A stretch of DNA of 62,109 nt, the filler included, from Platydemus manokwari (lineage: Eukaryota), in the NCBI GenBank assembly GCA_037951405.1. It is 5 parts of 5 records of this genome, joined end to end, with 100 filler letters (N's around TTAATTAATTAA, not from the genome) between each part and the next. Parts side by side here need not be neighbours in the genome. Positions count along the whole stretch, not along the records: positions 39,901 to 50,069 come from JBBMOY011161991.1; 4 more parts are not named here. One strand, written 5' to 3'. The notes beneath the pieces were generated by a model, which worked only from the letters and a program-made list of their open reading frames with translations, was not told where the DNA came from and did not search any database. Of this stretch, positions 1 to 62,109 are shown piece after piece. Position numbers and translations under genes: made by a program. The first letter of the stretch is position 1; each line of letters starts with the position of its first letter.

Positions 1-531
1 TGTTCAGCGTTATAACAATTTGTGTTAATAAAATACCTGCATAAAAACATGAATAACTTTTGACTCAACCTGGTATACCATCATCTAATTTCATTATTTT
101 AATCGATTTCATTTTAAAAATTATCAATATGCATTTTAACAAAATTTATCACAAAAAAATAACCGAAATACACACGAATATAATTGTTACTGTACAAATT
201 GCAAGTTCAATAGTCAAATCACAAGCTAGTTTGATGAAGTTTATACGAAATTGGTGTCTTCCTCTCCATTTCTTTTATAATTTGTCCTCTAAAATAATAA
301 TAAATATTATTATAATAATTCATTAAATTTGATATTTATATCTTATTGATTTATTATTAATAAAAATATTTAATAAATTATTATTTTTAAATAAAATTAA
401 ATATTGATTTTGTTAATTGTTTTTAATAATTCATTTGATATCATATTAAATATTTTATCAGAAATTATTGTAATAATTATTTATATTTTATTTGAAATGA
501 GAAAAATTTATAATAATATTGAAAATCAATT

Positions 532-2767
532 TCAAACCGGTGGCAAGCACGTGAACTGCACCACATTGAAGTCCTCATTATCTTCAGCTGGTTCAAGAGC
601 AGTGTTCTTGACATTATCTGATTCTGAATATAATTCCCTACCGGAAATCTGAAAATAAAATCAAAATTCGTTTATTTCAATCATTGAATATAAAATATCA
701 AAATATTATGATTATAAAAACACAATATTCTTACATTTTCGTCGCTATGCTGCTCCCTTGATAATTTCTTCCAGCACTTATCATATATTATATACCCAAA
801 TTGTATCACTATAACAACCGCCATCACACCGATAATGGTGACGAGAGAATTGTATTTCGTATCTAAACAAGTGTATTGATATTCTATATAAATCAATATT
901 CAAAACAATACCTTTCTCATTGTCCTTGCAAACATTCTGAATGAAAAAAACATCATTTAAAATATAATTTCAAAAATTTCATAAAAAACATTATCGACAA
1001 TGTTTACATTTTATAAAATAATATCGATTTTAATATTTGATAACAAATGGCAATATTAATTTCATAATGAATATCAAAAACCAATTGACAACGGCGAAAA
1101 TGATTTATTTGATTCCAGAAGAATTTGCTTAGATTTTATTTTTAAAATAAAAATAAGGATATTAATTTAAACAAATAATAATAATTTTTTGAAAAATTCA
1201 TTAATTATTGGCAATCTCTGCTTTCTTTTAAATTTCAAAGAACTCATACACTAACAGCTATTTGACCTTCATATGTTACTCATCAATTTCAAATTATCCT
1301 CATTTATCTTTAATGTTGCCACTTCAACGTGCTAATCAACACTGGCATAAATGAAAAAACGTCACATTTGATTAAACATCTGTCTTCTTGGTGAGACATT
1401 TGTTTGTTCGGTACTTGTGTTTCTCATTTATTGTTCTAATTTTTCAAACGCCAATTCAATTTATCATGACTGGGATTGGTCAATCCATGTGTTTATGTGC
1501 GTTGTGTAACCACGTGCTTGGTCAAATTGAAATTCCATGTTGCTTTTATATGGTTGGTTATCGTGACTGTGTGGATATTGATGAACGTAAAAAATTTAAA
1601 CGGGATTACCAAGTCGTCAAAATCCAAAATACTCAGGATTACTTCGTCTCTGATTTTGAAGTTTTCAAATCATATGAGTTTGTATTTTTATCAAAATGCA
1701 AATCATTATAAATCGTCTACTTTCTTGCAATATTGTTATGGTAGCATGAGCATTTTCCAATATTTCCATGTAAATTTCGTGTATCCTCAAACATGCTTTG
1801 AAGTTTTTCACAGGCAGGCTTACGATTTAACATTTACCGTAATTATTAATGAAACTATTTTCGTTATCAATTATTGATTTCAATTTTCATTTCAAACAAG
1901 TGAGCAAGCATTATTTTGGGAAAATAATGGAAATAAAATAAATCAATAATCTATTCAATTCAATTTTTTAAAAATTTCCAACGAATCATTATCGAGATCA
2001 CTAATATAAAATCACCAATAATAAATAAATCGAATATTAATAATTGATTTACATGGGATAATATCATCAAAATACGTTAAAAATTTTACAATAATATTTA
2101 CCTTTTCTATGGGTTTTGTCTGATTTTTTTGACTTAGATCAGGTAATTTAATTGTTATATTAGTTCGGGGTATGATCATATTTGTTATATTTCGAGAAAT
2201 TGTAAGACGACGATAGAGAGGTTTTGAAAGAAATCTACCTTTGTGAATTACAATTATATCTGAAAATATATCTGTGTGTATGCATTGAAACATTAAGAGC
2301 ATTATTTACCGGAAAGGTTTTTAAAAATGACATAATTGGGATGAATTTTGAACAAAACTACATTCAATTTTATTAAAAAGTAACCAATTTTTGTGCTATA
2401 AATATCAAACCTTTCAATCACCGAAAGGATATGAACATTAATGAAGTTAATATCAATGACTCCATTCGAGATGACTAAAATATGTCATAATCGATACAAC
2501 AAAAACCAATAATACTCACTATGGTTACACTTCTCCACATCTAGCAATGGGATATTGCAGAGACATTCTGACACTGTTAATCCATCCTCACATTCCGCTC
2601 CATAGCAATCTAGATCAACACATTTACGACCAGCGCTTTGCGTAAAATCAATACAATCTGAAAATAAAATCCAATATTTCAAAAGTCCTATCGTCATGAG
2701 CAGCTATCTGAAATTGAATTGAAAACTTACTTATTAATAATAATAATAATAATAATAATAATTTCAT
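532..2767 (-). CDS. Six-exon gene for a 207-aa single-pass type I membrane protein (signal peptide, Cys-rich N-terminal domain, N-glycosylated stalk, TM helix, acidic tail); family not recognised
   Basis: Exons 2767-2731, 2657-2520, 2259-2102, 936-912, 883-735, 648-532. All introns are GT..AG and all phases match (1,1,0,1,0); total 624 nt. Protein: MKLLLLLLLLLINCIDFTQSAGRKCVDLDCYGAECEDGLTVSECLCNIPLLDVEKCNHN...RNITNMIIPRTNITIK...NQTKPIEKNVCKDNEKEYQYTCLDTKYNSLVTIIGVMAVVIVIQFGYIIYDKCWKK...QFTCLPPV*. Confidence 0.85.
1250..1600 (-). mobile_element. Decayed LTR-like repeat inside intron 3 of the membrane-protein gene; boundaries approximate
   Basis: 1470-1575 (GGGATTGGTCAATCC...TTGTGTAACC...TGGTTGGTTATCGTGACTGTGTG) aligns by eye with 31175-31285 of the LTR at 30930-31375. 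Confidence 0.5.
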
Positions 2768-4548
2768 ATCGTCTAAAAATGAGGAAAATGAAATTGAATA
2801 ACCAAATACAATATTTATGTAAACAACTTTTATTTGAAGTAAAAATTAAAACATTTTGAATTTTTGATTTTATTATTCGAAAACAATTTTATTTTGTGCG
2901 ACATCAAAAATCAAATAAACTAGAATATTAAAATCTTTAAAAATTATTTACATTTGAAATTTGATTAAATTGGGTCGAAATACAATTAATTGAAAGTTAT
3001 CAAGAATCGCTTTCTTTACCATTAGAACGAACTGGAGAAAAAATAATGAAAAACAAATAATATATTGATTTATATTTTTTAAAAAATTGATTAGGATCAA
3101 GTAGATTTCAAAATCTTTTAACGAATTCAAAAAATCATATAGATAATAATGTTATCAACATGAGTGATATGAATCGAATAACAACTGGGTTAAACAATTC
3201 TGTAACATTTTTTTTTGCACTGATAGATTCTGGTTCCAAATACCAAAGAACAATTTGTAATAAAAACATTCATTAGATATTTATACAATGTGTGAACCCA
3301 AATATATTAGATCAGGTTGTTAGTGGATGACTGTAGATGAACTTTACTAAAATTTGTCATCAAATTGTTGACAAGACTTTGACGAAAATAAAAGAGATAG
3401 CAATATAATTACCTGTGAGCATTTTCAAAATAAATGAAATAATTCTAGAAAATAATAATATATTAAAATAATTTAACAGATAATTGCTGATATAATGCAA
3501 GATTATATACTAGAAAAGCGTGATCCGTATATTTGAATTTGTAGTTTTTATTTACTTTGTTTTAGTTTTCTTTGTGATGTGCCTTTTTTGTTTTTGTGCA
3601 TTTGTTTTTGTCGTTTATGTCATAAAGTTTTCTTTTGCAATTTTATTCAGGTTTTTATTTTTATTTTTATTTTTAGACAAAATTGAGTTTTTTGTGTACT
3701 ATAAAAAGCTTTCTTTATTAGAATGTTTAATCTTAAAAATTTGAAATTCGTTTGGAAAATTCTAATTAATTTATTATTTTAGTAAAAGTATAGATGTAAT
3801 AATTGTGAAGCCAAAAAGCAAAATTTCAAGAAATTTAGAAGAGTTAATAATTGTCAAATTAGTGTTATACTCTGGTGGTGGAACGAAGGAAGATGAATAA
3901 ATACACATGTCTGTTAGTTCATATGATCAATGGAAAAAAAAGAATGTCGAAACAGAAACGGCAGGACATGAAATATCAACTAGTAGATTTTGATGACTAA
4001 AGAGATATTATTGAATATAATCGAAAAGACAAGTTGAAAATACCTTAAATAAACCTGGGATTAACTGAAGGAAAATCCAACCAAAAGAAAACCCCAAAAA
4101 TATGCAAAACCAACTAAATAGATATTGGTGACTAAAAATAAAAGTGACACGAATGAAAAACCTAAAAACTAATGGGATGGAATGAAAGAAAGGCCACGCT
4201 AAAGAAAACCCAGAAATTTAATAAATTTGGAGAGCATCGTGTATTTTGCAAATTTTTTATTATTATTGGAAGTTTTATATTTTTTGAAATTATGTTTTTT
4301 ATTTACGTGAAAGAAATAAAATTTATAAACCAAAATTTGATTAGTTAAAAATTACCAATTTAAGAATACTATAAACCAATTTAATGGAACAGTAGAGATA
4401 GGTACCATGAATAATTTAGAAATTGTCTTTGTTATCCATATAAAGAGATATCATTTCATTACATTTATGTGTTGGTTTATGAGGTTATTTAAAATTTTTA
4501 TAACTGCAACAATCGAACAATAATAGTGTATTGATTTAAGTGACAATA

Positions 4549-4994
4549 TATAGGGTTGACCAGAGTTGGCTTATGTACCGTGCATATTATTTAAGGTATT
4601 GGTAAAAGCAATACTTTTATTTACAAATACTTAAATTGTCCATCATTTCCTTTGATACACTTCAAAACTCTGTTCTTCATCGATGAATACACTTCGCGAT
4701 AAAGTTCCTGAGTAATTAAGTGAAGAGCGTTGGTTATTATTTCTTTCAATTCTTCAAGGTAGTTTAGTACAACACACAGCTTCCATTATAATTCTTCAAA
4801 GACGGAGAGATGTCGGAGGATCTTTTTTTAACGTAAGGTTTGAAATCCAATGAAAATACTGAATTAATCATTTCAAACTGCGCGCGTCCATATTAACAAG
4901 CCAAATTTAATAAAAACAGCGTATATAAAAGAGGTAAATAAGTGATTGAATAATTTATGTGCCAACGCCCCTTACTTTTGCTCCATCCTGTATA
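4549..4994 (-). mobile_element. Internally deleted Tc1/mariner-superfamily remnant
   Basis: The minus strand encodes a typical transposase C-terminus, LEELKEIITNALHLITQELYREVYSSMKNRVLKCIKGNDGQFKYL*. Degenerate TIRs (TATAGGGTTGACCAGAG / TTTTGCTCCATCCTGTATA) are flanked by TA. Confidence 0.6.
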
Positions 4995-5799
4995 ATATTT
5001 ATTGGATGTACAAAAGTATTCCTACATGAAAAATTATGTTGAATATTTAATTTATATTAATACGATTTTATATAAAATTAGAATTAAATTAGAATTAAAT
5101 TTGAATTAAAAATTTAATTCACATAAAATTTTATTCATTTAAAATATCCAGTCTCAATTTTTGAAGTCCAGAAAAATAAAAATTCCAAAAAAAATTTCAA
5201 TGGAAAAACAATCAATTTATTTCTCCCAAAAAACAATGGATCTCCAATATGTCGAGACCATAGAAGGCATAGATCTACAAGCCATTTTAAAATACCGTAA
5301 TCACCCAAGTATAATGCTCCCCCTACTTTTAAATTTAAAAACTGGTCTTTTTAGACATATCCAAATATAACGCTCCCCTAAGTTTTCAAATTTTTCTGTT
5401 AAAAAATTAAGAGTTTTTGTGAATAAAATTTTATATCAGACAATTACATCTTCTGCAATTGAAATGAAATTACTTTGTTATCAAGGTCTGAAGATAGGTT
5501 TATAGTGATTTTGCCTTCTGCTTTAGGCTTAGGCCATTTCTCTGTATCTTGGTTAGATTAGTTGGTAGTAAGGCATTAGTATAGCTGCTACTTACTATTG
5601 ATGCTTTTAAATATTTAATTAAGGATTTTAGAATATTTTTTAGAAATTATTAATTATATGAACTATGATAATGAATTGAATTTTACTTGGCTAAACAATT
5701 AGAGATTGACGCAATGTTCCTGAATAATCGTAGTAAGTTTCAAATAGTTTTCGGAAGATGTGATTTCGAAGTAGCTTCAGATAGGCTTGGCAGGATATG

Positions 5800-5935
5800 A
5801 TTTCAATTAAGCTTCGTAGAATGGAATTTCGATTATCTTCGTACAACGTAATTTCAATTATTCTTGCAGCATATAATTTCGATTATTCTTGCAGCATATA
5901 ATTTCGATTATCTTCGTAAAATATAATTTCGGTTA
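5800..5935. repeat. 25-bp minisatellite, about 5.5 copies
   Basis: Consecutive units of the type ATTTCGATTATCTTCGTACAACGTA / ATTTCGATTATTCTTGCAGCATATA. Confidence 0.85.
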
Positions 5936-6071
5936 CGCTTAGTAATTCGACGTTGAAATAATTTGTTCCAATTAGTGCGTGTTTTTGATTTCTGTTCTTA
6001 GTATTTATGTGTGGAGGCTCTGTAGGTGTTTCTTCCAACTCCCACATTTAATACTAATTTATAATTTATAT

Positions 6072-6917
6072 TGTTGGGTCTACCGAGAGTAGAGCGCAAC
6101 AATTCCTATTAATGACCTGACTCCAAAATCAAAACAAAGTTGCACACTAAGTTATATTTATATAACAATATATACAACTTTCAGCCCCTAATAAAGTTCT
6201 GGCTAGTTTATTCAAATACGGAACTGGTCCGCTTCAACAATCTGAATTACTGGTCGAGGAATTACTTCTGGCTGATACTAAGAATACCAGCGTGCGTAAG
6301 CGGGTTACGGACGCTCAATATAATTACTTTTTACAAATACCGATATTCGGGAAGCACTGTCCACGAATATCACACAGTAGGCTCTACTTTTATCTGCTAA
6401 TATCAATATTCGGGAACACTGTCCTCGAATATTTTATAAATACTATATATGAATAAAATATAACCTGCTCCTTAACGTCGGCTCACTTGCGACAAGATAA
6501 AATAGCTTCTTGTTAATTTGTTCTTACGAATACGTTGCTCAAGGGTCCTTTTCTATGAACAACTCCCTGGTTATAATTGATTAATTCCTTCCACTAAAAT
6601 TGGTCTGTCTGAATTCTAGATCTGGTAATCTTCTTCTGAAATTATGGCTTCTCTGTTTTCAACCGTAATTTCTCTACGGTGTCGGAATTTCTGGCGAAAA
6701 ATATAGCAGTCAGCAACTAAGTGTCTTCAGTTTATTACTGCATCACTGTGCAGTGGACCAATTAACCACCACCTCGTGCTGATTAACCACCAATTCCATG
6801 AGTTGATGTTGTTTTGTCCTGAAATCGGTCGAAACTATTTCGCCGATTGACTATCTCCCAGTCAGGCCAAAGTCCATTTTCCCACCAACTTAACTAGTTG
6901 GTACTTTAGTCCTGACA
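6072..6917 (-). mobile_element. Solo LTR (846 bp), Ty3/gypsy-like
   Basis: Termini TGTTG...TGACA with a perfect ATAT target-site duplication (6068-6071, 6918-6921). A homologous inverted copy lies at 40220-40540. TATA-like motif on the minus strand near 6435. Confidence 0.75.
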
Positions 6918-9900
6918 ATATTCGAAATTCTCGACAATTTCCGACCTTGGAAATTGGTTCTTATTTTTAATTAAATGATTCAGTCAAACAAACTGAATCA
7001 TTTTAATTAATTTTATTCTTAATTTTTAATATTATTATGCTTAAATATTTATCTTTGAAAGAAATAATTTTATTTTAATAACTTTTATTCTATTTTAGCT
7101 TTATTTATATATTTTCACATTTAACTCATTTCAATTCAAACTCCTTTAGTTCCTTTTAAATCAATCAGTTTTTGTTATTTCTTTTAATAACTATATCTAA
7201 TTGGTGGACTCTTCAATATTATTATTATTATTCCTCAAAATAATAATTATTATTATTAATATTGTTTCTCAATTATTGTGGTTTTTTGAAATATAATTAT
7301 TGTTTTGATATATAATATATAATTTGTAGTTTTATAATTTTTTTTCACATAGATCAATCAAAATCATATACAATTTTTTTACATAAATAAATCATGTAAG
7401 ATTAAAAAATCAGATTCACTAAAGGTAAGATTAGCCAGATAATTCAAAAATAATCACAAAAAGTAAAATATAATTGTCATTCATCCGTGTCTACCTTCCA
7501 ATGAAGACTTTGATAAGAGGAGGTTGATTGAGGCGATTGCGGCTTGATCTTCTGATACAAGGATGATGATAGAGATGATATTGTTGAGCCTGAGCTTTGT
7601 TCCATTCTATAACACTTGTAAAAACAGTAATCCTTTTCATTTAAAGCTTAGCAAATAAAATAGAGAAATAATGTTAATAAAGAATATGCGGGAATAAGTT
7701 AAATAATCATCAATATAATATTTACCTTCGAAAAAGATTAATAGCGCTTTTATTGGGAAATTTTTGGAGAATTGTGAGATTATTCTATTCCATTAAAAAT
7801 AATAAGATTGGTTAACGACCACACAGTACAAATCATATAAATAGGGGGAAATTTCAATAATAACCCAATAGTAACCAATTAGAAAGAGCACTATCACTTT
7901 GAAAAGCGAAAATCTACCAACATCTGCGATCATTTGTTTTATACTCTACGAGTCTCAAGACCATTACCAGTAAGCCTATAAGGTTAAGTAAGCGTTTAAT
8001 ATTGTAAACAACGGATTGATATTATAACATTTGTAATTTCCGACTATCGAATTATGTCTCAAATATCTTTACCCCCAAGAGTGTGGAGCGTATAAACTGT
8101 AAGTTACTTTTGAATTCAGGATTAATTGTATAGTGTATAGTGTTAAAATCAATTATATTATTGGTATCATTTTTATTTATTGATGTTATTTTAGTTGTCA
8201 GTGTATAAAGTAATTCCAATAAATTTTTATAGAATCAATAAATTGGTTTTTGATTGATATGAATAATTGAATTAGAACTATAGGATTAGAAAAAGCATTT
8301 AGAGGTATTAAGAGACTGATTAGAATGTTTACAGTAACTAATAGGTCATGTTTTTCGCTTCTATAGTCTTCTTGCGGTATTAAGTGCGAGGAGAAGAAAG
8401 AAAGTTATAATAAGGTTACAATGTGACCTGAGGTCTTAACCAGATACTCACAGAGACTGATTAAGACGACGATAGTCCTATACCGAAAATCAATAGTTAA
8501 GATAATTGAAGAAGAATAAAGTGTATAAGGCCCAAACGTATCAATATCATTTGAAGAGAATTAAATAATTTGAAACTTGAAATTGTTTTTAATTACTTCA
8601 TATTGATTTACAATAATAACAATTTTCATTCGGATTTTTTCCCATTTCTTTATATTGATTTACAGTATTAACAATTTTCAAGTGCAACATGAAGTTGTTT
8701 AACAGTAACAGTTTCAATAAGATTTCAATAATTATAATTCCTATTGTTTTATTTCACATTCCAACAATAGTGAGTTGTGTCTGAATTATTGTATTTGAAT
8801 TGACATTAAATGTATTGCATTACACCCTAACATTGATTGTTATTATTTAAGTTGAAGTTAATCTTAGTATTAATAATTACAGTTAATCAGAACACGTGTT
8901 ACTGTATGCTTTGTGATTTGTTCTGTTTATCCGTTTATCGTATCGTGTGTATCTGTGTTTAATATCTTACATTTCGTCTTTGTCTTTATCTTACAAGGCA
9001 TATATATGCAACAATAAATAATCAAAATTATATAAAAATAAAAAACCATTAATAATTTCATAAATACAACAGTTTCACAATAGAAAGAGAAATTTCAGAA
9101 TAGAAGACAAAAAATCTGAATAAAAACTGACAAAGAAAAAAGTGATTTTCAACAACTAAACGAAATGAAAAAATTAAATTTGGGAAATTTTACTGATAAA
9201 TAAATAAATAATAAATATTTTACTTATTTGTAAGAAAAGTTGCTTGATAATTAAATTAATAGATAGCGTCTGAACTTGTATAACATATAGAACATAAATT
9301 AGAATTCTATACCTTTTAATTAGATTGAAATTCTTAGCGCACTTGTGCTTCTCGGCAAATTATCCATTCAATTATTCTATGTTAATTAAATTGTGAGTTA
9401 AATTTTAATGTTGTTACAGTTAATTAATAAACGATATAAGAAAGCACTTTCTGAGTTATTTTATCCAGAAAACAACGAAGTTGTTTTAAAAAATAGTATT
9501 GCCAAAACAAAAATAATGGCACCAGTGAAGTGGATAGCAATGCAAAATAATAGAAGGGAGTACAATAAATGGCAGGAGTAATCCTTATTCATTTTATAGT
9601 AATTAAAATAATGGGAAGTGTAATGCGAGAAACAACGGAAATGCAGACTAAATTTACTGAGGACCAGAATCAACACCATTAGCAACACGATGAATGTACA
9701 TAACAACCTGATGAACTTAAGTATCATTACACCCTACAAATGGGTAACTAATGTTCACGAAAAGTAAAAGGACCATACGTAAGACTGGGCTATAATAGGA
9801 AAAAAACTTTTCTATTCTGTTTTATTCTGCCTTTTATACTAAATTTTTGTGTAGCTTTCTTTATGCTTTTCTGATTGGTTAATTTTATTTAGTTATTGTA

Positions 9901-12900
9901 TTTGACTATTTAATTGGTTTTCATGGCAACTTTGTAGGTTATTACGGAAACACATTAGTTGCCATCACTGTTTATTTAATTTTAATCAATATCCATTATT
10001 ATTTGTTTATAATAATATAATCTGGGCTAGAGCCCTCATTTTCTCTCTACTCTATTGTTATATAATTATATTCTTTGTTATTATTTCTTGTTTGCGCTGT
10101 TTATATTCTAAACATATCAATGATTATTAAGAAGATATTAAGAAGCATTGTCACGAAGAAACATGTGCCTTGTAAGAAACATTTTAAATAGCAGCACATC
10201 TTGCATATGTTGGAATTGCTATTAAGAAAAATGTTTGTTATTATTTGATAACTATTTGTTATTTATTTGAAGCACGTGTTGCTAATTATTAATTTTTATT
10301 TTTTTATTCTCAAAATATCTATCTATCTATATGTATCTACTGTATTTATAAGGTTATTTCCTTCATTACCAGAAATACAAATAGGACATCTTACAAATAT
10401 TTATTATTTATAAATCAAATTATATGATTTATACAAATATCACATTGTCGTTCGAAAATCAAATAAAAAAGGTAAAAACTTATCCATAGGCGGACAAAAC
10501 AGATCAAAACAAGTTTACGATTTAGCACAATAATAACGCGAAGATAATTATGCAATGAAGTTTTTAAACTTCAATAATTAACGTGAAATATTACAAAAAT
10601 TATGCCACAAATTACCTTGCTACTGCCAATCACTACCAGCATTCCCTGATTATGTCGAAATGTTGCCTACTGAATGTCAAGTAGTCTTCTAATGATTTTG
10701 CTTTGCAAATGTTGGCGTGTCAGTGTTGATGTCTCACGATCCTGGTTTTATATTATCGACCTACATGTGCTTTACCTGTCATCTTTCGTTTCGTTTATTT
10801 TGTAAAGAATTCATTAAACCTTCATATTTGTTGACAATTTGATTTTTTATTTTCTTATTAATTCGCTATTTAATTTATTTTATAAAAATATTTTGTTTGT
10901 CATATTTTATAAAAATAGATATATAATTTATTACTTTTATATCATTAGTCAATTATTATTCATTTTATTATCTTGTATCTCTATTGTACTAACCATTTTG
11001 CTCTTAATTCATAACTTAAAAAAAATGTTAAAGAAATAAAATTTTCAAATAAACCTATTAAAGATTTCAAGCAACGATTAAAGTAATATAAATCGTTAAA
11101 TACAAATCATGTAATGATAAATTATCTCTAAGAATAAAACGTTCAATTGTTAGAAATATAGACATGTTTATTGGGATTGGTTACTGATAAATCACTTTTG
11201 TGCCGTAAGCTTTTGGGATGTTTTAACATCTCTAGAGTTTTGATTGATATTTTAAAGGATTGAATTGTGGATTATATTTGTTTCTGGATTATAGATTTGA
11301 TTAGTTTGGTCGTATTGGATTAAATAAGAGATTACTGGATGTTTGATGATTTTGATGTGGATGATTTTGCGATATTTGAAGCTGGGATATCTACCAAAAT
11401 TTTCCTATTCTTTCTCTATTATTTCATATCACTATGTTGATATCTATCTATTGATTAATTTAAAATTATCGCGTCTCAGATAAATTTCAACAAGTTTTCA
11501 CTTTTAGAATGAGTTTCACTCAAGTCGTTTATATGGTGATTTGTCTGTTTCTCCTGTTCTATTTTATACAAAATTTCATATCGAACTTTGGTCTTTGTTT
11601 ATTGAGTTATCATTAATTTTTAGCTTATTTTTCCATAAATATTTCATTATTCATTTTATTTATATATTATTATTATTATTATTATTATTATTGGTTCATT
11701 ATTTGCAGTTCACTATTCTATAAATATTTTATTAACTTGTTTACTTTATTTGATTATTATAAGCATTCAAACATAATTTTGTTAAGTTTAGAACTACTCT
11801 AACTTAACGGCTCAATCTAATTCTCCTAATCTGACTCCTACTCAAATTCCGGTGCACAATAATTAAAAACAAATACGTCTTTCTGATTAAGATAAATTTA
11901 TATTGCATTTTACATCGATTAATAACGTTGATGGAACACAAGTCCCTAAAAAGTTATGTTAATAAAATTAGGACCAAATCCCGATACTTCTTCTGAATAC
12001 CTCAACTCAGAATCTACTCCTGGCTAATATTACACAACAATGCACTAGCGCATTACTAATACCATAAATACTTCTTTGATGCTTTTAATCCCGTACAACT
12101 ACACTTGTTGCAAAAAACGTCTTACCTTTTGAAGTTTCTTGCTGAATGGGTGAAAATAAAGAGTTAGCTCGCTCTTTGTATAATTATTTTCACCATGCAC
12201 ATCCCTTCTGTGTGCATCCTGTTGTTCATACTTACTACAGCATGAACCGTCTATTTATTTATTCTAATTACCGGCTATAGATGGTAATTGTTATTATTAT
12301 CTGCAAACTTTACATTTGCACTACTTCATTAACCTTATTAATTAATATTAAATTTAATCTTTCAAATATTTTAGTTTTAATGTCACGATGTTAATTATAG
12401 TAATTTAATTCCATTTTGTTTAAATATCATTTTATTTTATTTTATATAATCATATTTTGGTTAATATTACTTGTTATCAAATTGTTTATTCTTTACTTTA
12501 TTTTTCAAAATTATTTGATTTATCTTTGTTGCTTATTTTTGAACTCATCATCATTAATTATTATCATCTTTGTACTGATAGACGTCGGTTAATATGATCA
12601 TATCAGTTCCGGTATAAATATTGATTAACTAAAATTGATTGAAATCCGTTAAAACTAAACCTCATCCTATGCAGAAAATGTTTTTGTCATCCCTCGTAAT
12701 TAATCAAGAAAGAAATATCAATCTATCTTTATCTGTTTTATAAGCCTAAGTATAATCAATTCAACCAATCCAATTTGTCTACATATATTAAAATGATTTC
12801 ATATATTTTAAAAAACTACATTTTAAAAAATTTTTAATGATATTAGGTGAGATTAATTATTAATAATCTGTAGTAAATGGTAAGCAAATATTCGATTAAA

Positions 12901-13007
12901 ATGATATTAAACGAGTATTGATGTTAACAGAATTCCAATGATTTTGTTATCTGATTTTTCTCGAAATTATTTAGTCCTATTAATATATCTGAATTACTAT
13001 TGTTCAG

Positions 13008-13207
13008 GCGAGCCGATTGCAGATAGTTATTTGGTATGCTCTCGTGGAAACAATTCGATTTTGATTGTTGCTGATGGGGTCAATTGGGGTCGGCAAGCGA
13101 AAATAGCAAGTAGATGCGCAATATATGCATGCTATCGACATTTGGAGAAGAGACTCTTTCAACAATTTCGTCAGGACGCTACAAATAATCAAATATTTAC
13201 AACATCA
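13008..13207 (+). CDS. Internal exon of a PP2C-like domain protein (Drosophila CG9801-type)
   Basis: Acceptor TTGTTCAG at 13007, donor GTATTT at 13208. Peptide GEPIADSYLVCSRGNNSILIVADGVNWGRQAKIASRCAIYACYRHL contains the PIAD and ADGVNWG...ASRCA motifs of this PP2C-like group. No other exons were found in the window. Confidence 0.85.
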
Positions 13208-14549
13208 GTATTTGATTTTTGTTTATTTAGGATATTTAATCACCTTCATTGTCACCATATATAAGTCTTCACAACCATTAATCAAAAACCTTCTTTTCTT
13301 TATAATTATTATTACATAATTATCATATTAGTCTCATCAATAATTTTTGAAAATATTCTGTGTAAATTCTGTACGATTGGGGAATGATTTGTTTGCGGAA
13401 TTAATCAACTCATCTGTAGCTTAATTTGAACAGCAATCTTTTTTCTAGGCTTTATATTAATTAATAATTATTTTCATAAGTTTTTAGTTTTCATTATGTA
13501 TATATATGAGATTTCATTAAAAATTATATGTTAGAGCGTCCTTTATTTGTTCTTTTATTTCGATATTCATTCAATATTTATATTTGATTTATATATTTAT
13601 TGTGGTAGCTACTAGTAACTACGGCGGTTTCAAATAACAGTTGGGTAATCCTCATCTGGTTCTGTAAGTGAAATGAAAGAGCCATCGATTTTAATCAGCA
13701 GTATTCTTAAGTGGATCTCTAATTCATTTAAATGTTTGTTGTCATAGCAACTCTAAATTTAAGAATCTTAAGAAAATAAGTGAAAAAATCTGAAATTTAG
13801 TCATAAGATTTTACTTAATTTTTTGAAGTTATTATTTTTTTTGGTAAATGGACTATCCTTTGGAATCACTCTATTATATGGTGAAAGCCATAATCCTGTC
13901 GCAATCCTAGTCCTTCGCCGAGTGGAACTATCATTATTTGTTTAAATTATTATCCAAACACTCGACTACAAATAACTCAAAAAGAACTTTTATTCCTTCA
14001 TTATTTCTAACAAATCAAAGAAAGTCTGATAACTTCCACAATAGATAATATCTTGTAATCTTTAGCTACAGTTTTTAATATATATATTCCTGTTCTCCCG
14101 AATCCAACTTGTTCATTTATTCGTTGAGCAAATGCCGATTTTTAAAAATATTTAGAAAATATCATGATCCAATGATAAAAAATTTCCACAGACTCATTCC
14201 TACTGACTATCGATTTGATCAATTATTGAGTATTTAATTAAATAAGAATTTCATTTTCATTTCTCAATATTTGGTGCCAGTAACCATCTTGCTCCATAAA
14301 TATTCAATTCTAAACAACATAGAGAGAAGAAGATAAAATCTTTGTAGAAATAATGGAATTATCTTGTAGTGGAAAACCAAATATTATCAGATCAAAACAA
14401 CTAGTAAAATCAATCAACAAGATATGTGGCGACAAATTTCAATTTTTATTTTTAATAATACTCCATAACTATTATATTGACTGACGTTATTTTAGTAACA
14501 TTAAAATCAATTATTATTTATTCTCTTTTGTTATTATTTCTGTTATTAT

Positions 14550-15102
14550 TGTTGGGTAGATCAAAAATCAACCAAAAGGGTTACAAGAACCAAGGAAATA
14601 ACCATAAAAAGGATCGATACACACATATCCAATAACCCCATGTGCTGTAAACCAATCAGATTCGTTTTAATATTAATCCATATTTAGAAGCTAAGAATCG
14701 ACAGGCACATACCTACAATGACAGCAATATCCACCAATAGTATAAGAGATACGATGAAAATTCCAAGTAGGCCGATCCACGAACGAATTCATCAAATGGA
14801 AAACGAAGAACCCTGACGTCAAGCAGACACACCCGATAGGTCTATAAAAAAAGGTTGAGTTCCGCGAATAACTGTCAGTCTTTTAAGTCGTTAACTTGCG
14901 TATGAATCTTATCTTTGTATGATTTTCGGTAATTAGTCTTTTTGATTATTTTTCCATTCCCTTTTGACTTTTAGGTGCTGATCTCTCCTTGCATGATTAA
15001 CCATTGTGAGTTGTAAAGAGGTTTACTTGAAGTTGTTGTTATTACGATTGTAACGTTTGGGTAATATAGTTTTCAGGTATAATTGTCGATTAACACTCAA
15101 CA
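14550..15102 (+). mobile_element. Solo LTR (553 bp), family shared with 56250-56809 and 57287-57848
   Basis: TGTTG...CAACA termini; TSD TTAT/CTAT (1 mismatch); internal CACACCCGATAGGTCTATAAAA motif shared with the other copies. Confidence 0.8.
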
Positions 15103-18100
15103 CTATTATCAAAAATAAAAATATCCAAAGTTATTACCGTTTCATTGATTCTAAAATTAATCAATAATACAATACCAATGTAAAATTTAAATAAATGTTT
15201 TGGAATGTAACCACTAGCAACATTAATAATTGATTCTAACTTGCGAGAGTACATTTCCATTCCTAAAAGCAATAATGTTTGGATGCAATCTTGGAAGTTT
15301 CTTTTAATCAAGAGAAACATTGTTTTTTGGACGAAAGTTCGACAAAACAGATAATTGATTTTCTATTACTGATTATCAAATATATCGAAATCTTTATTGT
15401 TTCTATCTCTTTTATTTCCAGAAATTATCCCGTTAGATCATGTCAATTGGTTTAAATTTGCTCATGGAACCATGTCGCCAATCATATCCCGAAATAATGT
15501 CTTATAAACGCCATAGCAATAGTTACACTGTATTAGATGTAAACAATAATAATATTAGATAATTTCTTCAATAAATACCAACATTACCATATCCTTTTTC
15601 AACTTGGAGATTATTTTTTAATAAAACCTATTAGTATCGTGAAGGATAAATAGCTGATATAATCTATTATTAGCTACAAATGTTTTATCAGGCACACCAA
15701 ATTATATATTCATCTATAATTATAGACTATTTTAGATATTTTAAGACCATTAGTGATGTTTGATGCAACTAATCTTAATGCAGACGTAATAGATTTACAT
15801 TTTCATGAAAATGTAATTTATCCTCTGGTTACTGTTGATGGATTCCATTATTCAATTATCGATCGATCCTTAATGAATTTTATACATGAATTGAGTACTT
15901 TAAATGTCATAAACGATTCCTTTATTACACTCAACATTTCCTGGACCGGATAATTTTTGGTTTCAATGACGTTGATTGAATGAAAGCTACTGTCACATGA
16001 TTTGACTTCTCTAGTTCTTTTTTTATTTTTGGTTTTTTTTTAATCAAAATAATCATGCACTTAAAATCCATTTCTGCAAATGCTTCAAACGAAATAATAT
16101 TTTAAATATTTTCAAATAAAATACAGGACTTCACTAAAACAATGGAGTAGTTTCAAGATGCTTTCGTGCCAATATCAGATCTCTATTATTCATTATAAAG
16201 GCTTCATTTTGTCTTGAAATAGAATTGTGAAGTAAAATCTTTAAACTGCGATTTGATTTTCTATATTTTTATATAAAATTATATTTTCTTTATTTCTTCT
16301 ATCTTCGAACTGCTTTATATTTTTTATTTTATCCATATTTTAAGAATGTTCTTATTGTTGATCTTCGCAGAAAGAATTCCAAATAAGTGTTCGCTGTGCT
16401 ACCATTTCATTAAAATATTTTGTAATCTTTTTTAAGAAAGTCAACCAACGTAAGTATATTTAATTAAAATATTTAAACAAATTATCTAAATATTATTTTA
16501 ATCATTTTTTTGTTTAAAATGATTAAAAATGATTTATAGAATCTTTCTCACATAATAACACATATTTTTATAATTTTTCTTATTATATTTATTATTATTA
16601 TATGTGTTCTTATTCTTACTGTTCCTTTTATCTCTATTTGTATTATAATTAGAATAATTATTAAATTTATTATATTTGTTATTATTATTTTATTTTTATC
16701 CTTATTATTATATACTATTATATTTAAAAATTTTAATTTGTTTGCGTTATATGCTTAAGAAATCATGTTTTTTTAATTCTTTCTCGTGAAATTTTAAATA
16801 TTTGATACCCTAGTCATGTTGAAAAAATTAGCCATATTACCGGTCGTTGCAATTCATTCCGTATTCGGGTGATATTTAATACCCGCATTCATTACAATTC
16901 CTTAGAAAATGAGATTTTCATAATTCTAATTTTGATAGGGCGTTGTTCGATGTATGGATTTATTTTGATTGTGAATTGCTTATTTCACTGACAGTGAAAT
17001 TAATTTGAGCGTTAATTTCTCAAAAAAATTAAGCAATTTCTAAATATTCCTGATTACCAAATCATAACCTATTTTGAATTACATAAATAATAATTGTGAT
17101 ACAAATGATATTTTGTCATTTACAATAATAATATTCGTCAACCATTACAATAGATTGCTGGAATACATCAGTTAGCTGACATTTCCAAAATTATGGGCGT
17201 CAAATTCTTCATTGGAAATGACAGAATTTATTTTTAAAATTTAAAATAGTTGATAATCGTGTTTAAGAACAAGCCAAAAATCTCAATTCCAAAATAGAAG
17301 GATTTTAATTTTAAAAATAATAACGAAGCCATGGTATCATGTCTCAAATTTCGAATTAATAAAACCTTAATGTTGTAATTTTTCGTATAGAGAATAAATG
17401 AAATTGATTTTTGGCTAAAGTTAAGAAAAATTCTCCTAAAATAAACATTTTAATTTGTTGAATGTTTTGCAAAAATCTATATAATTTATTTAATTCTATT
17501 ATTTAAAAATATTTTGAATTTATAATTTAATTATTTATGAAGAATTTTGGTTGTTTGAAATCAAATATTAAATGGTCTAGATCTTCAAATTTTCGTAAGA
17601 TTTGATTATTTGAAAAAGAGATCAAAGTAGGTCGAATGGCAATTTATTGAAAATTAGCGAGGACCTCGTTTTTAACATTAGAAGTAATTGAGAGATACTC
17701 TTAATGTTTACAACTATTTTATAAAAATAACCAATTATATCATTAAAAATGTATGTAATTAACTAACTCAATTTATAATTTTAAAAAGTAAATTTCAAAA
17801 CTCGAATAATCATATAGTAGTGTTTTGATTAGAATGGGAACTTGGTTTCAAAACTATGTTATGTTGTATGCGACATTCTAAAATTGAACTATTAATTGAA
17901 TTATTAAAATAAATCAAACATCAGAATTATATATAAAATTAAGTTATGAAATTATCTCATGTACAAAAGTTCATTATTACGAAAGGACCCTTTTCTAAAC
18001 TTAGGCTAAATTTTTTGATATCATTTGAGTTTTGATTTTCTGCTTGATAAAGATAAGTTCTATTTGATGAAATTTGTCGGGAATCTTTCTATATTTCGCC

Positions 18101-18249
18101 AACAAACATGTTATATTGAAAATTTTTCAAATGAGGAATTTTATTTTTCATTTAATTGCTAGTGTTTTGTAGTTTTAATTAAGTCCGAGTTATTGAAATA
18201 CCCATGGAATTATTCTCAATATTCTATAGTAACAAGTTCTCGTTAAATA

Positions 18250-18830
18250 AACTGAGATTAGCATATTTTCTGTCACATAGCGCGTGCTTATTAGAATAAT
18301 CCACGTTTTAGAAAGTAGATTATCTCATTGTCATGTATATGGATATGGCAAAGCCCATCCTTATTATACTTCACCCATCCTAAAACAGGTGACCATTAGT
18401 GACAAATGAATTTTAGAAATTTGCAAGGCTATGAAGTTAAAAAAGTTCACCAAAAATATTGATGGAATTTATGAATTGTTTAATGCGATAGGTTATATTA
18501 ATGGTGATGGTTTTTAGTGAGAACGTACCCGTTGCTTTTAATGTGCCTGCAAACAATCGATACGATAAGTGATTAATTAACTCCATTAAGTATCTGATCT
18601 TTAGCAATTAATAAGGTTACGTGCATATAAATAGGAAATATAAAATGTATTTGTCTATATCACACGATAAATCACACAATAACTGAAAGCTGTTGTGCCC
18701 TAGAGGTAGTTAACAACCAGTAATGGGAACTAATGGCACCCAACTTTGGATGAGAATGAAGTTCGGAGACGATTTGAATTTATTTAAGACATCAAATGTT
18801 CAGTAAGAACTTTGATATGGTAATTTATAT
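18250..18830 (+). mobile_element. Highly decayed CR1/L2-type LINE reverse-transcriptase remnant
   Basis: Colinear broken motifs: VMYMDMAK (cf. YLDFAKAFD), a segment resembling VINGEFS...VPVTSGVPQG, and MKFGDDLNLFK (cf. FADD). Many stops and frameshifts. Confidence 0.4.
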
Positions 18831-19678
18831 ACCACAATCGGTTTGCGGGCATAATCACTGAATTATGGAAAAATTTACAAAAATTTACTGATTAGTTGTG
18901 GTTATGGAAAATTTTGATTCTTGAAGATGAGTTGCGAATATTCAAATAATTCTGTTACTAAATGCTTGATTGCTTTGCTTGTGATTAACTTTGTGTGCTG
19001 AAATTTTTTGTGCCATTTTCCGCTTTTTGTTATGATTTATCAAATTTTTTCTATGTGAGAGAAATCTAACTGTTGCGACTTGACTTACGGATATTTGTTT
19101 TCTTATTTCACGTAATTAAGTTTCGTGATGTCCTATTCTTAATTTTTATTTTTGTCTTTTTGTTTGGTTATCGTAAAAATTCAGGAAGTTTCCCTAAAGG
19201 TCTATGCGAATGGATTATGAATTGATTATTAGACAATTATCGGTATTAGATATTCTTCAATCGTGAATAAAAATTTGTTTTAATTGATTAATTGGCTATA
19301 TTATTGATTTTTTATTTATCGTGGAACATCAAAATTTAGAACGAACTATTTCATAATAATTTTGAATTTAATAACAGTATCGAACTCAATATGTACTCAG
19401 TATTTTTAATTGTTTTCAACCGATATATTTTATTGTTTTTACGATGATTTTAATTTAATTGCTCAAGGATAATTGCTCAAACATATGTTATTAGTCTCTT
19501 TAAAATTTTAATTCTCTATGCTTTAATTAGTTTGAATATGTTTTTTATAATTATTTTAATTTAATTATTAGTGTTGATCAGGAGTTTATGTCACATTTTA
19601 ATAGTTTGTCTAATATATGTTCATTGGTTTGAATCTGTGTTTAATACGATGGGTAAACAAACTAAAGCCACCATTCGA

Positions 19679-19778
19679 NNNNNNNNNNNNNNNNNNNNNN
19701 NNNNNNNNNNNNNNNNNNNNNNTTAATTAATTAANNNNNNNNNNNNNNNNNNNNNNNNNNNNNNNNNNNNNNNNNNNN
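19679..19778. other. Assembly gap/linker (N44-TTAATTAATTAA-N44)
   Basis: Exactly 100 nt with a six-frame-stop spacer; identical at all four gaps. Confidence 0.98.
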
Positions 19779-20557
19779 TTGGATAATAGTAATAAATAAA
19801 TAACACAAATTAATTGTTTGATATTAATAAATATTTAATTAACACCATTTTTAAAGATAGCAATTTTCGTTTGCATTTTCCCTTAAAATTATTCTGTTAT
19901 AATCGATGATCATTTTTATTCCACAGAAACGAAATACGAAACAAAATTGATTGGAAAAGGAATCATTTTCTTTTAAACAAAGGGCTTATGAATAAAAAGT
20001 GTGTGTTGATTAATTAAATAAATTTAATTAAAATTTATTAATTTATTATTCATTTCCATGAATACTGAAATGGGATATTTTTACTGATATTTTAATTAAT
20101 ATTCGATTATTAATTAATATAATTTTATTTATTTTTAATAAAAATCGTAACTTAAAAGATTTTCTGTTTAATAATTCTTTTATGTTCTTTCTTTCTATAT
20201 ATTTTTCTGTAATTTTTATTTTTTATTTTTTTACTTTTTTCTTTAAAAATTGAGTTCTTTTCGAATATAAGCAATTTATTATGATTCTAGTACAATTTGT
20301 TATTGAATTATTATTGAATTTTCTGTCGCCTTTTTGTCATTAAAACAAAATATTGATTAAATAAAACGTGAAATCCAACAATTTTCTATTTTCTATAATA
20401 TAAACTTGTTGAATATATTACAACAAATCAACTATTGATGTAAATCATGATGTAAATCTCGTGAAACGTCTGATAAATATTTATTTACACATTGTTTATT
20501 CATCAATACAATGTGAACATTTCGATACTGTACCTATGGTCACGCTATTGGAATTGG

Positions 20558-20579
20558 TTTTCCTTAACTGCTATTCCAG
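20558..20579 (+). promoter_or_regulatory. U12-type (minor spliceosome) branch point and 3' splice site
   Basis: TTTTCCTTAAC matches the U12 branch consensus. It lies about 12 nt upstream of CAG at 20577-20579, directly before a ZDHHC exon. Confidence 0.8.
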
Positions 20580-20682
20580 AATATCTCTAGCTTGTGTTGT
20601 GGGCCTATTGTTATTTCCCGTTTTCGGGCTCGCTGGATTTCATGTGTTTCTTTTATCTAAAGGTGTAACCACTAATGAATAT
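20580..20682 (+). CDS. ZDHHC8: DHHC palmitoyltransferase ZDHHC5/8-like, exon encoding TM4 and the TTxE motif
   Basis: ISLACVVGLLLFPVFGLAGFHVFLLSKGVTTNEY is colinear with the vertebrate ZDHHC5/8 segment [34 protein letters not shown] (recalled). 103-nt exon, donor GTTTGT at 20683. The symbol stands for the 5/8 group. Confidence 0.9.
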
Positions 20683-20734
20683 GTTTGTTTTGGTGTTTGG
20701 TCAATGAATTGTTGTTTTTAATTTATTTTTCTAG

Positions 20735-20826
20735 GTCTGTGATAAATATAACGACATAAAAAATCCTTTCAATAAAGGCGTCTGCTCTAATTTCTGTTAC
20801 ATATTTTGTGGACCAACATACCCCAA
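20735..20826 (+). CDS. ZDHHC8: ZDHHC5/8-like exon with the NPF..G...N (PaCCT) motif
   Basis: Follows a 52-nt intron (20683-20734). Encodes VCDKYNDIKNPFNKGVCSNFCYIFCGPTYP; phase-2 donor GTAAAT at 20827. Confidence 0.9.
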
Positions 20827-23800
20827 GTAAATATTATTATTATTATTTTATTCATTAATATTATAATCTATCAATTTTCATTGGTTTATGCATTTTTACT
20901 GCCATCTCTTGTAAAATTCATTGATTTATCTGTGTAATTGTGTCCTGTATTTATAGAGCTAAGATATCTCTCGACACATTATTATTTTAGATTTAAAACA
21001 ATCTTAATTTTATTTTATAAAATAATAGTAATAATAATAATAATCAATTAATCTGATCCATTTTTATATTAACATTTGCCTGAGACATTAATCGAACATG
21101 ATATCAAGGAACTGGTGAATAAATGTTATCACCTTGACACTTTCCCCAAAAATTGATGAATGACTTAATAATTTATAAAATTTGAGAAGATTATTAATAA
21201 ATTTTGCTCCGAAAACATATTTAATAGAATTTTTAAACGTCTTTAATATTATTTACGATTATTTCATTTCATTTTAAAGTTATTTTAAAAATATTTTATT
21301 TTTTCTGTTTGAAAACTGTTGTGTGAGATAAATTTAATTATGTTGATTGGTTCATTTATTCCGAGTTACAATTATATGATACTTGGTTTCCACTCTATTA
21401 ATGCTTTCTCTATCATTTTCTTTTTTGTGGAATTATAATGAAATCTATATATGATAAATTATCTTAATATTATTTTTAAATCACGTATTAAAGTAATGAT
21501 ATCACTGGATAAATGTCTGTAATGAGATTTTAAAGAGAAATAGTTTTTGTATTAAATTCCCTATGAAAGATACAAGTTTGGGAGATGTAATGATTCTTGG
21601 TATTGATTCAACCTGTGAATGACACTGTTGGGTAGAATGCATCACGAAACCGAATAATTATAACATTAATTAATTTTGGGTGGAAGGAAGATGTTATATT
21701 TATAGCTAGAGGAAAATATGTAAATAAATATTTCTTTATATTTAAATCGAAACGACATTGTATTGTCAATGAGATGTGGTTCAGTGATAATAAATAAATA
21801 ATTCACGAAAAGCTTTCTTGAAATAAGTATAGAACATAATATATATATAATAGTGTACGGATAGAAAATGAATAGAAAATATTGATTCTATTGAGTTATG
21901 AAAGTTTTTCATAGACCGCGGAGTAAATTGATTCTAAGTTTGCCATGGAACGGTACTAATTATCGCAATTTTTAATCTCTAAAATACAAGTGAATATGAA
22001 GAACTAACATATCGCATAACACGTATCGATATATTTATATGTATCTATATTCATATGAAAACATGTCAGTTCCGGCATAGTGGTCCATTAGTCACAATTA
22101 AAATATAATGAACTTCAGAATTTTATTTTGTCACATCCGTCGTTGCCGTTTTCTATATTGAACCCGTTTAATATCACAAAGAACTGACAATTCTCATTTG
22201 ATTTATTTCGTTTATATATTAATTATTCCAGTTTTCTGTAAATATTTTTCCAATATCAACCCTGGATTTGGCAACAATAGATTTTTGCTGCAAGTTTCCA
22301 AAATCGATTTTTCTTTTGGCTAAAATAAGCTTAATTAATTTTTTGTATGACGGCTTCTAGATCTCTTTCTGTTGTATTATTTCAGATTGTTTTGGATTGC
22401 AAACAAATCTATTTACACTGTGTTATATTAGACGAAATATTTGGTGTTGTTTTCATTCGAAAATTGTGTTGATAGCTAAAATGTCGTCCAGATGTAATCG
22501 ACATAAATATTGTCTATTTTTATATAAATAATTATCAAATAATTTTCAAATCGGTTCGGATATATTTATTCTCTATCAACAAACTAATTAGCGTGAATTT
22601 GTTTCGTCATCAATTATATGAGTTTCATGTCACATATTTATCTTTCGAAAATAATTTGGCAAATATTTGGAATTATCATTGAATTGAGATGTTATTTCAT
22701 ATATAATTATATCTAGTTATATGATAAATATTGATTTTTCTTTCAATTTTTTCGGAATCGATTATTTTTAGTTTCTTTTGTTTTTTGAAGGTTCATTATT
22801 AAAAATAAATCACGCTATAAAAGTAAATAAATTTTGTTATCATTTTTGGTTTGATGAGGACTTTCCAAAATCAAATTTTATTGGAGCTTAAAATATTCAC
22901 ATTGTCTTAAGGTGCAAGTTGATGTCAAGATGGACTTGTATTACATAATAACATACGGGGCATTTGTTGTGGGATTTAATATTTTCTACAAATAAAATTA
23001 AGTTCGATCTACATTATCTATGAAAATTAGAGTTATTTGTATCAGTTTTTATATTTTTTGTCACAAATACCGAAAAACTATTTTATTAGATTCTTATGAT
23101 TTTATTATCAGCTTTAATCACAATGTTATATGAATAGTATACAAGAGATTAAAATTTTATTTTTGATTTATCGATATTTCGACCCAGATCTCTTATACAT
23201 AGGTTCTCGCTTTTTTTATGAAAGAGACTATTTTTTTCGAAGTCCATAAAAAGAAACATACCACTGAACAGTAAACTATTATATATATGGTTAATCCATA
23301 GTGAAAGTGTGATTAAATTATAATTGCCGTTCTTCAATTGATTTCGAAGATTCATTTTATGAATTGCTGTTTATTTACTTTGGTTAGATTATTTCAGATG
23401 TTAAATGACATATTGATTATTACCGACTATGTTATATTAAAGTATCAATTTGAATTTTTAATGAATACTATGGGTTAATCTCTCTCATGTCAGTAACAAA
23501 ATCTTCCGAGAATAAAGACAATACATGCAATTCATTACTTGTAACAATCCATTCGTTTGTTCGATTTGATTTATACTTGGAAAATTTTTTTTTAAATTTC
23601 GATTTTTTATCGAATATTTTCTATAAAGTAAAATCAAATTTCCATCCTTGCTTTAAGAATAGAAAGTTAAAATTATCAATCATTCTATCATTTAGAATAA
23701 CTATTTTATAAGTAGTATTTTTGCGGTACAATAAGTTTTGTATTTGTAATTTTATGTTTGGTTGTGACTTGAATTCATATCAACAATCCAACAGTGATAC

Positions 23801-26725
23801 TCAGCGATAAATACGAACATTTGCATTTGGTTGTTTTGTTCACTGTCGGTGGATTGATTGGTTTTCGTAATGAAATTGTGAGATAATATATCATATCAAG
23901 ATCCATTGAAATTTCATGAATATTTTTCTCTAATAATTAATTCAACACATGATCAAAACAGTCAAATGATAAGATCATAAATATATGAAATCAATTTGTT
24001 GTCGTTTTCAAATTACAAGTGCTGAAAGAAAAAACCAAACAAGAAATCTTAACAAGGACAGTTTGAATTTTTTTTCAGTTATTAATTTTTTAAATTGAGT
24101 TTAATTTTTTCTCGTGGACAATATTCGTGGTCGGTTGTGAAAATCTTAAAAATCTGATAATTTTTTTCTGTTAATAAGTCGTTTTCACATTAATTAATCA
24201 AACAGCTGTTCCCTCGTTATTTTGTCTGCAACTGTCAAGCTCGTGTTTCTATCGTTTTTAGAAATTGAATTTCTCCGTTGAATCTGTTTGTGAATAAACA
24301 TTAATGATTCTTATTTAGATCATTATTTCACGTTTTTTTTTCCCAGTCGTTCGAAAATATATTAATTATTTTGAGAACGATATCAATTTGTGAAGAAATG
24401 TTGTTGAAACAGAAAATATTACAAGATGGAATTCACTGATTGGATGTGGTTTTTAATATTTTTAATTTTTTTAAAAATTGATATCTTTAATTAGCTCCCA
24501 AAAAATTCCGCACTGACAGGAATTTTTACAATTTTTTATGCAGTTCAATTAATATTAAATTTTTTCATTTTCATTGATTTTATTGGTGAAAAAAATAAAA
24601 GTGCACTGAAAAAATATTTTAATCTGTTAACAAGCTTTGATGTGCATTTATTGCATATATATATATACCTTCTGTTCTATATCAGATACAAAATTAGCAC
24701 AGCACTGCTTTCAAAAATCGATAAATATTTTGAAGAATTTTATAAAAACTAGTGCTCCACAGAGTGGTTTTTAAGGTTTAATTTTTCAGTCAAATAATTC
24801 TAAAGGATCTCTAATTAAATTAGCGTTTGGTTTACAAAAATTGGCTTGTTTTTTAGAAGTTCAACTTGAATGATTACACACATTTTCGTGGAAAATAAAT
24901 AAATAATCTCCCATCTATGTACTTTTTAAACTATTTATTATTCCAAAGAATTGTATTTGCTTTTATTTATCCTCAATGGTTGAACGATCTTGAAATAAAC
25001 ATTCTCTAAATTTTTTTTCACTTGAAAAATTATCGTCATTCGGAATTCATTCAGTTTTAGAGTCTAGGTAATTATGAGGATTGTGCTGATTTCATCACCT
25101 TTTCAAATAGTTATGATATTATCATAGTTGTTTCCATATTAATAAATAAAGAAAATAAACTTTGTTAATAAAAAAAGTATTACAGTATTCCTCCTCTTAA
25201 CTACCACTTTTGGGGAATTGGCGAATGAGAGGAGTTTTTATAAGGAAAATAATAAAGAAGAACAATCAAATAAACTTTTTATCATCCTAAAAATGTGGCA
25301 GTTAGGAAGAGAAATATTGTATATAATTTAAAGATCCGATTGCAACATGATTGAAATAGCAATTCTTTCGAGGATAGCTATAACTTAACAATCTGAAAAA
25401 TTTTCGATGACAATGAAAACAATTATATTATAATTATATAATAATAATTATATTATAAATTTCATATAACGGTATAAAATATTTGAGAAATAATAAAAGT
25501 TAAATGGTATCCTTATCTTATAGAAATGTGATAAAATAATATGGCATTTTATACATAAGTCAGCGTTACTAGATAGAAAATTGAAATTCCGATACATTAT
25601 CTGTTTCATTTTCCATGTTGATAATGAATGTTGCATGAATCTTATTCCCATTAGACTTTCAAGCTTCATTCATCGATCAATTGCAATGCAATCTAATTTT
25701 GCTCCGATGAACTTTTATGGGGGATAAATTAAATAATTTAATCATGGATAAATCACCATGAATTGAGCTTCATAATTTACAATGGCTAATTATTTATAAA
25801 ACCGTTTTTAAAAAAATTTATTTTCCGAATTGGAAAATTTTTTATCTTGTAAGACTTCTATAAAGAATGGAACAAAACCATATCGATTTAATCTTGAATT
25901 TCATGATTTTAATTTATTCTCCCATAAAACCCAGTGGCTTTATTTCAAAACCGAACATTTTTTTCTATTTAGTATGATAACATGATGAGATTTGGTGAAT
26001 ATAAAATGAAAAAAAATATGTAAAAATTTTATTTTAAGATTGTGAATTAATCGAAATGTATTTCCTGAATTTAATATATTAACCAATATCCAATCAAAAA
26101 TGATCTCTTTTAAAATATCAACTTATTACATTCTAAAATTTTTGATCGCAAGATATTCAGAACCTTCATGATTTTTATACAAAATAAAAAATAACTTGTA
26201 CTTTTTTTAAGTTGAAGACAAGGTTTTTACTTTGGCGTTTCATATAAGCGGTGTAGATGAACCTTAATGAGATAAGTTAAATTTAATAAATAAATTTATT
26301 TAAAAAAAATATTAATTTAAGCTCTTTTAATATACAAAGTCTGTGGAATAAATTTACTAAAGATCATGATATTTACTTATTAATTTTGGGTTAATTTTAA
26401 TAATCACAATTGTTTTCGAAATTGATTTTATTCTGAAGTTCGTCTTCGTCTATAAAATTAATTAGTTGGTCTCAGTACTTTAATTTTGTCTAACTTTGTT
26501 CTCGTGTTTCACACTCATGGATCTGTAATCGGGATTTTTAGAATATACTTTAATAATGCGTATTAATAATTTGAAAAAATCTAATCCATTAAGATGAATT
26601 TGCTGTGTATTTTTGGTTTCACGAGAGAATTTACTCTAAAATATCATTATATTCGATTGGGTTATTTCGAGATAAATCCCCAGTTTTACAATTTCAAGAT
26701 TAATGATCAAAATTTTTCATTTCAG

Positions 26726-27032
26726 CCTTTCATCCGTTTATCACAAAAAATCGGCCGAACGCTACAAATATATAGATTTATCAAACAATAAAATGAGTAA
26801 CATTCAACAGAAACCATTGAGATCACATATGACAGTAGCTCCTGGTGGAGTTTATATTGGCAACAGAGGTGATCCTCAATCTGAAATGAAAAACTTCAAG
26901 CAAAATTATCCGCAGCAAAATCGGAAACAATCAGCAAGACTCGTTCCAATTCAAAATCTCCCAAAGGGATACAATCAATTTTCTAGTGATACTCCATTAC
27001 TGATGGACAGCCAACATTCTCAATCTTCTAAA
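26726..27032 (+). CDS. Probable next ZDHHC5/8-like exon (low-complexity cytoplasmic tail)
   Basis: Strong acceptor TTTTCATTTCAG. The phase-2 start matches the donor at 20827. Open for 102 codons (LSSVYHKK...HMTVAPGGVYIGNRGD...SQSSK), donor GTATTT at 27033. Linkage to ZDHHC is inferred from phase, strand and same contig. Confidence 0.7.
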
Positions 27033-27800
27033 GTATTTTTTATATATTGCATTCTCTTTTATTTTAATATCCAATCTGAAATTAAAATTTCTCGAATTCA
27101 TCATTCAATATTTGATAGCTGAATTTCTAGATGACTACCGCCTATGACAATCGAACAATAACCTTTGTTAATGATTTAATTTAATATTCCTATTTATAAA
27201 ATGTCCCAAAATAACCAGTTGATGCAATCATCTTTAATTGTTAGGTTATGTTGCGTTGAGGACGAATGATCCATCAACATGCATTTTTGATTTAATATTG
27301 ACTGAGATACCAGTGTCATTTTTTTAATAAATTAATTGAACCTACGTTTCTAATATAATAAAGATCTAAGCATGATTCCTATATCATTTGATAATAAACA
27401 TCCGGGCATTCATAAATCACTCATTGTTACGATTAAACTTTTATTTGTAAAGATAACGATGATGTGACTTCATAAATATTTCATAATCGGAGACTCTTTT
27501 ATCAATGATGTGACTCACAATCCAATTCAACTTGGAAGTTGGAATATAATATTATTTTTAACAATGAGAAAACATATTATTAAAAATTAAATTTTTAAAC
27601 CAAAGATCTTACGAATTTTTCACTTACGTAATAATATATAGTGCTTGAAAAATACAATCAATATTTACGGTTATTTATTAATGCAATAATTTACATATTT
27701 TTGATTATTAAGATTATAAAATTAAATATTGTGATTGGTTAATTTATAGATATAATTAACTGATATTTCAATGAGTATTAATATCAATGATCACGTTATA

Positions 27801-28597
27801 TATAGGATTGGAACAAGAGTCTTGTCCGCTAGAAAATAATATTTATTTAACCAATAAAGAAAATATGTAAATTGAGAAATATAAATAAGACATCATTCGT
27901 CTGTAAATCTGAAATATTGAAAATAGTCACCTTTAAGGTCCACACACTTTTGCTAGCGTTCTGGAAGTTGTTTTATGTCGTTATCATAGAATTCCGCAGG
28001 TTTTGAAGCGAGCCACTTTTCCAAATAATCATTTTCATAGGAGAGAACGGGTAATAGTCTGAAGGGGAAAGTTCAGGGGAGTATGGTGGATGTGGTATTA
28101 CCGTAAAACCGATCTCATAAAGCTTATTTTGAGTTAAACTTCCAATATTGCCGTCGAGCGTTATCGTGAAGGAAATGGAACTTTTCCACACAACCGGTGC
28201 CACTTCTCTCTTCATCATCAACGATGAAATTACCAACAATGAATTTTGCAATTATTCACTGGCAGTTTCTCGCAGACACAGTTAATCTTCTCAATATCTG
28301 GCGCATTCATTCCATCTTTCGTCGGCTTTTTCAAGTCGTTTCGCCTATCATAAGCCACAAAATGATATTTTTTAAATGATATCCATCTGAAGCAATTGTG
28401 TAATAATGAGATAGAAATTGAACATTTAAACAAAAATTTAATAATGGATTTAAACAAAACGCTACTTCATAAAATATTGAAATTTTTTAGATTTACAGAC
28501 GATTAATATTTGGTTTTATATCTCAATTTACATCTTGTCTTTATTGGTTAACTAAATATTAGTTTCTATCGGACAAAACTTTCGTTCCAGTCCTATA
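27801..28597 (-). mobile_element. Internally deleted mariner element with long (~120 bp) TIRs
   Basis: TATAGGATTGGAAC... and ...GTTCCAGTCCTATA are inverted ends with TA. The minus strand has VIPHPPYSPELSPSDYYPF (mariner YSPDLAPxD motif) and an N-terminal HTH remnant. Confidence 0.9.
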
Positions 28598-29900
28598 CAA
28601 AAATCGAACAATAATAACTTAATCGAAGAATATGTAATTATGTTTACCGTTATTAACACTGTTGTATATTGATTTATTGATAATTTATCAATTCATATTT
28701 AAAAATTTTTCCTATATATCTTTTCATAGGCTTCTCCCATATAAATGTAATACCTGATTATCATATATATATGTGAATTTAGCTGGTCAATCAATAGCTA
28801 ATAATAATCAAATGAAAATTTTATGTTGCGAGTCAATTAAGAACCGAAATAAATATATCGATTATAAAAAAATATTCAACCTTTTTTTAAGATTAATATT
28901 CGATGAATTTTTTATTTTTATACGATCTTTGTGTTTGTGCTAATGGAATATTCACGTTTTGATTATATTTACTTCAGTTTATCATTCAATATCTGGCGCA
29001 TATGTGCTCATCTTGATGTCAAATATATCACTTCAACACACGTTTCATACACATCTAGCGTTTCACATGATTATTCATAAAATTCCTTTCATTTTCAATT
29101 TCATCTACAAATCGATTCTAAGATATGTGGCTTGTAGACTTTGAAATAGTTAACAATAATGATATTTGGAGTGATCGATTTGTCAAAATAAATGAGATTT
29201 GTGAGCGTAGGGAAATATGATTTTACATATAATATGGGATAGTTTTAGGATAATGCTAAATTGAACCTTTCATCTGTCTCTCAAAAAAATATTCACTTTG
29301 ATTTGTTGTGGTAACGAAGGTAATATGGACGAGTACCAAGAATGATATGATTAACCAAATATCAATTTATAATTCTGGAATCACATTTTCATCGTTAAAA
29401 CTATACTGTATATATTCAGTTAATATCACTATGATCGAAAGTTCATTCATCATTTACAATCAATTATTAGCGACTTATTCCTAAAAATATCAATAAAAAT
29501 GCCATAATTTTTAAAATCGCCTTCGTAATGATGGTTAAATTTTTTTTGTTTGATTGGTAAAAATCTTATTCAAATCACATAAAATCTATTTGCTATTTAT
29601 AAGGATCTTTTAAATTAGTTTTAGTTCGATTAATTAAGCCGGGCAACGAAAGTCGCACCTGGTAAAGGGTGTTCCATTGATTAAATTTTGTTTTTGAGTA
29701 TTTTTTATCAGTTGTTTATTAATTTTCTTCTCTTTTTTTTAGTAAAGACTGTTGATATCGACATAAAGATGATACCAATATATATAATCACATCATGAAG
29801 ATACAATGGTTTTATAATGAGATCGATGAACAACTCTTATTGAATTAATTATATATTGAAATACCTAAAATTAAATTAAGATCTCGGAGAATAATGTCAT

Positions 29901-30037
29901 TCACTTCATATCATTGAGAAGTGATTTTGGCATTGGTTTGAGAACAGGTAACTCTATCCTGCCCTGACTGCCCCGTCTTCTATGTGTCTTTTCTATTGCC
30001 TTGTCCTTATCCAAATCACCTCCCAAATTTGGTAAAT
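29901..30037 (-). CDS. Probable terminal coding exon of an unidentified gene
   Basis: Acceptor TTCTTTTTGTTTCAG; locally GC-richer; LPNLGGDLDKDKAIEKTHRRRGSQGRIELPVLKPMPKSLLNDMK*. Upstream exons are lost at the gap. Confidence 0.55.
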
Positions 30038-30128
30038 CTGAAACAAAAAGAATTGTGAAAAATGTAGCAATAATTAATCATCATCAACATTAGTTGCAGT
30101 GCCTAATCGTGTTGGCGATTATATCAAT

Positions 30129-30228
30129 NNNNNNNNNNNNNNNNNNNNNNNNNNNNNNNNNNNNNNNNNNNNTTAATTAATTAANNNNNNNNNNNNNNNN
30201 NNNNNNNNNNNNNNNNNNNNNNNNNNNN
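30129..30228. other. Assembly gap/linker
   Basis: N44-TTAATTAATTAA-N44. Confidence 0.98.
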
Positions 30229-30929
30229 TTGTTATTACTATTATTTTTATTTTATTTATTATTTTTATTATTAATAGAAACTTTCTGAGATTTTTATTAC
30301 ATTTTTATTTATCACAACAAATCTAAAAATAGATATTTCTAATCGTTCCTAATTAATTATTTAAAAGTTTAATGTATCTGTGAAATACAAATTAGGCCCG
30401 AACGACGGAAATGGGAATTAAATACAACACAAATCAAGGAAACAAAATCACAGTAATCTATTTATGCTAAACGAATTCTCAGTAATAGTTGTTATTAATT
30501 TTAATTATAATTATTTTTAATGGTCTCTTGTAGGATTTTGAATAAAACAAATTTCAATCACACTGCCGGATACATCATAATTACTGTGGTGAACAAAAAT
30601 TTGAAACGTTGTTTAATGTAAAACTAAAGCGTTTGCTTAAATATTGCTCATGAAAAGGTTTCAATTAATATTTCTATCAGAAATCATGATGTAGAAAATG
30701 AATAAGTAATCATTTCGATTAGGGCATTCTTAATTGATGCTTGTCAAATTTTTTTGAGTATTTTTATTATTATTTAATATAACAATTTGATTAGTTTCTT
30801 GTCATAATTATATTTTATCCAAATTAATTACTCTAAATTTGAGATTAATATTAGATTATAATAATAGCTTAGAAAATGATAGGAAATCGGCATCGTCATA
30901 GCCCATATCCCAAATAATCATTCTGAGAA

Positions 30930-31375
30930 TGTTGGGTCTGGATTTTGAATAACCAGATCTTCGCTGACTCCAAAAATCGAAGATTGTAAACTTTATTTTT
31001 AACTCTCGTACTAATCGATACAACTCACAAAATATCACAAAAACAACCAAAAATTCGACTTCCAGCTGGCCATCTTTACATCAGTATTTATACCCGAGTA
31101 TCATGTTTGTATCACATTTTGATTCGATCTTTACTTTTCCATGTTTCTATTGGGCTTTTTGGTTTTTGTATGTGTGGGATTGGTCGATCCGTAAATGTAT
31201 GTTGTTGTGTAGCTATGTCCCTTTTTCAAATTATCTTTTTCCATCTAAGTCTGCTGTGATTGGTTGATTGCCATACCTGTGTGATTGTGTAGGCATGCAA
31301 ATGGTTAAAGTGCTAAAACAATGGTTTCAAGGTGCACAACCGCTTTTATTTGGCAAGATTTTGTCTCACTCAACA
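30930..31375 (-). mobile_element. Solo LTR (446 bp)
   Basis: TGTTG...CAACA termini; the minus strand has CCAAT, TATAAATA and a downstream AATAAA in LTR order. TSD imperfect. Confidence 0.7.
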
Positions 31376-31667
31376 GAACCATTATAGTTTAATCAATAGT
31401 AAACAATGAATTCAGAAACTGAAAAATTATAGTGTTTTTCCAACTCTATCGAGTCGAGTTAAGAAACTTCTAATTATTTATTAAAAACTTTTCATTGAAT
31501 GCGTTATTTATCAACTAATTTATATCTCAGGGTCTCCTGTCCTGATCTTGAATTTCTGACCCGGGTTTCAACAGTCTGGTTTGGTCAAAATGATAATTTA
31601 AACATAATCTCATTCACCAATTCCCAGATTTATTTAAGTCAATATTTCCAAAATTTACCAATTTAAG

Positions 31668-32425
31668 TGTTGGGAAAAATACTGACGGACTGGTGCTCTA
31701 TTCAGTTAATGAAGAAACTGAGAATGTACCAGAGGACGAAAAGATACATATCACCGTTAACTCATATAGTACATGGAAAAAAAGCCCAATCAGAGTGGGT
31801 GACTAAAGACGAAATCCCACAAATGAAAAACGAAAACATTGGAACCATTATTTGGAAACTTTAATCATCTGCTTGAGTACACAACCTTACAACAATAGCA
31901 ACAATCTAATCAGATTGAGCTTTAATGGAAGATTCTAATTCGGCAAATGGACATAACTACATAGTAACATACATAGAGGAGTTGACCAATCCCGATCAAA
32001 CAAAATCAATAAACCAAATTGGAACTTGAAAAACAAAGACCGAATCAAAATGTGATACACAAATAACACACAAATCTCAAATACAAATACTGATGTAAGG
32101 ATGGTCAACTGACAGTTGAAAGCTGAGTATTATGACATTTTTTATATTTGATTTATGGAGTATTTTGATTTGCACGATTGAGAGAAATACAATTTGCAAA
32201 CACATCAAAAAAATAGTTTTATAAACAAATAATGAAACTCAAGCCTTTGACTGCAGCGACCAATATAAAAAAGAGCTGGTAAGAGATGAAGACCTGGAAA
32301 AAGAAGAGCTCGAGCTTTGACTTGGATCCCTGAGGTCAGTAAAATAAAAATAAAGACAATCTTCGAGAACATATCTTCGAATTCCCTCGAGCACTGTAAG
32401 TCAATCAACTGCAATCCAATCCGAA
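31668..32425 (+). mobile_element. Related LTR in opposite orientation; 3' end approximate
   Basis: Starts TGTTGGG. 31980-32120 is a diverged reverse complement of 31055-31190. Confidence 0.6.
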
Positions 32426-33177
32426 AAACGTTTATGATTTGATATTTTTTTGATAAATATTTATAATTCTTTTTAAACATAAATTTGGTCTTAATAATAT
32501 ATATGATCATTCTTTGAAACACTCATGATTTAAAAATTTTGATTCTATATTTTGCACATAATAATTTATAAATGATAATAATAGAACGATAATAATAAAT
32601 CTATATTATTTATATAAATTTAATTGTCTAAAGGTACAATAGAAATACAAACCCGAAAAAATAATCAGAATTAAATTTTTAATGTCAACTAATTTGAATA
32701 AAATTTAACTTGTAGTAAGATATAATGCCAAATGATTCTTAATAATAACGTTCCAATGAAGGTCCAAAATAATTAAACGTTAAAAAATTGTAAGAGTGAA
32801 GGTAAAATTCCAGGCACAAAGTACTTGACATCAGCAAGTATATAAGCTGATAAACTTTATCACTAGTTACGCTTAACGAAATTGTGATTGAAAGTTCGAA
32901 AGTTCAGTGGTGAATAATTGATATAATCGATAATCATTTTAGAGAAAATTATTGTTGGAAACAAATAATTGATACTAGGACAGAAAGATAACAAATAATC
33001 GACGAAATTTAAATATTCGATCGATTAATATTAATTAGCCAAAAGGATTGTTTCCTTTGCATTTCAAATAAACAAAATAATAAAATCAATATTTGTAAAA
33101 TCATTAAGGAGTATAGTGTGTTCTTGTGTTCCTGGTAAGATAACTATACCTGTTTGTTTTAAATTGATAGTGTGTGA

Positions 33178-33870
33178 GTACCAGGACTTGCATCGAAAGG
33201 ACATGCTGTAATTCTTGACCATCTCGGACATTATCTCAGATCGTTAGGCTATGACACGGACATCGACACAAGTCCACCGGAAGTCAACACAATACTCAGA
33301 CCTGACCTAATTATTAGGAACAAGGCAAAACGTCATGTCTATATCGTAGATCTGAAAATTCCATTCGACATCGCCCACAATTTTGAGAAGCACAGATTAC
33401 TAAACTTCGAGAAATACAGGTCAATCGCATCCGATATCAGGACCAAAACTCGATTTGAAACAAGCCTAGACGTACTTTGCCTCGGAGTGCTCGGATCTTG
33501 GGACCCAAAGAACAATGAAGTTCTCTCAAACATTGGCCTCGACAAAGCTCAAATCACATTCATCGCTGGATTCCTGATAAGCTCATTGCTTAAAGACGCC
33601 TTCGCCACCTACAAGGCTCACACGGATATGCGAAACCTCAAGCAACCATCATGGCACAAGGCCATCAAACAATTCACTGTACGTAGTAATGATTTGAAAG
33701 AGAATCGACAAGAACCATTAGGTACCTGACTAGGAAACCTTCTCAAGATAAAATCCGAAGACTTCGGAAATGTATATATTATAGAAATAATGTGAGGACT
33801 TGTGCCACCGCATCGCCAAGATTGTTATGTTTATGTGAAATAAATTTTAGCTCTTTTCTTAGGTAATAAT
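33178..33870 (+). mobile_element. 5'-truncated non-LTR retrotransposon with a restriction-like endonuclease (R2/NeSL/R4-type)
   Basis: Uninterrupted frame 33178-33729 with KGH...LRPDLII...IVDLKIPFD...EKY...LGVLGSW (PD-(D/E)xK RLE motifs), then a short 3' UTR, AATAAA and (TAA)n. Confidence 0.88.
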
Positions 33871-34427
33871 AATAACAATAATTATTGTGTACTTTCATCG
33901 CCAAACCAGTTTCCATCAGCAAAAAATCCATTTATAACTTGAAAGCTTTAGATGATTCAGTTTTTCTCCGCCAATATCGCTTCCATACATGTTACTGAAG
34001 TCCCTAAGACTATTGCAAAATGTAACAATAAGTTATTAACAGTTCTTTAAAAGTTCTTGAAACCCTGGTGAAATGAGTATCTTCGTAGTGATATTTTTGA
34101 GTTTTAAATAAATAAACTAAATTGGAGTCTTTGAGGACAAATTAAATCAATTTTGGAACCAATTTAGAATAAATAACACTTTTTCATTTATTTTAATCGA
34201 TATTTCTGTCATACAAAACGAAATTAAAAAATTAAAGCCAAAATTATTTCAACAAAAACCATTGAGAGATATTATTGATATGCATTTTTAATAATATTCC
34301 AAATATTTCAACGATAAATTTAGTTTCTGATCTTAATTTCCTAAAGCAATCAAGAGAGAAATTAGATTAACGAATAACTTTATTGATTTGATTATAAATT
34401 ATAACTGATCTATAAATTGAATTTTAT

Positions 34428-34970
34428 ATGGTCTTTATATTAATATTGAGTCTACTTTTTATTAAAATACAACTCATATATTGTTATTCACCAGCCTGGT
34501 GTCCATGGTCAGTAAATGTATCTTGTCAGTATTATCATGGATATTATCATAAATCGCATGTGAGATATTGCTCTTGTCCACCTCCAATAATTGAGGAGAA
34601 TGGAAAATTTGTACTATGTTTAGGAGATAGAATTAAATTATCATCAAAACCGGATATATGTATTCCTAACAATGAAACATTTCCAATTGAATGGACGTCT
34701 TGGACGTTTTTCAATAACTATGATTATACTTGTTATTATAAATGGAAATATAGAAGTAGGGATTGCTATTTGCTTAAATTCGGGCGCTGTATATATTTTC
34801 TCATGAGCGGCTATAATTTATTTGAATCCCATGAAAGAGAATGTACAAGTATACCAAACTATCCAGAATCTCGTACATTTACCAGAATCATGATTTGTGT
34901 AGTTGCAATGATTTGCATTATCTTGATTATTGGATTTGTGATAGGACTTTATTTTCGTCAAGAGTTGTAG
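34428..34970 (+). CDS. Intronless 180-aa type I membrane protein with two divergent thrombospondin type-1-like repeats
   Basis: Hydrophobic signal peptide; WCPWS...C...HVRYC and WTSWT...C...YRSRDC motifs; C-terminal TM helix IMICVVAMICIILIIGFVIGLYF; 4-aa tail RQEL. Confidence 0.8.
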   Translation: MVFILILSLLFIKIQLIYCYSPAWCPWSVNVSCQYYHGYYHKSHVRYCSCPPPIIEENGKFVLCLGDRIKLSSKPDICIPNNETFPIEWTSWTFFNNYDYTCYYKWKYRSRDCYLLKFGRCIYFLMSGYNLFESHERECTSIPNYPESRTFTRIMICVVAMICIILIIGFVIGLYFRQEL

Positions 34971-35454
34971 AGATATTATTATATAATATGATGATTATTC
35001 TTTTCGTTAAATGAATTTTTATAAAGACATTTCAATGAGTTGTAAAGTATTTAATAAAATTAAACAAAAGTTAAGTGATACAAAGTGAAGAAGGCATTTT
35101 TTAAATTAAACCAATACTGGTTGAATCACAAAATATGAAAAATAATGATATAAAATAATTAAACGAAAAGCCAATTAGTAAAATACTTTTATATTTAAAA
35201 TATATCGTTACGATTATTAGAAAAGAGAAACAACTAAGAAAGAGTCTTAATTATTAACACAATAATTACTAATTATTTTAATAACTTGGAAAAATTACTT
35301 TCAAAAATATTAATATCACAGTTTTTTATGAAAATAAAATGTTTACAATCATAAATATTTCTATAATAAGGAAAATTTGTTGAAATTGAAAACCTCAAAC
35401 TTCAGGCATCTTTGAATTCTCGTTTTAAAGCTTTAAACGTACACTTGACGACAG

Positions 35455-36197
35455 TGCCATACAGGTATAACATCTAGCCAATTAGAGAAGACATGAATAA
35501 CTGTACGTATTGGAGCCATGAAAATTCGCATGTAGTTTTGCAGAGGGAGAAGTTAATGTGGCAGGTATAACTGTCTAAGCTGCGATGTCGAGCAATGAAA
35601 TTATTACCCCATTCTTCTTTGACGCGTTTATCACTGGCACACAACACCTCAACATGCATCAAACTTACTTCTTTTCTAAAATACATCAACAAAGAGACAT
35701 TTACTTCCAACAGGATGGGTTCAAACCCACTATGCGCATTGTTTTCATAACTGGCTTGACATCAAATTTCATAGATGGATTGGTCGGCGTGGGCCGATTA
35801 AATGGCCAGCCCGTTCAACCGATTTATATCAGATGGACTTCTTTTATGGGGTGTTCTTAAAGACATGGTGTACGAAGAGAAACCATTAACCATTCTTGAC
35901 ATTCGCCGAGTTATTACCGAAAAAATTGGCACAATCGATATGGAACTGTGTCAAAAGGTTTGTCGCAATGTTGAATCAAGATTAGTTTCTTGTATCTAAC
36001 ACAACGGAGAACAATTTGAACTATTCCGTTAGTATTTATCATTTTTGCATTCTTGTTTCTTTCGTATTGATCATTATTGCATCTTTGGTTTAATCGTAAT
36101 TATTATTGTTCTTCTCATTCACAATACAATAAAATTCATTAAAAACTTACATTTGTTTATCTTATAAAATCGGGCCAAACTTTTTGGGCATCATGTA
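35455..36197 (+). mobile_element. Tc1/mariner DD41D (rosa/VS-like) transposase pseudogene, 3' half
   Basis: Across frameshifts it reads NCTYWSHEN...PFFFD...YFQQDG...WIGRRGPIKWPARSTDL..MD..LWGVLKDMVY...CI*HNGEQFE. About 40 residues separate the second and third Asp. TIR-like end AACTTTTTGGGCATCATGTA. Confidence 0.85.
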
Positions 36198-37321
36198 TAT
36201 TAAATAAATAATGTGAAATTAAAAGGAAATGTGAAATTCAAGGAAAATCTTTTTTAATTCTTTATAATTCGAAAATTTTCTAAATAAAACCCACTCTTAG
36301 TGAGAAGACTGCAGCTTTGATGATCGAATCCAAGTTTTAACAATTTATTTTGTTTTCGAAGAAATGCAAATAAAGTTTTTAATGTTGATCACAGGTAATT
36401 GTTGTTAATTTGTGATTGGAACTTGTATCGATATAAAATGGATAAACTGCAATAAATATTTTATTCTATCCAATAATTAATTGTGATCCAATAGCAAAAT
36501 TAATAATAAGATTTAAAAAGCGAATTAATTCTAATTATTAAAATTAAACATTTTTCAAAAAAAAATTATTGAATAACCATCAATTGTTTTTGTCATGCTT
36601 TGTTGCATGGCATTGATGATAAGATAAATGAAAAAAATTATTTAAATTTCTATTTTTTACGACAATTCGAATTTATCTATTCAATATCATATAAAAGACA
36701 AACATGATTAAGAACAAATCATTTGCATTATTTTTTCAAATTATAGCATGCGTTGTGAATTGAAGAAAAAATTTTAAACACTTTCGAAAACATCCATTGA
36801 TGGTATTTTTATTTTTCATTTTGATTTTGATTTTTAACTTAAGTTAAGAAAAGGAGTCATTTCACCTATTTTTTATGATTAATTTTCGTGTATGAGGTAA
36901 TCTCATAATTTATTTTTTCAATTTCTTCTCCTATTTCATGAAAAAATGGTTTGAAGAATTTTTTAAGTTTAGATCAAATTTATGTGAATTAATTATTCTT
37001 TGTGATTGTACTTGTAAATGTTTAGGTTTCATGAACTTATGAAACCTTTTGAATAGCAAGCTCCTGAAATGTTTAATACTTTAATATTACCATTTTTAGA
37101 AAATGATATTAAAAAGAACTTAATAATTTGCTTCTAATTTCAAAAATAGGTCATCTCTAATTTTCAATAATTTTGAATTTTACCTACTTCGATTTGTTTT
37201 TCAAATAACCAAAATTTAGGCGATTTTTAAATTCTAATGTATTTAAAATATGATTTCACACTACTAAAACCATTCTTAAGTACTTAAATAAAGAATTCAA
37301 AATGTCTTTTATTAATATAAT

Positions 37322-37997
37322 TGTTGGGATTCTGGCCCAATATTTAATCCATAACAATTAACTTACATTGGAAAAGATATTTGCGTGACAATACGTATGA
37401 AATGTGTATTAATTTTTATTTTATCAGTTTATATTTTTTATATCTTAACAACTCTTAGAGCATCTCAATGAAATTAGTCTAAAAAAGTAAAATATATTAG
37501 TATTCATAAAATTATTATTTATAAATATGTAAAATAATATTAGTAAAACCCACATTGAACAAACAATATATTATCGCGAAATATCATCGACAAATAAATT
37601 GCAATCTATTATCGCGCATTTAAATTCAGTGACAGAATAAAATATTCACTTTATTAAATTTAATCAGAAAGAATATTTATCTGTATAATAAATTTAATCG
37701 GAGAATTTCTTTCTCCAGTAAATAAATTCTATCGAGAAAATAATAAATTCACTGGTATTAGATTTAATCGCGAGAATATCTGCCAGTGATTCACCACTGC
37801 CTATATAAGGCAGCAATCACAATTAACACTACCACAATTCCATTATTTTTACAATAGTGAAGTCGCAGTTACACGTCAATCAATTGTCATATACTGGAGA
37901 AGACATTATTTTACAAACAATCAACCCACGATAGAAGACCATTCAGTGCAGAAGAACAGTATTCCCTACATGCCCAATATTTTAATGGAAGACTCCA
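37322..37997 (+). mobile_element. Possible solo LTR with degenerate internal tandem repeats
   Basis: TGTTGGG start, CTATATAAGG TATA-like motif near 37801, repeated AAATTTAATCG-like units, CCACA end. No clean TSD. Confidence 0.4.
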
Positions 37998-39800
37998 CAA
38001 TAAAATCCATTCGTGTAAAATACTAATCCATATTATATATTGTATCGCTTATCTCTTATTATCGAGTTTTCACTCAAACATCTTGAAAAGTAATTGGTAC
38101 TGCTCCACGAGTAGGAGTAAGTTTATCGTTCTTTATCCCGGAGTTGTTAAGGTCCATTATAAGTTGATGTATAGCGTAGTATTAAAATCCAATTGTAATT
38201 TTTATTTTATTATTTATTAATAAATTTATATTGATGTCAATTATTAATACACATTTGTAGCAGCATATCTTAGCTATTTATTAAATATATGATAAATTCG
38301 GAAAACTGTTGTACCAAATTTCAAAAGTCTCTCGAAGTCGATGTTGGCATTTTGTAACCATCTCTAATTATTTGAATACATTGTAGTAATAGTATTATCA
38401 AGTTGATAAGGTGTATTTGCTTTTAAATTAAAATGCAGCACTTCCCGGAATAAGCCGTTACGCTTCAAATGAAACACTGAATCAATAAAGTGGCTGATAA
38501 AAGTGTCAGATTAAATGTTTTATGATATTAAATAAAAACCAGATGTAACGAAAAAATAAAAGGAGGATAAAAGCAATTCAAGTTTAAATATTTAATCAAG
38601 TATTTACAAATGGCATTTTTATAATTGTAAACAATTTCTTGTAAACGTTGGATTATTGATTCCATTGTTCGGTTTGAGGGAAGTGGTGTTGTAAAATTGA
38701 ATGAAAACTTGAAAGCTAAATGGCAGTCTCATTGAAGAGAAAAATATGAAAAGCTCTAAACATTTAGTGTCCACCATAAAACCTACACATCTTCTTCCAT
38801 TATGTTTTTTTAAAACATTGATTGCTTGCCAATTTGTGCCAGTGACTCTTTATCACCATTTTATTATTTAATTAAATAAATAATTACAATTATAAATATA
38901 TAAATGCAAATCACTTTCATTTTAATAGAACAATACAGAAAACATTTATGAATTAATAATAATAATTATTATTATTATTATCATAAATTTTGATCAATGA
39001 TATCGGTCATTATTTTAATTTGTATGAGGGCCTGTGGGTCATACCGTGATTATTGATTTTTTATATTACCGGTGTAGAGAAAACAATCTGTCAATTTTCT
39101 AATATTTATTATCTGATAATGTTAAACTAAGACCATACGAATGAAATGATTACATCGAGCATTGAAAGTGTTGCTAATTTATCATGTTTCAATCAGGACC
39201 ATAATAATGGCTTGACTTTTCTTTATTTTTTGTTTTTTTGTTTTTTTATTTTTAGAAATTTTTATAATTTCGATAAATTAATTTTGAAATTGGTATGCGT
39301 AAAAGCACACCAATTTTGGCTGACCATCTTGTGGTAATCTCATAACGAGAAATTTCAATCTTTTTTCATATTTTGACATAAATCTTTCCAAAACATTTTT
39401 ATCTCTGAAGTTGCCATGGCAACATCTACCTTTAGAAGTTCGAGACCCTCTGAGCTACCTACACAATTAAGTACACAACAGTCTCTTAGATCATCTCAGG
39501 TTTCTACGTATGCTGCATGACTTATAACGATTTCATCAGCAAAATTTGAATGCTCTTTGAGGAGAACCACGCTGAAAGTGTTCAACAATTTCAATATCGC
39601 ACGTTTTGAACATCGATTCATCACAATGCCTTAACAATTTAGTTTGACAGAAAAACATCTTTCGAAATTGTTGTATTACTGAATTTATTCGTCGAAATAT
39701 CTCAGATGTTATTTATTATTGATTTTTGAATGAAAAATAACTCGTTTTATAATTAATCTTTCCTTCACTTAAAATAAAATCAATAAATTTACAATAAATT

Positions 39801-39900
39801 NNNNNNNNNNNNNNNNNNNNNNNNNNNNNNNNNNNNNNNNNNNNTTAATTAATTAANNNNNNNNNNNNNNNNNNNNNNNNNNNNNNNNNNNNNNNNNNNN
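39801..39900. other. Assembly gap/linker
   Basis: N44-TTAATTAATTAA-N44. Confidence 0.98.
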
Positions 39901-40540
39901 AATACAATTATAAAAGTGGTGATAATTAGTGGACGATTGCTATAATTTCAGTCAGAACAGCACTTCAGAAATAGATTTAAGCAAAACAGAATTTCAGAAA
40001 TATTTTCAGTCAGAATAGAATTTTCAGAAACAATTGGAATAGATTTCTCAGTAGCAAGAAGATAAACGTATTTACTATACAGATAGACCAATTTCAGCAG
40101 AAAAAATAAATTAATATCAGCCGAAGAGAGTTCTTGATCGAGAAGGATCTTTGAACAACATTTGTCAGTAGAAATCAACAAGAGGTCAGGTTATTTTAAT
40201 TATTCGTTTAGAGTATTTATAGAATATTCGTGGACAGTGTTCCCGAATATTTGTATTTGTTGGAAGTGATTGCATTGAGCGTCCGTAACCCGTTTACGCA
40301 CGCTGACATTCTAGTATCGGCCAGCAATAGTTCCTCGGCCAGTGATTCAGATTGGTGAAGCAAACCAGTTCCGAATTTTTGAAAACCAGACAGAATTTTA
40401 TTAGGGGCTAGGCTCTTGATGTCTTAACTGAAAGTTGTATATACTGTTATATAAATATAACTTAGTGTGTAACTTTGTTTTGATTAGGAAGTTAGGTCAT
40501 TAAAGAGAATTGTTGCGTTCTACTCTCGGTAGACCCAATA
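39901..40540 (+). mobile_element. Partial LTR, same family as 6072-6917, truncated by the gap
   Basis: 40220-40540 is the diverged reverse complement of 6072-6435 (e.g. GAGCGTCCGTAACCCG, CTACTCTCGGTAGACCCAA). Confidence 0.75.
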
Positions 40541-41129
40541 CACATTTCCATGTTAATACCATAGATATTGCATTTTCAATTCAAATAAATTTAATTCACC
40601 ATGGCAACATAACAAATAACCATGGAAATTTATCATTATCAGCAAACAGATCAAATCAGAAATTGCACAAATATTTCATTACAAATACTGCATACTATAA
40701 TTTCAACACATTAATAAAGCCGCATACGCGTTCAGAAGCGTAATCTTCCTCCTCGCTCATAAGCACCAGTATTCATAATCAATTTAGATTACTCAGCAGT
40801 CGATTTCTGGACTATTATTTAACAAGGATTGTCATTCAAATCCATATCGAGCATTAATATAAATTAGTAAGCATTAATATGAATGTGCGGTGTCCTACAT
40901 TGATAGTGCCCAAACAGACGATTTATCATTTAACTTTCACTCTTATAAAATACATTTCTTAATATAAATTAACTGTTCGCCATATTTTCTTGAAACATTC
41001 ACCAGATAAGCTTCTGACCAATTGGTGATGTGCATCAGAAAGTATCAAAGTATCTTATTAACAGAACAATAAACAAGTTTGTGATTTTTGGTGATTAGAA
41101 ATTAGATTTTTATATCTAATTCAATTTTG

Positions 41130-42780
41130 AAGCCAAAACTGGAACGGTTTTCTTGAATAATAATTATGGAACAGATATATTGATCCATATCATCTTTCTT
41201 ATTGAAATGGAAAAAGGATTTTATGATTACCAAATCGAGATTATTATTGTGATTAGATAAGAATTTCCGTTGTTTTCAATTATTTCGAAATTGGTTTATG
41301 AGTGCATTAAGTGCCATCAAAAACAAAACACAAACTCGTAAATATAGTTTTTTTTTAAAATAAATGGAAACAATTAAATTCCAAACACATATACAATTAT
41401 TGTGATTCAAGCTAATGTATTTTCATAAGTCTTGATACGATCAGCATGTTTTCATAGGGAAAAAAAGAGAAATATTTGATTTGATTTATAAAATAGTTTT
41501 AACTTTATCGATTATTGATAAAATTGAACAGCTTTCGAATGGAGATTCGTCATATAAATATTATCAATGATAATTTATTTTCCGTATAATAATTAGAAAT
41601 CCAAATCTTGTTTGCAAATATTATTGAAGGCATATTGATCTGAACATGTAGATATTTTGAAATTACTGACACTTATAAAGGAGTCACGCAATATTAATAG
41701 AATATTTATATGGACAATGCTTTTATATTTATAATTCAAGAGTAATTTAAATAAAAATTATTCTCTAGAAGAATATTTGATTTCAATCATTTCTCATTTT
41801 AGAAATCTTTAGATTTTCTAAAATGTCGTCCTTTTCAAATTAACTCTTTAATTTATCCAGAAAATGAATTGATAGCTGTCCAGATTGACAGAAAAACAGT
41901 CATAATTTCCAGAACCTAATGTCAATGGTGATAAGCAATGCCAGTCATGGGCATCGATAATTCAGGTAATTCGTTGTTCAAAATTTTTAACAAAATACAG
42001 ATCGAATATAAACCATCTAGGGTTGAGACGGATTTTATTCTTACCATCATTTTTATCACTTTTAAAAAATTTTCGTTTTAATTTATTCGATAGTTCATTA
42101 ACATCTTCAATGTCACTAATGTTTCGAAATTGATTTTATTTCATTTTTGGAATTTATTTATATTTTCAAAATTAAATAAATCATCTCGTAATCTGTTCAA
42201 AACAAGCTAATTAGTTTAGATATTATAGCTCATAAATTGATTGTAATAACTTGCAGTGATTCGCTATATGGTATCAAGAATTTATATAGATGTTAATACT
42301 TCCAATTGGTATTTTTATCATATAATGAAAATCAATTGTCTATCGACAAATATAATTCTTTAATTTAAACTCTAAAATCTCATTTATTGATTTAATTCAT
42401 CATTTATTTTGATAAATATTGAAAAATAAGTTAGGAAATTTATCACATTTATTGATTATCAAGCTTAAAATTTAAATTATTAGTATTTTGATGCCTTTCG
42501 ACAAGCCATATAAGAAACGCTGCAATTTCCACGACCAATTTTTTTTACATTTTATATGGCAGGTATCCTTTATTGTTATGCATTTAGGAATGCACTCATA
42601 TTTATTGCAATCCACACCAAAGTTACCCAGATATCCGAATCCAACAATAATTACCAATAGAAACATGACATTGATCTGGAATAACAATCATGTCAAACAT
42701 ATTGATATTCAATACATTTATTATAAAATATTATATCAAAATATAATGCCATAATTATGAGATAAAAATAAAACATCATA
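41130..42780. repeat. Left arm of a diverged inverted segmental duplication (partner 46495-47655)
   Basis: Colinear reverse-complement blocks: 41130-41240/47540-47655, 41280-41335/47460-47515, 41470-41510/47300-47340, 41560-41660/47150-47240, 42600-42780/46495-46685. Confidence 0.85.
42480..42675 (-). CDS. Small secreted cationic Cys-rich (CX3C) peptide gene; frameshifted in an A8 run (pseudogene or sequencing error)
   Basis: Acceptor TTATTCCAG; signal-like MFLLVIIVGFGYLGNFGVDC, then NKYECIPKCITIKDTCHIKCKK. Removing one A (T8 at 42539-42546) continues IGRGNCSVSYMACRKASKY*. Confidence 0.6.
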
Positions 42781-43319
42781 AAATATTTATTTATTGATTT
42801 TTATATTTTAATTTTAATTTTAATTATTTAATATTAATAAATTAATGACGAGAAATGATAAATAATAAAGAAACTACATAAATAGTGCCCTTTAAAGTGG
42901 TTTTATTTTTTGTTATTTCCACTTTAATTTCCTTATCAGCATGCATTCAAACATGATATAAATATCCAATAACCACATTATGATGCTCATCACAAAATAA
43001 TATCTTATATACAAAGACGATTTATACTACAACGTGGGACCCATTTCTTACAGTTAATTTTCTCAATTGATATTTATCCTGAAATTCATATTATTTGATT
43101 TTATTAAAAATGACCAACACAAACAAAATATTTCATCGAAGATCAATTCTTGAAATGCTTACAAACCCTCATTATTGAATCTATGGGTATAGTTTTTGCA
43201 CTGATTTAGTCACACCGACATTCTTTAAGTGAAATCAATCATCCATTATTAAAATTAGAGAACTCGAAATCATTTCAAATTTACGAGAAATTTAATTAAA
43301 TAATCTAATAAAGAAATAA

Positions 43320-43372
43320 TCCAGATATCCGAATCAACACATAATTGCCAATAGAAACATGACATTAATCAA
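43320..43372 (-). pseudogene. Signal-peptide fragment of the same peptide family
   Basis: CCAGATATCCGAATC...CCAATAGAAACATGACATT matches 42627-42672. Confidence 0.7.
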
Positions 43373-43429
43373 TAATTACAAATTCATCATTTTATTTAAG
43401 AAATATTTTTAAATAATCAAAGCATTTTG

Positions 43430-43745
43430 TCACTCTTATTGATTATCAGGTTTGAAAATTAAAATTTTTGTAATTTTTTAAAATTATAATTTTTTAATTT
43501 AGAAATTTATAGTTTTTTTTAATTATTAAATAATCGAAATTTTCAATTTTTAATCGATAATTTACTAAAAGTTCAAATTGTTTTTGTTGCACCTTTTATT
43601 ACATCGGCTTCTCTTCTGCTAATTGTCAGCAAAGTAGTACTTTTACTATAAATAATGCAATCTAAATACCTTAATAATTACCAATAGAAACATAACATTG
43701 ATCTGGAATTAAATTCATATCAAACATATTTATATTCGATACGAG
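43430..43745 (-). pseudogene. Decayed tandem paralog of the Cys-rich peptide gene
   Basis: Same intron end and INVMFLLVII start, internal stops, residual CNKRC. Its 3' flank matches 42440-42480. Confidence 0.65.
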
Positions 43746-45409
43746 CAGATTCTTCACATTCTTTCTACCATTGAATATGACTAGTAAATGAAGTTTGAAT
43801 ATTTTATTGAATGTTTATTTTATATTGATATTTATAATATTGATTTATATAATATTGATTGATCAAAACGTGTGTTATTATTTTAAATCATTAGAATATT
43901 ATTTATATAATAGCTTTCATCTTAATATGATTCATTTCTAGGCTCCACTTCAGGTACACGTTTCATTCCAATGCAATTTTAATTTGAGAGCGTAGGTTTG
44001 TAAATAACTAACATTATAACAATGCTATGTTATCAAATCCAAAAATCTTCAACAACGAAGAAGACATTACTTATCATTCATAAATATTCATAAAATATTC
44101 TTTTTAAATACATCAACAAACACCGTTCATTTTTGATTTGTGTTAGATGGAATCATTCAAAGCCATTTTATAATTGGAAATTATTATTTGTATTTTACAT
44201 CGAGATGTCATTTTTATTATTGCTAGAAAATAGATTAACATAACTTGTAACGAAACGAACTATTAATGAGGGAGAATGACTTGAATAAATTTTCATAAAA
44301 TTATTTCATTACATTTATTGAATCGATATCTGTAACTTATGCCATTACACACAGTTGAAAAGAACGAATTTTCAATTTTAATTAACGATTTTCTAATTTG
44401 TTTTGTGTTTTTCTACAAATTCCGTAAGCAGGTTCATAAATAATGTTCACTTAATATATCCAATCAATGACTTTTATTTATTAGAAAGTCAAAATAGCCT
44501 GATATCGTCAACTGGAGTTCTTCATATACGTAAATATTTAACTCTAACAGATAGATAAATTTCTTTATTTAAATAAATGAGCTTTTATAATCAATCTGAA
44601 TTATATGACAGGGATTAGAGAAATAGATTATTACTTTATCAACAAAACGGCGTTACTAAACAATAAAACAGCCCGAAAAATGAATTCGATATTATTATTA
44701 AACATGTGGAATTTTACATAGATAGCTTTGAGTTCATGATGAGTATCGAAACAAACTGTGTAGAATTTCCCAAATCCAATTAATTGTCTCAAATTACTTG
44801 GACAAACATAATTATAATAATCCAAGAGAATTGAAGATATCAAATCCAACATACGTCTCAACACATACGTCTCAGCCCACTAATAGGAATATAACCAATT
44901 TTATATATAATTGTAAACACAAATACAATGACGTACATCTAGATTTAGGTGAATAGGTTTTTCAAATATATTTTATACAGACACTGTTATATTTTATTTT
45001 TAAAAAATTACCCTTTTCCATAAATACTAAAAATAATTTTCACCTTGACAGCAAGAGAGTATAATTAATAAGCAGGTCACTACTGCATCAACACGATTTC
45101 TATATCTGAATAATCTGATATATCAATTATTGTACATGAACTCAAATATAATAAATCTAATATAATAAATATAATAGTTCACATTTCCAAAGACCTGAGT
45201 TGAGGTTTGTCTAATTTTGTATGCGAGGAAAGGTTAATTGTTATATGAATGCAATCAATTTACCAAACAAAAAGGATGAAATTTTGTAATATGCACTTCT
45301 TGTTTCTTTGAGTCTCAACATCAGCATTCGTGACTTCACATCTTCTATGATACTAAACATATTTGATTTCATTTCAAAAAAATGTGTTAGATTCATCAAT
45401 TTTAGATCA

Positions 45410-45660
45410 AATTGAACATTTTTCGAAACATCAAAGGAGATTCGTCAGATAAATTTTATGAATGATAATTTATTTCCTGTAAGATAATTACAAATCATGT
45501 TTGTAAAACTGATTACTGGCAGATTGATCTGAATATATCAATATTTTGGAAATACTGACAATTATAATGGAGTCACACACCTCAAATATAGCATTTATAA
45601 TTCAAGAGAGATTCAAATAAATGTTATTCTTTATACGAACATTCGATTTCTAATATTTAT
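45410..45660 (+). repeat. Third, direct copy of part of the duplicated unit (41520-41790)
   Basis: Shared blocks GGAGATTCGTCA..AATGATAATTTATTT..TTGATCTGAA..GGAGTCAC..TTTATAATTCAAGAG. Confidence 0.8.
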
Positions 45661-46481
45661 AAAATTTATTCTTAACTCGAACTATTTGGACTGCCATGAT
45701 TCTTGATCGAATTAACAAATAATTCTAGTAGTGATTTGGTTATTGAACTGCAGTTTTGTGTAATGCCACATATCGCATTCTAAACAATTTCTGGTTAAAA
45801 TACTATAATTAAATTTATTTGAAAGGTTTTGAATGATTTGCATTTAGAGAATGTCGGTTTTACTAAATCGGTGTAATCATATTCATTAATATGGGTTTGA
45901 AAGCCTTTTAAGAATTGATCTTCGACCTCATATGTGCTGTATACCTTGATGAAAATCAAATAAAAATATTTTTAAGATAAATAATCATTTGGAAAAATAG
46001 GCGCGAGAATCGGATCAAGCTCTGTGGTAAATATCCTTTTGTAGTGTTATATCAGGTCTTATTTTGTGTTGAGCACGATTATTTCGATAATTTCATATTT
46101 ATATCATGTTTGAATACATGCTCATAATTTAGCTAAAAATTTAACAGAATTTTCACTTGATTGATAAGGAAACAATAATGAAAAAAAAACAAAATAAATT
46201 AAAAAATTTGAAGGCTAAGGTAATGATAAAGATGAATAGCAAATGATTAATACAAACAATTGACTGGTTATTTAAAATAGTTCCTTTGTTACTCATCATT
46301 CCCCGTGATTCATTTGCATATTAAATAATTAAAATAAAAATAAAATTATTAAAATAGTTAAAAAAAAATATTTAAAAAATTTCATTTATAGTTTTGTTTT
46401 AATCAGTGACGATCTAAAATTAAGTATAAATAATCAGTGAATAGCAGTGAATGACAATTGGTGAAGACATTTTAAATCATC

Positions 46482-46693
46482 ATGAATGTAAGCAAATATT
46501 TTATGATTTTTTATTTTTATCTCTTAGTTATGGCATTATATTTTGTTATAATATTCTAAAATAGATGTATTGAATATCAATGTGTTTGACATAATTGTTA
46601 TTTCAGATCAATGTCATGTTTCTCTTGGTAATTGTTTGTGGATTCGGATATCTGGGTAACTTTGGTGTTGATTGCAATAAATACGATGATTAA
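46482..46693 (+). pseudogene. Two-exon paralog of the Cys-rich peptide gene with a premature stop
   Basis: Exon 1 ATGAAT (46482-46487), donor GTAAGC, 119-nt intron, exon 2 from 46607: MNINVMFLLVIVCGFGYLGNFGVDCNKYDD*. Cys-spaced remnant CKILFQEKLECKL lies downstream. Confidence 0.7.
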
Positions 46694-47655
46694 TTTTATT
46701 TGTAAAATATTATTTCAAGAAAAATTAGAATGTAAATTAACTGTCGGATAAATTAAAAAGAAATATTTGAAAATGTGGTAAACGTAATGGTAACAGTAAA
46801 ATAATTCACAATTGCTATATGGCTTATAATCGATGATTTCAACATTGTATAGACACGATCTTTATCATTGAACCACAGACTACTTGAAATATTGACTGCA
46901 TAATTATGCTGAAATTACAGTCTACCGTCATCACTATTATTCTGTCAATCTTAAATGATCCCAATGTCTGACACATTCCAATTCATTTTAATTTTTTGAA
47001 TGATAGGGGATTGTAATCAAATATTCCTATCAGGAATTACATTGATTTATATCTCTTATAAATTATAAATGGAATATTTGACATGTTTTTCTAATAAGTA
47101 TACCATTAATGTTGTATGACTCTATTATAAATGTCAATAATTATAAAATATTTACATGTTCCGATAAATCTGCTGGTAATCCTATTTACAAACATGATTT
47201 GGATTTCTAATTATTTTACAGGAAATATATTATCATTCATGAAATTAATCGGACCATTCTCGGATGATTTTTCATGTCATGTTTAATTTGATGTATAATC
47301 GATAAAGTTAAAATTATTTTATAAATCAAATCAAATATTTTTATTTATTTTCCTATCAAATGATGCTGACACTAGCAAGCCTTATGAAAATCACAATAAT
47401 TGAGTATGTGTTTGGAATTGGATCTTTATCATTTATTTAAACAAAAACTATATTTAAGTGTTTGTGTTTTGTTTTTGATGGCTCTTAATGAACTTATGAA
47501 CCACTTTCAAAATAAAAGAACATTCGATAAGATTAAAAATAATAATCTCGATTTAATAATCATAAAATCCTTTTTCTATTTCGATAAGGAACATAACATG
47601 GATCAATATATCTTTTCCATAATTATTATTCAAGAAAACAATTCCAGTTTCAGCC
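46495..47655. repeat. Right arm of the inverted duplication
   Basis: See 41130-42780. Confidence 0.85.
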
Positions 47656-48129
47656 TCAATACACAACTAATTTGTAATGGCCAAAAATTTTACAAATTTT
47701 ATTATTTCATGAAATTTATACTCAAAGTAGTATGATACACCAGTCTCCGACGACAGATTTCGAACCTTCAGGTTTGAGGAAGCGAAATTCTAATAAAAGA
47801 GTACGCTTAAAAATGAACGAAAAAAAGTGCGAAATTTGTAACAAGTTGTTTTTAAAACAAGTTGTTTAAGAAACCATGAAAATCTTAAGCTCATATTAAT
47901 CAAATTAATATAAAATTTGAATTATAAGCCAAATATTTCTTCAGCAATTGAAGGAGGAATTCCGATATTTGATATTTATAAAAAGAAATCTATTAAAAAA
48001 AATCAATGCCAACTAAAGATGTCTGTGAGCATGTTTTAGAAGAAAAGGAAGAAATATTAAATATTATAATCAAATAATAAACAAAAGAAATGTGCCATTC
48101 ACATGCAAATAAATATTCTCTGAATCATC

Positions 48130-49051
48130 ATACTCTTTCTTTACTGCCTCGATCCGTCCTCAATTCCTTTTTTTGAAGTATTTTGAAGTTTTCTTCTTTG
48201 TTATTGCAAGTTCCTGTCCCTCTGACTTTTCTCCATTCGGGGCTTTCTTATTATTGCTTAAAATTCCTACGTTTTTTGAGATTTGTGTAATACTCTTTGT
48301 CTTAATGTCCTCGATAGTTATATCTTTTACAACTGATTATATTTGAACATCCTCTAGCTATATATCCATTTTTATGGCAGGTATAACACGTTACAACTTT
48401 TGATGTACGACGGTTTTGTGCTATATTACCTGGTTTGGTACAGTTCTAGCAATTTCTGGTCTCTTTTCTCTTTACCTGAACCTTCGGCTTATGATTAGGT
48501 TTTCGTCTTGATATCTAATCATCCGATATTACAGTACTCACTTTATTTACTTTACGTACTTCTTCTAACTTTTTTCTTACCGTCGTAATATTCGGCAATT
48601 CAACAATATCGTTCATTTTTATCTCTTTCTCGAATTCTGCATCCTCTGAGCAATGGATTGTCAGGAATGGCACAAGATCGTCTTTCGTTGTTTTATGTGC
48701 CATAATGTCTTCCGCCATCTGTTCAATTCTATCGAAGAAAACTTCGGCGGATTCAGATTCTCTTCTATATTGAAGAGCTCTTAGCCAATCCTGAGCCAAT
48801 GATCTCTTTTTTCCAAAGGCATTTCGCAATCTTTAGTCAAGCACCTTTGTTTCCTTCGGAACTGCCTCGTATTGAGCAATCATGTTCTGAACTAACAAAG
48901 CAATTACAACCAAATTGCTAATTGATTTGATTGTTTTACAGATATCAAAATATTGATTACTGCTTTTAATAAACTGTTCGATATCTTCACCTCATCTGTT
49001 CTTTTCGGGCGCAGGTCTACTAAAGATCACATCCATGTGCGTGGTTGCCAT
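48130..49051 (-). mobile_element. LTR-retrotransposon gag pseudogene with three degenerate CCHC zinc knuckles
   Basis: MATTHMDVIFSRPAPEK..GEDIEQFI... continues into ORF 48515-48829, then C*NCTKPGNIAQN, CYTCHKNGYIARGC and CKRYNYRGH*. In-frame stops present. Confidence 0.8.
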
Positions 49052-49839
49052 ATTATTAGCGACTACTTCACTTGTAATTGATGTTTCATCAGAAGAACCT
49101 ATTATATCGATTTTTTTAAATTCAAACACTTAATACATTTTTTTTAACAAAATATACATTATTTTCCAGAGATATTTGATTTTCATTTTTGATCAGAGAT
49201 AGTTAAAATATTAAAATATTTCTCTAATTATTTTACAAAAAATTTAAAATTATTTAAAATTTATTTAAAATTTAAAATATTTGCAATTATTCATTAAATA
49301 ACATACGATCATAATTATTGATTATTCGATCACATTGTACTCAGGACAATTAGATCTTCAACCTATGTTTCTTCTAGAAGAAAACAGTTATATAATTATA
49401 TAAAAGAGTTAACCGATAATAAATCAATATATTGACAGTATTAATTTCATAATCTTTAGATCATAAGCGTTGTAACCTGTATTTTATTAAACTGTGTTTT
49501 GGAAGTCGCTTAACAACTTATTATTTATTCGAATTAAGTTAGTTAAAAGCCTGAACTTGTGCCTTTATGGTTGACAAATTTTTAGGTCTCAAATATCTTT
49601 AAATAAATTAGAAGACTTTACAGTTCTCGTAATAAGAAAATATTAAAATATCAAATAATTTAAAATCAGTTAATAAAAAAACTTCAATTAGATACCTGGT
49701 TAAAAAAATTACAAAATCTTAAGTTTATCTTTTATCTCCCCACCAAGTACATCATATTTATAACAGATATAATTCCAAACCGAAAATAATCAATAAGTTA
49801 TAAAAAATTAAACTTTTACTAATAATATAAAAAAGAATA

Positions 49840-49965
49840 AATTGCGCTTTGTTTATATAAAATTAAATATATTTGATTACATATGTGTGTTTAAATTGAT
49901 TTATTGCCTCTTGACTTTTTAATTCGTTTTTGATGTGTGGTTTTTAAAACAATAGCGAATAGTTA
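49840..49965. repeat. Dispersed repeat; inverted copy at about 60160-60265
   Basis: TTTATATAAAATTAAAT...TCTTGACTTTT...TTGATGTGTGGTTTTTAAAA.AATAGCG is the reverse complement of CGCTACTATTTTAAAAACCACATATCAA...AAAAGTCAAGA...ATTTAATTTTATATAAAA. Confidence 0.7.
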
Positions 49966-50069
49966 TAAAATGGCTAGTGGAATGGAACACCAAATAAATC
50001 ATCAAATTTACAAAATTATCAATTTTTTAATCCCAGTATGCCCCACAGACCACTAAAAACTCAATCTAT

Positions 50070-50169
50070 NNNNNNNNNNNNNNNNNNNNNNNNNNNNNNN
50101 NNNNNNNNNNNNNTTAATTAATTAANNNNNNNNNNNNNNNNNNNNNNNNNNNNNNNNNNNNNNNNNNNN
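50070..50169. other. Assembly gap/linker
   Basis: N44-TTAATTAATTAA-N44. Confidence 0.98.
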
Positions 50170-52260
50170 AAAGAACAGAATTGATTAACAATACACAATT
50201 CTCCTTCCTAATAATTTAAAATTGTCAAACTGACTTCGTCGATGAATCGTAATCGCATTTCATTATTTCCTCCATGAAATAATTGAAGAGATTTTCAATA
50301 AATAAATCACATACATGTTGCTAATGAATTTCCATTAACGACAGCATAAAATAGGCATGACATCAACAATAGCAAAAGAAATATGGATATATATTTACCC
50401 GATAATTGTATTTGTTCTTGTGAAAAATATAAATCCGTAACAATTTGCTAAGGGAATTTTTTAATCGACATGATTAACGAAAAACCAATCCACTGCGAAA
50501 TAATCAACTATGTTTTCGTGCAAAATAAATGCTTGAGAATGGAAAGAAACAACAGAATAAATACTTAACTCGAAATAATAATTTTCGCAACAATTTCCAC
50601 GGACTTGTCATATTAGTACAGCTCCTTTTATACTCAGGAAACATTGATAAAATGATCATATAAATAAATTATTATTATCATTATTATTGATGCCATATTA
50701 TTATTATGAATTGCATTATGATAATATTATTTATGTTATGTCTTTACATTTGCATTGTCTTAAGGACTAATAAAGATAAACAATAGTGATGATAGAAAAC
50801 AGAGGTCAAGCAATTATTATGTTCCGTCTATGATCTAATTATAAAAATTTTATGACCAATACGCTCATTTCTTATAACTCTCGAAGATATTTTCTATTCA
50901 GATTCGAGGAAGTGTTCCTCAAAGATTAACTCATTATATTCAATACATTGACAATCGATGTTTCCTCAAGAACTAATGCCGATTATTATTATCAGGACCA
51001 ACCATGTAATATTTATGAAATCAAATATATAAATGAGCACTACAACTAACTTTATACTCTCAAGAAAAATTATCACTGATGTCGCCTAATAGCAGGACCC
51101 CAGTAACCTTTAATAAAAATAAAGTTAGGAAATACGTGAAATTAATTTCAGAGAAATCAAAGCAGTATGACCTTGGGGAATTATATTTGATTATAAATAT
51201 AAATTATTACTTGAAGGATTTACCATAATAAATTACGATAATCGATTTAACTTCAAATAAATTTACACTACGAGGCTACTTAAAAACATTGAAGAATTGT
51301 GTAGAGATTTCACAAATTCTTGATCCAACAAGTGTCTGCAAGGTGGTGTGGTATGAGTTAGGCTTACGCTTTCTATTTATCCAATTTATGTGCCGAAACC
51401 TGCTACTTACTTGTTGAGCAATTCTTATTTCTTCGTGCTTGACGAACAAATGCAATAAGTGAGATACTAACGCTTTGTTGGCATATTCTTGTGTGAACAG
51501 TAAAACTAATGCGGGAAATATTCACCATCCATGTATCTATTTGCACCGTAATGAGAAATCAAGGTCATTGATTTTCTAAATGGTATGGTTCCGTTCAGTT
51601 TCTCTAAAAAACCAATACTGCCATTGGGAAAGACAGAGAATTTTGGGTTTTCACGCTGGAGTTCTTTCGAAATTTTTGAAAATTTTATAATATTTATTGA
51701 TTTATATTTCATTAATTATTTCTTGCCCATGGGTTTCATCGATTGTATTATTATTGTTATTTTTCAAAATAAAAAATGCGAACATTTGAAATCTTTGAGG
51801 AAGTAGTGCAGTCAAATCTGCGTAATATAAAAATCCAAAAATTAAATAAATCATTAATATTAAACCAATCAACGCAGAGATAAATAAACTCTCAGAGAAA
51901 TTATAGAAAATCGATTGACTTGATAGAAAATCAATAATTATTAATTCAATGGAAATTCGTGTTTGTCCTATTTTAACAATTCAGATTTAATATTCTTCTG
52001 ATTTTTTGTTGAAAAATACCTGAGAATAAAAATCAATAATAATTTGAGACCTACTGTAGTCTATCGATGATATATTTGAACTGGGAATCAATTTGATTTG
52101 AATAATCAGCATGTGATTTTTTAATTAAATCCTACAAAAATATTTAGAATTGCAAAACATTTTCCAGACTTTATTTTCAGCATTTTACCGAGGGCAGTAT
52201 TCCGGCAATAAATAAGTGGGAAAAAAATAACATTTGAGATGGAGAAAATGTGATATTTCA

Positions 52261-52670
52261 AACTTGTTCCTTGAAACGTGGTGGTGCTCGGCCACTCTTA
52301 GTTTATGGATCGACTTGTCCGGTGTTTTCCTAAATCAAACGAGACTCTCACCTACTAACGAGTATATTTACGTTTTCCAGAAAGCAAATACTACTTCTTA
52401 GAGAGATTAATCGATCTTAACTAAATGAAATCGAACAATAACAGGTCTGCGATGACCTTAGATATCCGGAGTTACATGCGAGTTACAATTGCAGTGACAG
52501 CGAGTTTTTTTCTTGGCTGGAAATGGTTAAATAATCTGCCGAAACACTGTCTTATTCGGAATAGTGGTTTGAAAATTTTTCATTTAATCAAGGAACTACT
52601 ATTAATTACAAGTCACATGGACCCTTGTTCACACTACTCATTGCAACTATCAGTTGAAAGAATAAGTAGT
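52261..52670 (+). pseudogene. Decayed 18S rRNA fragment (3' third)
   Basis: Colinear degenerate matches to conserved 18S motifs: GGTGGTGCATGGCCGTTCTTAGTT, AACGAGACTCT, ACTTCTTAGAG, CAATAACAGGTCTGTGATGCCCTTAGAT, GAGGAATTCCTAGTA, CCCTTTGTACACACCGCCC. Confidence 0.9.
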
Positions 52671-54426
52671 ATGTGCAATTATCTAGCAAATCTCACTTTT
52701 CATATCCACAGGGGCTCCTACCATATTCTGTGACCAATTAAATGAGTTATTAAATAACGAAAGTTATGGAATACATCTCTCTGAAGTAATGATATTTAAA
52801 AATTAAGAGCTTGTTGAAAATCAATATGTTATTTTGATTTTATTGATATTTTATTAATTATAATTAATAAATTAATATTCAATTCACAGAAATTTGTTAT
52901 TCTATTCCTTCAGCTTTCTACTGGAATATATCTGATACTACATTATAGATCTGGGTGGGGCTTTGGCCCCCGTTTCAGCAATGATAGTTTTCTGGTTTTC
53001 CGTTTGAAATTCATAAAAAATATTAATTTTGAAGTATTTATATCATTTCTCAAAAACAAATTGACACGTGATATCGCAATGAACAAATAACTGCTGACGT
53101 ATCAGGGGAAAAAGAGCTTCACAAACGCTACACAGACCCTCGTTTTTATTCAATTATATCGTGCGCACATTTGGCCGTTTGATTCTGATGTAAAGAATAA
53201 TTTAATAACAGAAAACCCGCGACCATTCCTAAGCAATCTCTATGTGTGACAAGTAAACCCATTCATACAAAATCTAACAGTATTTTTTTTATGAGATTTT
53301 TAATTTCCAGAAAAAAGCTGTGCTTTAATTTCAAAGTCAAGAGATTATATAAGTCTGACGATCAGACGTCTCTCTGTTTGAATCGATTCGTTGAACCTTT
53401 CATTAATATCACACAAAGTCGAAGCAATTTCTGCGTGATTTATTATCTTTTCATTAAATTTGAGAAATAAGATTTAATAATTCTTTTATTCCTAAAGAAC
53501 TCATTCATTATGGAATTAATATTTCTCACTCAGTCGTTTTTTTTTTCGTTTCGCTCGGTATTCTCTTTGATTATGAAACTGAACTGCGCATGTATACATA
53601 CCTCTATATATACATATATTTTCTCTAAAAATATATGTACCATCACATGACGGTGTTATTTTCTTCTAATGATGGAAAGCTTAATGAAAACACCGACATA
53701 TATCTTTAACGAGATCAATTACTGGTAATGATGTGAAGAACTAATTAGTTGGTTTATCATAATAAGCTCAATATATTCATGATATTTTTTCATTTTTTTC
53801 CTGCTTCTATTCTTGTTTTAATTTTAAATATAGCTTTCTTATAATTCTCACATTAAAATAAAAAATCAATGACAATCATTATTCTTATGTGAAACTTTTC
53901 TTGTTTTTTCACCAAATTTCAGTCCAATTAAAATTTATCACTCATTTATTTTTAAAATATTTATCACATAATCAATATAAATCTATAATTTTTGCTCTCA
54001 TCTGTATATCCAGAACTAACTGTTAGATTTCTTTAACTCAACAGTATCGAACAAGATCTCGAATCGTTTAATATAAATATCTTTGTTCTGATATCATTTA
54101 TTGTCCGCACTGACATATTCGAATAAATCAAATAAAAATTAATTAAAAAAAAACCATGAAATAGTTAGAAATTGAATATAATCAATAATACATCTGAATG
54201 AACCCACAAATATGTTTTACAAGATGTAGTTCTCCAAATAACCAGTATAAGTCTGTCTTGTATTGCAATTTTCAGTCAAACACAATATTTTTTTCCATCT
54301 TTCAAATTTATCCACATTTGTAAAATCGATATTAATTTAATTAAATTATCAATAATCGATAATAAGTGATGTGCGGATTTTCTATTGATATTTTGTTTTA
54401 TTTACATAATAAAGACATTAATCTAG

Positions 54427-55520
54427 GTGATGTTAATCTTGGCTCAGTTTCTGAATAGCGACTGCCAATAGAATGACTTCACAATAGCGATTTTAATAAA
54501 ACATAGTCTGTCACAATAGCGACCACGTGGTAGCGATTGTATTACAAGAGCTATTGTCATAACAGGGACATACTTTCAAATTTTGATTTAAGTGAACTAA
54601 GCAGATTAGTAAACGAAGGTTTCGGCAATGGACAAATTGCCAATAAATTAGGTGTTTCTGAATATTGTATAAGACAAAACCGAAAAAATTTAAGTGTTAA
54701 GGTATCTACAAATATTGGAAGGTACCATGTATACAAACGAAAAGAAAAGGAACAAGCCGATTACCGCAATATGTATGTGACGAATTTGAAAACGATGATC
54801 TCAATACTGTTTTTGTGAGAGAAAAATTTGAAAAAATTATGTTGTCATCGTTTATTAGAAAAAGGTTAAACACTCTATTGAACTTATCTCACAAAATGAT
54901 CACAAACATGTAGACAGAAACAAGTAAAAATTAACTATCTAACGAAATTTATGCGACCTTTGAATATACTTTATTCTAAAATTATCTCAAAAAGTGGTAC
55001 AACTAAGCTCGTAGATACCAACTCGAAAATACAAGCAAATGAAACAAAGCATGGACCTTGCAAGCACAAATATCTCATTTTGTCCGGTTGATAATAAAGT
55101 GGCCAATGTTACAGTCACCGTTATATACAGTCGTCATTATGACAGTCACTACTGTGCCAGAAGTTGTCTTATTAAAATCGCTATTGCGAAGTCGCTTTAT
55201 TAACAGCCACAGTTCTTACAGTAGCTCTCCGGCGCGGATCCTATTAATCTTGTTGAATTATGTATGAAAGTACTCAAGCGTGGTATGACATCGCAAGCTC
55301 TTTTGATTGTTCGGTAACTCGGTTTTTTTTAATTTTTAATTAATTTTTTATTTTTAATTGATTTTTCTGATGAATCATTTATTTTGGTCTTTCTTGAAAA
55401 CATTTCATCGTGTTCTTATTTTCAGATCCCTTTTGTCAAAGTTCAATACAATGTACCTGCTGTACTTATAATTACCGTACAGCAACGATATTTATGATGG
55501 ACTTAAAAATTACTAATAGA
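54427..55520 (+). pseudogene. Exon split by the Mutator-like insertion, plus a decayed downstream exon
   Basis: Removing the element and one TSD restores AG|GDVNLVELCMKVLKRGMTSQALLIVR|GTAACT. The next acceptor at 55425 is in matching phase, but that exon has stops. Confidence 0.45.
54441..55241. mobile_element. Mutator/Foldback-like non-autonomous DNA transposon with an HTH remnant
   Basis: GG...CC termini; 10-bp TSD TGTTAATCTT/TATTAATCTT; ~130-bp TIRs built of ~15-bp AATAGCGACTGTCAC-like subrepeats; internal GFGNGQIANKLGVSEYCIRQNRK helix-turn-helix-like peptide. Confidence 0.75.
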
Positions 55521-56249
55521 CACGATTCGGATGATTAATTCCAATACTAGACAACAACAAGAAGGCAAAAAAAACACTCTTAAAAATCCATTTCAATTAT
55601 TGTTGAATCGATAAAATATTCTATCATTGATCTCACTGAAACAAATGGGTTTTCCTTTGCAAAAATCATTTCAGCTTAATCTCTTTAATCTTTCTCTTCT
55701 AGTGAAAAAAATCATCAGAGTAAATTAAATATCTCCAAATGAGAATAAATTACCTTTTACGTCTAAATGGTAAATTAATTTACAAAATCAAAGATAACGA
55801 TATTATCTGCAATAAAATCGAAAATCTACTCGAATTCGCTGAACGCCATTTATTCGCTACGATATTCTCACCTCCCTCTCAAACAACACTGCAATATTGT
55901 GAACATTTTATTTCAGAATAGAAATAAATCGATATTATCAGAACAATCGAACATGAAATGGAATTTTCGATAATGATTTATTATATTTATTATGTTAGCA
56001 AATTCTATTTAGCATCGATGCCAGTTATTATTTTAGGTTTGTTTCGGTCATGGATAGAAACAGAAAATAGAAACAGTTTTTATCAATTATATAATGACAA
56101 AATATTATTATTATTATTCAAGCTATTGTGAATTTTATTACTGTGAAGGTTGTGAGAGTTAGTTTCAGTAGCCATTTCAACACCGATAAACCGGTTTCAA
56201 AGCTCTTTCTTGTTTATCAGCATGGAAACATGACTTCGAATATAAAATA

Positions 56250-56809
56250 TGTTGGTTGCATCAAAAAGCAATCAAAGGATCACAAGAATCAAGGAAAAAC
56301 CGTAAAAATGGTCAATACACAGAAATTCGATAAACACACATGACTTTAATCAATCAGATTCATTCTAATGTAAATCCATAATTAGAAGCTAAGAATCGAT
56401 AGGCACATAGATAAAAATGGCAGCAAGCTCAAATATTCGCCAAATGACACGAGAGATTCGAGGAAAATATCAAATAAATCAATTGACAAGCAAGTTTAGC
56501 GAAAATAAAACGAAGATTCGTGACATCAAGCAGATACACCCGATAGGTCTATAAAAGATGTTGAATTCCATGTATTGCTGCCAGTCTGTTTTGGTCGGTA
56601 ACTTCAGTACTTAGCTTATGTGTGATTTTAGTAATCAATCTTTTTGATTACTTTCTATTCTGTTTTTGATCTCCGGATACTAATCCAGTCTTGAATGATT
56701 TTCTTTGTGAATTGAGTAGAGATTTGTTGTTGTCGTTGTTGACACTTTGAATGTAGTATTCCAGTTAATACAAATTTTCAGATTTAGATAGTTATATGAT
56801 AACCCAACA
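56250..56809 (+). mobile_element. Solo LTR (560 bp)
   Basis: TGTTG...CAACA; TSD AATA/AATG; homologous to 14550-15102. Confidence 0.8.
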
Positions 56810-57286
56810 AATGTTATTCATTTTTAATTGGATCATTATTCAGTGATGACTGTAAGCCGTTACTATTTTATAAAGCGCACATTGAAAACTGAAAAGTCAC
56901 GATAATATAATCTTTATATTTCTACCTCCTCTTCTATGCTTCTTTATCATATTCATTCCCAGAATCTAATCCAAATGCATGATCACCATGTTAGCCACCA
57001 ATATTTAATAAAGCACGATTTGAAAACAAACTGAAACAAAATAATATTTCATAAAAGTATCATTTTATGATTAAGAATGGAAATAAATAAGATTGGAAAA
57101 GTCGTGGATTTGTACGTGGATTCACATGTACGAGGAAAATACAGAACAAATCAAAAATATTATAAAATTTATTTCCTTGCTGGATTGAGTGAGATTTTTT
57201 GAAACTCAAAGATGAGAAAATATCGATAAATTGAAAAGAGGAAATTTGTAAAATCTAAGGTACGTGACAATTTCAAAAATACATAT

Positions 57287-57848
57287 TGTTGGGTAGGTCA
57301 CAAAATCAGCCAAAATGTTTACAGGAACCAAGGAAATAACACTGAGAAAGATTGATTCTCACAGATCCGATAAACGCACTTGTCAACTGCCAATAGAATT
57401 CTTTGTAATATTAATCCATATTTAGAAGTTAAAAATCGACTGGAGTATACAAAGAAATCGCAACAAACTCAGATGGCACAAGATAATATGCAAGGTAAAT
57501 TAGTAGCTCATCTATATTCCAACGAATTCAGCAAATGAAAAACGAAGCACCAAGACATAAAACAGACACATGCAATAAGACTATAAAGGACGTTGGATTC
57601 CATGTATAACGGCCAGTCTTGTTTGGTTGGTAATCCGTGTTCTATTCTTGACTTTTACGTGATTTTCAGCAGAAAATCTCTTTGGTTTTTTCGTTACTAT
57701 GTTAGACTTTTGGATACTGATCCCGTTTTGTATGATAATTTTTTATTGAATTGTGACACGATTTTAACCACATCTCTTCATAAATTGAGCTTATGATATT
57801 GTAGTTTGAATTAAAATGTTCAGGTATTAGTGTTGTTTGTGCCCAACA
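57287..57848 (+). mobile_element. Solo LTR (562 bp)
   Basis: TGTTG...CAACA with a perfect ATAT TSD; homologous to 14550-15102. Confidence 0.85.
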
Positions 57849-58529
57849 ATATCATGAAATGAATTAAGAATAAATATCAAAAAGCAACGAATTTTCTAAA
57901 TTTGATAAAAATCGAAAATAACTGTAATAGTTTTTTATAATTTTTTAACTCGAAATAAAACTTCATCACAAATCTTACAACCAAAGCATTGTTTGAAAAA
58001 TGAAGTCATGAATAATAGAAGCATGATGGCTTTAAGGAAGCAATGCATTATATATTCCAATCAATAATAAACTGTGGAATACTTATAAGGTTATTAAAAA
58101 AATTAATAAAACGTTTGCAAAATTGATAAAGCTCATTAAAGGAATTGGAAGATATTTGAGAATTCCGTATGGATCAAAAACACTTCAAGATACTGGTATG
58201 ATGCCAAGGAGTTTCATAAGTTTATATAATTATGCTCGTTCCTAATAGTCTTGAGGAATTTCACAAAATGTTTTTTGTGGACTCATTTTGTTTTAATAAC
58301 GTTACAAATATCAATATATAGGAAACTAGGTTAAAAATCAAGCAGCATAAACCACTCTAATTCCTACGCTTCCCCGACTGAAAAGTAAGTCGTCTTTAAC
58401 GATTTAATGACCAATCATAAATCATAAAATGTAATTCAGACATCCACATTATTTTCATGACATGGTTAGAGGTGATATTTGAAATGAGTTCCTGAATAAT
58501 ATGGTTGTCCCATTTCGAAGTTGGCACAA

Positions 58530-58680
58530 TTTAGACGAGATTCAGGCTTAATATAAGGATGGTGGTTTCGCATCACTGATCTTTCGATCAAGTACATTAT
58601 CTTATTAATAAGTAATATCATTAATAAGTAACCTCAACCTGTCTCATGACGATCTAAACCCAGCCCACTTTTCCTACTAG
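58530..58680 (-). pseudogene. Decayed 28S rRNA 3'-region fragment
   Basis: The minus strand CTAGTAGGAAAAGTGGGCTGGGTTTAGATCGTCATGAGACAGGTT matches 28S CTAATAGGGAACGTGAGCTGGGTTTAGACCGTCGTGAGACAGGTT. A GCGAAACCACCATC...CTGAA...CTAA block follows. Confidence 0.85.
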
Positions 58681-60539
58681 AAAGTAAAATCATTATCAAA
58701 ATGTAAGAGTTTTATTTTTATTAGATCATAATTAAAATCAATAAATTATCTCTCTATTGACATTCACCCATAAATTATGCAGTGTCAAGTCAGGAAATCG
58801 ATATGAAATCGATATGATATCCTCATAATTTAGAAAATTAGAAAATCCTAAATATTTACAAGCATGGGATAGCGTCACAAATGCCATCATGCGGTTTAAG
58901 TATCGTTTGTTTTAAAATGAAAGTTATTGTATCTGGCATGTAAATTTTAATTCACAACTCGTCACAGATGGTGATTATAATAATTTTCTGATAATTACTG
59001 AATCATGCTAATATCCTTGAGGACAAGTCCTTTGAATAACACATGAAAATCCAAGATATCGATAAAACTTTTGTGTTAATATGGTAAATATTTGGGGAAA
59101 ATAATTGTGGAACTGGACTGATAGCATCAATGACAATGTAATTCGATGATAGATATGTTCTAAAGACATTTTTACTCTATTGGATAATAATATTTGAACT
59201 TCAGGATCTTTAAAATTACTTATAATATCGAATTTGGAAGAGTTTTAAGCAAATCACGAATATGAACACATTGCAACTCGTGCTTTGATAATTTACATAC
59301 ATTCCTGACTACGCAGTAATACAAACATAATAATAATGAATATAATAATGATAATAATTATGATAGTAATAATAGTGTTAGATAACGATGTAATATCATT
59401 CGATCCAAACTAATTTCATATATTATTAATATCAAAGAAAAGTTTTTTTGGTTTCTATATTCTGCATATTTTGTATTATACAAGAAGTTTCTGATCTCAA
59501 TTTGATGTAATAAATAACTTTATAACGGTACATATCAAATGATTGGCTGATCTCAGTTATAATGAATCAATAAATTCAATAGGAATTCAGAAAATAAGAA
59601 CAACGAATAAAAGTCGAGCACACGCAACACACATATACTTCAAACTATATTTTATGTTTACTGACAGTTGAAACCAGTGAAGAGATTTGGTAAGTCAGTT
59701 ATGGTTATCATGGCTGCAAATCAATAAACGTTAGAATCGTAACCTCCGCCTTATTTATTCAATAATAGTATAAATTTTAAAAATAAATAATATCTTTTTA
59801 CTGGGTTGCATTTTATTCCCAAATCGGCATATCCTCCAAAATCGCAATTATTTTTGAAATTATTAGATTACACAAGAATTTCATTAAAAATATTTATTTC
59901 CCTGGATATCAAGCCATCACTAAAATAAAATTTTAATTAAATAAACGCCAACTTATAAATATATAATTAAATGGTATTCTTTTCTATTATCAATAAATCA
60001 ATATTTCAATCTATTCCTTTAATCATATTTCGTTTAAAATTTGATGTCGTTATAATGATATATTATAATTAAAAATTAAAATTTCAAATGAAATATTAAA
60101 ATTGTAATTAAATGTTGTGAGGAAGAGTGCGGATTTGTGCAAATTTTTTATCAATATTGTTAGCCGCTACTATTTTAAAAACCACATATCAAGAACGAGC
60201 TGAAAAGTCAAGATATCATCAATCTATTTAAATACAAATAAATTTAATTTTATATAAATATGATTTGATATAAAATAAGAATTACGTTTGAATAAAATTT
60301 TAATTAAATTTGAACTAAATGTGAATTAAAAATTGTTTTGAATGAAATCTGATTTTAAAATGTAATTCATATAAAATTCAATTCATTGAAAATATCTCAC
60401 AAATATCCTTAACGATGACTGCATCAACATTCATTTAAAAACCACATTGTGTTTCTAATGTTATTATAAAAAATTTTATGAAGGAGATTTCATAAATATT
60501 TTATTATTTGCACTGATTTATTCAACAAACATTCTTTCT

Positions 60540-61091
60540 AGTCCTCAAGATTTTTCATAGACAAAAGAGAAGGAAGTATCGAGCATTTTCAGCATATTTC
60601 ATATTTCAATGCCGCATGACTGATGCCTTCCATTTTCTTATTAGGGTATATGTTTTAACTTTAACACCGGCACTACCATTGAAATATAATCGATAATAAA
60701 TATTTAAACTTTCAACATAGATAGTGAAAATTTAGAAATAAAATTAAAAACTTTTAAAACAGATATAGTTACTATAAATAAAATAAAAGGAGTATGTTGT
60801 ATAAGTCATAAAACATCCAATATATCACTGGAACCATGGAAATAACCCACCATAGATAGATACAAAGATTCAATATGCGCACGTGCCGATAGCCAATCAG
60901 ATATCTTCTAGATATTAATTCGTATTTAGAAATCAATAATCGATTCGCGTATACCACGAATGGCAACAACATCGAAATTAACCAATATCATGCAAGATGT
61001 AAGATAAATTGCTAACATAACGATATATGAACGAGTTTATCAAATGAAAAGCAAAGCTCTGGGACATCAAGTGGACGCACACAATGAGCCT
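60540..61091 (-). pseudogene. Probable rhodopsin-family GPCR pseudogene (TM3-TM4, possibly TM5)
   Basis: From acceptor CATTTCAG a single frame reads ...SLC*QFILHLA*YWLISMLLPFVVYANR...RILNLCIYLWWVISMVPVIYWMFY. Both stops are one change from TGG. The Cys-TM3-R and TM4 Trp/Pro pattern is GPCR-like. Confidence 0.5.
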
Positions 61092-62109
61092 CTGAAATGA
61101 GTTCTATTTTACGAATAACTACAAGTCCGTTTTATTAGATGACCTTCTTTTCGTTCAATGACTTTTGTGTCATTTTTCTGACAACCCATCTTCTTGGTTG
61201 TCTTCTATTCTGTATTTGGCTTTCAAGTGCTGAAACCGTTTTAAGTGATAATTGATTATTGTGTTGTATTATCATTTTATTTGTACCTACTGACGAGGCG
61301 ATACTGTGATTCTTTAGAGGTTGAAAAATAATTTTTCGAAATGAAATTTTAAAATTAAATTACTTGATTAAGGATGTCTGAGTATGTTATTGATTTATCT
61401 GTTTTTGATAATTTTTGACTGCTGGTTACATGATAGCTAAATCGGTCAATATCATATAATTTTTACACATCTAATTATTCAATAAAATGAACAAGAAAGT
61501 CACAAATTATTGAATAAAATCATTTTATTTTATTAATATTTATTTTATTAAATTTCATTGAGATCATCTGATTATAAAATAAATCCATACTCATATTTAA
61601 TCGACTTAAATCGACGTCTTTGTTATGCGCTCACTGTTACAATGTCTTCATTCTTAATGTCATATTCTTTTTATTCCATCAAAGCACACGGCAATTGTTT
61701 CCGATTTTACAAGATTTTCCACCGATTCTCTAAATTTTTTTGGAGTCGCTAACAAACATAAATTTAGATTATCTCCAGTCAAATGACAGACGTCAAGGAA
61801 AACGGGGATTCTCCACAAAGACTATTCCAAATCAATGGTTGGGTTATTATTAAAAACAATTACGGTTTGTCGGTCAGTGAGAGGAAAAATCTGACGAACA
61901 AATAGATTGAAATCTCATTCGGAAAATTAAGCCACAACTAGCGACAACCTAATTAAAATGCATACAACAGTAGATTCACATGTATACAATAATGCTTCTA
62001 TATAGCATTCACAACACCATTTTTCTTAGTGGAATTGATATATTCTTATAGGTGAGTATATTTTTCATCTTGGACCTCCTTCGTTCTTGTATTTTCTAAA
62101 AATGGTATG

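Follow-up and report, generated by a model that had tools for sequence, protein, structure and literature searches.

Neurotoxin B-IV of the nemertean Cerebratulus lacteus (PDB 1VIB) is a peptide of 55 residues with eight cysteines in four disulfides and a defined helical hairpin (PMC6410017). Its functionally essential residues are Arg-17, Arg-25 and an aromatic residue at position 30. The alpha-hairpinins are plant antimicrobial peptides with the motif C1X3C2X4–20C3X3C4 and at most two extra cysteines near this core, a motif that is widespread and, by the authors' own warning, not diagnostic (PMC11591084). They fold as a helix–loop–helix with disulfides C1–C4 and C2–C3 and are usually cut from larger multi-module precursors. 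The cystine-stabilized helix/helix (CS-alpha/alpha) peptides of animals include scorpion kappa-KTx, conotoxin vil14a and acrorhagin I, and one member with a short Cys2–Cys3 loop is predicted to be beta rather than helical (PMC11722136). The well-described examples of taxonomically restricted birth-and-death clusters of small secreted cysteine-rich peptides have several intact and expressed paralogs, conserved cysteine columns and a signal that is better conserved than the mature peptide.

The window considered here is a stretch of 62,109 nucleotides, and the locus lies in the piece of it taken from Platydemus manokwari record JBBMOY011161991.1 (positions 39,901 to 50,069). The original prediction described a birth-and-death cluster of a small secreted cationic CX3C peptide, built from four copies of one exon. 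The four repeated leader copies are present where they were predicted: A at 42480–42675 (−), C at 43320–43372 (−), D at 43430–43745 (−) and B at 46482–46693 (+). A pattern for the 24-nt leader core finds these four sites and no others, against none expected from shuffles. The copies are not isolated exons, however. A and B sit inside an inverted segmental duplication of ~2.2 kb, whose outer ends correspond to the bounds originally proposed for the cluster, and C and D are two tandem remnants within 43314–43868. The features are listed in Table 1.

Table 1. Repeat arms, leader copies and associated features of the locus (positions in the window)
Feature	Position	Strand	Basis and remarks
Arm A (carries copy A)	41068–43241	−	Self-BLAST HSPs collinear with arm B; inverted repeats I1–I4, I7, I9, I13, I16, I17
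Arm B	45830–47706	+	Self-BLAST, inverted repeats and block-wise alignment against arm A
Best-conserved block between arms	42596–42793 (pairs with 46489–46686)	−	118 nt of upstream non-coding sequence and 80 nt of leader; 198 nt, 91% identity, gap-free
Copy A exon-like segment	42472–42675	−	After acceptor-like AG 42677–42676; ATG 42666–42664, stop 42474–42472
AATAAA hexamer	42448–42453	−	19 nt past the copy A stop; in the 3′ flank common to copy D (75% identity; D4 repeat 42394–42489/43381–43476)
Copy C short leader fragment	43314–43415	−	Interrupted and truncated, without acceptor AG; 8 codons before the first stop
Copy D full-length decayed tandem copy	43381–43868	−	Retains the upstream part, acceptor-like AG, 9 leader codons and 3′ flank; D1 and D4 repeats
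Copy B leader segment	46607–46693	+	After acceptor-like AG 46605–46606; 25-codon ORF from ATG 46616
Downstream block, third copy (partial, leaderless)	45231–45658	−	Direct to 41346–41792, inverted to 47015–47343; D2, D5, D6, D8, I5, I6, I11 and self-BLAST

Copy A is the only open copy. Unedited, its ORF runs for 64 codons with no stops in sequence of 26% GC, and it is laid out as a hydrophobic leader, a region with the spacing C-X4-C-X3-C-X6-C-X3-C (five cysteines) and a cysteine-free, lysine-rich tail. In this respect copy A does read like a small, secreted peptide rich in lysine and bearing cysteines. The 41-residue peptide with six cysteines, in contrast, is absent from the sequence as it stands and requires a frame change; we translated the two frames of copy A separately and joined none across that change. 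The GC content of copy A (0.30–0.36) coincides with a GC island at 42481–42700, one of only five in the piece with GC of at least 0.33, and falls to 0.04–0.20 in the flanks. The only 4C motif of the piece is that of copy A, a stop-free match at 42594 (−). The acceptor-like AG, the ATG and the downstream AATAAA follow one another in the order expected for a gene, and the hexamer is weak evidence because hexamers of this kind are common in 26% GC DNA.

A hydrophobic leader that begins with methionine and is followed, in frame and without a stop, by CX3C-X4–20-CX3C occurs once here and in none of 1500 Markov-simulated 10-kb pieces, under criteria that were picked after the data had been seen. The 4C motif alone appears in 2.2% of the simulated pieces and five cysteines within 22 stop-free codons in 21%, and comparable hydrophobic leaders arise by chance 3.6 times per 10 kb. 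Because leader and motif are conjoined in copy A and because copy A lies on a GC island, a small gene, real or recently real, is the likeliest reading of this segment, at a little under an even chance. Translation of copy A, present or recent, would start from ATG 42666. The hydrophobic N-terminus of 13–17 residues would serve as a secretory leader and be cleaved, leaving a lysine-rich peptide of ~45 residues that disulfides between the two CX3C pairs would stabilize. Like small cationic cysteine peptides in general, the product would act extracellularly by binding to membranes or to targets at the surface. The acceptor-like AG that shortly precedes the ATG may mark splicing in cis or in trans, or may simply belong to a 5′ UTR. 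Among the points against a gene are that (i) the number of cysteines is odd; (ii) an out-of-frame ATG precedes the leader ATG by 5 nt in all copies and (iii) by codon arithmetic, AT-rich DNA encodes lysine-rich peptides by default.

Conservation between the arms bears on the same question. The arms were compared by block-wise alignment, as a global MAFFT alignment misplaced their middle; outside the core they are ~74–75% identical with numerous indels. Within the 198-nt core, 90 of 100 positions are identical in the non-coding half and 90 of 98 in the leader half. The leader codons of A and B differ by three synonymous and three non-synonymous changes. Since the two halves are equally conserved and the two kinds of change are equally frequent, the alignment gives no sign of purifying selection on the leader. 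The original prediction had treated the intron end and signal as conserved; the leader is no better conserved than the sequence around it, and copy C is without the acceptor AG. Other blocks of the arms, clearly non-coding with 10 non-synonymous and 2 synonymous changes, are 82–87% identical.

These observations would also fit a non-coding segmental duplication in AT-rich intergenic or intronic DNA, in which a patch of slightly higher GC would by chance read as the 64-codon ORF of copy A with its cysteines. We consider this explanation unlikely, albeit not strikingly so. It would account for the equal conservation of 'coding' and non-coding sequence in the core, for similarly conserved blocks elsewhere that are demonstrably non-coding, and for three of the four copies having no ORF. 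Chance ORFs of 71–111 codons are found elsewhere in the piece, including the strand opposite copy A, the cysteine density and 4C motif each recur in simulation at the frequencies given above, and no relatives were found in the databases searched. It is opposed by the conjunction of leader and in-frame motif, by the sharp GC boundaries of the ORF and by the ordered signals around it.

The remaining copies are decayed relatives. As they stand, the leaders of A and B are intact over 13 codons, that of C is interrupted and that of D diverges after 9 codons. Copy B has no counterpart of the Cys-rich region of A, ~450 nt having been lost (A 42104–42596 versus B 46686–46730), and its stop falls two codons past the last residue common to A. 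In copy D AT-rich tandem repeats have expanded the mature part or taken its place (a 23-nt repeat occupies 43451–43518), eight stops interrupt the equivalent 64 codons and only one possible CX3C relic is found. The mature regions had been described as strongly diverging, or hypervariable; what is seen instead is deletion in B, truncation in C and decay with repeats and stops in D. As no copy other than A is open, the paralogs provide no evidence for cysteine conservation. With a leader no better conserved than non-coding sequence and a single open copy, the pattern of conserved signal and hypervariable mature peptide, which had been the chief reason for proposing a toxin or defence family, does not apply. 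Copy D nevertheless keeps the acceptor-like AG, the start of the leader, the 3′ flank and the CX3C relic, which argues that the A-type layout is ancestral and the loss in B secondary.

It is also conceivable that the repeated segment is the short signal-peptide exon of a multi-exon gene, ending at 42627 (46655 in B) before a GT at 42626–42625 (G/GTAAC, with the slash at the junction; phase 1). The 'mature peptide' of copy A would then be intron read-through, and the true downstream exons would lie elsewhere or outside the piece. Secreted proteins of animals commonly have a phase-1 junction after the exon for the signal peptide, the G/GTAAC site is identical in A and B, and the similarity of C to A ends exactly at the putative donor. 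Such an arrangement would also account for a well-conserved leader in B despite the loss of the Cys-rich part. On the other hand, conservation between A and B continues for 31 nt past the putative donor with no drop, and GC stays at an exon-like 0.32–0.36 for a further 130 nt, against 0.04–0.20 in clear non-coding flanks. The frame past the donor remains open and carries the 4C motif, and the arms contain no conserved open downstream exon, the only ORF that they share evolving as non-coding sequence. We regard this alternative as quite improbable.

The putative leader of copy A has an h-region of 12 uncharged residues after the methionine, at least eight of them strongly hydrophobic; by eye, neither a basic n-region nor a clear small-x-small cleavage site was found in it. 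Like the nemertean B-neurotoxins (beta-nemertides), the predicted product would be small, basic, secreted and cysteine-stabilized, but kinship with B-IV finds no backing: copy A has five cysteines rather than eight, and a search of all PDB chains, 1VIB among them, gave no match at E ≤ 10. A helical-hairpin fold is likewise unsupported, AlphaFold2 confidence being low and inconsistent. A single-sequence prediction for the 42-residue piece gave a pLDDT of 62.8 with no helix on the cysteine-bearing part. For the 64-residue ORF, pLDDT was 74 in one of five models and 44–55 in the others, and the two long helices include the leader. Foldseek searches of the PDB with the copy A models returned no matches in one case and only matches at E ≥ 4.2 in the other.

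The CX3C pairs of copy A, as CX3C-X6-CX3C, have the alpha-hairpinin spacing, and the extra cysteine four residues before them corresponds to the published '4C+1' arrangement; copy A is also small and cationic. The match is formal only. Copy A is a single short leader plus peptide rather than a module of a plant precursor, has no sequence similarity to the family, and its low-confidence models do not show the helix–loop–helix. Similarly, the two CX3C pairs could cross-link two short segments with 2–3 disulfides, as in CS-alpha/alpha peptides, but there is no sequence or fold match, the loop of copy A has only six residues and the 42-residue model is without helix where the cysteines lie. With taxonomically restricted birth-and-death clusters this locus shares local tandem and inverted duplicates, most of them pseudogenized, a short leader-bearing predicted product and no homologs outside the lineage. 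It departs from the well-described cases in having one open copy and no signal-specific conservation.

Database searches returned no relative. Pfam gave nothing above noise for either form of copy A (the 42-residue piece or the unedited ORF), for copy B, for the antisense ORF or for 15 other open stretches, and phmmer against all PDB chains gave no matches at E ≤ 10 for either form of copy A. No relative was found in protein sets of 5.8 billion and 1.84 billion sequences, and a word-index protein search yielded no candidate for copy A and nothing for a gag-like ORF. None of 10 ORFs from the piece had an exact counterpart in the collection. The sole phmmer match among the 1.84 billion representatives (P0001) was rejected. 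This protein of 755 residues contains a ~9-residue motif seven times over, and seven tiny matches add up to its score. It also 'matches' 26 Pfam families that are unrelated to one another, and in none of these does any one stretch pass. Its source is NCBI assembly GCA_000189635.1, which we take to be Tetrahymena thermophila; under the ciliate genetic code, the piece contains no convincing long ORFs. The exact leader pattern had no matches in metagenome contigs, and scans with back-translated peptides found no relative in metagenome, GTDB genome and IMG/VR contigs, collections that hold little eukaryotic DNA. Rfam and tRNA scans of the piece gave no RNA features, and a bacterial promoter scan, irrelevant here, was at chance level. 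A Kringle-like identity considered for a short open stretch at 41906–41965 (+) was dropped, as it had no Pfam or PDB support.

In a descriptive sense, local duplication followed by decay is supported, with one open copy (A) and three dead ones (B, C and D). This much of the birth-and-death cluster stands; no intact or expressed paralog was found in any of the collections searched. At most, the locus is a mostly dead orphan gene cluster. We propose a small lineage-restricted gene undergoing local duplication and decay, in which a unit of ~2.2 kb was copied in inverted orientation to give arms A and B and its leader-bearing part also in tandem to give D and C. Copy B died by deletion, C by truncation and D by multiple stops and repeat expansion. 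In a stronger version, copy A would be expressed and belong to a hitherto undescribed family, restricted to the lineage, of secreted cationic peptides stapled by CX3C pairs; intact paralogs would lie elsewhere in the genome, and this locus would be the decaying margin of a defence or predation family in active turnover. This version is decidedly improbable, and a function in defence, in predation or in mucus is no more than conjecture. Were copy A expressed and intact genomic relatives present, this would be a further orphan family beside the numerous cysteine peptides already known to be confined to particular lineages of invertebrates or protists, as well as a small example of inverted-plus-tandem gene turnover. 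The value of the follow-up is mostly corrective, in that three arguments for a toxin family fail (conserved signal with hypervariable mature region, the six-cysteine framework and the likeness to B-IV) and a single orphan ORF with features above chance is left standing.

A last explanation for the four copies is transposition rather than gene birth and death, the unit being, or riding on, a repeated mobile element such as a non-autonomous element with a captured gene fragment. Within 6.6 kb there are indeed copies in both orientations, the 'downstream block' is present three times on its own (the leaderless copy of Table 1 and its two counterparts) and a possible decayed retroelement remnant, recognized by reading only, adjoins at 48071–49130. 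We nevertheless judge a mobile origin very improbable. No arm ORF gives a transposase or reverse-transcriptase signal, no terminal inverted repeats were evident at either end of the unit and none of the public contig collections scanned, which have a small eukaryotic content, contains the leader pattern. The arms stay collinear for 2.2 kb, like those of a segmental duplication, and within the piece all copies are local.

Our tentative, favoured reading of the locus is that an orphan gene for a small peptide multiplied locally and that most copies have since died, one remaining open. The 24-nt core of its leader occurs at exactly four sites in the piece (part 39901-50069 of the window), 42649-42672, 43343-43366 and 43676-43699 on the minus strand (copies A, C and D) and 46610-46633 on the plus strand (copy B), against none expected in shuffled sequence. 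The four-copy repeat of the original prediction is thus real and correctly placed. In the alignment, copies A, B and D have an acceptor-like AG, an ATG and a hydrophobic leader; copy C lacks the AG. The piece looks like AT-rich eukaryotic DNA (26% GC) and gave no match in tRNA and Rfam scans; ten ORFs from the window were looked up in a collection of 15 billion proteins, and all ten were absent from it.

The copies do not stand alone as exons. Self-comparison of the piece places them within a collinear inverted duplication, whose arms A and B lie head to head 2.6 kb apart, and in two tandem, A-oriented remnants between the arms (copies D and C). The bounds initially drawn, 41130 and 47655, are the outer ends of the arms. 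A mobile-element origin for a unit repeated in this way is very improbable in our judgement.

Layout of the duplication and its repeats
Feature	Position	Orientation	Remark
Arm A	41068-43241	ORF on -	self-comparison
Arm B	47706-45830	ORF on +	self-comparison
Copy D	43381-43868	A's orientation	whole unit, decayed
Copy C	43314-43415	A's orientation	leader fragment
Downstream block of the unit, third copy (partial)	45231-45658
ORF common to both arms	41105-41275 and 47400-47732	- and +	up to 111 codons in B

The downstream block of the unit (~450 nt) is present three times, at 41346-41792, at 47015-47343 and as the partial copy in the table. One of the three has no leader nearby, and the block might perhaps be a separate repeat element.

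Copy A is open for 64 codons, from the ATG at 42666 to the stop at 42472-42474. A leader of ~13-17 hydrophobic residues is followed by C-X4-C-X3-C-X6-C-X3-C and a lysine-rich, cysteine-free C-terminal tail of 22 residues. An AATAAA lies 19 nt after the stop, and the ORF coincides with a GC island (42481-42700, flanks of 4-20% GC), one of only five in the piece with GC of at least 0.33. The six-cysteine, 41-residue peptide first proposed needs a change of frame; copy A as assembled has five cysteines. Translated apart, neither frame has a stop along that stretch, and the sequence therefore gives no indication of which one is used. All four copies retain a second ATG, out of frame and 5 nt upstream of that of the leader (42670-42672, 43364-43366, 43697-43699 and 46612-46614); if part of the transcript, it would compete with the leader ATG. 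The repeat could alternatively be a short signal exon of a multi-exon gene, with its end at G|GTAAC (42627/42626), a reading we regard as unlikely.

A chance ORF within duplicated non-coding DNA is a more serious alternative for copy A, although still a rather doubtful one. Other ORFs in the piece reach 71-111 codons, among them one antisense to copy A. Five cysteines within 22 stop-free codons appeared in 21% of Markov-simulated pieces and a CX3C-X4-20-CX3C motif in 2.2%; hydrophobic leaders starting with M arise by chance at 3.6 per 10 kb in simulation, and the lysine excess is the expected output of AT-rich codons. One by one, these features are weak. In combination they are not: a leader with the in-frame motif and no stop was found in 0 of 1500 simulations, by criteria set post hoc. 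The GC island and the AATAAA after the stop also speak for a gene; the odd number of cysteines and the upstream ATG shared by all copies count against one.

Aligned block by block, the two arms are 74% identical in their upstream part and 75% in their downstream part, with many indels in both, and a single gap-free block of 198 nt (42596-42793 / 46489-46686) is 91% identical. This block comprises 118 nt of upstream non-coding sequence and 80 nt of leader. Because its non-coding half matches at 90 of 100 positions and its leader half at 90 of 98, the leader is no better conserved than the sequence preceding it; with three synonymous and three non-synonymous leader codon changes between A and B, a selection signature is absent, and the specially conserved signal once claimed falls away. 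Two further blocks are 82-87% identical. The ORF that they share has 10 non-synonymous and 2 synonymous changes and is thus not coding; judged by its sequence, it is a chance ORF, so long ORFs and high arm identity arise here without coding. Gene conversion or uneven alignability could equally explain the patchy conservation.

The remaining copies are in poor condition. Copy B has no counterpart to A's 42104-42596 (~450 nt versus 44 nt), and its frame ends after 25 codons. The first stop comes after 8 codons in copy C and after 15 in copy D, where a 23-nt AT-rich tandem repeat fills the middle. The 3′ flank is common to A and D (75% identity), and D may retain one CX3C relic in a stop-interrupted frame, so that the A-type layout is ancestral and B's state is a loss. 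Mature parts predicted to be hypervariable are instead lost (B), cut short (C) or decayed, with 8 stops across the span equivalent to A's ORF (D), so cysteine conservation among paralogs is not assessable.

For the surviving ORF, the structural predictions do not support a helical hairpin. AlphaFold2 modeled a 42-residue piece of copy A at pLDDT 62.8, with helix in the leader only and none across the cysteine part, and Foldseek found no match to this model. Of five models for the 64-residue ORF, four stayed at pLDDT 44-55 and one attained 74. The latter has a pair of long helices, the leader forming one, and Foldseek returned only generic helical hairpins (E>=4.2). The nemertean neurotoxin B-IV, a helical hairpin of 55 residues with 8 Cys in 4 disulfides (PDB 1VIB; PMC6410017), differs from copy A in cysteine number (8 versus five), and the PDB sequence search at E<=10 showed no similarity between them; the proposed kinship is not supported. 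Likeness to alpha-hairpinins holds in form, as copy A fits C1X3C2X4-20C3X3C4 as '4C+1', but these are a plant family and the motif is called non-diagnostic by its authors (PMC11591084). Animal CS-alpha/alpha peptides offer the closest functional analogy (PMC11722136); according to the same paper, a short Cys2-Cys3 loop may fail to give helices. In copy A this loop has six residues. The copy A product would be secreted and presumably stapled by disulfides, and it would be a candidate for a toxin or antimicrobial role.

Copy A had no match in Pfam or, at E<=10, in PDB sequences; a word search of the protein collection gave no candidate, and scans of three contig collections (metagenome, GTDB genome and IMG/VR) found no relatives. 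This absence is weak evidence, because sets of predicted proteins cover short ORFs of eukaryotes poorly. When all 1.84 billion representatives were searched with phmmer, a single match came up, P0001, which we rejected: a 9-residue motif is matched seven times, inflating the score, and 26 unrelated Pfam families match P0001 in an equally inflated manner. It is unrelated to copy A, and its repeats inflate HMMER scores. P0001 (GCA_000189635.1, GG662689.1, L001:3001-5268) is a leader-bearing protein of 755 residues with seven near-identical ~90-residue repeats and conserved cysteines; translation of its gene with the standard code does not yield this protein, as would fit a ciliate code.

Elsewhere in the piece, several short open stretches lie in the largest GC island (48071-49130, minus strand, up to 0.38), interrupted by a number of stops and shifts of frame. 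By eye, they give the impression of a gag-type (capsid) protein of a retroelement in decay, whose zinc-knuckle-like motif is degenerate; Pfam and word searches with these stretches gave no match. A short open stretch between AG and GT at 41906-41965 (plus strand), within GC island 41831-42060, looks like a micro-exon and has neither a Pfam or PDB match nor a conserved counterpart in arm B. Two adjoining GC islands (>=0.33) at 40081-40940 lie outside the duplication, and their ORFs have no Pfam match. A 29-nt tandem repeat occupies 39942-40035 (3.2 copies, 77% matches).
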